Positions 1 through 64,000 of a DNA stretch of 64,000 nucleotides are shown here, in pieces. The translations under genes and the position numbers were made by a program. Numbering within the stretch: position 1 is the first letter of the stretch; every line of letters begins with the position of its first letter. The stretch comes from Paraphysomonas bandaiensis (lineage: Eukaryota > Protista > Chrysophyceae), in contig CBFFRP010000149.1 in NCBI GenBank assembly GCA_965644295.1, forward strand, positions 124,001 through 188,000, given 5' to 3'. Under the pieces are notes generated by a model that was not told the DNA's origin, did not search any database, and worked only from the letters and a program-made list of their open reading frames with translations.

Positions 1-1595
1 ACACTGATACATGCATTGATTTGGAATTCTGATCACACTGTTTTTACATCAGGTCAATAGTTTGAAGCAGGCCGAATCAACGAACTCTGACTGTAGCGTA
101 GGACTGATTGAGAGAAAACAGCGGGAGAAATCTGTTGGGTCATTTAATAGTCTGAAGTCCTCTTCTGCGTCTGATGTGAGTGTGTGTATTTCTGAATTGA
201 AAACGTATGACAAAGTATTGGTTGTATAGAAGAGCAGGAGTGTGTTAGGTCGTTGGTATCCTAGCCAAGAAGAGCGGGAGGCTTCACTGGAACAGATTAA
301 GAGCGCCCTACGTGATGGAGTCCAGGTACTCGTTTACCCCCACGAAGGAGGGTCGCCAGAATACGCCACCCTGTTTATTGAACGCACAAATCGGCGTATT
401 CTGTGGGAGAGAGAGTCTGGATCATTGGAAGGACTCTATATCAACGACCTCGCAGAAATACGGCCGCCAACTGAGAATGCGTACACTTTCGTGGTATGAA
501 CTGCAAACTTTAAATGCGCTTGTCTATTCGAAAATCTTATGGTGTCATGAATAGAAAATGCGTGTTCCTCGTAGATGTGAAGGGAAAAATTGTTTGTTTA
601 CTCTAATTGGAAGGTGAATACGCAACACTGAGATTACTTGGACCTGTTGGTGACGTAATTTCTAAAATTTTACAGTGAAAAGGCTGTTTCTCTTGGGGCG
701 AATTCTGCTGATCAATGTAAATTTCTTGTTCGCGGACTGAAACTCATTGCCGAATGTGCCATTCCCTCTAATATAAAACATATACGTGGAAAAGAGCAAT
801 GGACATTGGTGAGTTCAATACATGCACAACTACTCTGAGATACCATTGACTGGTATACAGGGACGGTTTATGATAATAAGAGGGGGACGCCTAACTAATG
901 CGGATCTAGTGGGACTCGAAGAGTTCAAGGCTACTCTTAAGAGAGGAATAGACGTCATGGTTATTTCTAAAGGGGGAGGTAGGGATTTGTGCTTTGATGC
1001 CAGCTAACTATTTGAGTCGTCGTTTTTTTTGTATTTGCTGTTGGTAAAATAGTATTCTAATCTACCCAACATACGTCAGGTCGTCGGGATCCGAAAGTGC
1101 TATGGTTAGATTCGTCTGAGTCGCGTATTATGACAGCAACGTAAGTGTGTTCTATTTCACTGTCTGGTGTGTCTCTTCCTAACTATTCTCAGACATAAGT
1201 ACGATAAGGCGGACGGTCTATCATTTTTCAGTGGTCTTGCGGTGCGTTGTCAATGATTGTGTAAATAATAACTCATGGGGTTATAGAAATTATTGGGGTC
1301 CAATGACAAAGGGATAAACATGGATGATATATCAGGTAAGTACTTGGTCTTGATTTGTATTTCGCTTTTTGACTCCTGGTTGGTTCTCATAGAAATTCGT
1401 CCGGGCTTTCAAGCATACATGTTTTCCATTCAAGAACCTCCACCTCACCCAAAGGAGGAATCATTAGCAGTATCCATTATTGGTAGTGAATGCACTATAT
1501 CGATGCTCATGGCATCACCTCAGGTGCGAGACCTTTTTGTATCGCATTTTCAAGGGCTGCTTAAAACTATTCGTCCTACTGTATCTGTGTACTGA
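1..1595 (+). CDS. Multi-exon protein with two tandem PH-like domains (5' end outside window)
   Basis: ORF pieces 242-499, 822-1007 and 1293-1595 join through GT-AG introns. Two similar units (L.+G+.V....G / ILW or LWL / +.D+.EIRP / ++G-SE..+S+) resemble PLC-type PH folds. Stop TGA at 1593-1595. Confidence 0.5.
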
Positions 1596-1744
1596 ATAAT
1601 GGTTCTTGTCAATGAGATGTGATATTCAATAGTTTATTTACGGCAGTTTTGTTAGACTTCCTCCACCTATGTATTGTGTAAATATGTGTCGAATTATTTC
1701 TTGAAAGCAGTGTCCAACATATAGCTTGTTGAAATTATAGTTAG

Positions 1745-1974
1745 CATCGGTGGGACGAATTCGGTACCTATAGGTCGCTCTACCTACCTATAGGTCCACC
1801 GCAAGTACCTAATAGGTACCTGCCTAATAGGTCCCACCTATAGTCATGCCTAATGACCCTACCTACAGGTAGGTGCCTAGCTGTCACCACCTATAGGTAT
1901 ACCTAGCTACCCTGCCTATAGGTGATAAGAGTTAGGTACCTACCTATAGGTACTCAGCGGGAGTCCCACCGATG
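1745..1974. mobile_element. MITE-like element, 230 bp, perfect 12-bp TIRs
   Basis: CATCGGTGGGAC (1745-1756) and GTCCCACCGATG (1963-1974). The interior is packed with ACCTATAGGT-like palindromes. No clean TSD (TAG vs TAA). Confidence 0.65.
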
Positions 1975-2185
1975 TAAGAATCGAGTTTTAGAGTGCACCA
2001 AATATTGTTCTTCTACATGAAAACTCATATCGCACACAAAATATTTAACCCCTAAAATCTTGGTACAAATGTACATTAGTAGTGACTACATGTTATAGCA
2101 ATTTAGAAGAGCTCACAGCAATGAATACAAATTGAACTGCTTTGAAGTCTTTATTATTTACAGAGTATAAATTCTCAATCCTTAG

Positions 2186-3271
2186 CTACTTGTTCAAGCG
2201 TAAGCACGATGTGATCTGATTCTTTCCCTTCTGAGATGGCGGTGTACCACTTCTTGAGTTACATTGTATAGAGTAGTTCAAAGATACAATGTAATGAAAC
2301 CAATAAGATGGTATATACAACACCTCTCCTGTACGTACAATTGTATCTATCGCCTGCGCTTGATCAAACCCACTTGCCCGTGCCTGTCGTATATCACTCC
2401 AATCTATGATGGAATGTCGAAACGATGGATGAGAGGGGTCTGATATTATTCCCAGGAATCGACAACTCTCCGGCGGAGAGAGTACATAACGTTTAGCACC
2501 TTTCAACATCGCTACCATATTTCTTCCTGAATCGTAGTGGGACTCAGCAATTATTCCCCGCATACCGAACCTACATTGGATCCCCTTATTCGCAGCTACA
2601 TTTGTTATAAAAAAATTCGACGTCTTCGTAGTAAAGAATCCTAAATCTCGCCCCACAAAGGTAGATTTTCTCTTGTTAATTCCAGCAGGATTATTCTTTC
2701 GAAAGTAAAAGTGATCTGTGTTGGATTCAGGCTTGTCTATATCTGCTTTCCTCGCAATATGTAACCACTGAGCAAATGTCATGTCCGATCGACCAGTGGG
2801 ACGTTTGGAAGGATCCATGCTTCTCTTCTCTTTGCTGTGGCGGTAATACATGAAATGATTAGACTTTGAAGTAATGGTGTTAATGTCCTTATCCCCACTC
2901 AGCATATCTAGCAAATACGAATCGCTCCATTTCGCCACCACATCATCTACATCCGGAACATCGTATACTTTAAAAGGAACTTCAGCATCTCTAAACCGAG
3001 TAGCAATTAATCTTTCTATGGGATCACTATAATTAAACGACTGTATTGTCTCTTTATAGTTCTCTGGAATATCGGGTATATCGGGATTCCAGTCGGATAA
3101 TACAGTTAATAAACTCTTAAAGGGTGGATAGTCTACAGCAGGAGAGTGTAGTAAAGGGGGTAAATTTGATTGTTGTAATTGACGGGATGATGTGATGTAA
3201 CTTCTATTAACAGCTGCTGAGGTCGTGTAATGCAATACCAGCCATATGATTGTATTAGTGAGAGTATTCAT
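2186..3271 (-). CDS. JmjC/cupin-like (Cupin_8) 2-oxoglutarate/Fe(II) oxygenase with hydrophobic N-terminus
   Basis: Intronless 361-aa ORF with ESHYDSGRN (HxD), K in GAKRY and GEVLYIPSYWFH. Confidence 0.85.
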   Translation of the reverse strand: MNTLTNTIIWLVLHYTTSAAVNRSYITSSRQLQQSNLPPLLHSPAVDYPPFKSLLTVLSDWNPDIPDIPENYKETIQSFNYSDPIERLIATRFRDAEVPFKVYDVPDVDDVVAKWSDSYLLDMLSGDKDINTITSKSNHFMYYRHSKEKRSMDPSKRPTGRSDMTFAQWLHIARKADIDKPESNTDHFYFRKNNPAGINKRKSTFVGRDLGFFTTKTSNFFITNVAANKGIQCRFGMRGIIAESHYDSGRNMVAMLKGAKRYVLSPPESCRFLGIISDPSHPSFRHSIIDWSDIRQARASGFDQAQAIDTIVRTGEVLYIPSYWFHYIVSLNYSIQCNSRSGTPPSQKGKNQITSCLRLNK

Positions 3272-3525
3272 ATATTTCGTTGCATATACGATAACTGAAA
3301 GATGTTAAGTAGCGGCTAAAGCATATTATTATCGTCTCTGTATAGCGATAACTTTAATAAGATCCACTTATATGTATATGATTCAACTGGCTGTCTATAG
3401 ACGTACCTCCCTATCACTACATATGTACCTCGTTACATATGTCCACACACTTACATAAGTACTCCTTTCATACGTACACCTACCAGCCTACAGCACTCTA
3501 TCCCTCTCCATATCGGACATATACT

Positions 3526-3648
3526 GCATCTTATTTTTCGGAAATAAATTGAAGTAAATATACTCTGTACTACTGCAATAAACTACGGCTGGTATACACA
3601 TAATTGTTGCCTCAATATACGAGGCATCTTGGAACAAAAATACACAAA
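3526..3648 (-). repeat. ~130-bp dispersed repeat, copy 1 (inverted, one end truncated)
   Basis: Reverse complement aligns with 32919-33048 and 35657-35786 (TATTTTTGTTC..ATGCCTC..ATATTGAG.CAACAATTAT..CTTCAAT..AGATGC). Confidence 0.7.
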
Positions 3649-3843
3649 CGTCAAATATCTATCGAATGATCTGCATATAGAAAATCCCACACAGGAGAAG
3701 TAGAAGAAAGAAGCCCAACATAACTACTAGAATCAGTGTAGAGTATAATCCCCAGTACAGTATATATATACTCATATATTAGATCAGATTACGTATATCC
3801 ATTGGCCTATACAAGTCAGTGACCTTTACGAGTTGCATTCTAC

Positions 3844-5574
3844 ATGGCTGCCTTTGATGATAATGAAGAGAAGCTATGTAGATACTGTTTCGGGGATGAA
3901 ACAGATGGTCCTCTAATATCTCCCTGTCAGTGCTCAGGAGGACAGAAGTATGTACATTTAGACTGTCTCAGACGTTGGCAAAGGATGGTAATCGTCAATC
4001 AACCAACTCATCCAGCGTATTATGAGGATGATGTGCGACATCATAAGTGTAATGTATGTTTAAGTGACTATACTTGTCCTCCTCCCACTCGTGGGGAGCT
4101 CATGGAAACCTTTACGGGTTAGAGTTTGCTATATATACATTTGTGTTGGGGATAATTTTATTGTAGGTCCTGAAATTGCGGCATCTCTATTCGAGGGAAG
4201 AATTATTGCATCACGAGATATCTTCTCAGAGAGTCTCGAGCGGCAGGTGGCCGATTTCCCACCATATTTGCGACTGATAAGTAGTTACGAGCACTGGATA
4301 CGAGGAGTATATCTAATTACCTCAGTTGAGAGCGATGATGAGGAGAAGGTCATTCCTATCACTGAACCAGAGTCCCTCGACGGCTTGATGTCGAGGCTTG
4401 ACGATAATTTAGAGATGACGTTCCATGGACAGCACCTGCGATTGGTTCGAGGTGGTTCTTTGGCATCTGTGAGGGAAGACGAGGACCTACGAGCTGCGTT
4501 ACAGTCTCTACAGCTTCCTGCACGCATCGTTTTGCGGTCAACGGCGCCTATCACGTGCGCAGATGATCACATAACAGCAGTTAACATTGCTCGCACCGTC
4601 GATAGACCAGTGAGGCCCGGAATGTATCATCAAGTTTATGAAGAGGTGCGACAAAGATACCGAAGTTTATCCAGAGTAGAAGTTGTACACTACATAGGTA
4701 TGCAATTGTAGAGTTTCCGTATCGAAGATGAGTTGGAGCAATTTGTTATTTTGCTGATTGAAGTGTGTCTGTGTAAAATTGATCATTTGCTGTGTTTTGA
4801 AAGGTGGGCCTGTTGATGCAAATGAGGTGACTACTTGTATCGTTTTGGGTGGTGCTCGTCGTGGATGGACGGTGGTCAAGGACCTTAAAGATGCACTTAC
4901 CCTTGCTGTTTCCCGCGGGTATAAGAGGCACGATGGCCAAGGGGAAGTATGCTCCGGCCAAACAGTCCGCGTTACTGGCCTAGTTGCTCGGGCGGACTTG
5001 AACGGGCGCATTGGTATGGCGCTTCGTTTCCTTCCCGAAGCGGGGCGATGGGAAGTGCAATTGTGTACTGGAGAGGGAATCCGTGTGAAACCTTCTAACC
5101 TAGAAGGACAAGGAGGGGGGCACGGTAAAGTTATGGTTTTCTGGGGAGATGCGAGGTGGTCGAGAGCTCAGCTACTGGTATGTATGTCTTCAAATTGTTA
5201 TGTGGTAGTTTTGCATTATATGATATATCTATATGAGTATCAAACACTGGCGTATATTGTAAATGCAATCACAGGGTGAGATTGCTAGAGGCCACTGGGG
5301 TCTGTGTCGAGCCACGGTAGGGGAATTTGTTGCACCTCCGAGTGAAGTATGGACAGGAACTCTTATTCCAGGAAGACTAGCATTTGCTCCCGTAAGTGCT
5401 ATGACAGATGAGCTTCTCAACAACGCAGTGGCAGAGGGAGGCTCTCAGAGACAAGAGATGGAAATGGCTATGGATGAAGCACGAAGAGCCGCACAAACTG
5501 CAGCTGGAGATGGAGAGCATGAAGAAAACGACGACGAAGGCGAGCAGGTACCTACTGAGGACAGTGCAGAGTGA
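3844..5574 (+). CDS. RING-CH (RINGv) zinc-finger protein with C-terminal DUF179/AlgH-like region, about 4 exons
   Basis: CRYC..SPCQCSGGQKYVHLDCLRRW..CNVC (C4HC3). Later HYIG|GPV and VFWGDARWSRAQLL|GEIARGHW across GT-AG introns. Confidence 0.75.
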
Positions 5575-6430
5575 TAAATAATTGCCTGTTCGTAATATCT
5601 TTCTCGTCGATGTATTGTTATGTAAGTATGATGTAGCCACTAGCTTAAATGTACAACAAAGCGATACGACCAAGAGTTGTTGTGTTGTTTTGAAGAATAG
5701 TTGAATTGAAATGGTAGTCCTGTTTGATACAGAAGTAATTATTAGTACGATGAATTTTGTCTCTGAACTACATGAGTTTAATCATGCAACGGGAAGTTCA
5801 CTTTGCATCTTTGCATTACACGTTAATCTCAACAATACTAAATCATGTGGTGTTCGAGTAGTACATCTGTTGCAATTTAGAGTATACTACCTGCAATGCA
5901 GAGTTAGACTATTGGAAATGTGTAAAAATGTAAAAACTACTTGAATGCGGTACATGTAAGGGAACAACACTAGCTCGGCCGCTAACTATGTCCAACTGAT
6001 AAAGATATTGACTGGGTTTTTTCCTTATGTTTTACAGCACACTAAATAAAGTACTTGCGGCCTTTACTTTTATAATTTTCCCATTGCCTTAGTGTATTTT
6101 CTATATAAAATTATCTGTAACCTCTTTAGCTCCATTAACATATGCCACGTACACACGTACACCATGCTTTCATACATGCTGACATCCTGATAAGATTTTA
6201 TAACGGGTTGTAAAACGAGTTTCATTGAAACGACAAAATCTCATTTAAACGTCGTTAGCCATAAATCTACTCTTTACTATAAATAATAACTGCTATTAGC
6301 TATTAGTGTCCCTAAAGTCGGTATCGATTTGATTTCGATTCCGAAGCTAAATTGTTATGTGGATGAGTTGTCAGCAATTATTAATTGAGGTACGTTATAG
6401 TTGCAGTATCCTGATGTGAAATATTTTGGT

Positions 6431-6540
6431 TTTGACGAGATGAATACCATAAACACCTAACCAATCTTGACGAAATAGTTGTACCAAAATTGGCTTGACG
6501 AGATAATTCAACTGTTTAACTGGGTTGAATAATACAACTC
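6431..6540. repeat. Degenerate solitary TIR related to the MULE at 42204-53610
   Basis: TTGACGAGATAATTCAACTGTTTAACTGGGTTGAATAATAC resembles the MULE end GTGACTAGGTAATTCAACCAATTTGACTAGGTTGAATAATA. GACGAGATGAATACCA resembles GACTAGGTTGAATACCA. Confidence 0.45.
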
Positions 6541-6643
6541 AATTTGTTTCAAAGTTGTACAATGAGTCCAATTACGATTACCATATATAATCCTGCTACA
6601 TCAGCCCATACATGACAATCACTATGACACAGAACGACGCCTA

Positions 6644-7506
6644 TTAACAATCATTTTCTCCACCGATGTTCTCTTCTTCACCACCACTTTCATAATATCC
6701 ATCGGAATCTGAGTCCATGGGTGGCAGATCCATATCCCCCATATAGCTATCATCTATCATACAACCCTCGCGATGGCGGTCCCGTCGCTGTTCTTTCTCC
6801 TTCTGGTGTGCAGCAGCACTATCCATATAACCTTGTTGAATTCTTTGTACATCAGTCGACGATTCGCAAGACGCATATGCCTCGAGAGCTTCAACATTAA
6901 GGGCAAGGAACTCTTCTCCGTAACCAAAAGGCTCCATCATCATAGCAGCTTCTTCTCGGAAACCAGTGATATACAAACAAGCGCACATCGCTTCTGCTGT
7001 GTTAAGCTTATGAGGGCGACCATAATTAACTGAGTTAGCAGCCACAAGTAGTGGAAGCAGCCGCTGATTTCGACCTTTTCCCATACTATCGAAAGGTATC
7101 TCATCAAGACGATTCCACGAACAATTAATACCAGCAACACCAAAGTTTTGAACAATATCTCTGTCTGCTGGACTGACATATTCTTTGGCCTCAGATGATA
7201 GAACAACCCCTTGAAATGTTTGTCCAACACGCAACAGCTTTGCATATCCGAGACGTCTCAGTTTACTTCCACTATCTCTGAAGAGAAACTCATTAGATGG
7301 TATAATGAAACAGTATGATGTTACCTCTTCGGGTCGTTTTGACCAAACTCCCACATGTAGAGCCCTAAAGGAAACGACTGCTTCATCTCTCCCTCATTAT
7401 CACCACCAGTGCCTTCATTATCCCGTGCAATGTCACGGTCGGTTCGGACAACTATCCTGTCTGCTGAAGAGTACTTTCCACCTTTACCTTTTTTTGATTT
7501 TCCCAT
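6644..7506 (-). CDS. TSR3: 18S rRNA aminocarboxypropyltransferase TSR3 (2 exons, intron 7278-7324)
   Basis: Spliced MWEFGQNDPKR|DSGSKL, VSPADRDIV..G..GINCSW, RLLPLLVAANSVNYGRPHKLNTAEA, F.YGEEFLALN and an acidic tail. Confidence 0.92.
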
Positions 7507-7580
7507 TGCTTAAAAGTGTATAGCTATATGAAATCAACAGCAAACTTCTATAGCCAACCTCCACTGGCCTCCTCTACCAC

Positions 7581-7836
7581 CATACATACATACATACATA
7601 CATACATACATACATACATACATACATACATACATACATACATACATACATACATACATACATACATACATACATACATACATACATACATACATACATA
7701 CATACATACATACATACATACATACATACATACATACATACATACATACATACATACATACATACATACATACATACATACATACATACATACATACATA
7801 CATACATACATACATACATACATACATACATACATA
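7581..7836. repeat. (CATA)n microsatellite, about 64 copies
   Basis: Pure tetranucleotide run between two divergently transcribed genes. Confidence 0.98.
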
Positions 7837-7963
7837 AGATTTTTTTAACGGGTTGTTATTGAGTTCAATTCAAACGCTGATGGTCTCTTCTATTCTTCTT
7901 ATCTCCATATGATTTCATGCCTTCTAATCACACCCACTCTATCATATAATTCCTTCAACCACT

Positions 7964-10879
7964 ATGGGTGATTACAGTCTCCCTGATTGGGATGATTTGA
8001 ATATAGAGTCGTTACATATCACTCATTCAGAGCCAACAGATATCCGAAGAGGTTCTACCTCTACTCCAATAGAATATAAATATAAAGATGATACAATAGG
8101 AAGAATGACTTCATCTCCACGTAAGGACATATCTCCAACCACTCATAATCAGACTCGTACGGATAGAGTTACACATACAACAGAGTATCGTGATATTATT
8201 ATGAACAAAGATATGGAGATATCTCATTGTATGAATTCTATTAAAAGCGCATCTGAAGCGATTGCTCTGATGAATGATGTTGTCTCTACTATTGAAAATT
8301 ATATCAATGATGAGGGTGGAATAGACAGTAAAGTAAGTCCATGATCATTGCAATTTTATTTAGTGATTTTTGTGTTTATTATCTTTTTAAAAGCACGTAC
8401 AAAAACTATTACATCCATTGCGGGGTATACGCAACGACAACACCTCGAGCCACGAATCTGTTCCTCGGGAGGCTGTCATTCTTTCTGCCCAACTAAAGCA
8501 GTTGTCGCATGATATCCGTAGTCTACTGGGCACCATGACTGATTGCATGATGGATAGAAGTCGGATATACCAAGATCAGCTGAGGCGGATGAGAGAAGTA
8601 TCAAACTTGGCTACTCGAAATGCCATACAGGTGATTTATTATTTGGATATGTAGGGATTACATGGCTTTTTTGAAGAATTTTTTCCCATGGGTGCATGCA
8701 TTAGTGCCAGATAAATATTGACTTTGCACAGGCAGAGAAAGCAGAGTTTAGCTCGACGGTGATCCAGCTGAAGACTCTGCATGTACAAGATATGGAACAA
8801 GCAGCAGCTGAGCGCGCCCGCATTCACGCTGAGGCTGAGGATCGCATCCAAGAAGTACTCAAGCAACTCGACGAGGTACAAGAGGAAAACGCTCGTTTAC
8901 GGGGCGCGGACGAGCGAGCTGCTGATGTGGAGGAGCAAATATCAGCAGCGATTCAGCGGGCACGCAGAGAGGAAGCTGCTTTACAAGATGAGCGAATGAA
9001 GGAGTTAAGGGAGCATTACGAACAGCATCTGAAAGATGCAGACCGTGATGCTGAAAGAAGACTTAAAGAGGCTGAGGAATCGTATAAGGTATGTAGATAT
9101 TAGAGTATTACTGCTCTGACACGACTTCAGGACAAGTTAGATATGCAGGCAAAACATCATGAGAAAATGTATGAGTTGATCGTATCGGAGCGAGAGCGCA
9201 AAGAAGAGGAGTGCGCTCAACTGCGGGCTACTATATCTGATCTAAAGGATGAGGTGTGTATTGGGAGTGATACCATGCCCAATAATAATATTGTCCGGGA
9301 TTCAGATATCTGTGGAAAAGGACAAACACCTACAGGAACTTGCAGACGAGAGACAAAAGCAGCAAGTTGAGAGAGACCAACTTAGTGCAGAGCATATTCA
9401 AGTGGTAGCAGCGGTGAAGGCCGAACTGACAGCTAAGATAAGACAGATGAAGGTACGAACAGTGTACGCAAAATAAGACCATTCTGACTAATGAATTCGT
9501 AGATCGAGGAGCGAAATCGTATAGAGGATGTGGAGGTGCGATATGCTCGTGAAAAGGAGCAGATAGAAGCTGCACATGCGGCGGAAAGCGATCGTATGGT
9601 AAATCAGCACCGGCGGGCTCTACAGCAACAGCGGGTGTGTTTTCCTCACGTATGCTAGATGAATCGTTGTTAATAGTATTTTGTCATAGGCTCAGCTGGA
9701 GGTAAGACTGGAAGAGGAGTTACAGTCAGCTAAACGTCGTCACGACAACGTGAGTTCAATTTATTTTTTGCATTCACTTATACTTCTGAAAGTGTCGTTT
9801 CACAGGAAACCAGACGGTTTACTTCTGAAATCGATAGACTCAGACGTGTCGTGGCAAGAAAAGGGATGGGTGATGACGGTGTTGAAGAAACCGATTTCGG
9901 CAGGAGCCAATTGCATAGAAGTACTGTTCAATCCCAATCTAACACCTGGAGAGATTTTAGCCGAACACTCCGACCCTCGGGATACACCAAGTCTTTCGGA
10001 GCTATCAATGAAATACGGTCGCCCGAAAGACGACCAGAATCAATTGCCCAGGAACCGAATTCAGCACACCGTGGGAGCCGTAGTGTCATGGGAGAGGAGT
10101 CCTTCGTTGGTACGACGAACGATGGTGATGACAAACAGACACAATCGACAGACAGAGACACTGTTGAGAGCTTGCTTCTTCCAAAAGGCAGTCCAGGGTC
10201 ACCAGTGGGGAAGTCTAAGTCATCTCTTAACTGGGGGGCCCTGAACGAGTCCATCGCCATGCAGGTAGTATATAACGTTAATATCGGTTCTGAAATCATT
10301 TGTTTTCTATTTAGGAGTCTGATTTTGTTAAGGAATCAGGGCGAGGCCAGGATCATTCGGTGAGACAAAGCGATGTTCGGCCTTCCGGCACAAGCTCACG
10401 TACCCCATCTCGATCCCGAGTGCTTGATGTTCGAAGCAGCGTGGATAGTCTTGGAGCTCCACCACCACCTCCTCCAGACGCTTTTGATGTGGATGTTGCC
10501 TGGGAAACGTCTAAGCAGCGCGACCATAACGTAGGATCTAATGCCGCGAAAGTTGGAAAGTACATGAAACAACTACAGAAGTACCTTGAGGTGTGGTTTC
10601 TCAGTATGGTCGATTTATATTTTTCACACTATATAGGGGGATATCGACACCGGTATGTCTGATACATTCTTCTCGTCCACAATGGATGAAGAAGGTGGTG
10701 ATTTGCCGGAGGATTTGATGCGTATTGCTGGAGAATTTACATTGAGGTATGTACGTGTTATCGTTTCCACAGAGTTTGTTTAATACTTTTATTGTAGAAA
10801 CGATATTGGTACTGATGGTAGCGATGAAAATAATTTTACTGACATGCTGGATGAAGTCGATAGTTTAGATGGTGAATAA
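7964..10879 (+). CDS. Multi-exon coiled-coil protein, unknown function
   Basis: Successive ORF segments rich in E/Q/R/A heptads (8759-9476) joined by short GT-AG introns. Low-complexity and acidic C-terminus. Stop TAA at 10877-10879. Confidence 0.65.
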
Positions 10880-11388
10880 TTAATGTTATTTGTTTTTCAG
10901 TGCTGGAGAATTATGAATATTAACCCACAATTTCTAGATTGATATATTTCTAGTGGTTCCTAGTTATTAATAATAGGAGTTTCGATGATATTAGAATTAA
11001 TGAGCTAATTTTTTCCAAAATATATAACTATTCTCATTTCGATTTCAGTACGTTCAAATTAAGTTATATGTGTCTAGTATCCTAATTGAGTTTATATTTT
11101 ATGATAACACCACTGCTTTGTCGAGATTTGAGATTATCTAGTGAAGATCTAGTATTTGTTGTTACAGTTTAATTCTATAATCTTATATATAATTTATAAT
11201 GAAGTCATGTTTTCTCTCGTTCTGTTGGAATACGTATGGTTCTCTAAGATAGTACTGTAGAATACGATAAATACAATGTGAAAAACAGTAATACGTAGTC
11301 AATAGGCAAAGGTGCTATATAGCTATAACTGTGAAACTGAAGTATTATATCATGACGATTCAAGATACGGAAGTTGAGCAGTGGTTGA

Positions 11389-11682
11389 TATTAGAATATG
11401 GATCTTATTCTAGTATATTCAGTATGTCACTTCAAGACAATGTACGAGAATACAGTGAAATATAGTGATGTACAAATGCTGTGATGATATTGAGAAACTG
11501 AAATAGTGTGATCGTTCAAGATATGTTCAGTAACGAGAGGTTCGCATATGTAGGATATTATGCAGGGATTATAATGAGTTAGTGTTGGTTATCACAACTT
11601 CGTGTAAACGATATTAATAAATCTATCTAGTCTTACGACAAATTCTCTCTGTGATCTAGTGTAAAATGAGCGTTTCTCAATA
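11389..11682 (+). repeat. 5' LTR (TATT...AATA)
   Basis: Appears identical to 16607-16900. Confidence 0.95.
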
Positions 11683-14600
11683 TGGTAGCGAGCGAGGAGG
11701 AGAGAAGGAGGATAGAGGAGTAGTGCCACAGTTTAATGAGAGCAATGTTGAACAATGGATTGAAGACTTCGAAACGTTCCTCATGAGGAAAGAGCAAAGT
11801 GAAGTAGCGGTGGAGCCACCACCGAAGGAAAGCGACTTTGGGGAACAGCCACTCACGTTAATGGAGGAGAAGTCTTACAGACAGGCTGTGAAGAAGTACT
11901 GGAAGGCGAATGCCATAGCGTATTCGTACTGCAGAGAGGCAGTGCAAACATCTTCGAAGGCGCTTCAGAAATTCCATCTTCTACATAAAGGGTTCAAGGC
12001 TGATGGAAAAGGAAGCAACAGGTTTAAGGCGCATATTATGATTGATGAGTTGAAGAAGTGCTTTGCTGGAGGGAAGCAAAACAAGATCAGTGAGCTGTTG
12101 ACTCAGTATGGATCTTTCCGTATGCGTCCGGAGGAGACTGCGAAGGACTATATAATACGGTTTGAAATACTGCTGAAAGAGCTACAGGAGCAGCAGCAGG
12201 ACATATCGGAGCTCTCAAAAATAACACGGTTACGAGAAGGTCTGTTGAATGAAGAATATGCTCCTCTGAATGTTGCTTTGTAGTTGATGCCTGATGATGT
12301 TGATTATGCAACATTATCAAGGAAGATAGAAAGGTATGATGATACCATTCCTGGAAGGATTGCGTTAGAGCGGAAACGCAAGAAGGTGGAGGAGCTGAAT
12401 TTCATTGAAAAGAGCAAACGGTCTCGAACAGAACGGGATAAGCGTAAGAAGGGCAACTGTAGATATTGCAGGAAAGAAGGAATTCCTCATAGCCATTCAA
12501 CTGAACAGTGCAGGAGGAAGCAGAGGAAGAAGGATGGAGAGATATCAGGGCAGCGTCCTGGAAGTGCTGAGTATACGGGATGCAGAAATTGCAAGTCTCT
12601 GGAACATCTTGCTGCTGATTGTCCAACGACGAAGAAAAAGCATTCTAGAAGAGGAGAGAAAGGGAAGAATCATGGTAGGAAGCCGGACAAAAGGCTGCTG
12701 ACAGTAGAGAATATACGGCGTGGAGAACCAGCAGATTTCTCTGATGAAGATGAAGCAAATATGATCGAGGATGTTATGAAATTGTCATGCAATATACATG
12801 AAACGAATATATGTAGTGTAAATGATGACATGCATTATACATATATTGACACCTGCTGTTCATCATCAATGTTCTTGATGAATGATGTGACCATGCTTGA
12901 TACTCATATGAATACATCAAAGGTGATAAACGGCTCTAAGAAGGGATCAGAGATTCATATTACAAGTGTGGGTTCCCGTGGAGCATGGAGAGACATTGAA
13001 ATTTCAGATCAGATCAATCGATGCCTGTGCTCCGGACGTAAGCTGAACGAAATGGGCTATCGATTCACGGTGTGGTATGGGATCCAAATTTATGACTGTA
13101 ATACCGGTGAGCTGGTACTGGAGGGACCCATGAAGAATGGAATGACTGCAGTTCCAACTCAGCAGCTGTTGGAGCTTCCAGATGTGTCTACACCGAGTAA
13201 TTGTGAAGTAAATCTTAGCGATAGGACTGGTGAGGACGAGCTGGAGTTGCTGCATCGGAGAGCGGGTCACTTCAACAAACATGCTTTAGTAGAGGTACAT
13301 AAGAGGATGCTCATCATGGGTACAGGGTTGAAACGAAAACACCTCACAGCCAAGGTACACAAAAATCAGTGTTTGTGTGATGTGTGTGCCAGGTCTAAGA
13401 TAACCCGAGTCAGCTTCCGAACGAAGGACGAGAATTCCGTTAGACCGAATTTTTCAGCAGATATCGCTGTGTACTTAAATTGTCCTGCTAGAGGAGGTGA
13501 GAGGTATGTGTTAAAGATAACGCATCATGCCAGCAAAATGTTCTGGGCGACGGGTTTAGTCCACAGAACTGGGGAAGCGGTCTTAGAAGTCTTCAAAGAG
13601 CTATTTAGAGGAGATGTTAAAAGGTACAAGCTCAAGATGGAGCACTATCATGCAGATGGTGCAAGAGAGTTAATCAGTGAAGAGCTGCGTCAGTATCTTA
13701 GGACACAGGAGTGCTATCAACATACGTGGAGCTCAACAGACTCTCCAGAAATGAATGCCATAGAGGAGAGGAAGTTCAGAACTGCTGGAGAGATGACTCT
13801 TGCAATGCTAATCCAATCTGGACTGCCACCGCAATTTTGGCTGGATGCATACATGGCAGCCAGATATATTTTGATTCGATTGCCAACGAAAACAGATAAA
13901 GGGTATATGTCTCCTATAGAGTTTCTAACGGGTGAGCCTCCAAATTTGAGATATCTTAGGGTATGGGGGTGTCGAACTTATGTTCTTTCACCGAAGGCGG
14001 ATCGACGAAAGGATTGGGAGGATAAGGCTCTAGTTGGATATTTAATGGGTTACTCTGATGAGAAGGTAGGATACCATGTATATCTTCCTGAATCAAACAA
14101 GGTGGTGACTACAGTCCATATATTGACTGATGAGTCAACGCCATCACGATCAGAGAAGTATTTCGCAGAGATTGATGCTCTTCGAGTGCGGGAGGCCGCT
14201 AGACCCAAGCTTGCATCCGACTATGTCAGCTTAGAAGGAACGTATCATATTGATGATGAGGACGGACTTCTGTATAAGACAACAAGAGTTGTAGAACGTA
14301 AGGGTGTGATTGTAGCATATCGTTCACTTGTTACTGCAGGTCGCGAGCATATAGAGCACCGGGTGCCTATACACGTCGAAGACGTGGTGCGTATGACTGC
14401 AGAAACCCCCGGGAATACCGGGTACATAGGAAAGGGGGACGCCCTGAGTACTACGCCAGCCAGGGAGCTGGACCAGGGAAGACCTGGAGGGTTCCAGGAG
14501 AGTCCTGACCCAACCTGTCAACAGACAGTCGTGAGGTTGCAGACCATGACAGACCACCGTGGGTCTGGGGATGCGAGCGGGGCTCCTCCCACACCGCAAG

Positions 14601-16427
14601 ATTTGCGGGCTCAGGATGAGCAAGGTATGGGTTCGTATATATCTACTAGACGACCTATTGAACTAGATGGTGATGGTCGTGTACGGCGGAAACGGCTACA
14701 GCGTAGGTTGGCGAACGCATCGGTGTTAGGAGAAATAAATATGGTTGAGGTGCCAGATGCATGCACTGTTAACTTTAAACATGCAGAGTTTCAACATGAT
14801 GACTTTAAGATACCAGACTCCTATGCTGAAGCGGAGAGATCTCCACAGTACATGAAGTGGCGAGAAGCTCGGAAGGTGGAGAAGACCTCACTACTGAAGA
14901 GGCGTGTCTTAAAGATTGTGCGGACTCCACGGGGAGTGAAGTTGGTGCGAGCAAAGTATGTTCACACGGTGAAGAGAGACCTTCTGGGGAATGTAGTCAA
15001 GTATAAGGCGCGGCTGGTTGCATTAGGAAATTTACAAGAAAAAACGGAGGAGGAGCAGTCCACGTTTGCTCCAGTGGTCAAAGGAATAACCATTCGACTG
15101 GTGCTTGCAATTGCCTTTATGTTTCATATGCATGTACATCAGTTGGACGTATCATCAGCGTTTTGTTATGCCGATCTTGAGGAGGATGTTTATATATGGC
15201 ACCTCCACCTGATGAAGAGTTGCCAGCGGGGTGGTGTTTTCAATTGATCAAGGCCTTATATGGTTTGCGGTCATCACCAAGGCAGTGGAACAAGCATATT
15301 GACAAGTTTATCAAATCGTTACATTTTACTGCTTGCATTTTAGATACATGCTTGTATATGCGATGGAGTAATGGTCAATTGCACTTATTGCTGATATATG
15401 TTGATGATATTATCATTGCATCTGCTGATCTCACCTACTTAGAAAGTGTTAAACGTAGGTTCTGCGAAACGTTTGAAATGCACGATCTAGGTGTGTGCAA
15501 ACGGTTTCTGAATATCAGAATCACGAGAGGCGAGGACTGGTACATGTTAGATCAATCGGAATATGCCAAGAATATTGTAAAGAAATTCGATTCGTTTATG
15601 GGGAAGAGCAGTAAGAATAAGGAGACTCCACTACCTACCAATGTTCAGGATTTGTTGGCAGAGCAACGTGAGCTGACGGAGGAGCAGAAGCAGTGGGTCG
15701 AATCATTTCCGTATAGAGGAATTATTGGAGCGGTGTTGCATTTGGCGATTCACACTAGACCTGATCTGGCTTACGCTGTGGGGTTATTGGCTCGATTTAG
15801 TACTTCTCCAACATATGCGACTTGCAGATTAGCTATTCATTTGTTGAAATATTTACGTGGTACAGTTGATAAGGGAATCAGATTCAGTGGGAGTGAGTTT
15901 GATTTACATGTATTCAGTGATTCAGACTGGGCTGGTGATAGGATGACTAGGCGGTCCACAACGGGATACATCGTGCTTTTATGTGCGGGCGCTTTGGCCT
16001 GGCAGTCCAAGCTTCAGACCACAGTTGCGACTTCGAGCATGGAATCTGAGTATATGGCGGAGTATGCGGCTTTGCAAGAACTGGTGTGGCTTCGGGGGTG
16101 TTCAAGGAGCTCGGACTCTTGGTAGCGAAGCCGACTCCATTCTTTATGGATAGTAAGAGTGCAAAGGATCTTTCAGAGAATCCAGTGTATCATAAGAGGT
16201 CGAAGCATATTGACATCAAGTATCACTGGATAAGAGAACATGTTAATGGAAAATTTCCTACAGCAAAGTTGATTCATGTATCTACGGATGATATGGCGGC
16301 CGATATTTTTACAAAGGCGTTGTCCACGAAGATCTTCAGCCGTCATGAGAAAACGATTACCGGGGTTAAGAGGAGTGTGTCTAACAGTGTGGAGGAGCAG
16401 CAGAAGAAACGACCCCGAAGAGGTTAA
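11666..16427 (+). pseudogene. Copia gag-pol polyprotein with one in-frame stop (12281-12283) and two frameshifts (~15195, ~16095)
   Basis: Zn knuckles CRYC..H..C and CRNCKSLEHLAADC. Integrase HRRAGH..CDVC with D(SAD), D(HADG), E(EER). RT YKARLVA, HQLDVSSAF, YVDD. RNaseH SDSDWAG and KRSKHIDIKYHWIRE. Confidence 0.9.
11683..11694 (+). promoter_or_regulatory. Primer-binding site TGGTAGCGAGCG, probably initiator tRNA-Met
   Basis: Directly abuts the 5' LTR. TGGTAGC matches the pattern of iMet PBSs (e.g. Ty1 TGGTAGCGCC). Confidence 0.75.
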
Positions 16428-16597
16428 AGGTGTGTTTTAGTGGGTGAAAATCCCACATAACTGTATATCTAGTTGACTGCTAGATATATATGTATCTTTA
16501 AAAGATTTCACATCTGTTTTTACCTATGGGACTAGATAGTCATAGCATTATCAGATTATTGTGATCACTGTTGTTTTATCTCACTGCATTCTACATT

Positions 16598-16606
16598 GAG
16601 TGGGAG
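16598..16606 (+). promoter_or_regulatory. Polypurine tract GAGTGGGAG
   Basis: Immediately 5' of the 3' LTR. Confidence 0.7.
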
Positions 16607-16900
16607 TATTAGAATATGGATCTTATTCTAGTATATTCAGTATGTCACTTCAAGACAATGTACGAGAATACAGTGAAATATAGTGATGTACAAATGCTGT
16701 GATGATATTGAGAAACTGAAATAGTGTGATCGTTCAAGATATGTTCAGTAACGAGAGGTTCGCATATGTAGGATATTATGCAGGGATTATAATGAGTTAG
16801 TGTTGGTTATCACAACTTCGTGTAAACGATATTAATAAATCTATCTAGTCTTACGACAAATTCTCTCTGTGATCTAGTGTAAAATGAGCGTTTCTCAATA
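16607..16900 (+). repeat. 3' LTR
   Basis: Appears identical to the 5' LTR and is followed by TSD GTTGA (16901-16905). Confidence 0.95.
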
Positions 16901-17508
16901 GTTGAAATGAACGAAATAATTTATCATGTTGTTGACATGTGTTACATGACAACACACACAACTGTGTATACAATTATAATAACGTAATCTATCTAGTTTG
17001 ACTAACTTAAACTTCTCTTGAAACGATCTTAATCATCTGAAAATGGTCAATACTCAATACGTTTCTCAGTACACGTTCCTATCAAATACTTAATATGGTA
17101 GAGGTAGAGTACGACTACTGTACCACTAAACTATAGTTGCCTCTTTAGCTACTGTGTATACATAGATAATACAGAGAGTACTGTACACTAGCCGTTGGTC
17201 TATGGAATCTCATTGTAGCAATATTTACATCACTTTACTTGAGGATAGCATTTATCAAGAAACAAGGGGAGGGGGGAGGCAAGCCCCTTTTTACCCCCAA
17301 ACCCCCAAGGGTAAAAAACATTTGCTTTCTTACTTCCATTACAGACTTTAATGACATGTGAGAGAGTTGCAATTTTCAAAAAGTTCAGCTTCAGTATTTA
17401 TGTTTTGAATCCGTCTCCAGTGTTCAAGAATATTAAGGGTGAAGATGTACAAGTCAGAGAAATTGCATGGTTTGTTTGCATGAATGATATGATACAGGAG
17501 GAAATAAC

Positions 17509-17775
17509 CAGTTATTTTTCATGAACAAACCTTCTCTTGACGAAAAGTTAAAATCAGCGATGAACGCTCTTGCGAGCAAAATCGGTCGGTAAGTTATTGT
17601 TGACCACGATATTAACCTATTAAAAAATGATCTCAAAATGGCAAGCGAAACACAGTTGCAATTCATTACTTGCATCGTGGTCAACAATAACTTACCGACC
17701 GATTTTCCTCTCAAGAGCGTTCATCGCTGATTTCATCTTTTCGTCAAGAGAAGGTTTGTTCATGAAAAATAACTG
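17509..17775. mobile_element. Foldback/MITE, 267 bp, ~102-bp inverted arms
   Basis: 17509-17610 is a near-perfect reverse complement of 17674-17775 (few mismatches). CAG..CTG ends, flanked by AC/AC. Confidence 0.8.
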
Positions 17776-17929
17776 ACTTAGTTAGTATCGTCGAAAGGGA
17801 TTTATATGCAGAGCGATACAACAATGAAGACTATATATACATTACGACTTTCTTGGTACCCCTCGTTTTTTTATATTGTCTACACGTTTACACTACAACA
17901 CTATATAGCCTTTACTTATTTTACATCTC

Positions 17930-18853
17930 TCAATGCGTTGAGTTCTTTTTCTTATTTTTCTTCCCCGAGCTACTATTTGTATTTGTTTCTCTGGAGCACA
18001 GCCCACATGCCTCTATTCCGATCCTGGCAACGTTTGCAATGTGCTTAAATCTATCTGGCCCTAAGTGAATTCCGCCATACCATCTTGACACTACAACTAA
18101 TACATTATCTGCTCCCATTACAGCTAGAAGCTGAGCAAGCTTTTGCCCTGCCGCTGCTTCTCCATCATCGTCATTGTCTGCAATAACTACCGAGCCTTCT
18201 CGGTCCTCAGAAACTGTCAATATTCTGTAAGCGTACATTTTGTGCGTTGCTCTGGCTATCTTACGATCAGCAGTAAGTGTACGCAAAACATAGTTCACAT
18301 CATCCACACTTAATACTCTGGCGACATGTGCCTGAAACGTGCTTTTCCGGTCCACTAAAGGCTCCCCGTGGTAAATTTCATACTCATCATTCATGTTAAT
18401 ATCATCATATTCTCCCTCAGAATCTTGTATTTCCGCATTCCTATCATTTATTTCTGTTTCAGTGAACACACCAGCAGATGACAAGTTAGCCGATACATTT
18501 CCTAATGAGCCAGTGTGTATATGTTCTTTCACCCACTCAACACAGTCGAACAGCACGACTTCACCTCCACTCTCTGAATATATGATGCTGAAAGCATCCA
18601 TCGCAGACTCTCTAACTGAATCTAAAATGTCACGTCCAATCAATTCAAATACAGGGGCACTTTCGGATGGATAAGTAGATGGTAATGTCGTTCTCAAATT
18701 GACTCCTGCATTAACTTTTATATCCACCACATGTGCATCGGCATATGTATCAAAACGAGTTGTGATAATCTCATCACCGTATATAGATTTCAATACATCG
18801 ATCTCCTCCTCCTGTCGGGATAAGTTCTCTGAGTGTTGTTCATCTTTCTCCAT
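17930..18853 (-). CDS. IMPACT: IMPACT/YIH1 protein (RWD + UPF0029 domain)
   Basis: RWD motifs EEIDVLKSIYG and LPSTYPSESAP. UPF0029 motifs DRKSTFQAH, ARATHKMYAYR, DDDGEAAAG and VVVSRWYGGIHLGPDRFKHI. First ATG at 18853. Confidence 0.92.
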   Translation of the reverse strand: MEKDEQHSENLSRQEEEIDVLKSIYGDEIITTRFDTYADAHVVDIKVNAGVNLRTTLPSTYPSESAPVFELIGRDILDSVRESAMDAFSIIYSESGGEVVLFDCVEWVKEHIHTGSLGNVSANLSSAGVFTETEINDRNAEIQDSEGEYDDINMNDEYEIYHGEPLVDRKSTFQAHVARVLSVDDVNYVLRTLTADRKIARATHKMYAYRILTVSEDREGSVVIADNDDDGEAAAGQKLAQLLAVMGADNVLVVVSRWYGGIHLGPDRFKHIANVARIGIEACGLCSRETNTNSSSGKKNKKKNSTH

Positions 18854-19461
18854 ATTAATACAGTGAGATAGTGTATGTAACAACTGATATAAGTCGTATG
18901 GTTATACTTGTGAATACAAGGCACTACTAGGATGCAAGTATACAGCTAAACAGTTGTTTAGGATCGCTCCCCAGTGAAGTAAACCCTTTCTTATCCCTAT
19001 AAGGAGGGGGTTAGAGAGTAATTGGTAGTAAGGGAGTGTTGTATGGTTAGTTTGATGCAAGAGCTTATGGATGTTATGTGTAGATGAGACTGCTGCTGTG
19101 TGATATGACCATCTAACTGCTTCTATACGTACCGTATACCGTATATGCTACTCTGTGTGTGCGTATGATGTACTCCTATACCACTGCTGTATACACAAAA
19201 GTACATTTAGGCAATACAAAAACTTTGTGTATACATGCATATTCATTACTTTCTATATCAAAAAACAAGAGAAATTGTACCAGAAAGTAGGAAAACTATT
19301 TCCAAAATGACAAAACCCTGTATTTGGATTCCAAAAAACTCTAATATATAGATTCCTGTTGTCCTCATATATTAATGCATATATCAATGTGTTCATACCA
19401 TAATAACATACATACATACCACACCTCTCCATTCATAGTGTGATTGATATCATTATTCATT

Positions 19462-20191
19462 ATGATTCTAAGTATTCAAGATCCTCAAATATTCACATGT
19501 ATCCTCTGGATATGCCTCCTTGTAGAGGCTACCAGAATAGCTCTAGGTACACACATATATCTATATAATCCCATATACAACTGAATATAACTATATATAC
19601 ACAGGATTATATATGATTCGTCCATCTAATAAGTTGAAGATAGTATTGAATCAACATAAATCAATATTGAAAGAATTACAAACTATTAAAAGTATTCAAC
19701 TTGAGTTTGTAAGACACTCATTATTAACAAGAAAAATTATTAAAATTGAAAAAGAAATAACTGATCTTCGTGGTATGTTATATATATCTTTTATTTATCA
19801 TGTAATATCGATTTCAGCTGCAGCATCAAATGTTCTTGTAAATTTAAAGCGCAAATTTGGAATCTTTAGGGCAAGTACACCTGTCGATGGTCTGATATAT
19901 TTCTAACGATATTTGTTTAGGTTGCAGTCTTCGCCTGTTTATGTTTTTTGCTTGGTTGGCGTCAGTTGGTTGTATGCGAAGCATCGGTGAGCTTTATGAT
20001 CTCTGTTTCTTGCTACCTAATATGTATATGATATTCAGGGCTTTCCAGTTATGGCAAAATTCTTTTCAAGTAGCAACGTAGTCATCTACAGAGGATGGAT
20101 TCATATTCTTCTCTCGATGCTAGCCTGTCGATATGTACTTAGAAAGGTTGTTACATTTGTGTTCCCAAGTTGTAGATCGCAGCAGTTCTAA
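19462..20191 (+). CDS. GET1/WRB-like small membrane protein (TM, coiled coil, 2 TM), about 5 exons
   Basis: Spliced product MILSIQDPQIFTCILWICLLVEATRIALG|LYMIRP..IKSIQLEFVRHSLLTRKIIKIEKEI..|VAVFACLCFLLGW..|GWIHILLSMLACRYVL. The coiled coil resembles GET1 'DEF.K.AKL.RK+.K'. Confidence 0.55.
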
Positions 20192-21070
20192 ATTCATAAG
20201 TATCGTCGAACTTGTATCATCAAATGGTTGAATGTGCGTTTGTCGTATGTTTGTGTCATGCCGTGTAGTTCTAAAGTTATCTGGCTTGAAGTTTTGATGA
20301 CTATTAGGCTTAGTTAAACTTCGTGTAGAATATTCATATTTTCATTGTCAGCTGGAGGCTTTAATAGAAGTTTGGGGTTCCGTAGAGCTAGAGGGAAATG
20401 TTCAATAAAGGCTAGTGAACGTACTTCAGCTCAGAAGGCTTGATCAGTTGTACTAGATATCAATATATCTCATATATTGTGTGCACAAAAGCAAGAAAGA
20501 AGAATCACGTTCTTGTATCTCGTGAGATACATCTCTTATAAAAGAAGTTCAGCAGCATACTATATAAGTAAACTACAGACTACAGTGAAAAGTAAAATGT
20601 TGCTATTTCCGGATAATATTCTGGCTGTCATGGGATTGAAAGGCTGACTTCACAGTATAACAACTTTTACTACACTATATAGAGTACATTAGATGTATAG
20701 TATTAACAGCTAGCTACAGTGCCATAGTACGTTATACGTTAGCAGTATACCATTATCTATTATACGGGTTGTAGTCCAATATGTATAGTATCTTAGTGTG
20801 TTGTGTGAGGGCATACAAGTGTAGTGTGTGACAGTAAGGAAAGATTGTAGTATAAGCCATTATTATCACACACGAACTCTGATAAACAAGTTAATTTACT
20901 TTAACCTCTGTTATCAACATATGGCTTGCAACAAGAACTTGTAGTGTAAAGAGATGTCTATATACTATATTGCCTAGCTATCCTATACAAATAGATGCAA
21001 ACTAATAAAGAGCGGTAAGTAACGGATTTAATCAGTGAATACTTTAGATAGGACACCGAGTATTTCCCTT

Positions 21071-23693
21071 TTACCAATGAAATTCCTCAAAGCCCAACAC
21101 CTCCTTTTCTACTTGTAGATCTATTTTTCCTGGCACCCTAAGTGAAGGCTGCGTAAATTCGTTTATATCATTCAGTCCATCACCATTATATTTATACTGA
21201 TCTAGATCCAATGAGGCAGCGACCTCCAGTGGTAGTTGGTCCGCCAGTGCCGAGTGCATCATCCGTCCTCGACCACTATATACAAGCGTGATCACCAGCA
21301 GTGCACCCAGTGCGTATATTTGATCGTATGATTCTTTGAGAACCATCATACCCACCATCGTACATTGGGCAATAATCAACCCAAAAGAGAATCTCTCCGC
21401 TAACAAGGGGTACATCTTTCCACCTGTCTCAAAAACTGGGTCGTATATATAGAGCATTTGGTGCTTGTAAACGAGCCCGGCAAGAAAAAAATAGCACATG
21501 GACATCAAGAGTAGTATTGGGGAAATGTTCGCGTAGGTCATCGAGACAACTACAACCACCATATCTTGGGCATATATCTTGTCAATTGGCAACCATCCTG
21601 CATTTGTTATATTTCGAATAATGCCAAGATAAACGGCATCCTTGTCCCTGGGAGTTTTATCCGGTGTGAGATATTTCAGCGCGTGTCCAGCGTATCCTAC
21701 TACACGCATGAGCTCCATTCCTAGGCCTGTGAAAGCCTTCCACATGATATACTCCGTAAAAAATCCGCCAACAGCAGGAAGCGAGGCACCTAAAAGCTCA
21801 AATGCGGAAGAAGGCGATTTAAGGATATCTGACAAAGCATCCACAACGGACCCAGCAATAGTCGTTACCAAGAGGACATTGATAACCTGAAAGTTAAAAT
21901 ACCTCTTGAATACACCAGCCTGTACTCGTGAAACGGACACGATGCCCTCAAAAATACCTAGAGCAGTAAGAATTGGTGGAAGAAGGCTCATGAGAACCAA
22001 GAGTGCAAGAGGCTGCATAGATTCTACAATTGAGAGAACAAAGGATGATCTTTCGCATAGCATATTCACTGTATCGGAATAGGATCTAATGGACGAGGAC
22101 GATACCACAAGCGATACAACAGTTACAGGGGCAATCCACGCGACAATAAGAAGGGTAACCACAATTTCCACGAGAGTTACACGCATCATCTGGTTTATGC
22201 GGGTTACATACATGTTGTCCCATAGAATATCGTTCGATTCAGGACACTCACTGACAGTCAATTTTCCGGCTCTTCTGGTGTGAACTACTTGTCTTGCACA
22301 CGTCGCAGCGCTGAAAGTATTAAAAGTCACAAACCCTTTTGACAAAAATAATGTCTGACTATCACACGAACTAATTAGAGCCGTACTCTCATTAAGAGGA
22401 GCAGGGTCATAAGTACGACCCCTCTTGATAGTGTTCCAACAGTCTTTCGCGGAGGTAGATGAGAGGATACTGCAGCACCAGTTGTAGTATGAAATACGTC
22501 TCGTTACTGGCGGTAGAGAACTATCCTCACCACTATTAAACTCAACATCCACTCTGGGGTCACTAAACGTACAGTTCTGTGGCTCTAGTCGAGAACTAAT
22601 AGGCTCTATAATAATGCTTCCACGGCGTGAGAGCATATACTCAAGTGATCCTGCATCTTCCACTGGCACATACCTTGCAACAGTGGCAACGGCATTCTGT
22701 CTAGAAGAGTTATTCGCCTGCTCCACAAACATCATCAATCGCTCCTTCTCCTTTGCTATCGCATTATTTAGAGCGGATATTAGCTGTCGGTGGTATCGGA
22801 TGGAATCGACCTCGTAAGACATCCCCCCGATTAGCACGCTTGGCCTTACACCCGTGCGTTTAAAGTTGTACATCGTGCGTTCTAAGGTCGTGACTGCCTT
22901 TAGGCGGTCAGATATCATTTCATCTAGAACGCGTGTGTCAATGCAAAGCCTTGCGTTATGTACCTGTCCCGGGTAGAGTGTTTCGAAGTATGCTCTCAGT
23001 GTGATGTTTGAACGCAGGTTCGATGGAACGTCTTGTACGATTATAGTGCGGGTACGTGCTCGCCTTTGTCGCAAATACATGTGACGATAACGTGTATATA
23101 CAACATACTCTTCTTCAAGCATGTATAAGCTGATAATTGTAAGTATGAACATCCCGCCTGTGTGATACCAAAGCAACGGACTCTGTTGGGGTATACTTGA
23201 CATGGAAAGTGAGTCAAATGAATTCAGATTTGCATCACTATATGTTGACCTGCGTAATGAAATGATCTAGAGATGGAACAGTGACAGAAGTATCATACCA
23301 GTTAATGGGAAGAAGAACACACAAACCATATATACTAAAATAGGCACAAATCTGAAGTGCCAATCTGTAGAATCTAATAAAGAACACGACATCATATCCA
23401 GCTTTCTCTAGAACTGTTCTTTCATCAATATTCCAAAGGTAGATAATCCACCCCAGATAAGAATCAGTTGGCATTGGAGGTGGAACTTGATTGGGAAACT
23501 TAATACTCTTAGTATGAAAGTGTGACGGGTATATAGAGCGTATCACTATGAATGACAATACGCATATAGTGAATAGCAATATATTTAATATCAACATATC
23601 GAATAAAACACCCATATCAACATTACTTGATTGATTGAATGCATCGACATTCTCCAGCCATGAAGGTATCAGCCAATCTAATCGTCTTCTCAT
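21071..23693 (-). CDS. OSCA/TMEM63 (CSC1-like) ion channel, 2 exons
   Basis: GYDVVFFIRF, CVLLPIN, GFVTF, P..DILWDN, YFNFQVINVLLVTTIAG, FFTEYI and VYKHQMLYIY..FETGG. Many TM helices. Confidence 0.9.
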
Positions 23694-23952
23694 TGTATGT
23701 ATGTATGAATGTATGTATGTATGTATGTATATACGATGCAGTTATATTGAGACAAACAGGCACTCAGTTGTAATGAAATGATCAGAGTGTATGATTAGTC
23801 GATTGACTGAGATGAGATGAAGATCATTACTTCATGCAATAGTGTATCTGTTGTGTGACTAATAGAGCAATGAGTGTGTTATGTCCTGCTATAGTATGAT
23901 CCTCTATATCTATCATACACTCTGGAGATGCTCCTTACCCACACTAACTACG

Positions 23953-24107
23953 TATAGGTATAGCAGTACGTGTAATACTATAGGTATAGCAGTACGTGTA
24001 ATACTATAGGTATAGCAGTACGTGTAATACTATAGGTATAGCAGTACGTGTAATACTATAGGTATAGCAGTACGTGTAATACTATAGGTATAGCAGTACG
24101 TGTAATA
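23953..24107. repeat. 26-bp minisatellite (TATAGGTATAGCAGTACGTGTAATAC) x6
   Basis: Six perfect tandem copies, the last one truncated by 1 bp. Confidence 0.95.
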
Positions 24108-24799
24108 GAGTACACATGTACGAAATGATATACTGCAGGAATTCCTACAGCCATGCATAAAACTTGGGTTTTTTACTGAAAACTAGGCGGATGTGTATAA
24201 AACGAGGGACGAGATGTCCCCATCAATTTTCAGGATTTGGTTTGGAAGGCATCCACTCAAGATACTAACATGTGTGCAATGAAATTGCACCAAAATCATG
24301 TATCTATCCAACCTTATCATGCATGCATCTAACCACAATATCTTATACATTTCATGTATTTCCTTCACCCTTCTTTGTAAAGAATCAGGACCAGAGATTT
24401 TTGTTGGTAATTTTATACCTTTTACTCCGTCTTGAGTATTGGTTATTATTTCTTCTGGTATATAGACTCCAAATAACAATCTCTAATCTCGCCTATATCT
24501 TCTTTTTCATATGCACTCAATCGCATAGAGGGTTGATATAAGGAATTAACGAAACTACTTTTGAGTACTGGACTAACGTGTTCCTTAGCCTTTATAACAT
24601 TTGGCTCTCTCACTAATATTTTCCGACAGAAGCTGAGTCTTCTCAGCATGACCCGAGGCCGTAGCTAACATTTTCCCAGCTGCATCTCTTTCCATAAAAT
24701 GAGATGGAAAATGATTAACTAAGTTATATGATTTTATAACTTCTCTACCTGTAATGATGTCGAATGGGCTATCTATGATTGAGCATTCCTCTGTGGAGT

Positions 24800-25520
24800 T
24801 GGAGCTCGGAGTTCATTATGTCCCGTGGCCCCTGTGTCCAGTAAAGCACTAGCGTTTAAGCTTTCCTTTACCTGTTGCTACTAGAATTAATTCCTACACT
24901 TGTAAGCATTCGTCTCCACAAGGAATCACCATATAGGTCCAGGAGAGTTCAAGGGACACAACAGCGACAGTCCTGCAACCACTCCTCATACACTCACCAA
25001 GGGAAGGGAATTTCCTCCGACAATAGTGGTGACGGACCGCAAAAATTTACGTGGACTAGACAAACCAAATCTCCAAAAATATCCACCCCACCACTTGCTT
25101 TGCTCACTGACTACTTTCCCGTCAAATGGAGGTCTTCCGTTAGTAGATCTTCTCAATCTGATATTATAGCACCCCCAGCAACGGATTTACACTATACCCC
25201 TCTAGCTTCAGTAACCTGCTCGGACAAGAAACAGCATACAGCATCTAATGGCACATCCTCATACCCCTCCCTCCAACCAGTGGAACCTGAGTCGGCACCT
25301 TTCCACTGAGACAACGCCACATTCCACCTCTCAGTCCACACATATAATGCTCGGTACACTTCGGACCTTAATACAGAGCCCGGTGGAACCTCATCCCAAG
25401 GGGAGACCCCCTGATCACACACGCCAGTGAGTCCTGGGACACACGATCCTGGCGAACCTCACAATCAACATTTGAACGGAAGTGGTCGCACCTTGGTGCT
25501 TGCCGACGCACAAGCAGCTT
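24800..25520 (-). mobile_element. Degraded retrotransposon remnant (Ty3/gypsy-type aspartic protease motif)
   Basis: Minus strand 24859-24812 reads LNASALLDTGATGHNE. The surrounding block is more GC-rich and has broken frames. Confidence 0.5.
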
Positions 25521-25668
25521 CTGTAGCGCTAAATAGTAGGATAATAGAGCTTGTGCTGATTAGTTATGGGTAGAGGTCTAAATAGTCTGTCTAGCATTCA
25601 ACTAGCCACTACATTGGGGCAGATTTTTAATGCCTATTGCTAAATAATAAGACTTTCAATAATATATA

Positions 25669-25790
25669 CAGTGAGAACCCGGGTGGGGAACCGCTGAACT
25701 AAGCAATGTGTACATAAGTAGAGACGAGCAATCGCAGCACTCAGCAGCACTCATTAGAGGGCCGCACGCAGTGATTAGTTGCGATGTCAG
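25669..25790 (+). repeat. Dispersed repeat starting TA|CAGTGAGAA, second copy at 31441-31522
   Basis: Shared CAGTGAGAA.CCGGGTGGGGAACCGCTGAACTAAGCAATGTGTACATA and GCACGCAGTGATTAGTT..TGTCAG. Confidence 0.8.
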
Positions 25791-25878
25791 CCACAGCTCT
25801 GTATTCTATGTAGCAATGAAATACAGAATCTACAAGACTGCAACAACAAGAGTAGGTACTAAATTTACAAAGAAACTC

Positions 25879-27591
25879 TTAAACAGTATAGGAAGGAGGA
25901 TGAACAGCAGGATGTCTCTTACGGTAGATGTTGCACCTATTCCAGCAACAAACAAAAGCAACAATAACTAGAGGTATCAGAATCAGTAGATACAACCACC
26001 AGAAATTAGCACTACTACTGCCACCCCCACCGCCATCGCCTGATTTACTACTCAACGGCTCTTTAGAAAATGTAAAGCCAGAAATATCAAATCCATATGA
26101 CGTATATACGGAACCAGTAACTAGTGTAATATTCACCTGATTTCCACTTACCCATGAGCTATCGAATTGTCCCAAAGCCCCTGAATAACTCTGTTGAATA
26201 TGTCCATCAGAGTCAATCAGCTCAACCACATCATGATCCTTTACTGTTTCGAACATAGAGAAATGCACTTGAATTTTAGCAGCGCTAGCCTCGTAGAAAC
26301 TGTGGCTATAGGTAGCCGAATTTTCACAGGGATGGGGGGTCGAATAAGATGACGCCCTGTAGCCAAATAGCGTAGGCTGCGAAGTGGGAACAGAAGAGGT
26401 AGGTTGAGCTGTACGTGATGAGGGAATTGAAGAGGGGATTGACGTGGTCGGCTGCAAAGTGGGAATCGATGAAGGAATTGAAGAGGGGATTGACGTGGTC
26501 GGCTGCAACGTGGGAATCGATGAAGGAATTGAAGAGGGGATTGACGTGGTCGGCTGCAAAGTGGGAATCGATGAAGGAATTGAAGAGGGGATTGACGTGG
26601 TCGGCTGCAAAGTGGGAATCGATGAAGGAATTGAAGAGGGGATTGACGTGGTTGGCTGTGCTGTAGGATTCGTAGAAAAGGTAATAATCTGCAATCCTGT
26701 GTAACCATCGGCAACATATGCCACCTCATTCACCACATACACCCGTAAGCCAGAACCAGGTGTATCGTAAGAACCCAATAGCAATGGGCTGGTCGGATCA
26801 CTCACGTTGATAATTTGCAATCCTGAGCCACCATTGGAAACATATGCCACCTCATTCACCACATACACCGAACTGACAAAGCTAGGTGTTTCGTAAGAAC
26901 CCAATAGCAATGGGTTGGTCGAATCACTCACGTCAATAATCTGCAATAATCCTGCATAATCATCGGCAACATACGCCACCTCATTCACCACATACACCCC
27001 ATAGCCAGAACCAGGTGTATCGTAAGAACCCAATAGCAATGGGTTGGTCGAATCACTCACGTTGATAATTTGCAATCCTGGATAATCATCGGCAACATAC
27101 GCCACCTCATTCACCACATACACCCCATAGCCAGTACCAGTTGCATCGTAAGAACCCAATAGCAATGGGCTGGTCGAATCACTTACGTCAATAATCTGCA
27201 ATCCTGAGTCACCATCGGCAACATATGCCACCTCATTCACCACATACACCCCATAGGGATAACCAGGTGTATCGTAAGAACCCAATAGCAATGGGCTGGT
27301 CGAATTACTCACGTTGATAATATGCAATCCTGTATAATCATCGGTAACATACGCCACCTCATTCACCACATACACCGAACCGGCATAGCTAGGTGTACCG
27401 TAAGAACCCAATAGCAATGGGCTGGTCGGATCACTCACGTTGATAATTTGCAATCCTGACGTACCATCTGCAACATACGCCACCTCATTCACCACATACA
27501 CTCCAAAGGCAGAACCAGGTGTATCGTAAGAACCCAAATAGCTCTGACCTGCTGTGGTTAGTACATGTATTGCAATAATGATAACATACAT
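25879..27591 (-). CDS. Type I membrane protein: signal peptide, 7 LVIVD repeats, PT/PS stalk, CUB-like domain, TM, short tail
   Basis: Intronless. 42-aa repeats SYDTPG..GVYVVNEVAYVADG..GLQIINVSDPTSPLLLG, (IPSSIPSSIPTLQPTTS)n stalk, FETVKDHDVVELID..YSG..GF, TM segment FWWLYLLILIPLVIVAFV. Confidence 0.85.
   Translation of the reverse strand: MYVIIIAIHVLTTAGQSYLGSYDTPGSAFGVYVVNEVAYVADGTSGLQIINVSDPTSPLLLGSYGTPSYAGSVYVVNEVAYVTDDYTGLHIINVSNSTSPLLLGSYDTPGYPYGVYVVNEVAYVADGDSGLQIIDVSDSTSPLLLGSYDATGTGYGVYVVNEVAYVADDYPGLQIINVSDSTNPLLLGSYDTPGSGYGVYVVNEVAYVADDYAGLLQIIDVSDSTNPLLLGSYETPSFVSSVYVVNEVAYVSNGGSGLQIINVSDPTSPLLLGSYDTPGSGLRVYVVNEVAYVADGYTGLQIITFSTNPTAQPTTSIPSSIPSSIPTLQPTTSIPSSIPSSIPTLQPTTSIPSSIPSSIPTLQPTTSIPSSIPSSIPTLQPTTSIPSSIPSSRTAQPTSSVPTSQPTLFGYRASSYSTPHPCENSATYSHSFYEASAAKIQVHFSMFETVKDHDVVELIDSDGHIQQSYSGALGQFDSSWVSGNQVNITLVTGSVYTSYGFDISGFTFSKEPLSSKSGDGGGGGSSSANFWWLYLLILIPLVIVAFVCCWNRCNIYRKRHPAVHPPSYTV
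26420..26660. repeat. Coding tandem repeat (60-bp unit, ~4 copies) encoding the Pro/Ser/Thr stalk
   Basis: GAAGGAATTGAAGAGGGGATTGACGTGGTCGGCTGCAAAGTGGGAATCGAT-type units repeated in tandem. Confidence 0.85.
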
Positions 27592-28021
27592 AGTAGACAA
27601 CTGATGTTTGACAAGAGAAACAATCGAACTGAATTATATGAGTTTCTTGACATACAGAAGTACTGGAGTATTGGTTGTACTGCGTTATATACATGTACGA
27701 GAGTGATGACAGCCAATTCGGGGTAGTCCAAAAAAATGAATTTTGTTTTTTTGTATCGTTGGGTACATTAAACACTGAATTCTAGTGGGTGACTACCTAA
27801 ATTGCACAAACACATAAATGCATAAAAAATCTGGGATTATAGAAATCTGGGTATTTATGCAGGGTGTGACTTCCTTAATTGCATAAATACATAAATAATA
27901 AAATGGCCATTGCAGATTTCATGCATATTTGAATTTTAAAAATAGTGAAGTCTCTTGCAGTGATGAGTGAGACATATGGAGTGGATATTTTTAAAATAGT
28001 AAAGTAAGGAATTCGTCGAGT

Positions 28022-28889
28022 ATGACAACTTCATCTAGCAGTGGTCGACGGGCAGGTGTCCCGAACTACAAGAAGGGAATTGTCTTGAATATAGTCAATG
28101 ACATTCTTCCGTCTTCTAGTCTAGACTGGGTAGCTGTGGCAGAGAGGTCAGATAGCAGTGCATACACTGAATAGTTATATTTATCAGTTGTACAGATATA
28201 AGATTGCTGCCCAAGAGACTGTTGATCGTGAAGGTCCTGATATGAAGAGATACTTCATACAGAAACTATGCAACAATGGGCGCAAGCCCACTGGAAACAG
28301 TGGGACGAATGATACCACTCGTCGTGCCCAAGAGATTTATCAACGTATTCTGTGCAAGGAAAATGTCGGCATCTATGGAGACGACTCAGACATTGACAGT
28401 CCATTGGATTTTGAGGAGGAGTTTCCAGAAATGGGAAATCTCGAAGGACCGGAAAGCAACTCCGACGACGAGCATAATGACGAAATTGCTGACCAACCAG
28501 TAAACAACGAACCAGTTGCCGAGCCTCCACAGAAGAAACGTAGAACCGAAAAGTCGAAGAACTGCCGAAATGGCATCTCGGCTAGAACTTCCGTCTCGAA
28601 AGCAATTAAGACTTGCGTGGACGGGTTGCAAGGTAGCAATAATACAAACGTCTTATTATCTTGCATGCAGATGATGCAGCAACAAAATCAGCAGATGATG
28701 CAGCAACAAAATCAGCAGATGATGCAGATGATGATGTTCATGATGGGAAATCGTGGTTCATCACAGAATACTACTCCTGGTACCCCGCTGCAAATGTCCA
28801 CCACAAGTACACCACAGAGCAGCAACTCATCAGATTCATGTGGGAGTAATCCATCAAATTCATTTCAAAATCCTAGTGTAGTATTGTAG
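28022..28889 (+). CDS. Harbinger accessory Myb/SANT-like DNA-binding protein (1 intron)
   Basis: Spliced GRRAGVPNYKK..LNIVNDILP..DWVAVAER|YK..R..DMKRYFIQKLCN..KPTG, followed by acidic, NLS-like (PPQKKRR) and Q/M-rich regions. Confidence 0.75.
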
Positions 28890-28946
28890 ACAGCTAGGGT
28901 TGATTACTAATGTGAAAGTAAGCAATGCATAATTAAGAAATATTTA

Positions 28947-30077
28947 TTACATGAAGTATCTTGCAATGTGGTCGTAACCTTCCACATTTACGTACTCCTC
29001 ATACAAAGGATTAAATACAGTTGCTATTTGATTAAGTCCTACATGGTGAGTGCGAAAATTGTGAACCAGCACAATAGCTAGTAATATTTTCCCTCGAATA
29101 AATTTGCACGAGGGTAGACGACTCTTCAATCGAGAAAACGTTCCTTGTAGTGCTCGCATACCCCATTCAGCCGCCTGTCTCAATGATATGCACTTAGCAT
29201 GCCTTCTTAGTAGAGCATGCCGCAAATTTGGAGCCAGTTTAGCTCTAGCTTTTCTTGACAAAGGACCTACTAGTTTGTCATAGAGATCACCAGAGCGCGG
29301 AAATCCTTGATCAACGCAAAAGGCGTATACACCAATGTCTCTTCTGACCTTCTCTATAAAAGAAGCTGCCACTTGTGAATCGTGCCATGAACCGGGAAAG
29401 TTAAGACAAGCGTATAGAACTATACCTTTAGGCGAAAAGGCTAGTACATTGTTAGTCATGGTATCGTGATAGTATCCATTGTACATGACGGACTGTTCGT
29501 GGTCGTCATCACTGCATTGTACAGGCAGACTCACGCCATCAACGAAACCGATAATATTTTTTAAAGTGGGCTCACGTCTCTCTACTAAAGCTGCGAACTC
29601 AGACATCTGCTCCCTATCGGGAAATCTTATGCGACTGTGCTCCTCTTTTGCAAGAATTCTACATACTTCATATAACATAGTCTTTATTACTCTGGATGCG
29701 GTTGAAGGAACCACCCCAAACAGTAAACATAGGTGCTTTATACGCATACTAGAATTCACATAAAACAGAAATAGGCCAAGTTTACCATCATTGTCAAGGC
29801 TACTAGGTCGACCGGATTTGAGGACAACATCTTCAGCAAATAAGATACCCCTCAACAACTTAAAAACCGGTCTCGTCATCCCTGTCAGTAGTAGAAAAGA
29901 TTGATCATCTGCCCCATGCAACACACGAACCCATGGTGCGAAACGAGGAGAAACAACTGCCGATCTCGTCAAGTTAGCACGACTTCTACAGCTGTTATAC
30001 AATAGCAACAAGAGAAGTACGCACAGTAACTTCTGCTTAGATTCATTCCTGTCGATTAAGCTACAGTTGGGTAGCAT
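28947..30077 (-). CDS. Harbinger/IS5-like DDE transposase (DDE_Tnp_4)
   Basis: HTH LCLLFGVVPSTASRVI, IIGFVDG, FPGSWHDS, CVDQGFP, RQAAEWGMRALQGTF.RL and LVHNFR. No stops in frame. Confidence 0.92.
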   Translation of the reverse strand: MLPNCSLIDRNESKQKLLCVLLLLLLYNSCRSRANLTRSAVVSPRFAPWVRVLHGADDQSFLLLTGMTRPVFKLLRGILFAEDVVLKSGRPSSLDNDGKLGLFLFYVNSSMRIKHLCLLFGVVPSTASRVIKTMLYEVCRILAKEEHSRIRFPDREQMSEFAALVERREPTLKNIIGFVDGVSLPVQCSDDDHEQSVMYNGYYHDTMTNNVLAFSPKGIVLYACLNFPGSWHDSQVAASFIEKVRRDIGVYAFCVDQGFPRSGDLYDKLVGPLSRKARAKLAPNLRHALLRRHAKCISLRQAAEWGMRALQGTFSRLKSRLPSCKFIRGKILLAIVLVHNFRTHHVGLNQIATVFNPLYEEYVNVEGYDHIARYFM

Positions 30078-30428
30078 ATGTCTACTTTATATAGCTTCAG
30101 CTCTTTAAATAGTTTATGCATATGTTTATGCATATAGGATAGTTTGTACGAGGGGTCCGGGGGGGTCTCCTAAAAAAACATAAAATCTGCATAAATTCAT
30201 GAGTTTATGCAGCCTATTTTATGCAGATTTATGTGTTTGTGCAATTTAGGTAGTCACCCAGTACATAAGCACTGAATTCTGGTACATAAGCACTGAATTC
30301 TGAGGAACAGAATATCTTCAACTCCGCCTCCTACACACACTTCCATACAAAAAAACAGAATTCATGTGCTTTCAAAAATCAAAAATAGCAGGATTTTTGG
30401 AAAAAGCAGTCTAATATCTACACAGAGT

Positions 30429-30506
30429 AGGCAGCCCCAAAAAACTACCCAAGTCCAAAAAACTCCATGAAGTTTTTTGGTCTTGGGTAGTTTTTTGGGG
30501 CTGCCT
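30429..30506. repeat. 78-bp near-perfect palindrome, with a second hairpin at 30535-30570
   Basis: AGGCAGCCCCAAAAAACTACCCAAG.CCAAAAAACT / AGTTTTTTGG.CTTGGGTAGTTTTTTGGGGCTGCCT, and AAAATCCTGAAAT / ATTTCAGGATTTT. Confidence 0.85.
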
Positions 30507-31440
30507 GGATTTTAAGGCAAGGGTGGGAATTCCCAAAATCCTGAAATCAGACAAATAATTTCAGGATTTTAGGAAATATGCACTGTCTCGTTGTATGGAA
30601 TACACTGTCATAGAAGAGCGGAATCATCTCGTCACACTAACGGTCCAATACTTACATATCACTGACAAGAAGATAGAGAACAGCGATCGGAAACGCTCAG
30701 GAGGTAGTCTCAAAGCGTCAATGTACGAAGACAGAAAGGTGTTACGGCGGCATGATGAAACTATTCTCTGAATGACGAGACATACATGAAGATCCACCAG
30801 TAGTCTCTTCATTGTACCACTCTCATACTGGAGAGTTTCCGAATGATACTTTGATTGAAGTATTTTGTCATATGTATTGGTAACGGAGGTGACTACATCC
30901 TGGATGAAGAAAATATTTCTACAACTCAGGAAGCAATATCCGGTAGAATAGAGGCACTTCATATTACAGTCCATCGGCAGTTCATATGCGGTTTATGCAA
31001 TAGTTTAGATGGCAGTGCATGCAACAGTTAGTCGGCATTTTGTATGACAGTTCATGCAACAGTTCAGATATCTAATCTTGTTTCTAAATGGAGAAGGTTC
31101 TAGGATTTTTCTCGTGCGTTGACCTTTATACACATTTGGGATTATAAGTACATCAAAACATATGAGCAACAATGATGATGTATGCACGACCTGGTCCACG
31201 GTGACTTAGGGAAAGAAAAAAGTGTGGTCAAATGAGTTATGTGGGACACTCTACTTAGCCGAGTTGATCATTGTACTACAATTGTATTTAGGAATACGGA
31301 TGGGGGGTGCCCCATTCTGAGCGTGTACGTACGGTGAGTACCTAACTAATACTTGATTGAAGTCCCATACGTTATTTGCTAGCTACCTACTGAACCCAAC
31401 AGGCTACATCATTATCACATGATATTCAGCGCTGAATATA

Positions 31441-31522
31441 CAGTGAGAAACCGGGTGGGGAACCGCTGAACTAAGCAATGTGTACATAGGAAGAGGCACG
31501 CAGTGATTAGTTACGCTGTCAG
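31441..31522 (+). repeat. Second, internally deleted copy of the 25669-25790 repeat
   Basis: Direct sequence match. Confidence 0.8.
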
Positions 31523-31540
31523 TATGGGGCAGCAAGCACA

Positions 31541-31738
31541 GAAATTTTTGAGAGAAAGGAATAAGCGACTAAACTAATACTAGTTTTTTACTTCTGCTGC
31601 AATTGCAATAATTTGTGATCGGCTGATACAAAATCAAAATTGAGAAAATGCAATCGGTCACCGTAAACCGAAATTTTTGAGAGAATGGAATAAGCGACTA
31701 AACTAATCACAGTTGTTTACATATGCTGCAATTGCAAT
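31541..31738. repeat. Imperfect direct duplication (~69 bp, period 129)
   Basis: GAAATTTTTGAGAGAA.GGAATAAGCGACTAAACTAAT..TGCTGCAATTGCAAT at 31541 and 31670. Confidence 0.75.
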
Positions 31739-32089
31739 CAATTTTTTCTCACCATCTGGCAGATATTTTTATATGAGAGCGCACTACTTGTCATTTACTG
31801 TAGAACAAGAAATGCTAAGTCATTTGGCTAGATCAGGGCTAGGGAACAATATATAATGCAATATCGCCCTATCAAATTATTGATATAGTCATTTGAACCG
31901 GCCCAACAGTATTATTGCAATATATTAGTATCATAAATCAGTAATTAAACACATGCGTAGATTCCATTTTAGTACTAGTCATTAAGATCACATGATAATC
32001 AAACCCACTACGCTGGCAAGCAAAGACTACCTACTGCTTAGCTAATCACAATTTTCCTCATACTCACCCTCTGAGCCATCATCGGTGAT

Positions 32090-32650
32090 GTCATCATCAC
32101 ATAATTCATTCAATATTACTTGAAATATGCATGCATCCGGCCATAACTGTCGATTAGCCTTCAGAAACAACAACACCATTTTTAAGTATAGTAGGATGCA
32201 TACTGCTCCATTCTGAGGGGGGCGTGCTCTACTGCAGTACCAGTGTTGAATAAGCCAAACAAGCTCGTTAGATCAAAACTATACTTGCATTGTCCATGAT
32301 TATGAAACACCGTGAATTTTGAGAGGAGGAGTGAGCCCAGTCAATGCCAAGAACGATAGACATATATTGAGTCATGCATGGACACAAGAACCTTTGTGTA
32401 ATCTTTGTCAGGGGATGAGATGGCGAACATGGCCTTCTTAGAATCTGTACTACTTTACATTCCAGAAGTATACATGTGTTAAGAACTTTGAGTCATTCCA
32501 CATCACTCTCTACTACTCCAAGAGTTAGAGTTTGCTAAGTATATAAATTACACTAACTGCTCTTATAATGCAAGCTTCTGCAGTTCTTCTTTCACCACAA
32601 CGACATAATATAGCTAAACAATAGTGCTTCTGCGTAAACATAGAGCTTGC
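32090..32650 (-). mobile_element. Degraded hAT-like transposase remnant
   Basis: Minus strand ~32210-32105 gives SSMHPTIL/ (frameshift) MVLLFLKANRQLWPDACIFQVIL, resembling the hAT C-terminal dimerisation motif R..M.P..LE.LLFLK.NR.LW. Confidence 0.4.
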
Positions 32651-32918
32651 TTGTACTATGTAACTGATCACTCTCAGGCTGGACATGCATCATTTGCTGT
32701 ATATGTACTTTGGAGTGTACTGTGATACGTGTAGAGTACATTTCTAGCAGTACACACACTTTACAATGTAGATGTAAAAATTGACAAGAAAAACTTCATA
32801 AAATATGCAACTTTGATTCATGAAAACTCCACTAATTGGAGAAAGTTGTAGTTTTTATCTCATACACACTCTGTATGGATAGGAGGATACAGTGAACTCA
32901 CTGCAGAACTAAGTATTG

Positions 32919-33048
32919 GCATCCTTTGTGTATTTTTGTTCAAAAATGCCTCTAATATTGAGACAACAATTATCTGTACTCCAGCTGTAGTTGTATGTAC
33001 ATACTATAGAGTATATTTGCTTCAATATATTTCCGAATAATAAGATGC
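32919..33048 (+). repeat. ~130-bp dispersed repeat, copy 2 (GCATC...GATGC ends)
   Basis: Aligns with 35657-35786 and with the reverse complement of 3526-3648. Confidence 0.8.
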
Positions 33049-33151
33049 TGACTGCCTATAGGTACTTCGTATAGTATAGTAACCCTATCAACAAGAATGA
33101 TATATAATAAACTCAAGAGATATACTCAGGGTAACGAATAAACGAACCTCA

Positions 33152-33511
33152 ATGGATCAAACAAGTAATACATCATCTAGTACCAATGAAAAAGAGTCCA
33201 TTGTACATTTGCTTCCTTGTAATGTGCAGTATAACGGACCGGCCCCTGTGGAGAGTTATTTTCACCCTACAACTGATCGAAATGGTATTATGGAAGCTGA
33301 TTTTCGTGGAAGAAAGTTAAGTGGTATAGTGGTTGATTTACCAGACAATTGCAAAGGCGCTATTGTTTGTCCCTCAAAATCTAATTCAACAGAAGTTGCT
33401 GGCGTATTCAATCGTATCCATGTCTGGGAACACGATACTACCCCAAGCTCCGATGTTTTAGAAGAATCTCTCGGTTGGATTGAAATAGCGGATGCTGTTC
33501 ATTCATCTTGA
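33152..33511 (+). CDS. RNASEH2C: Ribonuclease H2 subunit C
   Basis: VHLLPC.V.YNGPAPVESYF, ADFRGRKLSG..VDLP, VWEHD..P and W..IADAVH. Confidence 0.85.
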   Translation: MDQTSNTSSSTNEKESIVHLLPCNVQYNGPAPVESYFHPTTDRNGIMEADFRGRKLSGIVVDLPDNCKGAIVCPSKSNSTEVAGVFNRIHVWEHDTTPSSDVLEESLGWIEIADAVHSS

Positions 33512-34276
33512 TTATATAGTAACTAAAATAGTATATGAATATAAATTAATAGGTTCGATTTGGGTACTATTCTGTAGTATTACTCACTTTGAAATGTATG
33601 TAATCTTGAAATATATTTGCAAGGGTTTGCATATTTCTTTGATACCAGTAGCTGGTTATTACAATTTCAAAACACCGTAATATTGTTGTTATCCATATGT
33701 ATTATTCCAAAGTAGCAGATTTCTGGCTATATATAGTGCTTAGAACTTAGAAGTGCATGCACCCGTATTTACTATACCAACTGGTAAATATATGTATACA
33801 AGAAGAGAACTCTGAATATATTTTATACTACTAAGTGATAGTTTCCTATGTGTCATTAAGTGACCACTAACCCTGTCAGATATATGTACTGGCTCATGTG
33901 TAAATTACTGTACCACTGTACGGCACAGTGCTGAGTTTCAATATAAGCTAGTATAATCTTATTTTTTCTGTATCGCAGTTGAAAGCTATGTGTTTATGTC
34001 CAACCATGCAATGGGATTTGACGAAATGCACGATGGCCTACATTAGTCCTAAAGCAAAAAGCAAAGGGAACATTCGAGCCTTCTCTTCGCGCGACACTAG
34101 ATACGGCGGATCCTAACACCATGCTTACCATGTAATCATAATTTTATATCATTCATCCTGTATCTGTGAAATAATTTCTATTTGGCTACAGTTTTAATAC
34201 ATTATCTATCGTCTATCTACATACAGAAGGAGACCACAACAAAATGGAAGCTAAACAAGGGACACCAAGGCAACAT

Positions 34277-35426
34277 CTAGTTCATCAACTTTCCCTTAAT
34301 GAAATAAGAAAAACTTCTTCGTGTACTCATTTATCAAGACGCTTTCATTCTCTTAATGAATTCCTGTAAGTATCCGCGGTATAGCGTAATGTCTTGCTGC
34401 GTTGTTGACGAATTAATTGTTTCCTTGTCCTACGAAAAACACATAGATGAGAACAAGTGTGGAAAGCAGCTGTCATGAAGCAACGTTACCTCCCCCAGTC
34501 CACATTTCTCTGCATATAGTAAACATGCAACACCGCAATCGAAAGATGTATATTGATGTTGGGTAGTTATAGCACTTGTTGTAACCGAAAGCCATGTCCG
34601 AGCGCAGGACAACGGACAACAAGTATCCAACCACTTAATTACATTTCGTGGAACGTACCGAAAACTTAATTGTCCGGTTCTGTTAGGGGGCTTTCCCATT
34701 GGCTCAAAGAGTTGAAGCTCCGGTTTTGGACGAAACATGACACGTATGAGTGTCCAGTGGATGTTGCCACTGTTACACAGCAGTACGATGGGCCTTCGGC
34801 TGTCATACTTTAACTTCCGTCCAAGTATATCAGTCGCATTTTGAAAGTTATCATGATTATTAGGATTCAGAGCCAACGGAACGAAGTCTATGGAAAGAAA
34901 GTCAACTTCTGGATACCACTTAGCGAATTGTGAGATGACCAAGTCAATCATATTTGAGCTAAGCCAGCTCGTGTCATGTATTTCCTCCACACTAATAGCC
35001 CTCTTAAGTAGATGGGTTAGATTGGTCCCACAAGGAGACGAGACTTCATCTGAGACTTTCAAACAGGAAACAAACCCATCTTGAGGCTGTGATGTGACTG
35101 ATATACGTATCCCATGATCAGCCCCTGATTTCACATCCTTTTTCTGTAATACAAAAATCAAGAACATAATATAACTTTAAAATACGTGTATACCTCTATT
35201 TCACTTGTTTTGGCTAGTTTAGCAGGAAGTGGACTCTCAGAAACACTACAACTACTCTGTTGATCTTGTTCAGCGGCCTGTGGTGCAAATAGAGCCTTAC
35301 GTGATCTCAGTCGTATTGGCGATCGCTAATTACAGTGAATAAGTCCCATTTAATATAACAGATATAATATACCGGACAAACTCTATCAGTGGATCTATTC
35401 TCTTGAGTTGTTGAAGTAACTGACAT
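34277..35426 (-). CDS. Ulp1/SENP-family (C48-like) cysteine protease, about 4 exons
   Basis: WLSSNMID, NSGNIHWTL, LFEPM and QHQYTSFDCGVACL. ATG at 35426 and TAG at 34279-34277 via GT-AG introns. Confidence 0.75.
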
Positions 35427-35656
35427 TCGCCTCTTCATTTATTCGATTAATAAACACACAGAGACGTGAATAGATACTATATACTGATAATACGATGAGT
35501 TGTGAAGGAGTATAGCCAAGTGAAGGATAAGAAATATTCCTGCATTAATACATATGTATGATATGTATATGGATGAGAGTAATATGTATATGTATTGATA
35601 TATTAATAGATCTCATGTGATCTCACAGTTACAATAGTCATAGCTACAGTGTATCA

Positions 35657-35786
35657 GCATCCTTTGTTTATTTTTGTTCAGAGATGCCTCTAATATTGAG
35701 ACAACAATTATGTGTACTCCAGCCGTAGTTGTAGTTCAGTAATTTAGCTGATTTTTGCTTCAATTTATTCCCGAAAACTTAGATGC
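35657..35786 (+). repeat. ~130-bp dispersed repeat, copy 3
   Basis: GCATCCTTTGT.TATTTTTGTTC..ATGCCTCTAATATTGAGACAACAATTAT..AGATGC. Confidence 0.8.
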
Positions 35787-37512
35787 ATACGCATTTATGT
35801 ACCACCGCCACTCTGTATAAAAGTACCATGAAGATGATGTTTGTTATGATACAAAAACTGTACGAAATTTCGGTATTATGTTTAAACTATACAGAAAAAA
35901 ATCCTACTATTTATAAAAAACGTAAATTTATGAAACTAATTATTACTGATATCATACAAAACTAGCAACATATATCAGAGTTTTTATATATTCCACTGAT
36001 TTACATGATATCTTTTGTCCATAAACTGCTCCCACTACGCTATCTAGCTACCATACTGCCTGTACGCACATTATCATATGATCCAAGTCTTAAAGAGTGT
36101 CATGTGAATGAATGCCTATTCACAACTCACTGCTTATCAACAATGACCTTTAATGAAGTGACAATACTGTAAATACCTCTCTTATATATGTAATCATGAT
36201 CATATACGCATACATGCTCTGAGTATCTTGTTTAGTAGTGTACTGAGCTCTATTTTCTTATTATGAACACACAGTTAACATAATAAGAGAGTCTATTGCA
36301 CGGAAAATCTGAACACTGTCAATTGGGGTTAATCGATAAAATAGAAGAGTCATTGGTGGAGTAGATCAGATGATGTGTGCAGAGTACTCCGGTTTCCATA
36401 AGAGCTCTTACGGATATGGATAAAGAGTTTTAGTGATAGCTATAATGATTAAAGTGGTGAATTGTACCTCACTGTATAATTTTATCAAGAATAAATTCTG
36501 TGTTCACACGGATTAAAACGTAGTGTGGCATTCAAAATCTTGATTGCTAAATATTACTTTCGGAAAATTGAAGATATCCCTTGATATGCGCAGCAACATT
36601 GCCGGATTGAAGATTATGTTCATTTATTCCACCTAGATCATTAACGGGTGGCATCACACTAACTTGTTTGATTTGAAATACTCTTTTTATGTATTTTAAG
36701 GAAAACAATAATCCATTTACTATTTCGTAAACGCAACCCCAGGACAAGAGTTCGTAAAACCGTTTTATGACAAAAGCATCTTTACGCAAACAGCATGATC
36801 TTTTTAACCTCACATTAAATTCTATTGCGGAAATAATATTACTTTTAAAGAGAAGATAAGAGATATTTCTCTTGTGATAATGTTGTAATATATCAGACAT
36901 AACGTCTATGCATGCGCCACTAAATTATATTGATGTGTGTTGGAGAAAGGATCTTGATAGCTCCTCGGCACGACGAATACATTCTCGTTATTTGAAACTG
37001 AAATTTGGATGCTATAAATTAAACAACAAAACTTTTCAACTTACACACTAATTAATTATTAAAATTATGATCAGCATCTCGCATCATTCATTGTCATTCA
37101 CTAAATAATAAATATTCGCACTACGACCAATTAATATTACCAGGTCTTCTATAACCATATCTTATACAGTCAGTATATTTCAGTTTATCTAAACTATCTC
37201 ATATCATTAAATTCCATCAAATATCATATACTGTCTCTGTTCTGTGCTATTCTATATTCTAGTAACGGTACAATTCAAAAACTTTAAGACAAGCAAAGCT
37301 CGCTAACCACTTGTAAGTAGTACGATACTCTGCAAATTATTATAATGTTATGGTTCACGATTGGCCATTGGATATATCATTGCGTAACAATCACCAAAAA
37401 TGAAAGAATTTTCACAATCTTGAAATGACAGTGTACCGGTACCAATATGATTACATATTACATTAGGAAGAAGAGCTATATCACATGAAATATATTCTTC
37501 TAAATACAATTG

Positions 37513-39813
37513 CTAGAAAAATACGATTTCAAAAATCAATCCCACCCACAGTATTCCAACGTCATCACTAAAAGTACAGAAAGAGGGTACAAAGACAAGA
37601 GTATCAGTCCGTCCAATACAGTGTGTGTTCGCTTCAAAGACATTAATCCCGCCACAACCTATTGAGGTACAGAAGTCGACATGAGAACAACAACGAATGG
37701 ACATTATACGTACCTCTACTATAAGTATAGTCAGTGTTTCAGCAAGATATCGCCATGCTAGTTTTTGAGTATATATTATGATCATGAACATTCCAAGAGC
37801 GAATGTATTATTCATACAAACACTTCCCTGTAGGGTCGACAAGGAAATGGCGATACTACTTGTAGTTTTTTTAGAGGAATGGTGATATGCAGCGACGAGT
37901 TCCGGAGCATTTGCAACTAGAGGAGCAAATACGAATGATATATAAAATGACCCTATACCCTACACAAGGCATTCAGGGAACAAAGAAAGAAACGACAGGC
38001 AATTACCGTTCTCGACCCAACTTCATCAAGTGCATCTACCATTGGGTCACTGAACAGTAGAAGCATGAGTGTGCCTCCGAGAAGATTTAAAAATGCCCGA
38101 CGCTTGATTCGATTTTGCTGTTCGTCCGGAGAGAGATGATGGAGATCCACAGGTACTTCCTCTTCTTGTTCCTGTTCTTCCAAAAAGTCGGTATTGTCAT
38201 GGGCAACACCGAAGCTATGAGAGCTCTCAAAGTACGTTACCCCAGTCTGCGAAGATGCTCTCCGGCCTTCGTAAAAAATAATCTACATAAATAATACATG
38301 CGAGGGTGCATACTTGGAAGTTTTCCTTGGTCAATGAGCAGACTGCTCAATCGCTTAGTCCGGTTAGTAATGCTACATCTTCTTGTCACACCCTTAGTAC
38401 CTTCAAGTAGCGTACTATTGTTTTTAATATAAGTTCCTGTACCGATAACAAACTCGTGAAAATCTACAAAGCCGCTGTTGTCTTGATCAAATTCGTCAAA
38501 TAATTCCACTAGCTCGTCGTGTCCAACGTTTTCACCAAGATCTCTGAGGGAAAAGGAATGAGACAGATCACACCAGTACATATATACCACTGGCGCACCA
38601 AGAGACAAGAGACTAGCAATAAAAAAAAGTACAAGAGTTCACCTCATCGCTGCAGCAAGCTCCACGATATCAAGCGTGCCAGTTTTACTCTCATCGTACT
38701 TATGAAAAAATGGCCACAATACAACCTACGATATGAAATTCCACAATGTGACCTGACGTATTCCAGGTGGAAATCCTCATACCTTCAGGCGGTGTAGCAA
38801 CTCAGCTTCCTCATTAATGATAAGCGGAGTTCCTTCGGAAGCGTGATGCGCTATGATATCTCCTAATTCGGATTTCATAACACCTGATTACACACGTTAC
38901 TAACTGTCTATAGTTGGAAAATGAATGAGACTGATACCTAGAAGTGATATTTCCCCTCGGTGAATAGAATCTGTGATAGCCTTGTTTCGTCGATCATTCT
39001 GTGAACCCTCCAGATGGCTGGAGGATGTATACAGTTGATAAACTAGATATGAACAAAATAAAACTGCGCATACAATCATGCCTGTATTGCAAAAAGTAAA
39101 CAGAGTGTATCTTTCAAACGGAGCACTGACCCACGAACGCCCATGCGCTTTCTGTCTTGGCGAGTTTTTCTTGCGAATACGATTCATACACCAGTCCCGG
39201 CCCCTTAAGTAAAAGGCATATCAAATTCTGTGAAATTGTGGTGAAGTCCATACCTGCAACAGGAGATACGTCGTAGCCGTTCCCATTAGTATCCACGCCC
39301 CTCTCTGGATTCCAGTTCCTATGTTTACCCCAGTTCGACGGAGTGACAAATTGTTTGGAGGCGATAACTTTGGACCGCCCCAATAGCTTAGCATTCCTGT
39401 AGCGGGGTCATAATTAACCCGCCCTGCGAATATACTGATGCACCAAGGTATTGTGAGAAGCATAACAGTGCTTCCAGCCAGAGCACCAACACCAACATTG
39501 AGTTGATTTTGAGAATCCGGACCGAGTCCACTAAACAGAATAATACATGAATCTGGAAGAGTGCCTAAAATAGGAAGTACAATACTTCCAACGATCCCTA
39601 TAGCACAGTTACCCACACATGCATACAGTGTGTATATATCTAACCTGCATATGATGGCACAAGTAGCAAAAGTTCTGAGCCTGAACTAATCATATTAGAT
39701 GCTAACATTAAACAATAAGCATATGTTGATAGTAAGTAGATTAGTTGAATAAAGCCATATCCACCAGATGGAAGTTGTTTGACATCAACAAAGAAATCAG
39801 ATATAAAACTCAT
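37513..39813 (-). CDS. EF-hand-containing Na+/Ca2+ exchanger-like protein (NCL/EFCAX type), multi-exon
   Basis: GSIVLPILGTLPDSCIILFSGL..QLNVGVGALAGSTVMLLT, EF-hand DQDNSGFVDFHEF, LLFSDPMVDAL and STLQGSVCMNNT..LAWRYLAETL. Confidence 0.85.
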
Positions 39814-40557
39814 TACAATAAAGACTTAATCGACTAAGTTGTTGCTTAGTATGAACTACTAAGAAGTACTTAGTTTAATTGAACGGTTGATATAGTTAAC
39901 TGGAGATATGGATATTATTAATGAGTTGTGTATGTATGTATAGTTTAACTGACTGCTATTTAAAATCTAAGTAGTCGTATATGTACATATATGTACTCTA
40001 CTGCTGTATCTATAGTACCGTACGAGTAGTAATGGAGTACGTAGTTTATGTTGAGTATTCAAAAGATGGTGTGTGGAATGACTAAGAAAATACCGTATGG
40101 TTGGTACTACTGTACATAGCTGTAGGTGAAAAGACAGAAAAAAGAGGCAAAATATTCTAAAAATTCTTCCATAATTCCAATATTCCAGATGTAGTATTCT
40201 ATATTTACATGTACAGCATATAGGAATAACGTACAAAATCAAAAATCAAAATCTGAAAATCCAAAATTCTTGACGTGGTATAGACAAAAAGTCAAAATAC
40301 GAAATTTCAAAAGTTAAATCCTACTAAAATCTAATATGATCTACTGCTGTATACTATACAAGTACGAGAGTAGTATATATATGTGCGGTATGTAGGGCTA
40401 TATATGTATGTATGTATGTCGTCGTAATGTATGAATATATACGTACATATCCATCCAAGTCTTACTTAACAAGACATATATACTAAATCACATTATATAC
40501 TACATAAACTCAACTAAATCCCTTTATAATCAATTCTCTACCTACCCATACTCACAC

Positions 40558-41938
40558 ATGATAGAAGATCCCATGGAAACCTCCTCTAGAGACCGTATTA
40601 TTCCCTGGGTAGAAAAATATCGTCCAGAGAGAGTAAGTGACGTCTCTCATCAAGAAGAAGTCACTGCAACTCTTAAAACAGCTATTTCTCAAGGATCTAT
40701 ACCTCATTTAATGTTTTATGGTCCTCCTGGTAGTGGTAAGACAACTACAGCATTAGCGATGGCACGTGAGTTATATGGGCCGGAGTTATATAGAAGCCGT
40801 ACGCTAGAATTGGTAAGAAATGAGTTGCATGTATTGATATTATTTATTACTGATTGATTTATATGGTAGAATGCATCTGATGAACGAGGTATAAAGGTTG
40901 TACGTGAGAAGATTAAAACATTTGCACAAGGAGCAGTCGGCTCGCAAAAACAGAGGTGATGTGCTATGTATACGATATGATGTGTCGTTAAAATTAGTGC
41001 AGTGGTTACCCATGTCCTCGGTTCAAACTTATTATTCTTGATGAAGCGGATACCATGACACCAGAGGCTCAGTCGGCTTTACGCCGTATCATGGAGGCGT
41101 ATTCGAAAGTTACTCGCTTTTGTCTCATCTGCAACTACGTCACTCGCATCATCGAACCATTGGCAAGTCGATGCGCTAAGTTCAGATTCAAAGCTCTATC
41201 CTTAGATTCAATGGTGGCGCGCTTAGAATATATTGCTGGTATGTGCCGGAGTCGTTTTGTGCAAGTTAAATGTGCTAATCTAATTATTTGTTTCGTTAGG
41301 TCAGGAAGGGGTAGATCTTGGCACAGGAGTGCTGGATAGAGTAATATTAGTATCCGAGGGAGACATGCGTAAAGCTGTCACTTTCTTGCAATCAGCGCAC
41401 GAGCTGTCGGGTAAGCAAGGGACAGTTACTGATGAAATGGTCCTGGATGTCAGCGGACAGGTAACACGGATATAGTTTATAACTGCCGAACATGAGTGTG
41501 CAATGATCGCGTTTGACATGACATTCAATTAGTGATATATTCCGTAGGTGCATCCTGATCTTCTTCTTTCCCTCTGGGAGACTCTCCGCTCACCATCTTC
41601 ATCATTTGACTCTATGAAAACTACAGTATCGCATATCGTTTCTGAAGGATATCCGATGACTGATCTGTTGTCCAAATTGCATGATGATGTGGTCCAGCAA
41701 TCAGAATTAAAAGATATAGACAAAGCTCTTATCTGCGAGAAAATAGCTCATGTACGTATAATCATCCAACGCAAGTGTTTAGCCTTATGTGCAAATGTAT
41801 CAGGCCGATCAGTGTCTGGTAGATGGGGCGTCAGAGCTACTCCAACTATGTGATGTATGTGCTTTTATAATGAGGAGAATTAAAGGTATACATTCATCTA
41901 CTGACAAGGTTTCTGTAGGAGCTGCTGAGAGTATGTGA
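40558..41938 (+). CDS. RFC4: Replication factor C small subunit (human RFC4 / yeast Rfc2 type), multi-exon
   Basis: [27 protein letters not shown]|[29 protein letters not shown] and [20 protein letters not shown]. Confidence 0.9.
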
Positions 41939-42441
41939 GTTTTTTCCTTGTCTGTGAAATAGAATTAGGTTGAGCCCATCGAAATAACTTAATAGCTGTA
42001 GACTGTGTCTGCCCTGAATATAAAGAGATTGCACTGATAAAGGATACGGTTTTATTAAAGCTGTCATCATTCGGAATTTCTTGTGTTGATTAGAATTCCG
42101 TTGCTTTCGTATACCCTGCCTGATACACTAAGCTAACGTATATTCCATTGCCATTTGGAATGTGCTTTGTAACAATACAAGAAACCTATACCACTGTATA
42201 TTTGGGATGTATTATTCAACCTAGTCAAAATGGTTGAACTACCTAGTCACACCAAAATTGGTGTAAAAACCTAGTCAAGTAGGTGAAAAACCTAGTCATT
42301 TAATAATTCATATTTTCAGTTTACAATGACTAGGTGTTTTAAGGTATTCACCTAGTCAAAAATAATAACTTCTACTCAAACATGGGAGCATACTCTAGCC
42401 ATCAATTAATGCAAATGCATCTATTGTACACATGCAATGCA

Positions 42442-43350
42442 TCACATTTCGTCTTCGCAATCGAACGAGAAATGCGCAGTTTCTCGTGACCAAGTCCGGT
42501 GAAGTTCGACAGCCTCCTTCATTTCATGGACATCGAACCCAACAATCTTAGGGTGTGGAAGTATGTCATCAGGGGCATCCGAGAACCGACACTGCCATCG
42601 AAGGAGTTTTTCATTCTTGTGATTCGCCACTACGCGGTAATCTACGCACATACCATTCAGGTACTGGGGGTGGCGAACGTACGTATTCTTCCAGTTCCCT
42701 GGCTTGAGGGCCATGACATCAATGGATTCATCATTGATTAAAGCTTTCGCTGCATTGCGAGGCCGGCTGCGTTTCCTAGCAGGCCTGATCGAGCTGGACA
42801 TGTGCTTCACATCAATGTCCCCTGGTGGCAATATTAAGAAATATAATGAACAAAGAAATGTACTACCCATACCTCTCAAGTGATGTACTGCTAGCGAGTG
42901 GGGGCAGTATCGACCATTGTCCCAAAACCTAGGGCAGCTACAAACAAGAGAGGTGCAGGTTCTGCGCTTCACTTTGTAGGGAACCTCTCGAACAACATAC
43001 ATACTGAGAAATCTGTTACAGAATGATTAGTACTCTATTCAGACGCATAAGTACAATACTACACCTCTCCCTACATTCCCCCAGTGAAAGTCGATCTTTC
43101 CTTTTGACGGAATGAAACATATCTATATAAGATTTGCACATTCTGTTCTCCCTCGTATGTTCAATAATGAACAAGTTCCTCTTTGAGTTCACGTACCTAT
43201 AAAAATTTATTCGCTGTTAATGATGAATAATCCATGAGTCGTTATACTTACCAATGAACCTCATTTCTACCCTGGACTATAACATCCATGCGCTTACAGT
43301 TTTGAGGACCGGGGTCTACAATTGCGCATGCTCCAGTGAGGCAGTCTCGA
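42442..43350 (-). pseudogene. C-terminal fragment of a MULE-type transposase (SWIM zinc finger, RKRSRP basic motif)
   Basis: VCSCPRFWDNGRYCPHSLAV (CxCx(n)CxH), then RPARKRSRPRNA. No DDE core found and upstream frames are broken at the array. Confidence 0.7.
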
Positions 43351-43360
43351 TGCACATGAC

Positions 43361-46300
43361 CATGATGATACTGTAAGACTGATGACACACTCATGATGAT
43401 ACTGTAAGACTGATGACACACTCATGATGCTCTAAGACTGATGACACACTCATGATACTGTAAGACTGATGACACACTCATGATGCTGATGTTCTGATGA
43501 CACACTCATGATGCTGATGTTCTGATGACACACTCATGATGCTGATGTTCTGATGACACACTCATGATACTGTAAGACTGATGACACACTCATGATGCTG
43601 TAAGACTGATGACACACTCATGATGCTGATGTTCTGATGACACACTCATGATACTGTAAGACTGATGACACACTCATGATGCTGTAAGACTGATGACACA
43701 CTCATGATGCTGGTGTTCTGATGACACACTCATGATGCTGATGTTCTGATGACACACTCATGATACTGTAAGACTGACGACACACTCATGATGCTGTAAG
43801 ACTGATGACACACTCATGATGCTGATGTTCTGATGACACACTCATGATGCTGATGTTCTGATGACACACTCATGATACTGTAAGACTGATGACACACTCA
43901 TGATGCTGATGTTCTGATGACACACTCATGATACTGTAAGACTGATGACACACTCATGATACTGTAAGACTGATGACACACTCATGATGCTGTAAGACTG
44001 ATGACACACTCATGATGCTGATGTTCTGATGACACACTCATGATACTGTAAGACTGATGACACACTCATGATGCTGATGCTCTGATGACACACTCATGAT
44101 GCTGATGTTCTGATGACACACTCATGATGCTGTAAGACTGATGACACACTCATGATGCTGATGTTCTGATGACACACTCATGATGCTGTAAGACTGATGA
44201 CACACTCATGATACTGTAAGACTGATGACACACTCATGATGCTGTAAGACTGATGACACACTCATGATACTGTAAGACTGATGACACACTCATGATACTG
44301 TAAGACTGATGACACACTCATGATGCTGTAAGACTGATGACACACTCATGATGCTGTAAGACTGATGACACACTCCTCATGATGCTGTAAGACTGATGAC
44401 ACACTCATGATGCTGATGTTCTGATGACACACTCATGATACTGTAAGACTGATGACACACTCATGATGCTGATGCTCTGATGACACACTCATGATGCTGA
44501 TGTTCTGATGACACACTCATGATACTGTAAGACTGATGACACACTCATGATGCTGATGTTCTGATGACACACTCATGATGCTGTAAGACTGATGACACAC
44601 TCATGATGCTGATGTTCTGATGACACACTCATGATGCTGTAAGACTGATGACACACTCATGATACTGTAAGACTGATGACACACTCATGATACTGTAAGA
44701 CTGATGACACACTCATGATACTGTAAGACTGATGACACACTCATGATACTGTAAGACTGATGACACACTCATGATGCTGATGTTCTGATGACACACTCAT
44801 GATGCTGTAAGACTGATGACACACTCATGATGCTGATGTTCTGATGACACACTCATGATGCTGTAAGACTGATGACACACTCATGATGCTGATGCTCTGA
44901 TGACACACTCATGATGCTGATGTTCTGATGACACACTCATGATACTGTAAGACTGATGACACACTCATGATGCTGATGTTCTGATGACACACTCATGATG
45001 CTGTAAGACTGATGACACACTCATGATGCTGATGTTCTGATGACACACTCATGATGCTGTAAGACTGATGACACACTCATGATACTGTAAGACTGATGAC
45101 ACACTCATGATACTGTAAGACTGATGACACACTCATGATGCTGTAAGACTGATGACACACTCATGATACTGTAAGACTGATGACACACTCATGATGCTGA
45201 TGTTCTGATGACACACTCATGATACTGTAAGACTGATGACACACTCATGATACTGTAAGACTGATGACACACTCATGATACTGTAAGACTGATGACACAC
45301 TCATGATGCTGATGTTCTGATGACACACTCATGATACTGTAAGACTGATGACACACTCATGATGCTGTAAGACTGATGACACACTCATGATGCTGTAAGA
45401 CTGATGACACACTCATGATACTGTAAGACTGATGACACACTCATGATGCTGTAAGACTGATGACACACTCATGATGCTGTAAGACTGATGACACACTCAT
45501 GATGCTGATGTTCTGATGACACACTCATGATGCTGTAAGACTGATGACACACTCATGATACTGTAAGACTGATGACACACTCATGATACTGTAAGACTGA
45601 TGACACACTCATGATGCTGTAAGACTGATGACACACTCATGATACTGTAAGACTGATGACACACTCATGATGCTGATGTTCTGATGACACACTCATGATA
45701 CTGTAAGACTGATGACACACTCATGATACTGTAAGACTGATGACACACTCATGATGCTGATGTTCTGATGACACACTCATGATACTGTAAGACTGATGAC
45801 ACACTCATGATACTGTAAGACTGATGACACACTCATGATGCTGTAAGACTGATGACACACTCATGATGCTGTAAGACTGATGACACACTCATGATACTGT
45901 AAGACTGATGACACACTCCTCATGATGCTGTAAGACTGATGGCACACTCATGATACTGTAAGACTGATGACACACTCATGATACTGTAAGACTGATGACA
46001 CACTCATGATGCTGATGTTCTGATGACACACTCATGATACTGTAAGACTGATGACACACTCATGATACTGTAAGACTGATGACACACTCATGATGCTGAT
46101 GTTCTGATGACACACTCATGATACTGTAAGACTGATGACACACTCATGATACTGTAAGACTGATGACACACTCATGATGCTGTAAGACTGATGACACACT
46201 CATGATACTGTAAGACTGATGACACACTCATGATACTGTAAGACTGATGACACACTCATGATGCTGATGTTCTGATGACACACTCATGATGCTGTAAGAC

Positions 46301-47047
46301 TGATGACACACTCATGATACTGTAAGACTGATGACACACTCATGATGCTGTAAGACTGATGACACACTCATGATGCTGTAAGACTGATGACACACTCATG
46401 ATGCTGTAAGACTGATGACACACTCCTCATGATGCTGTAAGACTGATGACACACTCCTCATGATGCTGTAAGACTGATGACACACTCATGATGCTGATGT
46501 TCTGATGACACACTCATGATACTGTAAGACTGATGACACACTCATGATACTGTAAGACTGATGACACACTCATGATGCTGATGTTCTGATGACACACTCA
46601 TGATACTGTAAGACTGATGACACACTCATGATACTGTAAGACTGATGACACACTCATGATACTGTAAGACTGATGACACACTCATGATACTGTAAGACTG
46701 ATGACACACTCATGATACTGTAAGACTGATGACACACTCATGATGCTGATGTTCTGATGACACACTCATGATGCTGTAAGACTGATGACACACTCATGAT
46801 ACTGTAAGACTGATGACACACTCATGATACTGTAAGACTGATGACACACTCATGATGCTGTAAGACTGATGACACACTCATGATGCTGTAAGACTGATGA
46901 CACACTCATGATGCTGTAAGACTGATGACACACTCCTCATGATGCTGTAAGACTGATGACACACTCCTCATGATGCTGTAAGACTGATGACACACTCCTC
47001 ATGATGCTGTAAGACTGATGACACACTCATGATGCTGATGTTCTGAT
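43361..47047. repeat. 28-bp minisatellite array 1 (~130 units)
   Basis: Constant CTGATGACACACTCATGAT plus a variable 9-mer. Period 28 (e.g. 44701, 44729, 44757). Confidence 0.97.
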
Positions 47048-47629
47048 TGATGCTGCTCTACAGTCCACTTCAATGATGCTGCTTTTAGAAGTTTGTTCCC
47101 TGAAAACCTCCTTTTTTTCCGTTGGACTAAAAATAGGGAGATTTATGCACCCCTGAAAGCCAATGCAGCAATCGAAGTCATTCATTCAGTGCTGAAGTGA
47201 AGGAAGATGAGCGCCATCACTCCCAGCATATGAAGATCTCAAGATGTCCTGCGGATCATAGAGTGAGTTATACCCACAGCTTCATGGACCCTCCTCCCCA
47301 TAACACTCACAGGGACCATCGCTATATGCATACATGCTACAGATAGGCTAGATAGACATACACGTACATCTGTGTTATGTAGATATGTATATATGAGCTT
47401 ATTGTTATGTTCGAGTGTTTGTTTTGATGCTCTGTAAGCCACTAATATATTGTGTGGTGCGAGATGGTATCTTAGACAGTCACAGTGTGTAATCAATGGA
47501 TATAAGAACGACTAGGTTGAATACCAAAGTTGACTAGGTTGAGTCATTTATTATTTTGACTAGGTTATTCCACCAAAAATAGCGTGACTAGGTAATTCAA
47601 CCAATTTGACTAGGTTGAATAATATTTCC
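47048..47629. repeat. MULE right-end unit, copy 1 (~582 bp)
   Basis: Repeated apparently identically at 49260-49841, 51133-51714, 52082-52663 and 53028-53610. Each copy ends in the TIR. Confidence 0.95.
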
Positions 47630-49259
47630 ATGATGCTGATGTTCTGATGACACACTCATGATACTGTAAGACTGATGACACACTCATGATGCTGATGTTC
47701 TGATGACACACTCATGATGCTGTAAGACTGATGACACACTCATGATGCTGATGTTCTGATGACACACTCATGATGCTGATGTTCTGATGACACACTCATG
47801 ATACTGTAAGACTGATGACACACTCATGATACTGTAAGACTGATGACACACTCATGATACTGTAAGACTGATGACACACTCATGATACTGTAAGACTGAT
47901 GACACACTCATGATGCTGTAAGACTGATGACACACTCATGATGCTGTAAGACTGATGACACACTCCTCATGATGCTGATGCTCTGATGACACACTCATGA
48001 TGCTGATGTTCTGATGACACACTCATGATACTGTAAGACTGATGACACACTCATGATGCTGATGTTCTGATGACACACTCATGATGCTGTAAGACTGATG
48101 ACACACTCATGATGCTGATGTTCTGATGACACACTCATGATGCTGTAAGACTGATGACACACTCATGATACTGTAAGACTGATGACACACTCATGATACT
48201 GTAAGACTGATGACACACTCATGATGCTGATGCTCTGATGACACACTCATGATGCTGATGTTCTGATGACACACTCATGATACTGTAAGACTGATGACAC
48301 ACTCATGATGCTGATGTTCTGATGACACACTCATGATGCTGTAAGACTGATGACACACTCATGATGCTGATGTTCTGATGACACACTCATGATGCTGTAA
48401 GACTGATGACACACTCATGATGCTGTAAGACTGATGACACACTCATGATGCTGATGTTCTGATGACACACTCATGATACTGTAAGACTGATGACACACTC
48501 ATGATGCTGATGTTCTGATGACACACTCATGATGCTGTAAGACTGATGACACACTCATGATGCTGATGTTCTGATGACACACTCATGATGCTGTAAGACT
48601 GATGACACACTCATGATGCTGATGTTCTGATGACACACTCATGATACTGTAAGACTGATGACACACTCATGATGCTGATGCTCTGATGACACACTCATGA
48701 TGCTGATGTTCTGATGACACACTCATGATACTGTAAGACTGATGACACACTCATGATGCTGATGTTCTGATGACACACTCATGATGCTGTAAGACTGATG
48801 ACACACTCATGATGCTGATGTTCTGATGACACACTCATGATGCTGTAAGACTGATGACACACTCATGATACTGTAAGACTGATGACACACTCATGATACT
48901 GTAAGACTGATGACACACTCATGATGCTGTAAGACTGATGACACACTCCTCATGATGCTGTAAGACTGATGACACACTCATGATGCTGATGTTCTGATGA
49001 CACACTCATGATACTGTAAGACTGATGACACACTCATGATACTGTAAGACTGATGACACACTCATGATGCTGTAAGACTGATGACACACTCATGATGCTG
49101 TAAGACTGATGACACACTCATGATGCTGTAAGACTGATGACACACTCCTCATGATGCTGTAAGACTGATGACACACTCCTCATGATGCTGTAAGACTGAT
49201 GACACACTCCTCATGATGCTGTAAGACTGATGACACACTCATGATGCTGATGTTCTGAT
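47630..49259. repeat. 28-bp minisatellite array 2 (~58 units)
   Basis: Same unit as array 1. Confidence 0.95.
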
Positions 49260-49841
49260 TGATGCTGCTCTACAGTCCACTTCAATGATGCTGCTTTTAG
49301 AAGTTTGTTCCCTGAAAACCTCCTTTTTTTCCGTTGGACTAAAAATAGGGAGATTTATGCACCCCTGAAAGCCAATGCAGCAATCGAAGTCATTCATTCA
49401 GTGCTGAAGTGAAGGAAGATGAGCGCCATCACTCCCAGCATATGAAGATCTCAAGATGTCCTGCGGATCATAGAGTGAGTTATACCCACAGCTTCATGGA
49501 CCCTCCTCCCCATAACACTCACAGGGACCATCGCTATATGCATACATGCTACAGATAGGCTAGATAGACATACACGTACATCTGTGTTATGTAGATATGT
49601 ATATATGAGCTTATTGTTATGTTCGAGTGTTTGTTTTGATGCTCTGTAAGCCACTAATATATTGTGTGGTGCGAGATGGTATCTTAGACAGTCACAGTGT
49701 GTAATCAATGGATATAAGAACGACTAGGTTGAATACCAAAGTTGACTAGGTTGAGTCATTTATTATTTTGACTAGGTTATTCCACCAAAAATAGCGTGAC
49801 TAGGTAATTCAACCAATTTGACTAGGTTGAATAATATTTCC
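49260..49841. repeat. MULE right-end unit, copy 2
   Basis: Offset +2212 from copy 1. Confidence 0.95.
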
Positions 49842-51132
49842 ATGATGCTGATGTTCTGATGACACACTCATGATACTGTAAGACTGATGACACACTCATG
49901 ATGCTGATGTTCTGATGACACACTCATGATGCTGTAAGACTGATGACACACTCATGATGCTGATGTTCTGATGACACACTCATGATGCTGATGTTCTGAT
50001 GACACACTCATGATACTGTAAGACTGATGACACACTCATGATACTGTAAGACTGATGACACACTCATGATACTGTAAGACTGATGACACACTCATGATAC
50101 TGTAAGACTGATGACACACTCATGATGCTGTAAGACTGATGACACACTCATGATGCTGTAAGACTGATGACACACTCCTCATGATGCTGTAAGACTGATG
50201 ACACACTCATGATGCTGATGTTCTGATGACACACTCATGATACTGTAAGACTGATGACACACTCATGATGCTGATGCTCTGATGACACACTCATGATGCT
50301 GATGTTCTGATGACACACTCATGATACTGTAAGACTGATGACACACTCATGATGCTGATGTTCTGATGACACACTCATGATGCTGTAAGACTGATGACAC
50401 ACTCATGATGCTGATGTTCTGATGACACACTCATGATGCTGTAAGACTGATGACACACTCATGATACTGTAAGACTGATGACACACTCATGATACTGTAA
50501 GACTGATGACACACTCATGATGCTGTAAGACTGATGACACACTCATGATACTGTAAGACTGATGACACTCTCATGATGCTGATGTTCTGATGACACACTC
50601 ATGATACTGTAAGACTGATGACACACTCATGATACTGTAAGACTGATGACACACTCATGATGCTGATGTTCTGATGACACACTCATGATACTGTAAGACT
50701 GATGACACACTCATGATACTGTAAGACTGATGACACACTCATGATGCTGTAAGACTGATGACACACTCATGATGCTGATGTTCTGATGACACACTCATGA
50801 TACTGTAAGACTGATGACACACTCATGATGCTGATGTTCTGATGACACACTCATGATGCTGTAAGACTGATGACACACTCATGATACTGTAAGACTGATG
50901 ACACACTCATGATACTGTAAGACTGATGACACACTCATGATGCTGTAAGACTGATGACACACTCATGATGCTGTAAGACTGATGACACACTCATGATGCT
51001 GTAAGACTGATGACACACTCCTCATGATGCTGTAAGACTGATGACACACTCCTCATGATGCTGTAAGACTGATGACACACTCCTCATGATGCTGTAAGAC
51101 TGATGACACACTCATGATGCTGATGTTCTGAT
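49842..51132. repeat. 28-bp minisatellite array 3 (~46 units)
   Basis: Same unit as array 1. Confidence 0.95.
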
Positions 51133-51714
51133 TGATGCTGCTCTACAGTCCACTTCAATGATGCTGCTTTTAGAAGTTTGTTCCCTGAAAACCTCCTTTT
51201 TTTCCGTTGGACTAAAAATAGGGAGATTTATGCACCCCTGAAAGCCAATGCAGCAATCGAAGTCATTCATTCAGTGCTGAAGTGAAGGAAGATGAGCGCC
51301 ATCACTCCCAGCATATGAAGATCTCAAGATGTCCTGCGGATCATAGAGTGAGTTATACCCACAGCTTCATGGACCCTCCTCCCCATAACACTCACAGGGA
51401 CCATCGCTATATGCATACATGCTACAGATAGGCTAGATAGACATACACGTACATCTGTGTTATGTAGATATGTATATATGAGCTTATTGTTATGTTCGAG
51501 TGTTTGTTTTGATGCTCTGTAAGCCACTAATATATTGTGTGGTGCGAGATGGTATCTTAGACAGTCACAGTGTGTAATCAATGGATATAAGAACGACTAG
51601 GTTGAATACCAAAGTTGACTAGGTTGAGTCATTTATTATTTTGACTAGGTTATTCCACCAAAAATAGCGTGACTAGGTAATTCAACCAATTTGACTAGGT
51701 TGAATAATATTTCC
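51133..51714. repeat. MULE right-end unit, copy 3
   Basis: Offset +4085 from copy 1. Confidence 0.95.
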
Positions 51715-52081
51715 ATGATGCTGATGTTCTGATGACACACTCATGATACTGTAAGACTGATGACACACTCATGATGCTGATGTTCTGATGACACACTCAT
51801 GATGCTGTAAGACTGATGACACACTCATGATACTGTAAGACTGATGACACACTCATGATACTGTAAGACTGATGACACACTCATGATGCTGTAAGACTGA
51901 TGACACACTCATGATGCTGTAAGACTGATGACACACTCCTCATGATGCTGTAAGACTGATGACACACTCCTCATGATGCTGTAAGACTGATGACACACTC
52001 CTCATGATGCTGTAAGACTGATGACACACTCCTCATGATGCTGTAAGACTGATGACACACTCATGATGCTGATGTTCTGAT
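51715..52081. repeat. 28-bp minisatellite array 4 (13 units)
   Basis: Same unit as array 1. Confidence 0.95.
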
Positions 52082-52663
52082 TGATGCTGCTCTACAGTCC
52101 ACTTCAATGATGCTGCTTTTAGAAGTTTGTTCCCTGAAAACCTCCTTTTTTTCCGTTGGACTAAAAATAGGGAGATTTATGCACCCCTGAAAGCCAATGC
52201 AGCAATCGAAGTCATTCATTCAGTGCTGAAGTGAAGGAAGATGAGCGCCATCACTCCCAGCATATGAAGATCTCAAGATGTCCTGCGGATCATAGAGTGA
52301 GTTATACCCACAGCTTCATGGACCCTCCTCCCCATAACACTCACAGGGACCATCGCTATATGCATACATGCTACAGATAGGCTAGATAGACATACACGTA
52401 CATCTGTGTTATGTAGATATGTATATATGAGCTTATTGTTATGTTCGAGTGTTTGTTTTGATGCTCTGTAAGCCACTAATATATTGTGTGGTGCGAGATG
52501 GTATCTTAGACAGTCACAGTGTGTAATCAATGGATATAAGAACGACTAGGTTGAATACCAAAGTTGACTAGGTTGAGTCATTTATTATTTTGACTAGGTT
52601 ATTCCACCAAAAATAGCGTGACTAGGTAATTCAACCAATTTGACTAGGTTGAATAATATTTCC
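52082..52663. repeat. MULE right-end unit, copy 4
   Basis: Offset +5034 from copy 1. Confidence 0.95.
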
Positions 52664-53027
52664 ATGATGCTGATGTTCTGATGACACACTCATGATACTG
52701 TAAGACTGATGACACACTCATGATGCTGATGTTCTGATGACACACTCATGATGCTGTAAGACTGATGACACACTCATGATACTGTAAGACTGATGACACA
52801 CTCATGATACTGTAAGACTGATGACACACTCATGATGCTGTAAGACTGATGACACACTCATGATGCTGTAAGACTGATGACACACTCATGATGCTGTAAG
52901 ACTGATGACACACTCCTCATGATGCTGTAAGACTGATGACACACTCCTCATGATGCTGTAAGACTGATGACACACTCCTCATGATGCTGTAAGACTGATG
53001 ACACACTCATGATGCTGATGTTCTGAT
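52664..53027. repeat. 28-bp minisatellite array 5 (13 units)
   Basis: Same unit as array 1. Confidence 0.95.
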
Positions 53028-53610
53028 TGATGCTGCTCTACAGTCCACTTCAATGATGCTGCTTTTAGAAGTTTGTTCCCTGAAAACCTCCTTTTTTTCC
53101 GTTGGACTAAAAATAGGGAGATTTATGCACCCCTGAAAGCCAATGCAGCAATCGAAGTCATTCATTCAGTGCTGAAGTGAAGGAAGATGAGCGCCATCAC
53201 TCCCAGCATATGAAGATCTCAAGATGTCCTGCGGATCATAGAGTGAGTTATACCCACAGCTTCATGGACCCTCCTCCCCATAACACTCACAGGGACCATC
53301 GCTATATGCATACATGCTACAGATAGGCTAGATAGACATACACGTACATCTGTGTTATGTAGATATGTATATATGAGCTTATTGTTATGTTCGAGTGTTT
53401 GTTTTGATGCTCTGTAAGCCACTAATATATTGTGTGGTGCGAGATGGTATCTTAGACAGTCACAGTGTGTAATCAATGGATATAAGAACGACTAGGTTGA
53501 ATACCAAAGTTGACTAGGTTGAGTCATTTATTATTTTGACTAGGTTATTCCACCAAAAATAGCGTGACTAGGTAATTCAACCAATTTGACTAGGTTGAAT
53601 AATATTTTCC
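53028..53610. repeat. MULE right-end unit, copy 5 (true terminus)
   Basis: Ends AATATTTTCC and is followed by the TSD. Confidence 0.95.
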
Positions 53611-53728
53611 TGTATATTTTCTATTTTCAAGTTTAAGTTATTTGAAAAACCGTTTAGCGGTAACACCGAATACAAACAAATTTACATCGTCGACGGTACT
53701 CACAATAAAAACTAATTTTGCGACGCCG

Positions 53729-56700
53729 TCAATCACATTCATATAGTAGTTCTAACTCTTCGTCACTAGGACGAGTCCATGTGGACTCCTTTGTTTTTCG
53801 GTTGTAGTAGTATGGAGCGCTCGCCGAGTCGGTAGAGACTATACGCCATAAAGTTTTCTTCTTGCGTTTACTTTTTTTGGGGCCACTCTCACCACTGGAT
53901 ACTTGAACCGTAGGTAGAACCTGGCACACAATAACATTTAAGCATCTACAGCTTCCATAATGGGAAAACTCACAGTGCCATTCTTTGGTGGATCTAAGGA
54001 GCCTGAATTGTCCATACTGGAGCCACTTTCAGCGGGTTCGCCACTATGAAGATTGTGCCTTTTCAAAATAGAATCTGCTAGGGCGAGAGCGGCTGCAGCA
54101 TTCACTTTTCCTTCATCCTCGCATTCCTTCGGTGGCGACACAGCAAATGTACTACCAGCACAAATCGGAGGGCCCTCGTTATCTAAATGGCTTAATTCGC
54201 CTATTTCCGCATGGTCATGACTACTGGCACGACGGAGATGACCGGCAGCGGCTGCTGCAAATGAGCTGCGCGGAGCAATCTCGTTGTCACTATCGGATAC
54301 CTGACTTGGCGGTATATTCGTGCTCACAGCTGATAGAGCTAATCGTTGGGCTGCTTTCATAGCAAATAAACTTCTTCGCCTTACGGGCTTAGAGTCCTCC
54401 GCCTTTGAAGTCTCGTCAGCAACAACAGGGACAGACAAAGTTGAGGTTGCACACGATACGTCGCTAGATTTATCCAAACCTGATGTTGTTGAAACTTCAG
54501 ACACACACTCAGATTCTGAAAGAACCTCAGACGCGGAAGTCTCTACACAGCTACTTCCAATACAAACATCAGCACTTGCACATGTTGAGGCTTGCGAGGA
54601 ATCGCTAGAAATCAATTTCTTTCCCCTATCCACTGTCGAATCATCGTTGCATTCCTCATGGCTAGGTCCTGCCGACTTCCTCTCATCAGTGAAATTGTCC
54701 TCAACACCGATTGATGTGTTGTCTTGCAATATTTCAACAGGGCGGTCATGGATATCATTGTCTTCTGCGGTACAATTATTTTCATTTCCAGTTTCACTGT
54801 GGATAATCTCGCCATTGATATATGTCATATTCATTTCTTCTTCCATTGGCCGTTCCCATTGCGTTTCATCCGTAAGTCGATTGTGATAATAATACCGACC
54901 TGAAGCTGGGTCCTCTAGTATCTGCCATAATAGTCGTGGCTTATGAAGAGATTCACTTTCATCTGGGTATTCAATGCTGTCGTTTACGCCGCCTTTGCGA
55001 TGAACCTCACAGGTGATCTCTGAAACCTGAAATTAATGTAAGTAGACCTTACGACTCGTTCAAGCATATAACCTCATCACTCTCGTCATAGTCATTACCA
55101 CCATTGTACGTCGAAGGTTCATCATAACTGCATTCATGTTCACCGTCGTGATTGCTTTGATAGTAACTCTCATATGTGTCTTCTCCGTTGTACTCACTAC
55201 ATTGAGATTCATTTTTTCCTACATCATGATTTTGGCAGTGCTCAGACAAAGGGGAGATATCTAAATACTTCTGTGAACAATTTCCTCCACTTGAAGCGCA
55301 TTGATCGTGGTTTGACAAATCAAGTTGACCACTTGAGGAAGCTACAGATTCACCCGCTGTGTCATCCACAGGTGCAGCCGATACTCCATTGTGCTTGTTG
55401 AATATTTCATTCGCGCGAGCTATTGCCTCGGCAATATCAACACCTTCAACGGAACCAGACTCGGAAATTTTATCTTGTTGCTGCTTCTGTCGGACTGGAA
55501 TTGTGCTTGGCTTAGTTTTCACGGGAGGCCTTTTCTTAACGGTAGCCTTGCTTGTAATAGACTGCTTACTAATAGATTTACTCGCATGTCGTTGTTGCGT
55601 GGAATGGGATTTGCTTTGCTCGGACAACGGTAAAAAAGCTGAAGTGGGGGAATCTAACTTTTTCCGGGTCGCCACTTTCTTCCCATGAACTCCAGTCCAC
55701 TGACTATCGATATCAGAATGAGAATCTGACATAAGTGACTGTTCAGACGAAGGGCTAAATCGAGACTGTAAGTAATTCTTTATCAACGATGATGTCATAG
55801 TTCGACTTTCTCCTGTTGGTAGGCCAGTGTTCCCACTAGAAGTATTCTCTAGAGACTCCATCCCCAAATGACTAGACCGCAGGCTCTCTAGAAATCTCTG
55901 CGGAGAAAACATTGGCGAATTTACATCCATCTCAGAGTCATTTGAGGATGACTTGGTGCGGATGACATTCTTTCTTTTCGTATTAGCAGGAGGTGGAAGA
56001 CGAGGTTCTGGAGGTTTATTCGAGGAAGGTTTAGTCATCTCACCACGCACATTGGCCTTTATCGAATTATTGTTTGATTTTGAAGATTTGCTGGCTTCAA
56101 TGTCCCCACTTCGAGCGCTGTACAACGTAGAATTTTCTAATTCTTTCTCCAACTTCTTAATTTTCGCGACATCTTCCCTGTGCTGGTCTTTGAGCTGATC
56201 TATCATTTCAGATGATGCAGACAAATCATGTTGTAGCTGAGTGTTAGTCTATATATACTCCCTATTAAAAGTATGAAACATAGATGGCTACCGTGCACGT
56301 ACCTTTAGAAATATTTTTTTTGTTCTTTGGAGCTCATCCGCTTGAAGCAAGACGGATGCTTCCATCAAACAAACTCGGTGGTATATATCCTCGTTAATAC
56401 CATTTTTGGCACTATAATCCGCTGTGAGTGGAGTGCTCTGAGTCTGAAGCCATGAATGATACTGCTGCAGCCACATCCATCGCTCCTCCTGAAGAGCATC
56501 TGCTTCGTCCATCTCCTCTTTCCGTCTGTCAAGCTCTTCCCTCTGAGCCTTCAACACACGGCACTGCAGGCGAGATTTCGCATCGAAGGAATCGCATTGC
56601 TCATCGACTAAGGCAAGGCGTGCCGACAACACTTCACCAGATGGGGAGTGGTCAATATCAACTGAAAACTCATCATCTTCAAATACTGCTGCTAAAATGG

Positions 56701-58197
56701 CCCTTTTCTCCTCGCGAAGTATCCTAGCCTCTTCCTGAGAAGAATAGAGTCCTTTCATCAAGCGGGAATTTTCTTCTTTGAGATGCACAAGCTCTTCACT
56801 CACACATGCATCAAAATCCATATTGTCGCGTGTCTGACTCGACGCGGGATTTTCATTGGACGAAGATGATCCAAGCGTACCAATCTCTTTCGCGAGCGAC
56901 GAAAGGTCAATGCTTCCGCCACACTTCTGGAGAACTACCTGAAGAAGAGACTTCAAACGAGTAATTTCCTGTTGACAGCGTTCAATTTCCGCCCCAGAGG
57001 AGCCGTACGCTGACACAGTATTTGCACTGGCCACCACTTGTACTTTCATTGCCCTATCTGCAAACTGAAGAGTAGAAGTAGTCTCTTCGATGCACGAAAT
57101 CGATGGTGAAATCGTGACAATAAATAGTGTCTGAGTGTTCCCACCGAGACTGTCTTGAAGAAGCCGGGTTAGTTTGGAGTCTCTATAAGGAATGTGGGCT
57201 CGACTAGGCTTGAGTAAGGCCGATATACAATTACCGAGAGCTGAAAGGGAGCGGTTGATAGAAGTGAGCTCCTTAATCCTAGCTTCAGAAAAGGTTGCCA
57301 TCTGATGACTTTTCCATTTCTCAGATCCTGCTAAATCTACGAGACATATTTTCGACCGACGTAGCTCCCTACCACTTTCAATTAACATGTAAACTATGAA
57401 CACTGTGTGGGATCTAGACGAATGATCGTTCATGTCTGTTGCAGCAACGCTGCGGCACTTTGCTCCATCCCAGAGCACCTGCAAAACTTCATCTACAGTG
57501 GTCACAGACACTCTTGTTAACCCTGGAACAACAATTTCTCCTTTCTTATTTTCCCGTATTTCTAAGTTTTTATTTGCATCCTGCGAGTCCAAGAGATCAA
57601 TTATTTTAATGTCGTTATACAACTCCACATACGACACAGAGATACTAAAGCTTCCTCCCATTTTGTTCAGATTTCCAAAGAGCCATTGCATTGATCGTGG
57701 AACAATTCCCATATACATAGAATCACGAGATATGTCTGTTAACGACTTTTCCATACATGCCGAGTCAGTAGCCATCTCCCAAAGATCATACCCAAGCATC
57801 GTAAACGTTTTTCCCTATAATAAATAAATCAACTAGATATCGAAATTGTAAATACAGAGCACAAAAAATTGAACTAACCGTTCCAGTTTGTCCATCTGTT
57901 TAACAGGTTAAACATGTCAGTTAAAGTAATATTAAATAACATACATGTAAACACTGTACAGTTATATCCTTGTACAGAGCTCTCTAGTAGAGGTATTATA
58001 CTTTCAAACACCTCTTCTTGTGAAGCTTCTTCAGTTAAAACAGCATCTAGAATAAATTTCCGTCCATAGCTTGATCCTGAATGACTTTCTACTTGAATAC
58101 ATTGACCTTTACTACTAATAGCCATTTCATCATTTCGAGAGATTTCTTTTGAGTTTAATGGCCTAATTCGTGCTAAAACTTTAATTCTATCATGCAT
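53729..58197 (-). CDS. N-terminal-motor kinesin with coiled coil, long disordered tail and two WW domains
   Basis: IKVLARIRP, GYNCTVFTY|GQTGT|GKTFTM, NDHSSRSH, LVDLAGSE and HIPYRDSKLTRLLQDSLGGN. WW domains LWQILEDPASGRYYYHNRLTDETQWERP and LWRIVSTDSASAPYYYNRKTKESTWTRP, joined in frame by GT-AG introns. Confidence 0.88.
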
Positions 58198-58745
58198 TTT
58201 GAACTTTCCTATAGCTCACTTATATATTGGATCCTATTTCAGTAGTTATAAGGCATATTACACCACTTAGTATACATCAGCCATACTCAATTGTGTGTTT
58301 AAGAATTGATTCCATGCAATATATGGAACAAACAGCTCTTTGTATACATTTTTTAAGGTAAAATTACTATATATTCGAATTTTTTGTTAGTTTTTTGTGT
58401 TTTTTATGCTAAATATATAAATAAAATAGGCATCTGGTGATAAATTATGCCCCTTTCAAATATAAAAGCAACTTTTATATATCATAAACTCTAAAAGTTC
58501 TACTTTTGTAAGAAAAGACATACAGCTGTACTGCTGGTCCTGTCGAAATTGAGAAGTGAAAATGAAGTGTAAAAATCAAGACCTGTGATTCGATAATATC
58601 TCACTTCTTTGAACTTCATGATATATCAGTGAAGTATATGTATATTCATAGTGAACTCTGTAATGAATCATAATAATAATCAAATCATAAGACATTCATT
58701 TCATTCTATCAGAGATACAAGATTGCTTTTGTTCAGGTTGAAAAC

Positions 58746-61700
58746 ATGGATTTATCATCATCCCCTATTGAGAGTATTCGTCATTGGGCGACGGATCGTA
58801 TGCGTAAACGCTGTTTTGAGTTTAATGAAGGAAGTATGGAGGATAAGGAGCATTTAGGACTAAAAGGTTAGGAAATCATGTTCTATACAATAGTAGTAAG
58901 TAACAGAGTTGTATTCAGGGGCTAGTTTATGTGAATTATCAAAGTAAGATACACTGTATTTGTAATATATTTGATATGGCTTAAAGACTTGGTCTTCCTG
59001 TTCCTCCGGGCTTTGTTATATCCTCAGGTAAGATGATTCTTTAGATTACATTCATCCGTTCTTTTCTTCTTATGATTATTAGAAACTTGCGTGGATTTCT
59101 TCAAGGGTAGCTCGGATATGCCTGCTCACTTGATGGATAGCTGTCAGTCCAGCATTAAAAATTTAGAGCGCAAGACAGGAAAGATATTTGGCCTTCATAC
59201 ATCGCCGAAGGAGTCAATGCCACTATTACTATCGATTCGGTCCGGCGCAGCAGTCGACATGCCGAGGTTCGTTCACGTTGCGAAACTCAATGGCTCGTAA
59301 CTATTAAGTTTCAGCATGATGGACTCTGTATTAAATGTGGGTATTAATGAAGAGATTGCCCAGAAAATAGCAGATATTACCGGAAATCCAAGATTTGCCC
59401 TGGATGTTCACCGACGCTTCCTGCAGCAATATGGAACGGTCGTCCTCAAGGTGCCCAAGAGCTGCTATGCTGACATTTTAAGCGAGGCAAAAGCCCATGA
59501 CGGGGTTGCATCCGACTGCGATTTGTCTTACCCTGCGCTGCAAAAAGTAGTCGACGGATTTCTAAAGGTCGCGGATGTTCCCAATGATCCAATGGAGCAG
59601 TTCCGCAGAACTGTCGAGGCAATATTTTGTTCGTGGTACTCTCCTAGGTATTTTCATTACCCCGTAATTGCTATGACCTTATATCTTAAAAGAGCTGTAA
59701 AATATCGCGAGGTCCACAATATTGATGACGTATTTGGTACTGCAGTAGTTGTCCAGGTATGTAGTCAGTTATATGTATTGTTGATGTTAAGCAGAGTAAT
59801 GCTTAGAGTATGGTATTCGGAAATCTCAACTCAGAATCGTGCACGGGACGAGTCTTCACTCGTGACCCAAACACCGGTGCTGACCATATTTACGGTACAG
59901 TACTTCCTTCCAATTACTGTGATGAAGTCCAACATTCCGGTGGTGAAAATTTCAGGGGAATTCGTTTGCCAAGCTGAGGGAGACGATGTGTCAGAAGGCA
60001 TGGAGCAACAGCCTAAAAAAATTGAAGTATGATTTGAGTGATACTGTATGACTTAATGTAAAATGTAATTCATTATATAGGATATGAATTCTTGTATGCC
60101 GGAGGTCTATCGCGAGCTTCTTCGAACCACCAGTGTTATCGAGCAATTTTTTGGTGACGCACAGGTGATAGTACTTTACAAGAGCGCTACTTTAATGTCA
60201 TAGCTTCGTTTGATGTATCATTAAGAATAATTCAACTTTTGTTTACTTGATAGGAAATCGAATTTACAGTGCAGAGCGGCGATTTATTCATCCTGGAGAC
60301 AATTAATGCCCGACGTTCACCTGAAGTATGTGGAGTGTCTCATATTCATTTATCTGTACGTAACTATTTGCTACAGGCTAATGTGAGGATAGCGGTTGAC
60401 ATGGTCAGGAGTCTTCAATTAACGGTAGAGTATATATGTTTTTGTTAACTGTACAGTAATATTACATTGTAGGAGCGAGAAGCTATTTTGCGTGTAGACC
60501 CAAAAATGGTGCAGTGCTGCGTTTACTCAGTCACAAGATATAACTCTGTCTGCTGTTGGTAGATGACGTACTTTATGCACCCGAAAATTGATCCTCAACA
60601 AGGTAGGAATATTGCATGATACTCTTTAGTATTTTCTTAGCCTTCTTATCTTTAGATACTTACGAAGAATTAGTTCTCGGTTACGGTTTTCCTACTACAT
60701 CAGGCGCAGTGACTGGTCTTGCAGTGTTTACGGAAACAGATGTCATTCGACTAACTGGCGAGGGCAAGCCCGTTATCCTGGTATTAATACTGTTGTTCTG
60801 CACTCTACGGAATGATCAATACTCAGATTCGTAATGAGTCCTCTCCAGACGATATTTCAGGTATTAACTTGGCGAGCGGCGTCCTTACTCTTCACGGAGG
60901 TACGATCAATTTATACCACGGTGTAGAATCTTTGCCTAATCTATTTCCAATGGGTAGGAGTGACAAGTGCAGCTCCAGAACTTGCGAGATCTATGGATAA
61001 GACAGCTATTACTGGTTTGCTTCCATGTTTCTGGTGCCATGACTCACACAGTTACACAGGTGCCGCAAGTAGTGGTTTGGAGCTTGATCTCCAAAACGAG
61101 TGTGTGTACAATGACTCAGGAAATATATGCATTCGAAAGGAAGAGGTCAGATGAGAAATCGATGTCACGCAACATGACGCTATGATTTCAGGAAATAACC
61201 TTGGATGGAGCCACTGGGAGAATTTTGAAAGGCGATATTGCAATGATACCGACAGGTGTCAATTTGCGTGCATTCCTCTCTGTCTTATTGCTGCTAGTAA
61301 GTCATACTTTCTCAGGTGCCAAAGCTGCTTTCAAGACTCTATTAAGCTGGTCTGATCAGTACCGCAAGTGGGGTATGGTACTTTCAATAGTGCTATAGTG
61401 AAATATTTTTCAGAATGTCCGTCTTCGCCACGGTTAGCTCCATTTCTGATGCTTTCAGAGTAAGCTACCTTTTCATACTTCTGAGCATTTGACTTGTTGC
61501 ATAGGCCATTGAGTTGCGACCCGACGGAGTGGGACTATGCCAGTTGATCATGCTCATTATGTTGTGTTCTGTTTGAATTGTTTGCTAGGACGGAGACAAT
61601 GCTTCAAAAATCTAATTGTCGAGACTTGATGAGTACTTTTCTTCTTTCTTCCTCGGAGTTAGTTCCATTTTGCGTTCAGTGTACACATCTCTTGATTATA

Positions 61701-63340
61701 TAGTACAGGACGCTGAAGACACAGAGTCTGCAAAAGTTGGAGAGTATACATACGGAAGATCTTCAAGAGGTGTTGCAATTGTAATACGCCATGGTACTAG
61801 CTTATTACATGAGCTAGGTATTTGAAGTCTTTCCTAGCCGGGTTGTGTCTGTCAGGTAGTTGAGAGTATAATGGATAGAAGTAGCGTTTATTGACAACTA
61901 CTACCAGGCTGTTTGACGCTTCTATTAATGAGTTTTTTGTTCCTACGGGTTGGTCGCGTCATGTTAATATCCACTGGTTGATGAGCTCCTGTGTAGCGGA
62001 AGGGGAAGCTCAAAGGTCCTATGACACTCGAGAAACGAATCCTGCCCTGGGTGTTCGAGGTTGCAGGTGGAAGCATGGTTTAATTTGAGTATCAACATCC
62101 CTTACGTTCTGTTTTAAAGGAGAGCCATTGTTGATCCCGATTTTCTGATTATGCAAATACGTGCTATAATGAGTACGTTGAAATGTATATTGAAAGTATA
62201 CTGATTACTTGTGGTTCAGCGGCTGGAATCAATGTGATGAAGAATGGAAAACCTGTTAGCCTTGATGTTCTTGTACCGATGCTCACTTCTGAACATGAGG
62301 TATTAATTGATTAAAGTTTTATACGATTGTATTATTGGTATTTATCAACAATCGTCAGTTGGAAATGGTTATCGAAACAATCAACTCTGCTACGGACAAG
62401 GTATTTGCTATAGCCTGTAGCGTATATGTATTCGACTCATGCTTGGTATACAGATTTTTGAGGAGAAAGGGGCCAAAATTGAATTCCGTATTGGTGCCAT
62501 TATCGAGGTCATTGTTAGCTTTTGTGAGAGACTGATTTCATTTTGCTAATAGACCCCTCGCGCCTGTCTTCGCGCCAACAAAATCGTAAAAACGGTAGCA
62601 CTATATGAAGGGATTTCAGTTCTGACCAAGATTATGTAGGAGGGGCTTGGACTCGTTGTATTTGGTCTTGACCGACTCACCGAGCTGACATGTGGACTCT
62701 CAAAGTGCTATATAGCTTCATACACAATGGCAATAATTCACACCTTTCTACTAGGGATGACACTAAAGAGATGATTGCTACGTATAACGCGCAGGGAATC
62801 ATTCATAAGGGTATGAGTTGATAGAACATGTTCACAGGAAGCTTGTAATGATCTAGTGATTGTGTGTCTAGACCCCTTCCGTGCCCTCGATAAGCGTGGC
62901 GTTGGAGCCCTTCTAACAGCTGGGGTACGCTTAGTCCGGTAAGTTTGACGTTGCATAGTCTAGTTGATAGCAACACGTATCATGTATAAATCGCAGAACG
63001 ACTATTGGTACTATGCCCATTGGGGTTTTTGGCAGTCAATGTGGCCATAGGAAAGCTATCGACTACTTTGATAAGTTGAACTTAGATTTCGTGAGTTTTG
63101 TCAATTACAATGCTATGATAAATTTATGTATCCTGTTTCAATGAGCAGATTGTAAGTTCTATCAATCAAATTCCTTCGGTGAAAATTAGTTGTGCCCAAG
63201 CCTACATCACCGCGATGAAAGGTATGTGCTGTTGCTGCCAATATATGATAATGATGTTATCAGAATCCAAACCGATGTGGTTCGAAGATTCACGAGAAGG
63301 CTTCTTGGAGGATTTCCCGGCCTACCCCTTTCTTATTTAA
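58746..63340 (+). CDS. Pyruvate phosphate dikinase (PPDK)-like protein, more than 30 introns, catalytic residues degenerate
   Basis: Spliced LGLK|GASLCELSK|LGLPVPPGFVIS, PLLLSIRSGAAVDMP|SMMDSVLNVG, GTAVVVQ, EIEFTV, RNESSPDDISG, ITLDGATG, GVGLC|RTE, ETNPALGVRGCR, IE|TPRACL and DPFRALDKRGVGALL. Stop TAA at 63338-63340. Confidence 0.88.
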
Positions 63341-64000
63341 TTGTGGGCAGAGTGGAAGCATAACAGAGGGGCGTTGAATTTTTGTTGTATCGTGGTATAT
63401 TGTTTCGATGATTTTTTGAATTCTATTCGACGTTTCGCGCATTGATTTTTTCAAGACGCTCGAGTACCAGTATTTTCGATATAATTTCATTTTGTACTCG
63501 TGTTCTTTTTCTTTTGTGTTGAATAATAAGAGGGAGTACTTTTCATTGCCTGTTTTTAAAGTAAAATAATTTTAAAGCTTTTACTGAAATCGTAACTTTA
63601 ATTACATATTACATTACTTCTTACTTTAATCAACTTCGACGTATGTAGTATATAGTATGGAATAGGAACCATATGCGTGGACGAGTACTCCTGTTCTCCT
63701 ATTACTGCTAATTTTTTAGCATTAGTCTCTTTACTCTCTCTGTATTCCTTTTTTCTGTCGGAAATTGCTCATTCTTAACTAGATCTCAGAGAGAATTGTC
63801 GCTAGACTAGATAGATTAATTAATATCGTTTACACAAAATGTGATTTGGCCCCAAGCATAATCTCCTCCATATGTGAACCTCTCGTTACTAAACATATCT
63901 TGAAAGTTCGAACTATTTGAGTTTCTCAATATCATCACAGCATTTGTACATCATCACCATGTATTCTCGTACTTTGTCTTCAAGTGCCACACTGAATATA

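Follow-up and report, generated by a model that had tools for sequence, protein, structure and literature searches.

At positions 42195-53619 of the window (the whole 64,000-nucleotide stretch of DNA analysed here), we find a transposon with a single left TIR, a 1.1-kb 3′ transposase stump, and five successive blocks, each made of an array of 28-bp minisatellite units followed by a 586-bp right end. One perfect TGTATATTT TSD flanks the whole five-block structure, which lies at C149:166195-177619 in contig coordinates, and the evidence supports it as a genuine higher-order repeat of array plus end. We think it probable that a transposase-dependent event of the element upon itself produced a dimer, and that unequal exchange then expanded the dimer to five blocks.

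Architecture of the locus

The features of the element, in window coordinates, are as follows.

42195-42203, no strand assigned: left TSD copy TGTATATTT, 9 bp, read directly and equal to 53611-53619
42204-42360, plus strand: left TIR, starting GGGATGTATTATTC, with five direct copies and one inverted copy of the subterminal motif CCTAGTC
42442-43362, minus strand: transposase 3′ stump, from ORFs, cut precisely at the array start
43362-47043, plus strand: array A1, 3682 bp, ~131 units of 28 bp (28- and 31-bp variants)
47044-47629, plus strand: right end copy 1, internal, ending ...TTTCC and abutting A2 directly
47630-49255, plus strand: array A2, 1626 bp
49256-49841, plus strand: right end copy 2, internal
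49842-51128, plus strand: array A3, 1287 bp
51129-51714, plus strand: right end copy 3, internal
51715-52077, plus strand: array A4, 363 bp
52078-52663, plus strand: right end copy 4, internal
52664-53023, plus strand: array A5, 360 bp
53024-53610, plus strand: right end copy 5, the outer one and true element terminus, ending ...TTTTCC
53611-53619, no strand assigned: right TSD copy TGTATATTT

The two TSD copies match perfectly over 9 bp, or over 10 bp if the preceding C is included. An inverted-repeat search pairs the left TIR arm (42204/5-42278) with every right end, with arms of 74 nt at 85% complementarity for four of the right ends and of 69 nt at 87% for the outer one. Each right end carries five GACTAGG subterminal motifs, giving 25 over the locus. 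The borders of A1-A5 are TRF rows split at the right ends (the 28-bp array at 43365-51122, with further rows at 51714-52071 and 52663-53017), and together the five arrays amount to 7318 bp, or ~261 units. These values agree with the ~7.3 kb and ~260 units given by the first-pass annotation, whose other structural statements (one left TIR, a SWIM stump, five array-plus-right-end blocks, and a perfect 9-bp TSD) were all reproduced. Both flanks are single-copy in the assembly, and the locus occupies a mid-contig position on a contig longer than 188 kb; a search with both flanks returned no haplotig or empty site in the assembly.

A transposase stump of putative Mutator-like type

The minus-strand ORF at 42442-43002 contains the pattern CxCx14CxH, and by BLASTP against P0005 (E 1e-30) it shows homology to the C-terminal part of a family of transposase-like proteins. 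What is left of the transposase is its last ~240 codons, in three pieces ending at the array, and the recognizable parts are the SWIM-like CxCx14CxH, an AT-hook-like RKRSRPR, a C-terminal domain, and an upstream exon piece, HGHVHRDCL. The SWIM-type string of the stump, CSCPRFWDNGRYCPHSLAVHH, matches Pfam SWIM at an E of 0.12, below the cut-off, and across the stump and its relatives the values are 0.12, 0.022, and 0.14, all under the 19.6-bit cut-off. The window copy has no DDE region. In relatives the DDE-region motifs MDH...VDCxxHV and NNxxES are visible, and the domain matches there are again sub-threshold: PF10551 on the 75%-related copy L046:635-1099 gives an E of 0.027 and 15.3 bits, where the cut-off is 27.6, and PF20700 on the homolog P0005 gives an E of 0.11. 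A HMMER scan of 1.8 billion representatives returned only 15 relatives, none with a Pfam domain, and a word-indexed protein search with P0005 as query returned P0005 alone. There was no match in a PDB profile search, only generic transposase look-alikes, sub-0.9, in a protein atlas, and a negative hhalign comparison with the one clear MULE protein of the genome. Because of the 9-10-bp TSDs, the long TIRs with subterminal repeats, and the SWIM-type stump, the data support the element as a putative non-autonomous Mutator-like element (MULE), with DDE and SWIM Pfam matches that are sub-threshold.

The first-pass annotation had suggested looking for the autonomous parent of the element, and the three candidates considered were each ruled out. 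At C668 another repeat interrupts the copy, which adjoins a retrotransposon ORF, L045 is itself a deletion derivative, and C461, which holds the sole Pfam-passing MULE domain of the genome, is a MULE-HECT fusion, a different protein for which hhalign detects no relation to the family transposase. No intact family transposase gene was found in the genome, where DDE-region fragments occur at ~7 loci only.

The minisatellite lies where the catalytic core was deleted

Array-less relatives (L034, 96% identical at the junction, L038, and L045-48) run straight through the junction, with transposase coding sequence continuing precisely where the array starts. Because of this read-through, the placement of the array in the position of the deleted catalytic core is supported, and the array very probably sits, as had first been proposed, where the DDE core should be. 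The accompanying proposal, that the repeat was born from the element's own sequence, receives some support: the oldest copy has merely ~1.7 degenerate units at the array position, and the junction coding sequence of the array-less relatives matches the 28-bp unit at 23 of 31 aligned positions. The array does not read as an ORF extending the transposase, having a TGA at the unit boundary in one frame and ORFs all of 57 aa or less.

The array is carried by a dispersed transposon family

There are 77 exact right termini in the genome, and a minimum of 35 right-end copies share 81-99% identity with those of the window, nearly all of them adjoining 28-bp units. Family copies were read via 1.5-kb flanks around 35 copies plus four small extra stretches. 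We examined 15 complete copies. In 14 of them, left end, array, and right end are enclosed by a 9-10-bp TSD that differs from copy to copy, namely in the window copy (TGTATATTT twice) and in 13 others with matching 9- or 10-bp flanks; the C314 copy has no TSD. Arrays in the other copies range from about 2 to about 95 units, and at more than 25 loci an array of 1.7 to ~131 units is bounded by family ends, with the lengths at C620, C297, C107, and C66 being lower bounds only. Each end has 5-6 CCTAGTC/GACTAGG motifs, and the GGG terminus is found at 75 of the 77 right ends and also at left ends. Copies that are 98-99% alike and TSDs that are intact mark the family as recently active.

The first-pass annotation had viewed the element as caught generating a higher-order satellite, and had held that a 28-mer found genome-wide independently of these TIRs would speak against its reading. 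At no locus inspected was the 28-mer found independent of these TIRs, nor was a satellite array free of element ends seen among the inspected loci. Generation of the minisatellite at this locus must be abandoned, since it is family-wide and predates dispersal, with at least 14 complete copies carrying the array inside the same TIRs with different TSDs. The 28-bp minisatellite is thus an old, hypervariable family trait, carried within the TIRs on transposition.

Five identical right ends and a junction found only here

The five right ends are mutually identical over 584 of 584 bp, as against 99.3% for the closest other genomic copy, and because of this the internal right ends are recent copies of the element's own right end. 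All four internal junctions are alike, with ...TTTCC followed directly by ATGATGCTG, so that each tandem junction in the locus is identical, as in dimer-derived TE tandem arrays. Immediately beyond each internal end, the next 9 nt belong to the array. A 28-nt string across the right-end-to-array junction occurs at four sites in the window and nowhere else in the genome, and no other tandem right ends were found among the 77 exact right termini.

The ends differ in their last bases. Internal ends finish ...TTTCC before ATGATG, the outer end finishes ...TTTTCC before the TSD, and 75 of 77 family termini finish ...TTTCCC. At the internal junctions the break therefore falls 1 nt away from the family's consensus terminus, TTTCCC, leaving the internal ends one base short, and the outer end is altered at position 3 of the GGG terminus. 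Because of these two departures, at least two small changes must be assumed. The terminal-base differences between internal, outer, and family ends do not figure in the first-pass account. The sole other ...TTTTCC terminus, at C395, belongs to an unrelated small element that has only a 57-bp TIR in common with the family. Four other termini have only two Cs (C141, C150, C378, and C412), and for C378 and C412 a truncated right end and 88% TIRs suggest other subfamilies. We do not read these four as products of the window locus, and none has the end-to-array junction.

The arrays differ by whole units

A5 matches the final 360 nt of A3 exactly. A4 and A5 are a single 3-bp unit variant apart, and because of this the true block count could be four. 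A2 has a 348-nt prefix in common with A3 and a 262-nt suffix in common with A1, and the right part of A1 aligns collinearly with both A3 (a 478-nt exact block plus a 346-nt suffix) and A2. There are no point substitutions between the shared array blocks of A1-A5, and judging from these alignments the arrays differ through unit-level changes only.

Such a structure could be an assembly artefact, in which the assembler overextended a long repeat rich in minisatellite and the true number of right ends is one, or at any rate below five. The 100% identity of the five blocks and the near-identity of A4 and A5 would fit this explanation, as would the fact that the structure is present once in the genome and known here from the assembly alone. 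However, the intervening arrays are very unlike in length (3682, 1626, 1287, 363, and 360 bp) and have distinct unit orders that are related via simple deletions, and the junction between end and array is a specific novel sequence that must occur at least once in the reads. The mid-contig position and unique flanks also speak against an artefact, and an assembly of 62.6 Mb in 669 contigs that spans 3.7-kb minisatellites was presumably built from long reads spanning 11 kb. We consider an artefact unlikely.

A probable transposase-dependent start followed by unequal exchange

The starting point is a MULE with its catalytic core deleted and the hypervariable 28-bp minisatellite at the deletion junction. 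The right end of the same element, or of its sister-chromatid copy, would then have been joined ~24 units into the element's own array. This join and the terminus of the right end are no more than 1 nt apart, and its most likely cause would be a transposase-dependent event. In one route, a sister copy would excise and re-insert into the array, after which array-array exchange would drop the second left end; the partner TSD copy of this nested second insertion would be lost along with that left end. In another, sister-chromatid (alternative) transposition would make the join, and in a third a transposase-cut end would be joined to a broken array. By any route the product would be an element with one left end, an array, a right end, a partial array, and a second right end. 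Since all three would leave this arrangement, the sequence does not discriminate between them. The two arrays would provide kilobases of homology for unequal sister-chromatid exchange, which could raise the array-plus-right-end unit to five copies and trim the inner arrays. We infer both the involvement of transposase and the role of unequal exchange as amplifier, and each step has a parallel elsewhere: MULE transposase cuts both DNA strands at element ends (PMC5499845), Ac alternative transposition yields tandem direct duplications (PMC3744419, PMC4270019), and DNA-transposon dimers, those with tail-to-internal junctions included, grow by unequal exchange (PMC5932611).

A narrower version, which we put forward tentatively, is that in a single cut-and-paste transposon a transposase break at the element's own end on sister chromatids seeded the higher-order repeat of minisatellite plus transposon end. 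If true, the locus would have captured, in nature, transposase itself nucleating a satellite within an element, and with 25 putative binding motifs in its right ends it could be a transposase sink or a hotspot of breaks and rearrangements.

Alternatively, a fragment cut at the transposon end and broken within the array, that is, a partial array with a right end, might have circularised, been copied by rolling circle, and re-integrated into the array by homology. Rolling-circle models for TE-derived satellites are discussed in a review (PMC12628747), and this course would give identical repeated terminus-proximal junctions and perfectly identical right ends. The initial arrays should then be identical as well, whereas the present lengths of 360 to 1626 bp would call for several deletions afterwards. 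Unequal exchange alone accounts for the same data, and this history is improbable.

The first-pass annotation had further proposed that the internal right ends pair with the left TIR, so that nested units of ~5.4-11.4 kb move, spread the satellite, and leave array-plus-end remnants behind. The nested sizes hold on recomputation from left TIR to each right end (5.43, 7.64, 9.51, 10.46, and 11.41 kb), the 74-nt TIR and five GACTAGG motifs are kept in all five right ends, and the signs of recent family activity described above would favour such movement. The mobilisation itself has left no trace in the genome, however: the junction is confined to the window, and no solo array-plus-end remnant or second tandem-end locus was found. 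All five termini are off-consensus, the internal ends through their missing last base and the outer end through its altered third one, and the terminal motif matters for MULE transposition (PMC5499845). Ordinary single-end copies account fully for how the satellite spread, the genome yielded no intact family transposase, and there is little likelihood that the locus acts as an active launch pad.

A further alternative is a transposase-independent duplication (replication slippage, template switching, or end joining) whose breakpoint fell near the TIR terminus by chance and which was followed by unequal exchange. In its favour, minisatellites are fragile and recombinogenic, and a junction that stops one base before the consensus terminus is not what a standard integration would leave. 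However, a chance breakpoint within 1 nt of the terminus is expected at ~1 in several hundred to a thousand positions, and the end (...TTTCC) has no microhomology with the sequence before the array entry point (...ACACTC), nor any useful microhomology with the array. This origin is very improbable.

Comparison with known systems

Both components of the locus have published precedents, in tandem-repeat-bearing MITEs and in the hobo, Bari1, and P tandem arrays. The locus clearly illustrates, in a recent case, a route already known to lead from transposon towards satellite DNA, and it reveals neither a new kind of element nor a new mechanism. The change from transposon to satellite is usually inferred from old, degraded arrays, and here each step is still legible, from a variable-minisatellite family, its array-less relatives, which mark the place where the array arose, and a ~1.7-unit copy to one very young five-unit higher-order repeat whose junction points to the transposon terminus. 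If reads confirm the structure, it would be a compact test case for whether transposase cuts start arrays and whether an internal minisatellite drives their growth, as well as a hypervariable marker for strains of the host protist. To our knowledge, TE biology in the host lineage is almost unstudied.

DTC84/pearl (bivalves, PMC3879986), miDNA4 and Xstir (Xenopus, via PMC12628747), and Tetris (Drosophila virilis, PMC4079207) are, like the present family, non-autonomous with internal tandem repeats and without an intact transposase gene. In all of these, TIRs and TSD surround an array that moves with the element, has fixed borders and a variable middle, and differs in copy number in almost every copy. 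The present family differs in being Mutator-like, with 9-10-bp TSDs, a SWIM-type stump, and a protist host, and in having arrays that reach 95-131 units (2.7-3.7 kb) compared with 1-5 core repeats in DTC84.

The hobo (x~16), Bari1, and D. guanche P-related arrays described by McGurk and Barbash (2018, PMC5932611) are dimers grown by unequal exchange, and that study defines a 'tail-to-internal' junction class, some members of which are possibly nested insertions. As in the window locus, the junction is identical in every unit, there are small TIR defects at the junction, and the arrays are recent, locus-specific, and euchromatic. The repeated unit in the window is instead internal minisatellite plus one end rather than a whole element, with one left end and one TSD, and the homology for exchange would be the element's own minisatellite.

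In maize, alternative transposition of Ac/Ds (sister-chromatid or reversed-ends) gives tandem duplications in direct orientation as well as composite insertions (PMC3744419, PMC4270019), and the duplicated segment runs from a transposon terminus to the insertion target. The window locus resembles this pattern, with its boundary at most 1 nt off the consensus terminus. The Ac/Ds events were demonstrated by genetics and involve the ends of two hAT elements lying close together, whereas ours would involve a single MULE, two sister copies, and a target inside the element, as read from sequence alone. Plant tandem LTR structures of the form LTR-int-LTR-int-LTR (PMC11899658) resemble the window locus in that terminal and internal modules alternate within one TSD and in arising by unequal recombination between an element's own repeats; they belong to another TE class, and their homology comes from the LTRs rather than from a minisatellite.

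Architecture and setting of the element

The element at 42195-53619 has exactly the structure that the first-pass annotation had described, with one left TIR, a transposase-like stump, a 28-bp array divided by right ends of which there are five, and a TSD around the whole. This structure is taken from the assembly alone, which comprises 62.6 Mb in 669 contigs and in which the window is C149:124001-188000. The element and its neighbors are arranged as follows.

40558-41853, plus strand: exons of a replication-factor-C small-subunit-like gene, upstream of the element (11 protein letters not shown)
42195-42203 and 53611-53619: 9-bp TSD TGTATATTT, enclosing the whole element
42204-42278: the single left TIR; the 74-nt terminus of each right-end block is its inverted complement (85%)
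1.1 kb separating the left TIR from the first array, minus strand: transposase-like C-terminal stump
Bulk of 43362-53023: 28-bp tandem repeat
Starts at 47044, 49256, 51129, 52078 and 53024: five 586-bp right-end blocks, four interrupting the array and the fifth closing it
53938-57799, minus strand: serine-rich ORF, then a kinesin-motor-like gene (SSRSHTVF...LVDLAGSE), downstream of the element

The five arrays, A1 to A5 from left to right, are 3682, 1626, 1287, 363 and 360 bp long (7318 bp together, or about 261 units), and all five right-end blocks are identical over the 584 bp compared. The stump includes CSCPRFWDNGRYCPHSLAVHH, which has the CxCx14CxH SWIM pattern, as well as an AT-hook-like RKRSRPR and a C-terminal domain. 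Two convergent genes face the element with their 3′ ends, and both of its flanks are single-copy in the genome. Its surroundings are normal gene-rich DNA and not rich in satellites, and such a position would predict ordinary silencing in place of a centromeric role.

Family membership and transposase sources

The right terminus has 77 exact copies in the genome. Identity to the window copy is 81-99% in at least 35 right-end copies, and left-end copies are also numerous. TSDs of 9 or 10 bp, all mutually different, flank 14 of the 15 family copies for which both ends were available. The family termini begin GGG, and each end contains five or six CCTAGTC motifs. Distinct 9-10-bp TSDs, GGG termini, and subterminal CCTAGTC repeats are traits of the Mutator superfamily. 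The remaining copy (C314:52564-55598, stretches L021 and L032) carries a 1.3-kb array and has differing flanks, CTTAAAAAT versus ATGGGTCAC; it is probably a recombinant of two insertions or a rearranged site.

The Pfam SWIM model scores 12-15 bits, under the cut-off. The DDE region is missing from the window copy, and in a 75%-related copy PF10551 is matched at E 0.027, while P0005, a metagenomic homolog, matches PF20700 (“Mutator”) at E 0.11. P0005 matches the window stump over its C-terminus (E 1e-30) and the DDE piece of the 75%-related copy over its N-terminus (E 2e-19), so they belong to a single protein family, laid out as second-D/CxxH, NNxxE, CxC...CxH, and AT-hook. This family is scarce, with 15 matches in 1.8 billion representatives and a Pfam domain in none of the 15, and its hhalign comparison with the sole clear MULE protein of the genome was negative. 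We regard the element as very likely Mutator-like, the protein evidence being weaker than that from TSDs and termini.

The autonomous parent that the first-pass annotation wished to see did not emerge, as no intact family transposase was found in the genome and DDE fragments occur at only about seven loci, of which those looked at (contigs C668 and C202) are broken or interrupted. Within the best DDE-bearing relative (C668:1-2240, stretches L062 and L046) lies a different repeat that breaks it up and that shares a 30-aa piece with more than 30 genome sites; next to this relative, where the contig begins, is a retrotransposon-like ORF of 343 aa. The sole MULE domain in the genome that passes Pfam was rejected as the family transposase because it belongs to an unrelated MULE-HECT protein. 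This unbroken 974-aa ORF (C461:10718-13642; L063:1419-4343, plus strand) has a MULE transposase domain at aa 224-321 (34.1 bits) and a HECT ubiquitin-ligase domain at aa 694-927 (33.1 bits), making it a candidate domesticated transposase-HECT fusion; upstream of it, a 12-bp tandem repeat (L063:185-1067) translates as (MYVC)n.

The minisatellite is a family trait

Units of 28 bp adjoin nearly all right-end copies of the family in the genome, and arrays elsewhere have as few as about 2 units and as many as 64 (C263), 71 (C435), and about 95 (C66). Since array-bearing copies each have their own TSD, the element already contained the array at the time of transposition. The minisatellite is thus a trait of the family and was not made at the window locus, and the array does occur inside the same TIRs with different TSDs elsewhere. 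The 19-mer core of the unit occurs 1170 times in the genome, 230 of them within the window, and every array inspected was joined to family ends, so that the 28-mer did not appear independently of the TIRs among them. The single seeming exception is a 2.1-kb array on C435, which proved to be bounded by a left end and by a right end cut short after 105 bp.

The same array and right end are carried by two left-end types, one the stump type of 1.16 kb and the other of 314 bp (82% alike). This suggests that template switching or recombination has shuffled modules, and the family is modular or chimeric. The left types were compared with window 42204-43362 in stretches L009, L010, L015, L018, L022, L026, L028, and L064, and the 1.16-kb type has a variant with 691-882 deleted on C338, C263, and C238.

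Array-less relatives (L034 on C25, 96% at the junction; L038; and L045-L048, 75%-related) show no break at the point where the array starts and run on beyond it into transposase coding sequence (...LLQHGHVHRD...). From this read-through, the array lies exactly at the internal deletion that took the catalytic core. The 31 nt past the junction, taken from L034, align with the repeat unit at 23 of 31 positions (shuffling p ~0.03), a likeness that is suggestive only as a trace of the unit's source. At positions ~1420-1500 of L029 (C68:20689-24255), the most diverged full right-end copy (92.6%), about 1.7 degenerate units stand in place of the array, and this state may be the ancestral minisatellite before expansion. 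The reported echo of the repeat is genuine, as ATGATGCTG recurs where the right end begins. With these three observations, the earlier suggestion that the array came from the element's own sequence is plausible, though short of proof. C25 also holds a second array-less left-part copy, L035, in the same orientation 11 kb from L034 (C25:46224-47333 and 57338-58305); both are 93-94% identical to the window, and the interior of L034 leads into an opposite-strand gene that carries a TIR-domain-like motif (DVFLSHNWG).

Relations among the arrays

We coded the arrays as strings of unit variants, with three 28-bp types, one 31-bp type (extra CTC), and one rarer type. All the inner arrays, A2-A5, begin T-a-T-g, and A2, A3, and A5 share the ending g-g-X-X-X-g plus a partial unit, from which A4 departs by one unit variant. 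A5 is exactly the last 360 nt of A3 and one unit variant apart from A4; A2 and A3 have their first 348 nt in common. The right part of A1 is collinear with A2 and A3 (exact blocks of 344-478 nt, common suffix of 262-346 nt), which places the entry point about 24 units into A1. Shared blocks contain zero point substitutions, and units gained or lost are the sole differences. Such a pattern is expected if [right array part + right end] was duplicated first and unequal exchange and slippage came afterwards. Having identical right-end blocks and nearly alike A4 and A5 would suit an assembler that mis-counted identical blocks, but the junction sequence itself and the strongly differing A1-A3 favor a genuine multi-end structure, and we consider such an artifact improbable.

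Origin of the tandem right ends

Four junctions at which a right-end terminus joins straight to the next array, ...GGTTGAATAATATTTCC|ATGATGCTG, are present in the window, the rest of the genome has none, and no other tandem pair was found among the 77 right termini. Whereas 75 of 77 family copies terminate in TTTCCC, the internal ends read TTTCC and the outer end TTTTCC, the junction falling 1 nt before the family terminus. Internal and outer ends agree at 584 of 584 positions and the nearest other copy has 4 differences (99.3%); because the internal ends best match their own outer end, the extra ends derive from the window element or its sister copy. By the same identities, they arose later than any dispersal event separating surviving copies.

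We found no microhomology able to explain a break at the junction. A break that lies within 1 nt of a TIR terminus is typical of a transposase; that of MULEs severs the two strands at the ends of the element, and the flanking DNA is left with hairpins (PMC5499845). A sister copy could have excised and re-inserted into the window copy's array, with array-array exchange then deleting the second left end; such a path, double or nested insertion and then unequal exchange, is documented for Drosophila TE dimers, among them tail-to-internal junctions and an array of ~16 hobo copies (PMC5932611). Alternatively, sister-chromatid (alternative) transposition, demonstrated for maize Ac (PMC3744419, PMC4270019), could have acted on the left end of one chromatid together with the right end of its sister, or a cut right end could have been linked to a broken array by end-joining. 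These three routes yield an identical predicted sequence and are hence inseparable here. By whichever route, the missing base of the internal ends and the altered third base of the outer end would require one or two further small changes, and unequal exchange, as the array relations suggest, would have raised the blocks from two to five.

Nested units had been proposed to transpose and scatter array-plus-end remnants, and no such products were found in the genome. All five right termini differ from the family GGG, and the terminal motif affects MULE transposition (PMC5499845).

Non-autonomous DNA transposons with tandem repeats are already known, namely DTC84/pearl, miDNA4, Xstir, and Tetris (PMC3879986, PMC12628747, PMC4079207); in contrast to these, the window element is Mutator-like, has a protist host, and contains unusually large internal arrays. 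Growth of DNA-transposon dimers into arrays is likewise known (PMC5932611), and in the literature searched we found no description of [internal minisatellite + one end] being amplified within one TSD-bounded element. Unlike the dimer-derived arrays, the amplified unit here is the internal minisatellite plus one end, in a single element with one TSD, and the homology for exchange comes from the element's own minisatellite.

Follow-up and report, generated by a model that had tools for sequence, protein, structure and literature searches.

A histidine-less homolog of pyruvate phosphate dikinase in Paraphysomonas, a probable pseudoenzyme

The 64,000-nucleotide stretch of Paraphysomonas DNA analyzed here (the window) encodes a full-length homolog of pyruvate phosphate dikinase (PPDK) that lacks the catalytic histidine. 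Judged from its sequence, this protein is a PPDK homolog by descent and fold that falls short of what catalysis demands, and it is not to be classed as an active PPDK: because the carrier His455 is missing and key residues have been lost in both active sites, it is almost certainly incapable of the ATP + Pi + pyruvate dikinase cycle. The gene has probably been retained for a new, noncatalytic role, e.g., ATP binding. PPDK is a textbook swivelling-domain enzyme, and its histidine is regarded as invariant; here, strong selection has preserved a histidine-less form in more than one species, and copies of it have accumulated in a genome that is seemingly without the enzyme.

To define the gene, we ran a custom spliced profile aligner with bacterial PPDKs and then improved the resulting model by means of chrysophyte proteins; residue numbers are those of Clostridium symbiosum PPDK, carried over by alignment with annotated bacterial PPDKs. 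The start codon at 58746 opens a forward-strand frame of 2730 nt, interrupted by no internal stop or frameshift, whose sole stop codon ends at 63340 (Table 1). Exons measure 25 to 333 nt and introns 42 to 89 nt. Thirty-four introns were found by the aligner, and two (61949-61996, which is in frame, and 63222-63263) were placed by hand after the sister gene C231, with which 33 of the 34 aligner-found introns agree in both column and phase. The C231 transcript is spliced at 34 of 35 modeled introns, the His-loop junction among them, and that of a second paralog, C162, at 26 of 29 and across the His loop, which validates the gene structure that they have in common with the window gene. For the window gene itself, word searches with the sister proteins and with one of its exons turned up no transcript. 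The protein start is common to C231, C162, and the orthologous locus L029, and no plastid or signal peptide is apparent by eye. The host is a colorless chrysophyte alga; the locus is intron-rich and eukaryotic, and a kinesin gene lies head to head with the PPDK-like gene.

Table 1. Features of the PPDK-like gene, in window positions
Feature	Positions	Strand	Remarks
Whole coding gene	58746..63340	+	37 exons, 36 GT-AG introns, 909-aa PPDK-like protein; start and end match the C231 transcript and orthologue L029
N-terminal ATP-grasp (nucleotide-binding) domain	58746..60325	+	Exons 1-10; 41% identity to bacterial PPDK, 78% to C231
Lys22 equivalent, kept	58863..58865	+
Arg92 equivalent, kept	59238..59240	+	Kept in 11/11 copies
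Asp321 -> Glu; Glu323 kept	60254..60262	+
Gln335 -> Glu, Arg337 -> Ile	60296..60304	+	Canonical Q-T-R motif lost; acidic 335 in 11/11 copies
Central swivel domain (His domain)	60656..61255	+	Exons 14-18; 68% identity to C231
Active-site loop	60963..60980	+	Thr453, Ser454 kept; His455 -> Ala (60969-60971); Val458 -> Glu (60978-60980)
C-terminal PEP/pyruvate barrel domain	61414..63221	+	Arg617, Glu745 kept; Arg561 -> Gln
Asn768 -> Asp, Asp769 -> Arg	62670..62675	+
Cys831 -> Phe	63028..63030	+
C-terminal tail, last exon	63264..63340	+	Acidic, ends P-F-L-I; C231 P-F-L-I, L029 P-F-L-M

An initial annotation, made from the sequence alone, had described three PPDK domains with open exons, intact splice sites, and an alanine in place of the histidine, and the spliced alignment bears this out. 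The domains follow in order across the frame, the exon at 59316-59648 matches PPDK structures (E 1e-19), and the His455 codon, in an exon that opens at 60958, reads GCA next to the retained regulatory Thr453. A search for a T-S-H-type loop, or for an alternative exon restoring T-S-H, found none in any frame of 60781-61200. The motifs LETI (60293-60304), FGLDRL (62661), and GVFGSQCG (63022) lie where they had been reported; in the last, Cys831 aligns with Phe, and the Cys of QCG stands four residues further on. LGLKG and SIRSG likewise supply the ATP-site Lys and Arg. A supposedly retained RTE motif did not survive splicing: the codon (61541-42 plus 61589) encodes Gln, as in the sister's transcript, and the apparent Arg arose because the intron's acceptor AG had been read as coding.

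Residue roles follow from mutagenesis of C. symbiosum PPDK. We take Cys831 to be the acid/base catalyst, Asp769 a Mg ligand, and Asn768/Asp769 and Arg561 parts of the pyruvate site; Gln335-x-Arg337 and Asp321 presumably belong to the ATP site, with Lys22, Arg92, and Glu323 as nucleotide anchors. In the window protein, anchors for nucleotide and anion are kept (Lys22, Arg92, Gln240, Asp280, Glu323, Arg617, and Glu745), as is Arg665, while residues of phosphoryl transfer are replaced (His455, Gln335, Arg337, Asp321, Arg561, Asn768, Asp769, and Cys831). Gly101, Thr106, and the 279-287 loop, beside the nucleotide site, are also altered. The losses had been said to concentrate at catalytic positions. 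Half of 18 selected active-site positions are indeed lost, but the concentration is not significant (9/18 kept versus 136/198 other near-invariant columns; Fisher p=0.12). From the residues, the pattern is better called split, with nucleotide and anion anchors kept and phosphoryl-transfer chemistry lost. In the related RPH, the Lys22 equivalent contacts ATP phosphates (PMC4844700), and in the PPDK-derived protein VadK, a His-to-Ala substitution abolishes autophosphorylation (PMC13400623).

The gene shows the marks of selection rather than decay, as had been proposed. By searching one window exon against representative assemblies, we obtained relatives from other organisms. One of these, L029 (run ERR14369873), is full length, carries Ala in place of the histidine, and has most intron positions in common with the window gene; it is syntenic with C231, since each of the two is arranged head to head with a neighboring CLC gene, and these CLC genes are 64-65% identical. 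L032 has Ser at position 455, and L038, the orthologue of C349, has Pro. Together with the four full-length genome copies, these three form one clade (SH-aLRT 99), which divides into two old subfamilies and falls within the radiation of chrysophyte PPDKs, a placement that calls for caution since the trees are quick ones with long branches. Sister genes and orthologues of other species, one of them syntenic, thus lack the histidine, and its loss is old. Comparison of the window gene with C231 shows saturation at synonymous sites (pS 0.84, dN 0.20), which makes the maximum-likelihood omega for five genes, 0.039, approximate (nucleotide domain 0.033, swivel domain 0.038, and C domain 0.058); a model with omega=1 is poorer by 864 log units. 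That we are looking at a decaying pseudogene, or at an assembly error in the His codon, is scarcely credible. The failure of word searches to find a transcript of the window copy would fit such decay, but GCA differs from CAC or CAT at all three bases, paralogs and orthologues are also without the histidine (Ala, Val, Ser, Arg, or Pro), the 37 exons run on without stop or frameshift, and no branch of the clade is shorter than that of the window gene (0.15). As an intact, selected homolog without essential catalytic residues, the protein would count as a pseudoenzyme on its sequence, with evidence of expression coming from its sisters only.

Loss of the histidine extends beyond this clade. Four Ochromonas CCMP1393 proteins outside it (P0155, P0214, P0030, and P0034) are also His-less PPDKs, which suggests that the histidine was lost more than once in chrysophytes. 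Canonical PPDKs are retained in Epipyxis and Mallomonas, the latter holding canonical and degenerate copies together (P0318 with P0055/P0035).

The 62.6-Mb Paraphysomonas assembly contains 11 PPDK-like loci and no canonical one. Four are full length (the window copy, C231, C162, and C349), and every one of them is missing His455, Cys831, Asn768, and Asp769; the other seven match the nucleotide domain only (C19, C77, C132, C151, C204, C238, and C352). For C19 and C151, the two checked, unrelated genes lie downstream of the nucleotide domain, and one of the seven is represented by a transcript product of 375 aa. Three copies match transcript-derived proteins almost letter for letter (C231, P0159/P0278; C162, P0151/P0001; C132, P0158). 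P0158 is labeled MMETSP1103, taxon Paraphysomonas, which we take to be P. bandaiensis. The canonical paralog that we sought was found neither by HMM, nor with a chrysophyte PPDK query, nor by His and Cys motif patterns, gaps in the assembly being possible. Candidates for a hidden canonical gene from the motif scan were chance-level matches, and the sole T-S-H-A match (on C41) has no similarity to PPDK. The same method did detect pyruvate kinase as well as an ATP-PEPCK gene rich in introns, which gives the cell a way to PEP that does not need PPDK.

These searches bear on the earlier suggestion that the protein serves a true PPDK, or the regulatory kinase PDRP, as a partner or decoy. It is improbable that a regulatory partner, dominant-negative subunit, or decoy is at work here, with the true gene missing from the assembly or ancestral only. 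Thr453 and many C-domain invariants are retained, and the coexistence of canonical and degenerate copies in Mallomonas indicates that the family may have begun in this way. Nonetheless, no canonical PPDK turned up by the method that recovered PEPCK and pyruvate kinase, no PDRP (PF03618) match was detected in the assembly (short exons might escape), and strong selection continues after duplications within this lineage. Moreover, PDRP phosphorylates PPDK only in its phospho-His form (PMC6019023), which the window protein, with Thr453 kept and the adjacent histidine lost, cannot form.

Nor is phosphotransfer likely to persist by another route, whether via His449, six residues upstream, or by action in trans on a His carried by another protein, which is how the split dikinases HpeHI and PpsAB work; we consider this very improbable. 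His449 is conserved across the clade, split dikinases are known in which the ATP-grasp subunit is free (PMC12167813), and HpeI is a structural neighbor of a nucleotide-domain-only paralog (Z 18.8). Yet in the canonical chrysophyte PPDK P0008, His449 stands beside an intact His455 and is therefore inherited rather than a replacement; Gln335/Arg337 and Cys831/Asn768/Asp769 are gone as well, and no His-bearing swivel domain was found in the genome.

The features that the family shares lie in the nucleotide domain. Seven copies consist of nothing else, Arg92 is present in all 11 copies, Lys22 is present wherever it was modeled, and position 335 is acidic (Glu or Asp) throughout; from these sequences, we infer that the selected function sits in this domain. 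Gln240 and Glu323 are near-universal, although C162 has Lys323. The lower omega of the nucleotide domain is weak evidence, because this domain is also the best conserved in ordinary PPDKs. We therefore favor, at about an even chance, a pseudoenzyme that has kept its adenine-nucleotide pocket and may serve as a nucleotide-binding sensor or scaffold.

A new enzyme, in which the ATP-grasp domain alone passes the gamma-phosphate to a small molecule or protein (as a kinase, ligase, or ATPase) with no phospho-His and with the other domains accessory, is an unlikely but serious competitor. Position 335, which is Gln in 90 of 90 canonical PPDKs, is acidic in the 11 copies and in the majority of degenerate copies from chrysophytes, and stand-alone nucleotide domains are present. 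By eye, the hairpin around 335 resembles the D257...E270 hairpin of E. coli DdlB, whose Glu in ordinary ATP-grasp ligases and kinases holds two Mg ions. Of the ordinary metal motif (acidic-...-Glu-x-Asn), however, the Glu is present and the Asn of the Ddl E-x-N is missing, replaced at a nonconserved position by Ile, Val, Ser, or Lys. Pfam scans showed no added substrate domain, including none fused to the nucleotide-domain-only copies, and C162 combines Lys323 with Asp335.

Somewhat less likely again is a protein that needs no nucleotide, with a structural or scaffolding role or with PEP-like anions bound by its C domain, in which the kept residues are merely part of the fold. The best-kept near-invariant positions are Gly and Pro (45/52 in the window protein), and Arg617, Glu745, and Arg665 are retained. 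Glu458 occurs in nearly all members of the His-less clade and Arg769 in the window protein, C231, C162, and L029; Val458Glu, beside the lost histidine, and Asp769Arg, where Mg was once bound, could fix the swivel domain to the barrel. Against this, Lys22 and Arg92 are retained even in the most divergent copies, seven copies are entirely without swivel and C domains, and Arg769 is not universal (His, Gln, and Met in C349, L032, and L038, respectively). The sister model is also closer to 1kbl (TM 0.87) than to the barrel-docked 1vbg (TM 0.70), which proves little.

Structure predictions were made for transcript-derived sisters, on alignments mainly of canonical PPDKs, and predict with confidence that they adopt the PPDK fold. 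The AlphaFold model of P0151, which is 49% identical to the window protein, has a pLDDT of 88; that of the nucleotide-domain-only P0158 has a pLDDT of 88.5 and resembles the nucleotide domain of maize PPDK (Z 36.5), with the synapsin C domain (Z 9.8) and Cdc123 (Z 7.8) as further neighbors. The sister proteins match PF01326, PF00391, and PF02896 (ATP-grasp, swivel, and barrel).

In the nucleotide-binding pseudoenzyme that we favor, the window protein would retain the three-domain PPDK fold, probably as a dimer, and its ATP-grasp cleft would accommodate an adenine nucleotide, Mg-ATP or another. Opening and closing of this domain would alter how the remodeled swivel domain and acidic tail are displayed to partner proteins, with output through the swivel loop (Glu458) and the conserved tail. 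The synapsin C domain and Cdc123, both ATP-grasp proteins, are noted for binding ATP and assembling partners rather than for ligase chemistry; similarly, the window protein might be cytosolic and bind nucleotide in the role of sensor, scaffold, or assembly factor, not as a regulator of PPDK, no canonical copy of which was found in the assembly. ATP binding is known to close the nucleotide domain (PMC4844700, PMC12167813). More tentatively, and as something possible rather than probable, PPDK may have been lost as an enzyme in Paraphysomonas and expanded into a family with a retuned ATP-grasp site (Gln335 to an acid, Arg337 lost), yielding a nucleotide-sensing signaling module or His-free phosphotransfer, with similar retuning in other chrysophytes.

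Pseudoenzymes derived from metabolic enzymes are already known; a selected, expanded His-less PPDK family that replaces the enzyme is a novel variation on this theme. A literature search, largely without subscription papers, brought up nothing on conserved PPDKs that lack the histidine, whether in chrysophytes or elsewhere. Several of these degenerate proteins carry the PPDK name in databases, and such "PPDK" annotations in the genomes and metatranscriptomes of chrysophytes exaggerate how much pyruvate these abundant bacterivorous protists can turn into PEP. Ranging from canonical enzymes through partly degenerate forms to bare nucleotide domains, these proteins also make up a natural series in which to probe a dikinase scaffold minus catalysis.

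Compared with PPDK (EC 2.7.9.1; TIGR01828; PDB 1KBL, 1VBG, 5JVL), the window protein has the same three-domain order and length and, per the sister model, the same fold, with 29-41% identity by domain and about 40% to the canonical Epipyxis PPDK. It shares Lys22, Arg92, Glu323, Thr453, Arg617, and Glu745, and differs in the eight replaced residues, in its acidic tail, and in belonging to a family of degenerate copies alone in this assembly. Split dikinases (HpeHI, CreHI, and PpsAB) and rifampin phosphotransferase have a free-standing ATP-grasp subunit like the seven nucleotide-domain-only copies, but need a His-bearing swivel domain, which the genome search found neither in cis nor in trans, and Q-x-R is lost here (PMC12167813, PMC4844700). 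Synapsin and Cdc123 share the ATP-grasp fold with the P0158 model at a level far below PPDK, a fold-level kinship that makes them an analogy and not fellow members. By analogy, the nearest functional precedent is VadK (Rv1127c) of Mycobacterium tuberculosis, a PPDK-derived protein that moved from central metabolism to regulation (PMC13400623). VadK lost its C domain and keeps and autophosphorylates its histidine, whereas the window protein appears as its mirror image, with the C domain kept and the histidine gone.

The CLC channel gene and the His-less PPDK gene lie head to head in two species, on the P. bandaiensis contig C231, which carries the full-length sister of the window gene, and at the orthologous locus L029 of another organism, and this pair constitutes conserved microsynteny. 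The window gene has a kinesin gene as its divergent neighbor, with the apparent starts of the two genes approximately 550 nt apart.

Neighbors and relatives of the His-less PPDK genes
Feature	Location	Strand	Arrangement or loci
Kinesin motor gene	window 56288-58197	minus	head to head with PPDK-like gene
CLC channel gene	G000:C231:120650-121151		head to head with His-less PPDK
CLC channel gene	L029:1500-3620		head to head with His-less PPDK
Full-length PPDK-like gene	L031 (ENA ERZ25074135) ~1300-5350	minus	head to head with next
Full-length PPDK-like gene	L031 ~6300-11200	plus	head to head with preceding
Stand-alone PPDK nucleotide-domain genes (n=7)	G000 contigs C19, C77, C132, C151, C204, C238, C352		L011, L013, L014, L017-L020

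The proteins of the window gene (last exon, 63264-63340), C231, L029, and the Ochromonas P0034 and P0214 end in Pro-Phe-x-hydrophobic; these C-terminal tails are acidic in the window gene's clade, and we recognized no match to a known targeting signal. Another His-less PPDK from Ochromonas sp. CCMP1393, P0155, has a fully canonical pyruvate site, and paralogue lists in expression studies of this strain may contain such copies.

The paired genes at L031 have roughly complementary defects: one has lost Asn768/Asp769 and retains the ATP site and His, and the other has lost Gln335/Arg337 and retains His and the pyruvate site. In the P. bandaiensis stand-alone genes, Gln335 is replaced by Glu or Asp (7/7) and, in most, Asp321 by Tyr or Phe; the C132 gene has a transcript product of 375 aa.

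P0145, a long-branched full-length PPDK lacking both His and Cys, is apparently a separate pseudo-PPDK and is probably bacterial; it is placed among bacterial PPDKs in the tree, and its source contigs are at most 131 kb. An Azospirillum plasmid gene (L023; NZ_CP029830), divergent from a pyruvate kinase gene, encodes a 571-aa protein annotated as PPDK, too short to include the C domain; in length, this protein resembles VadK.
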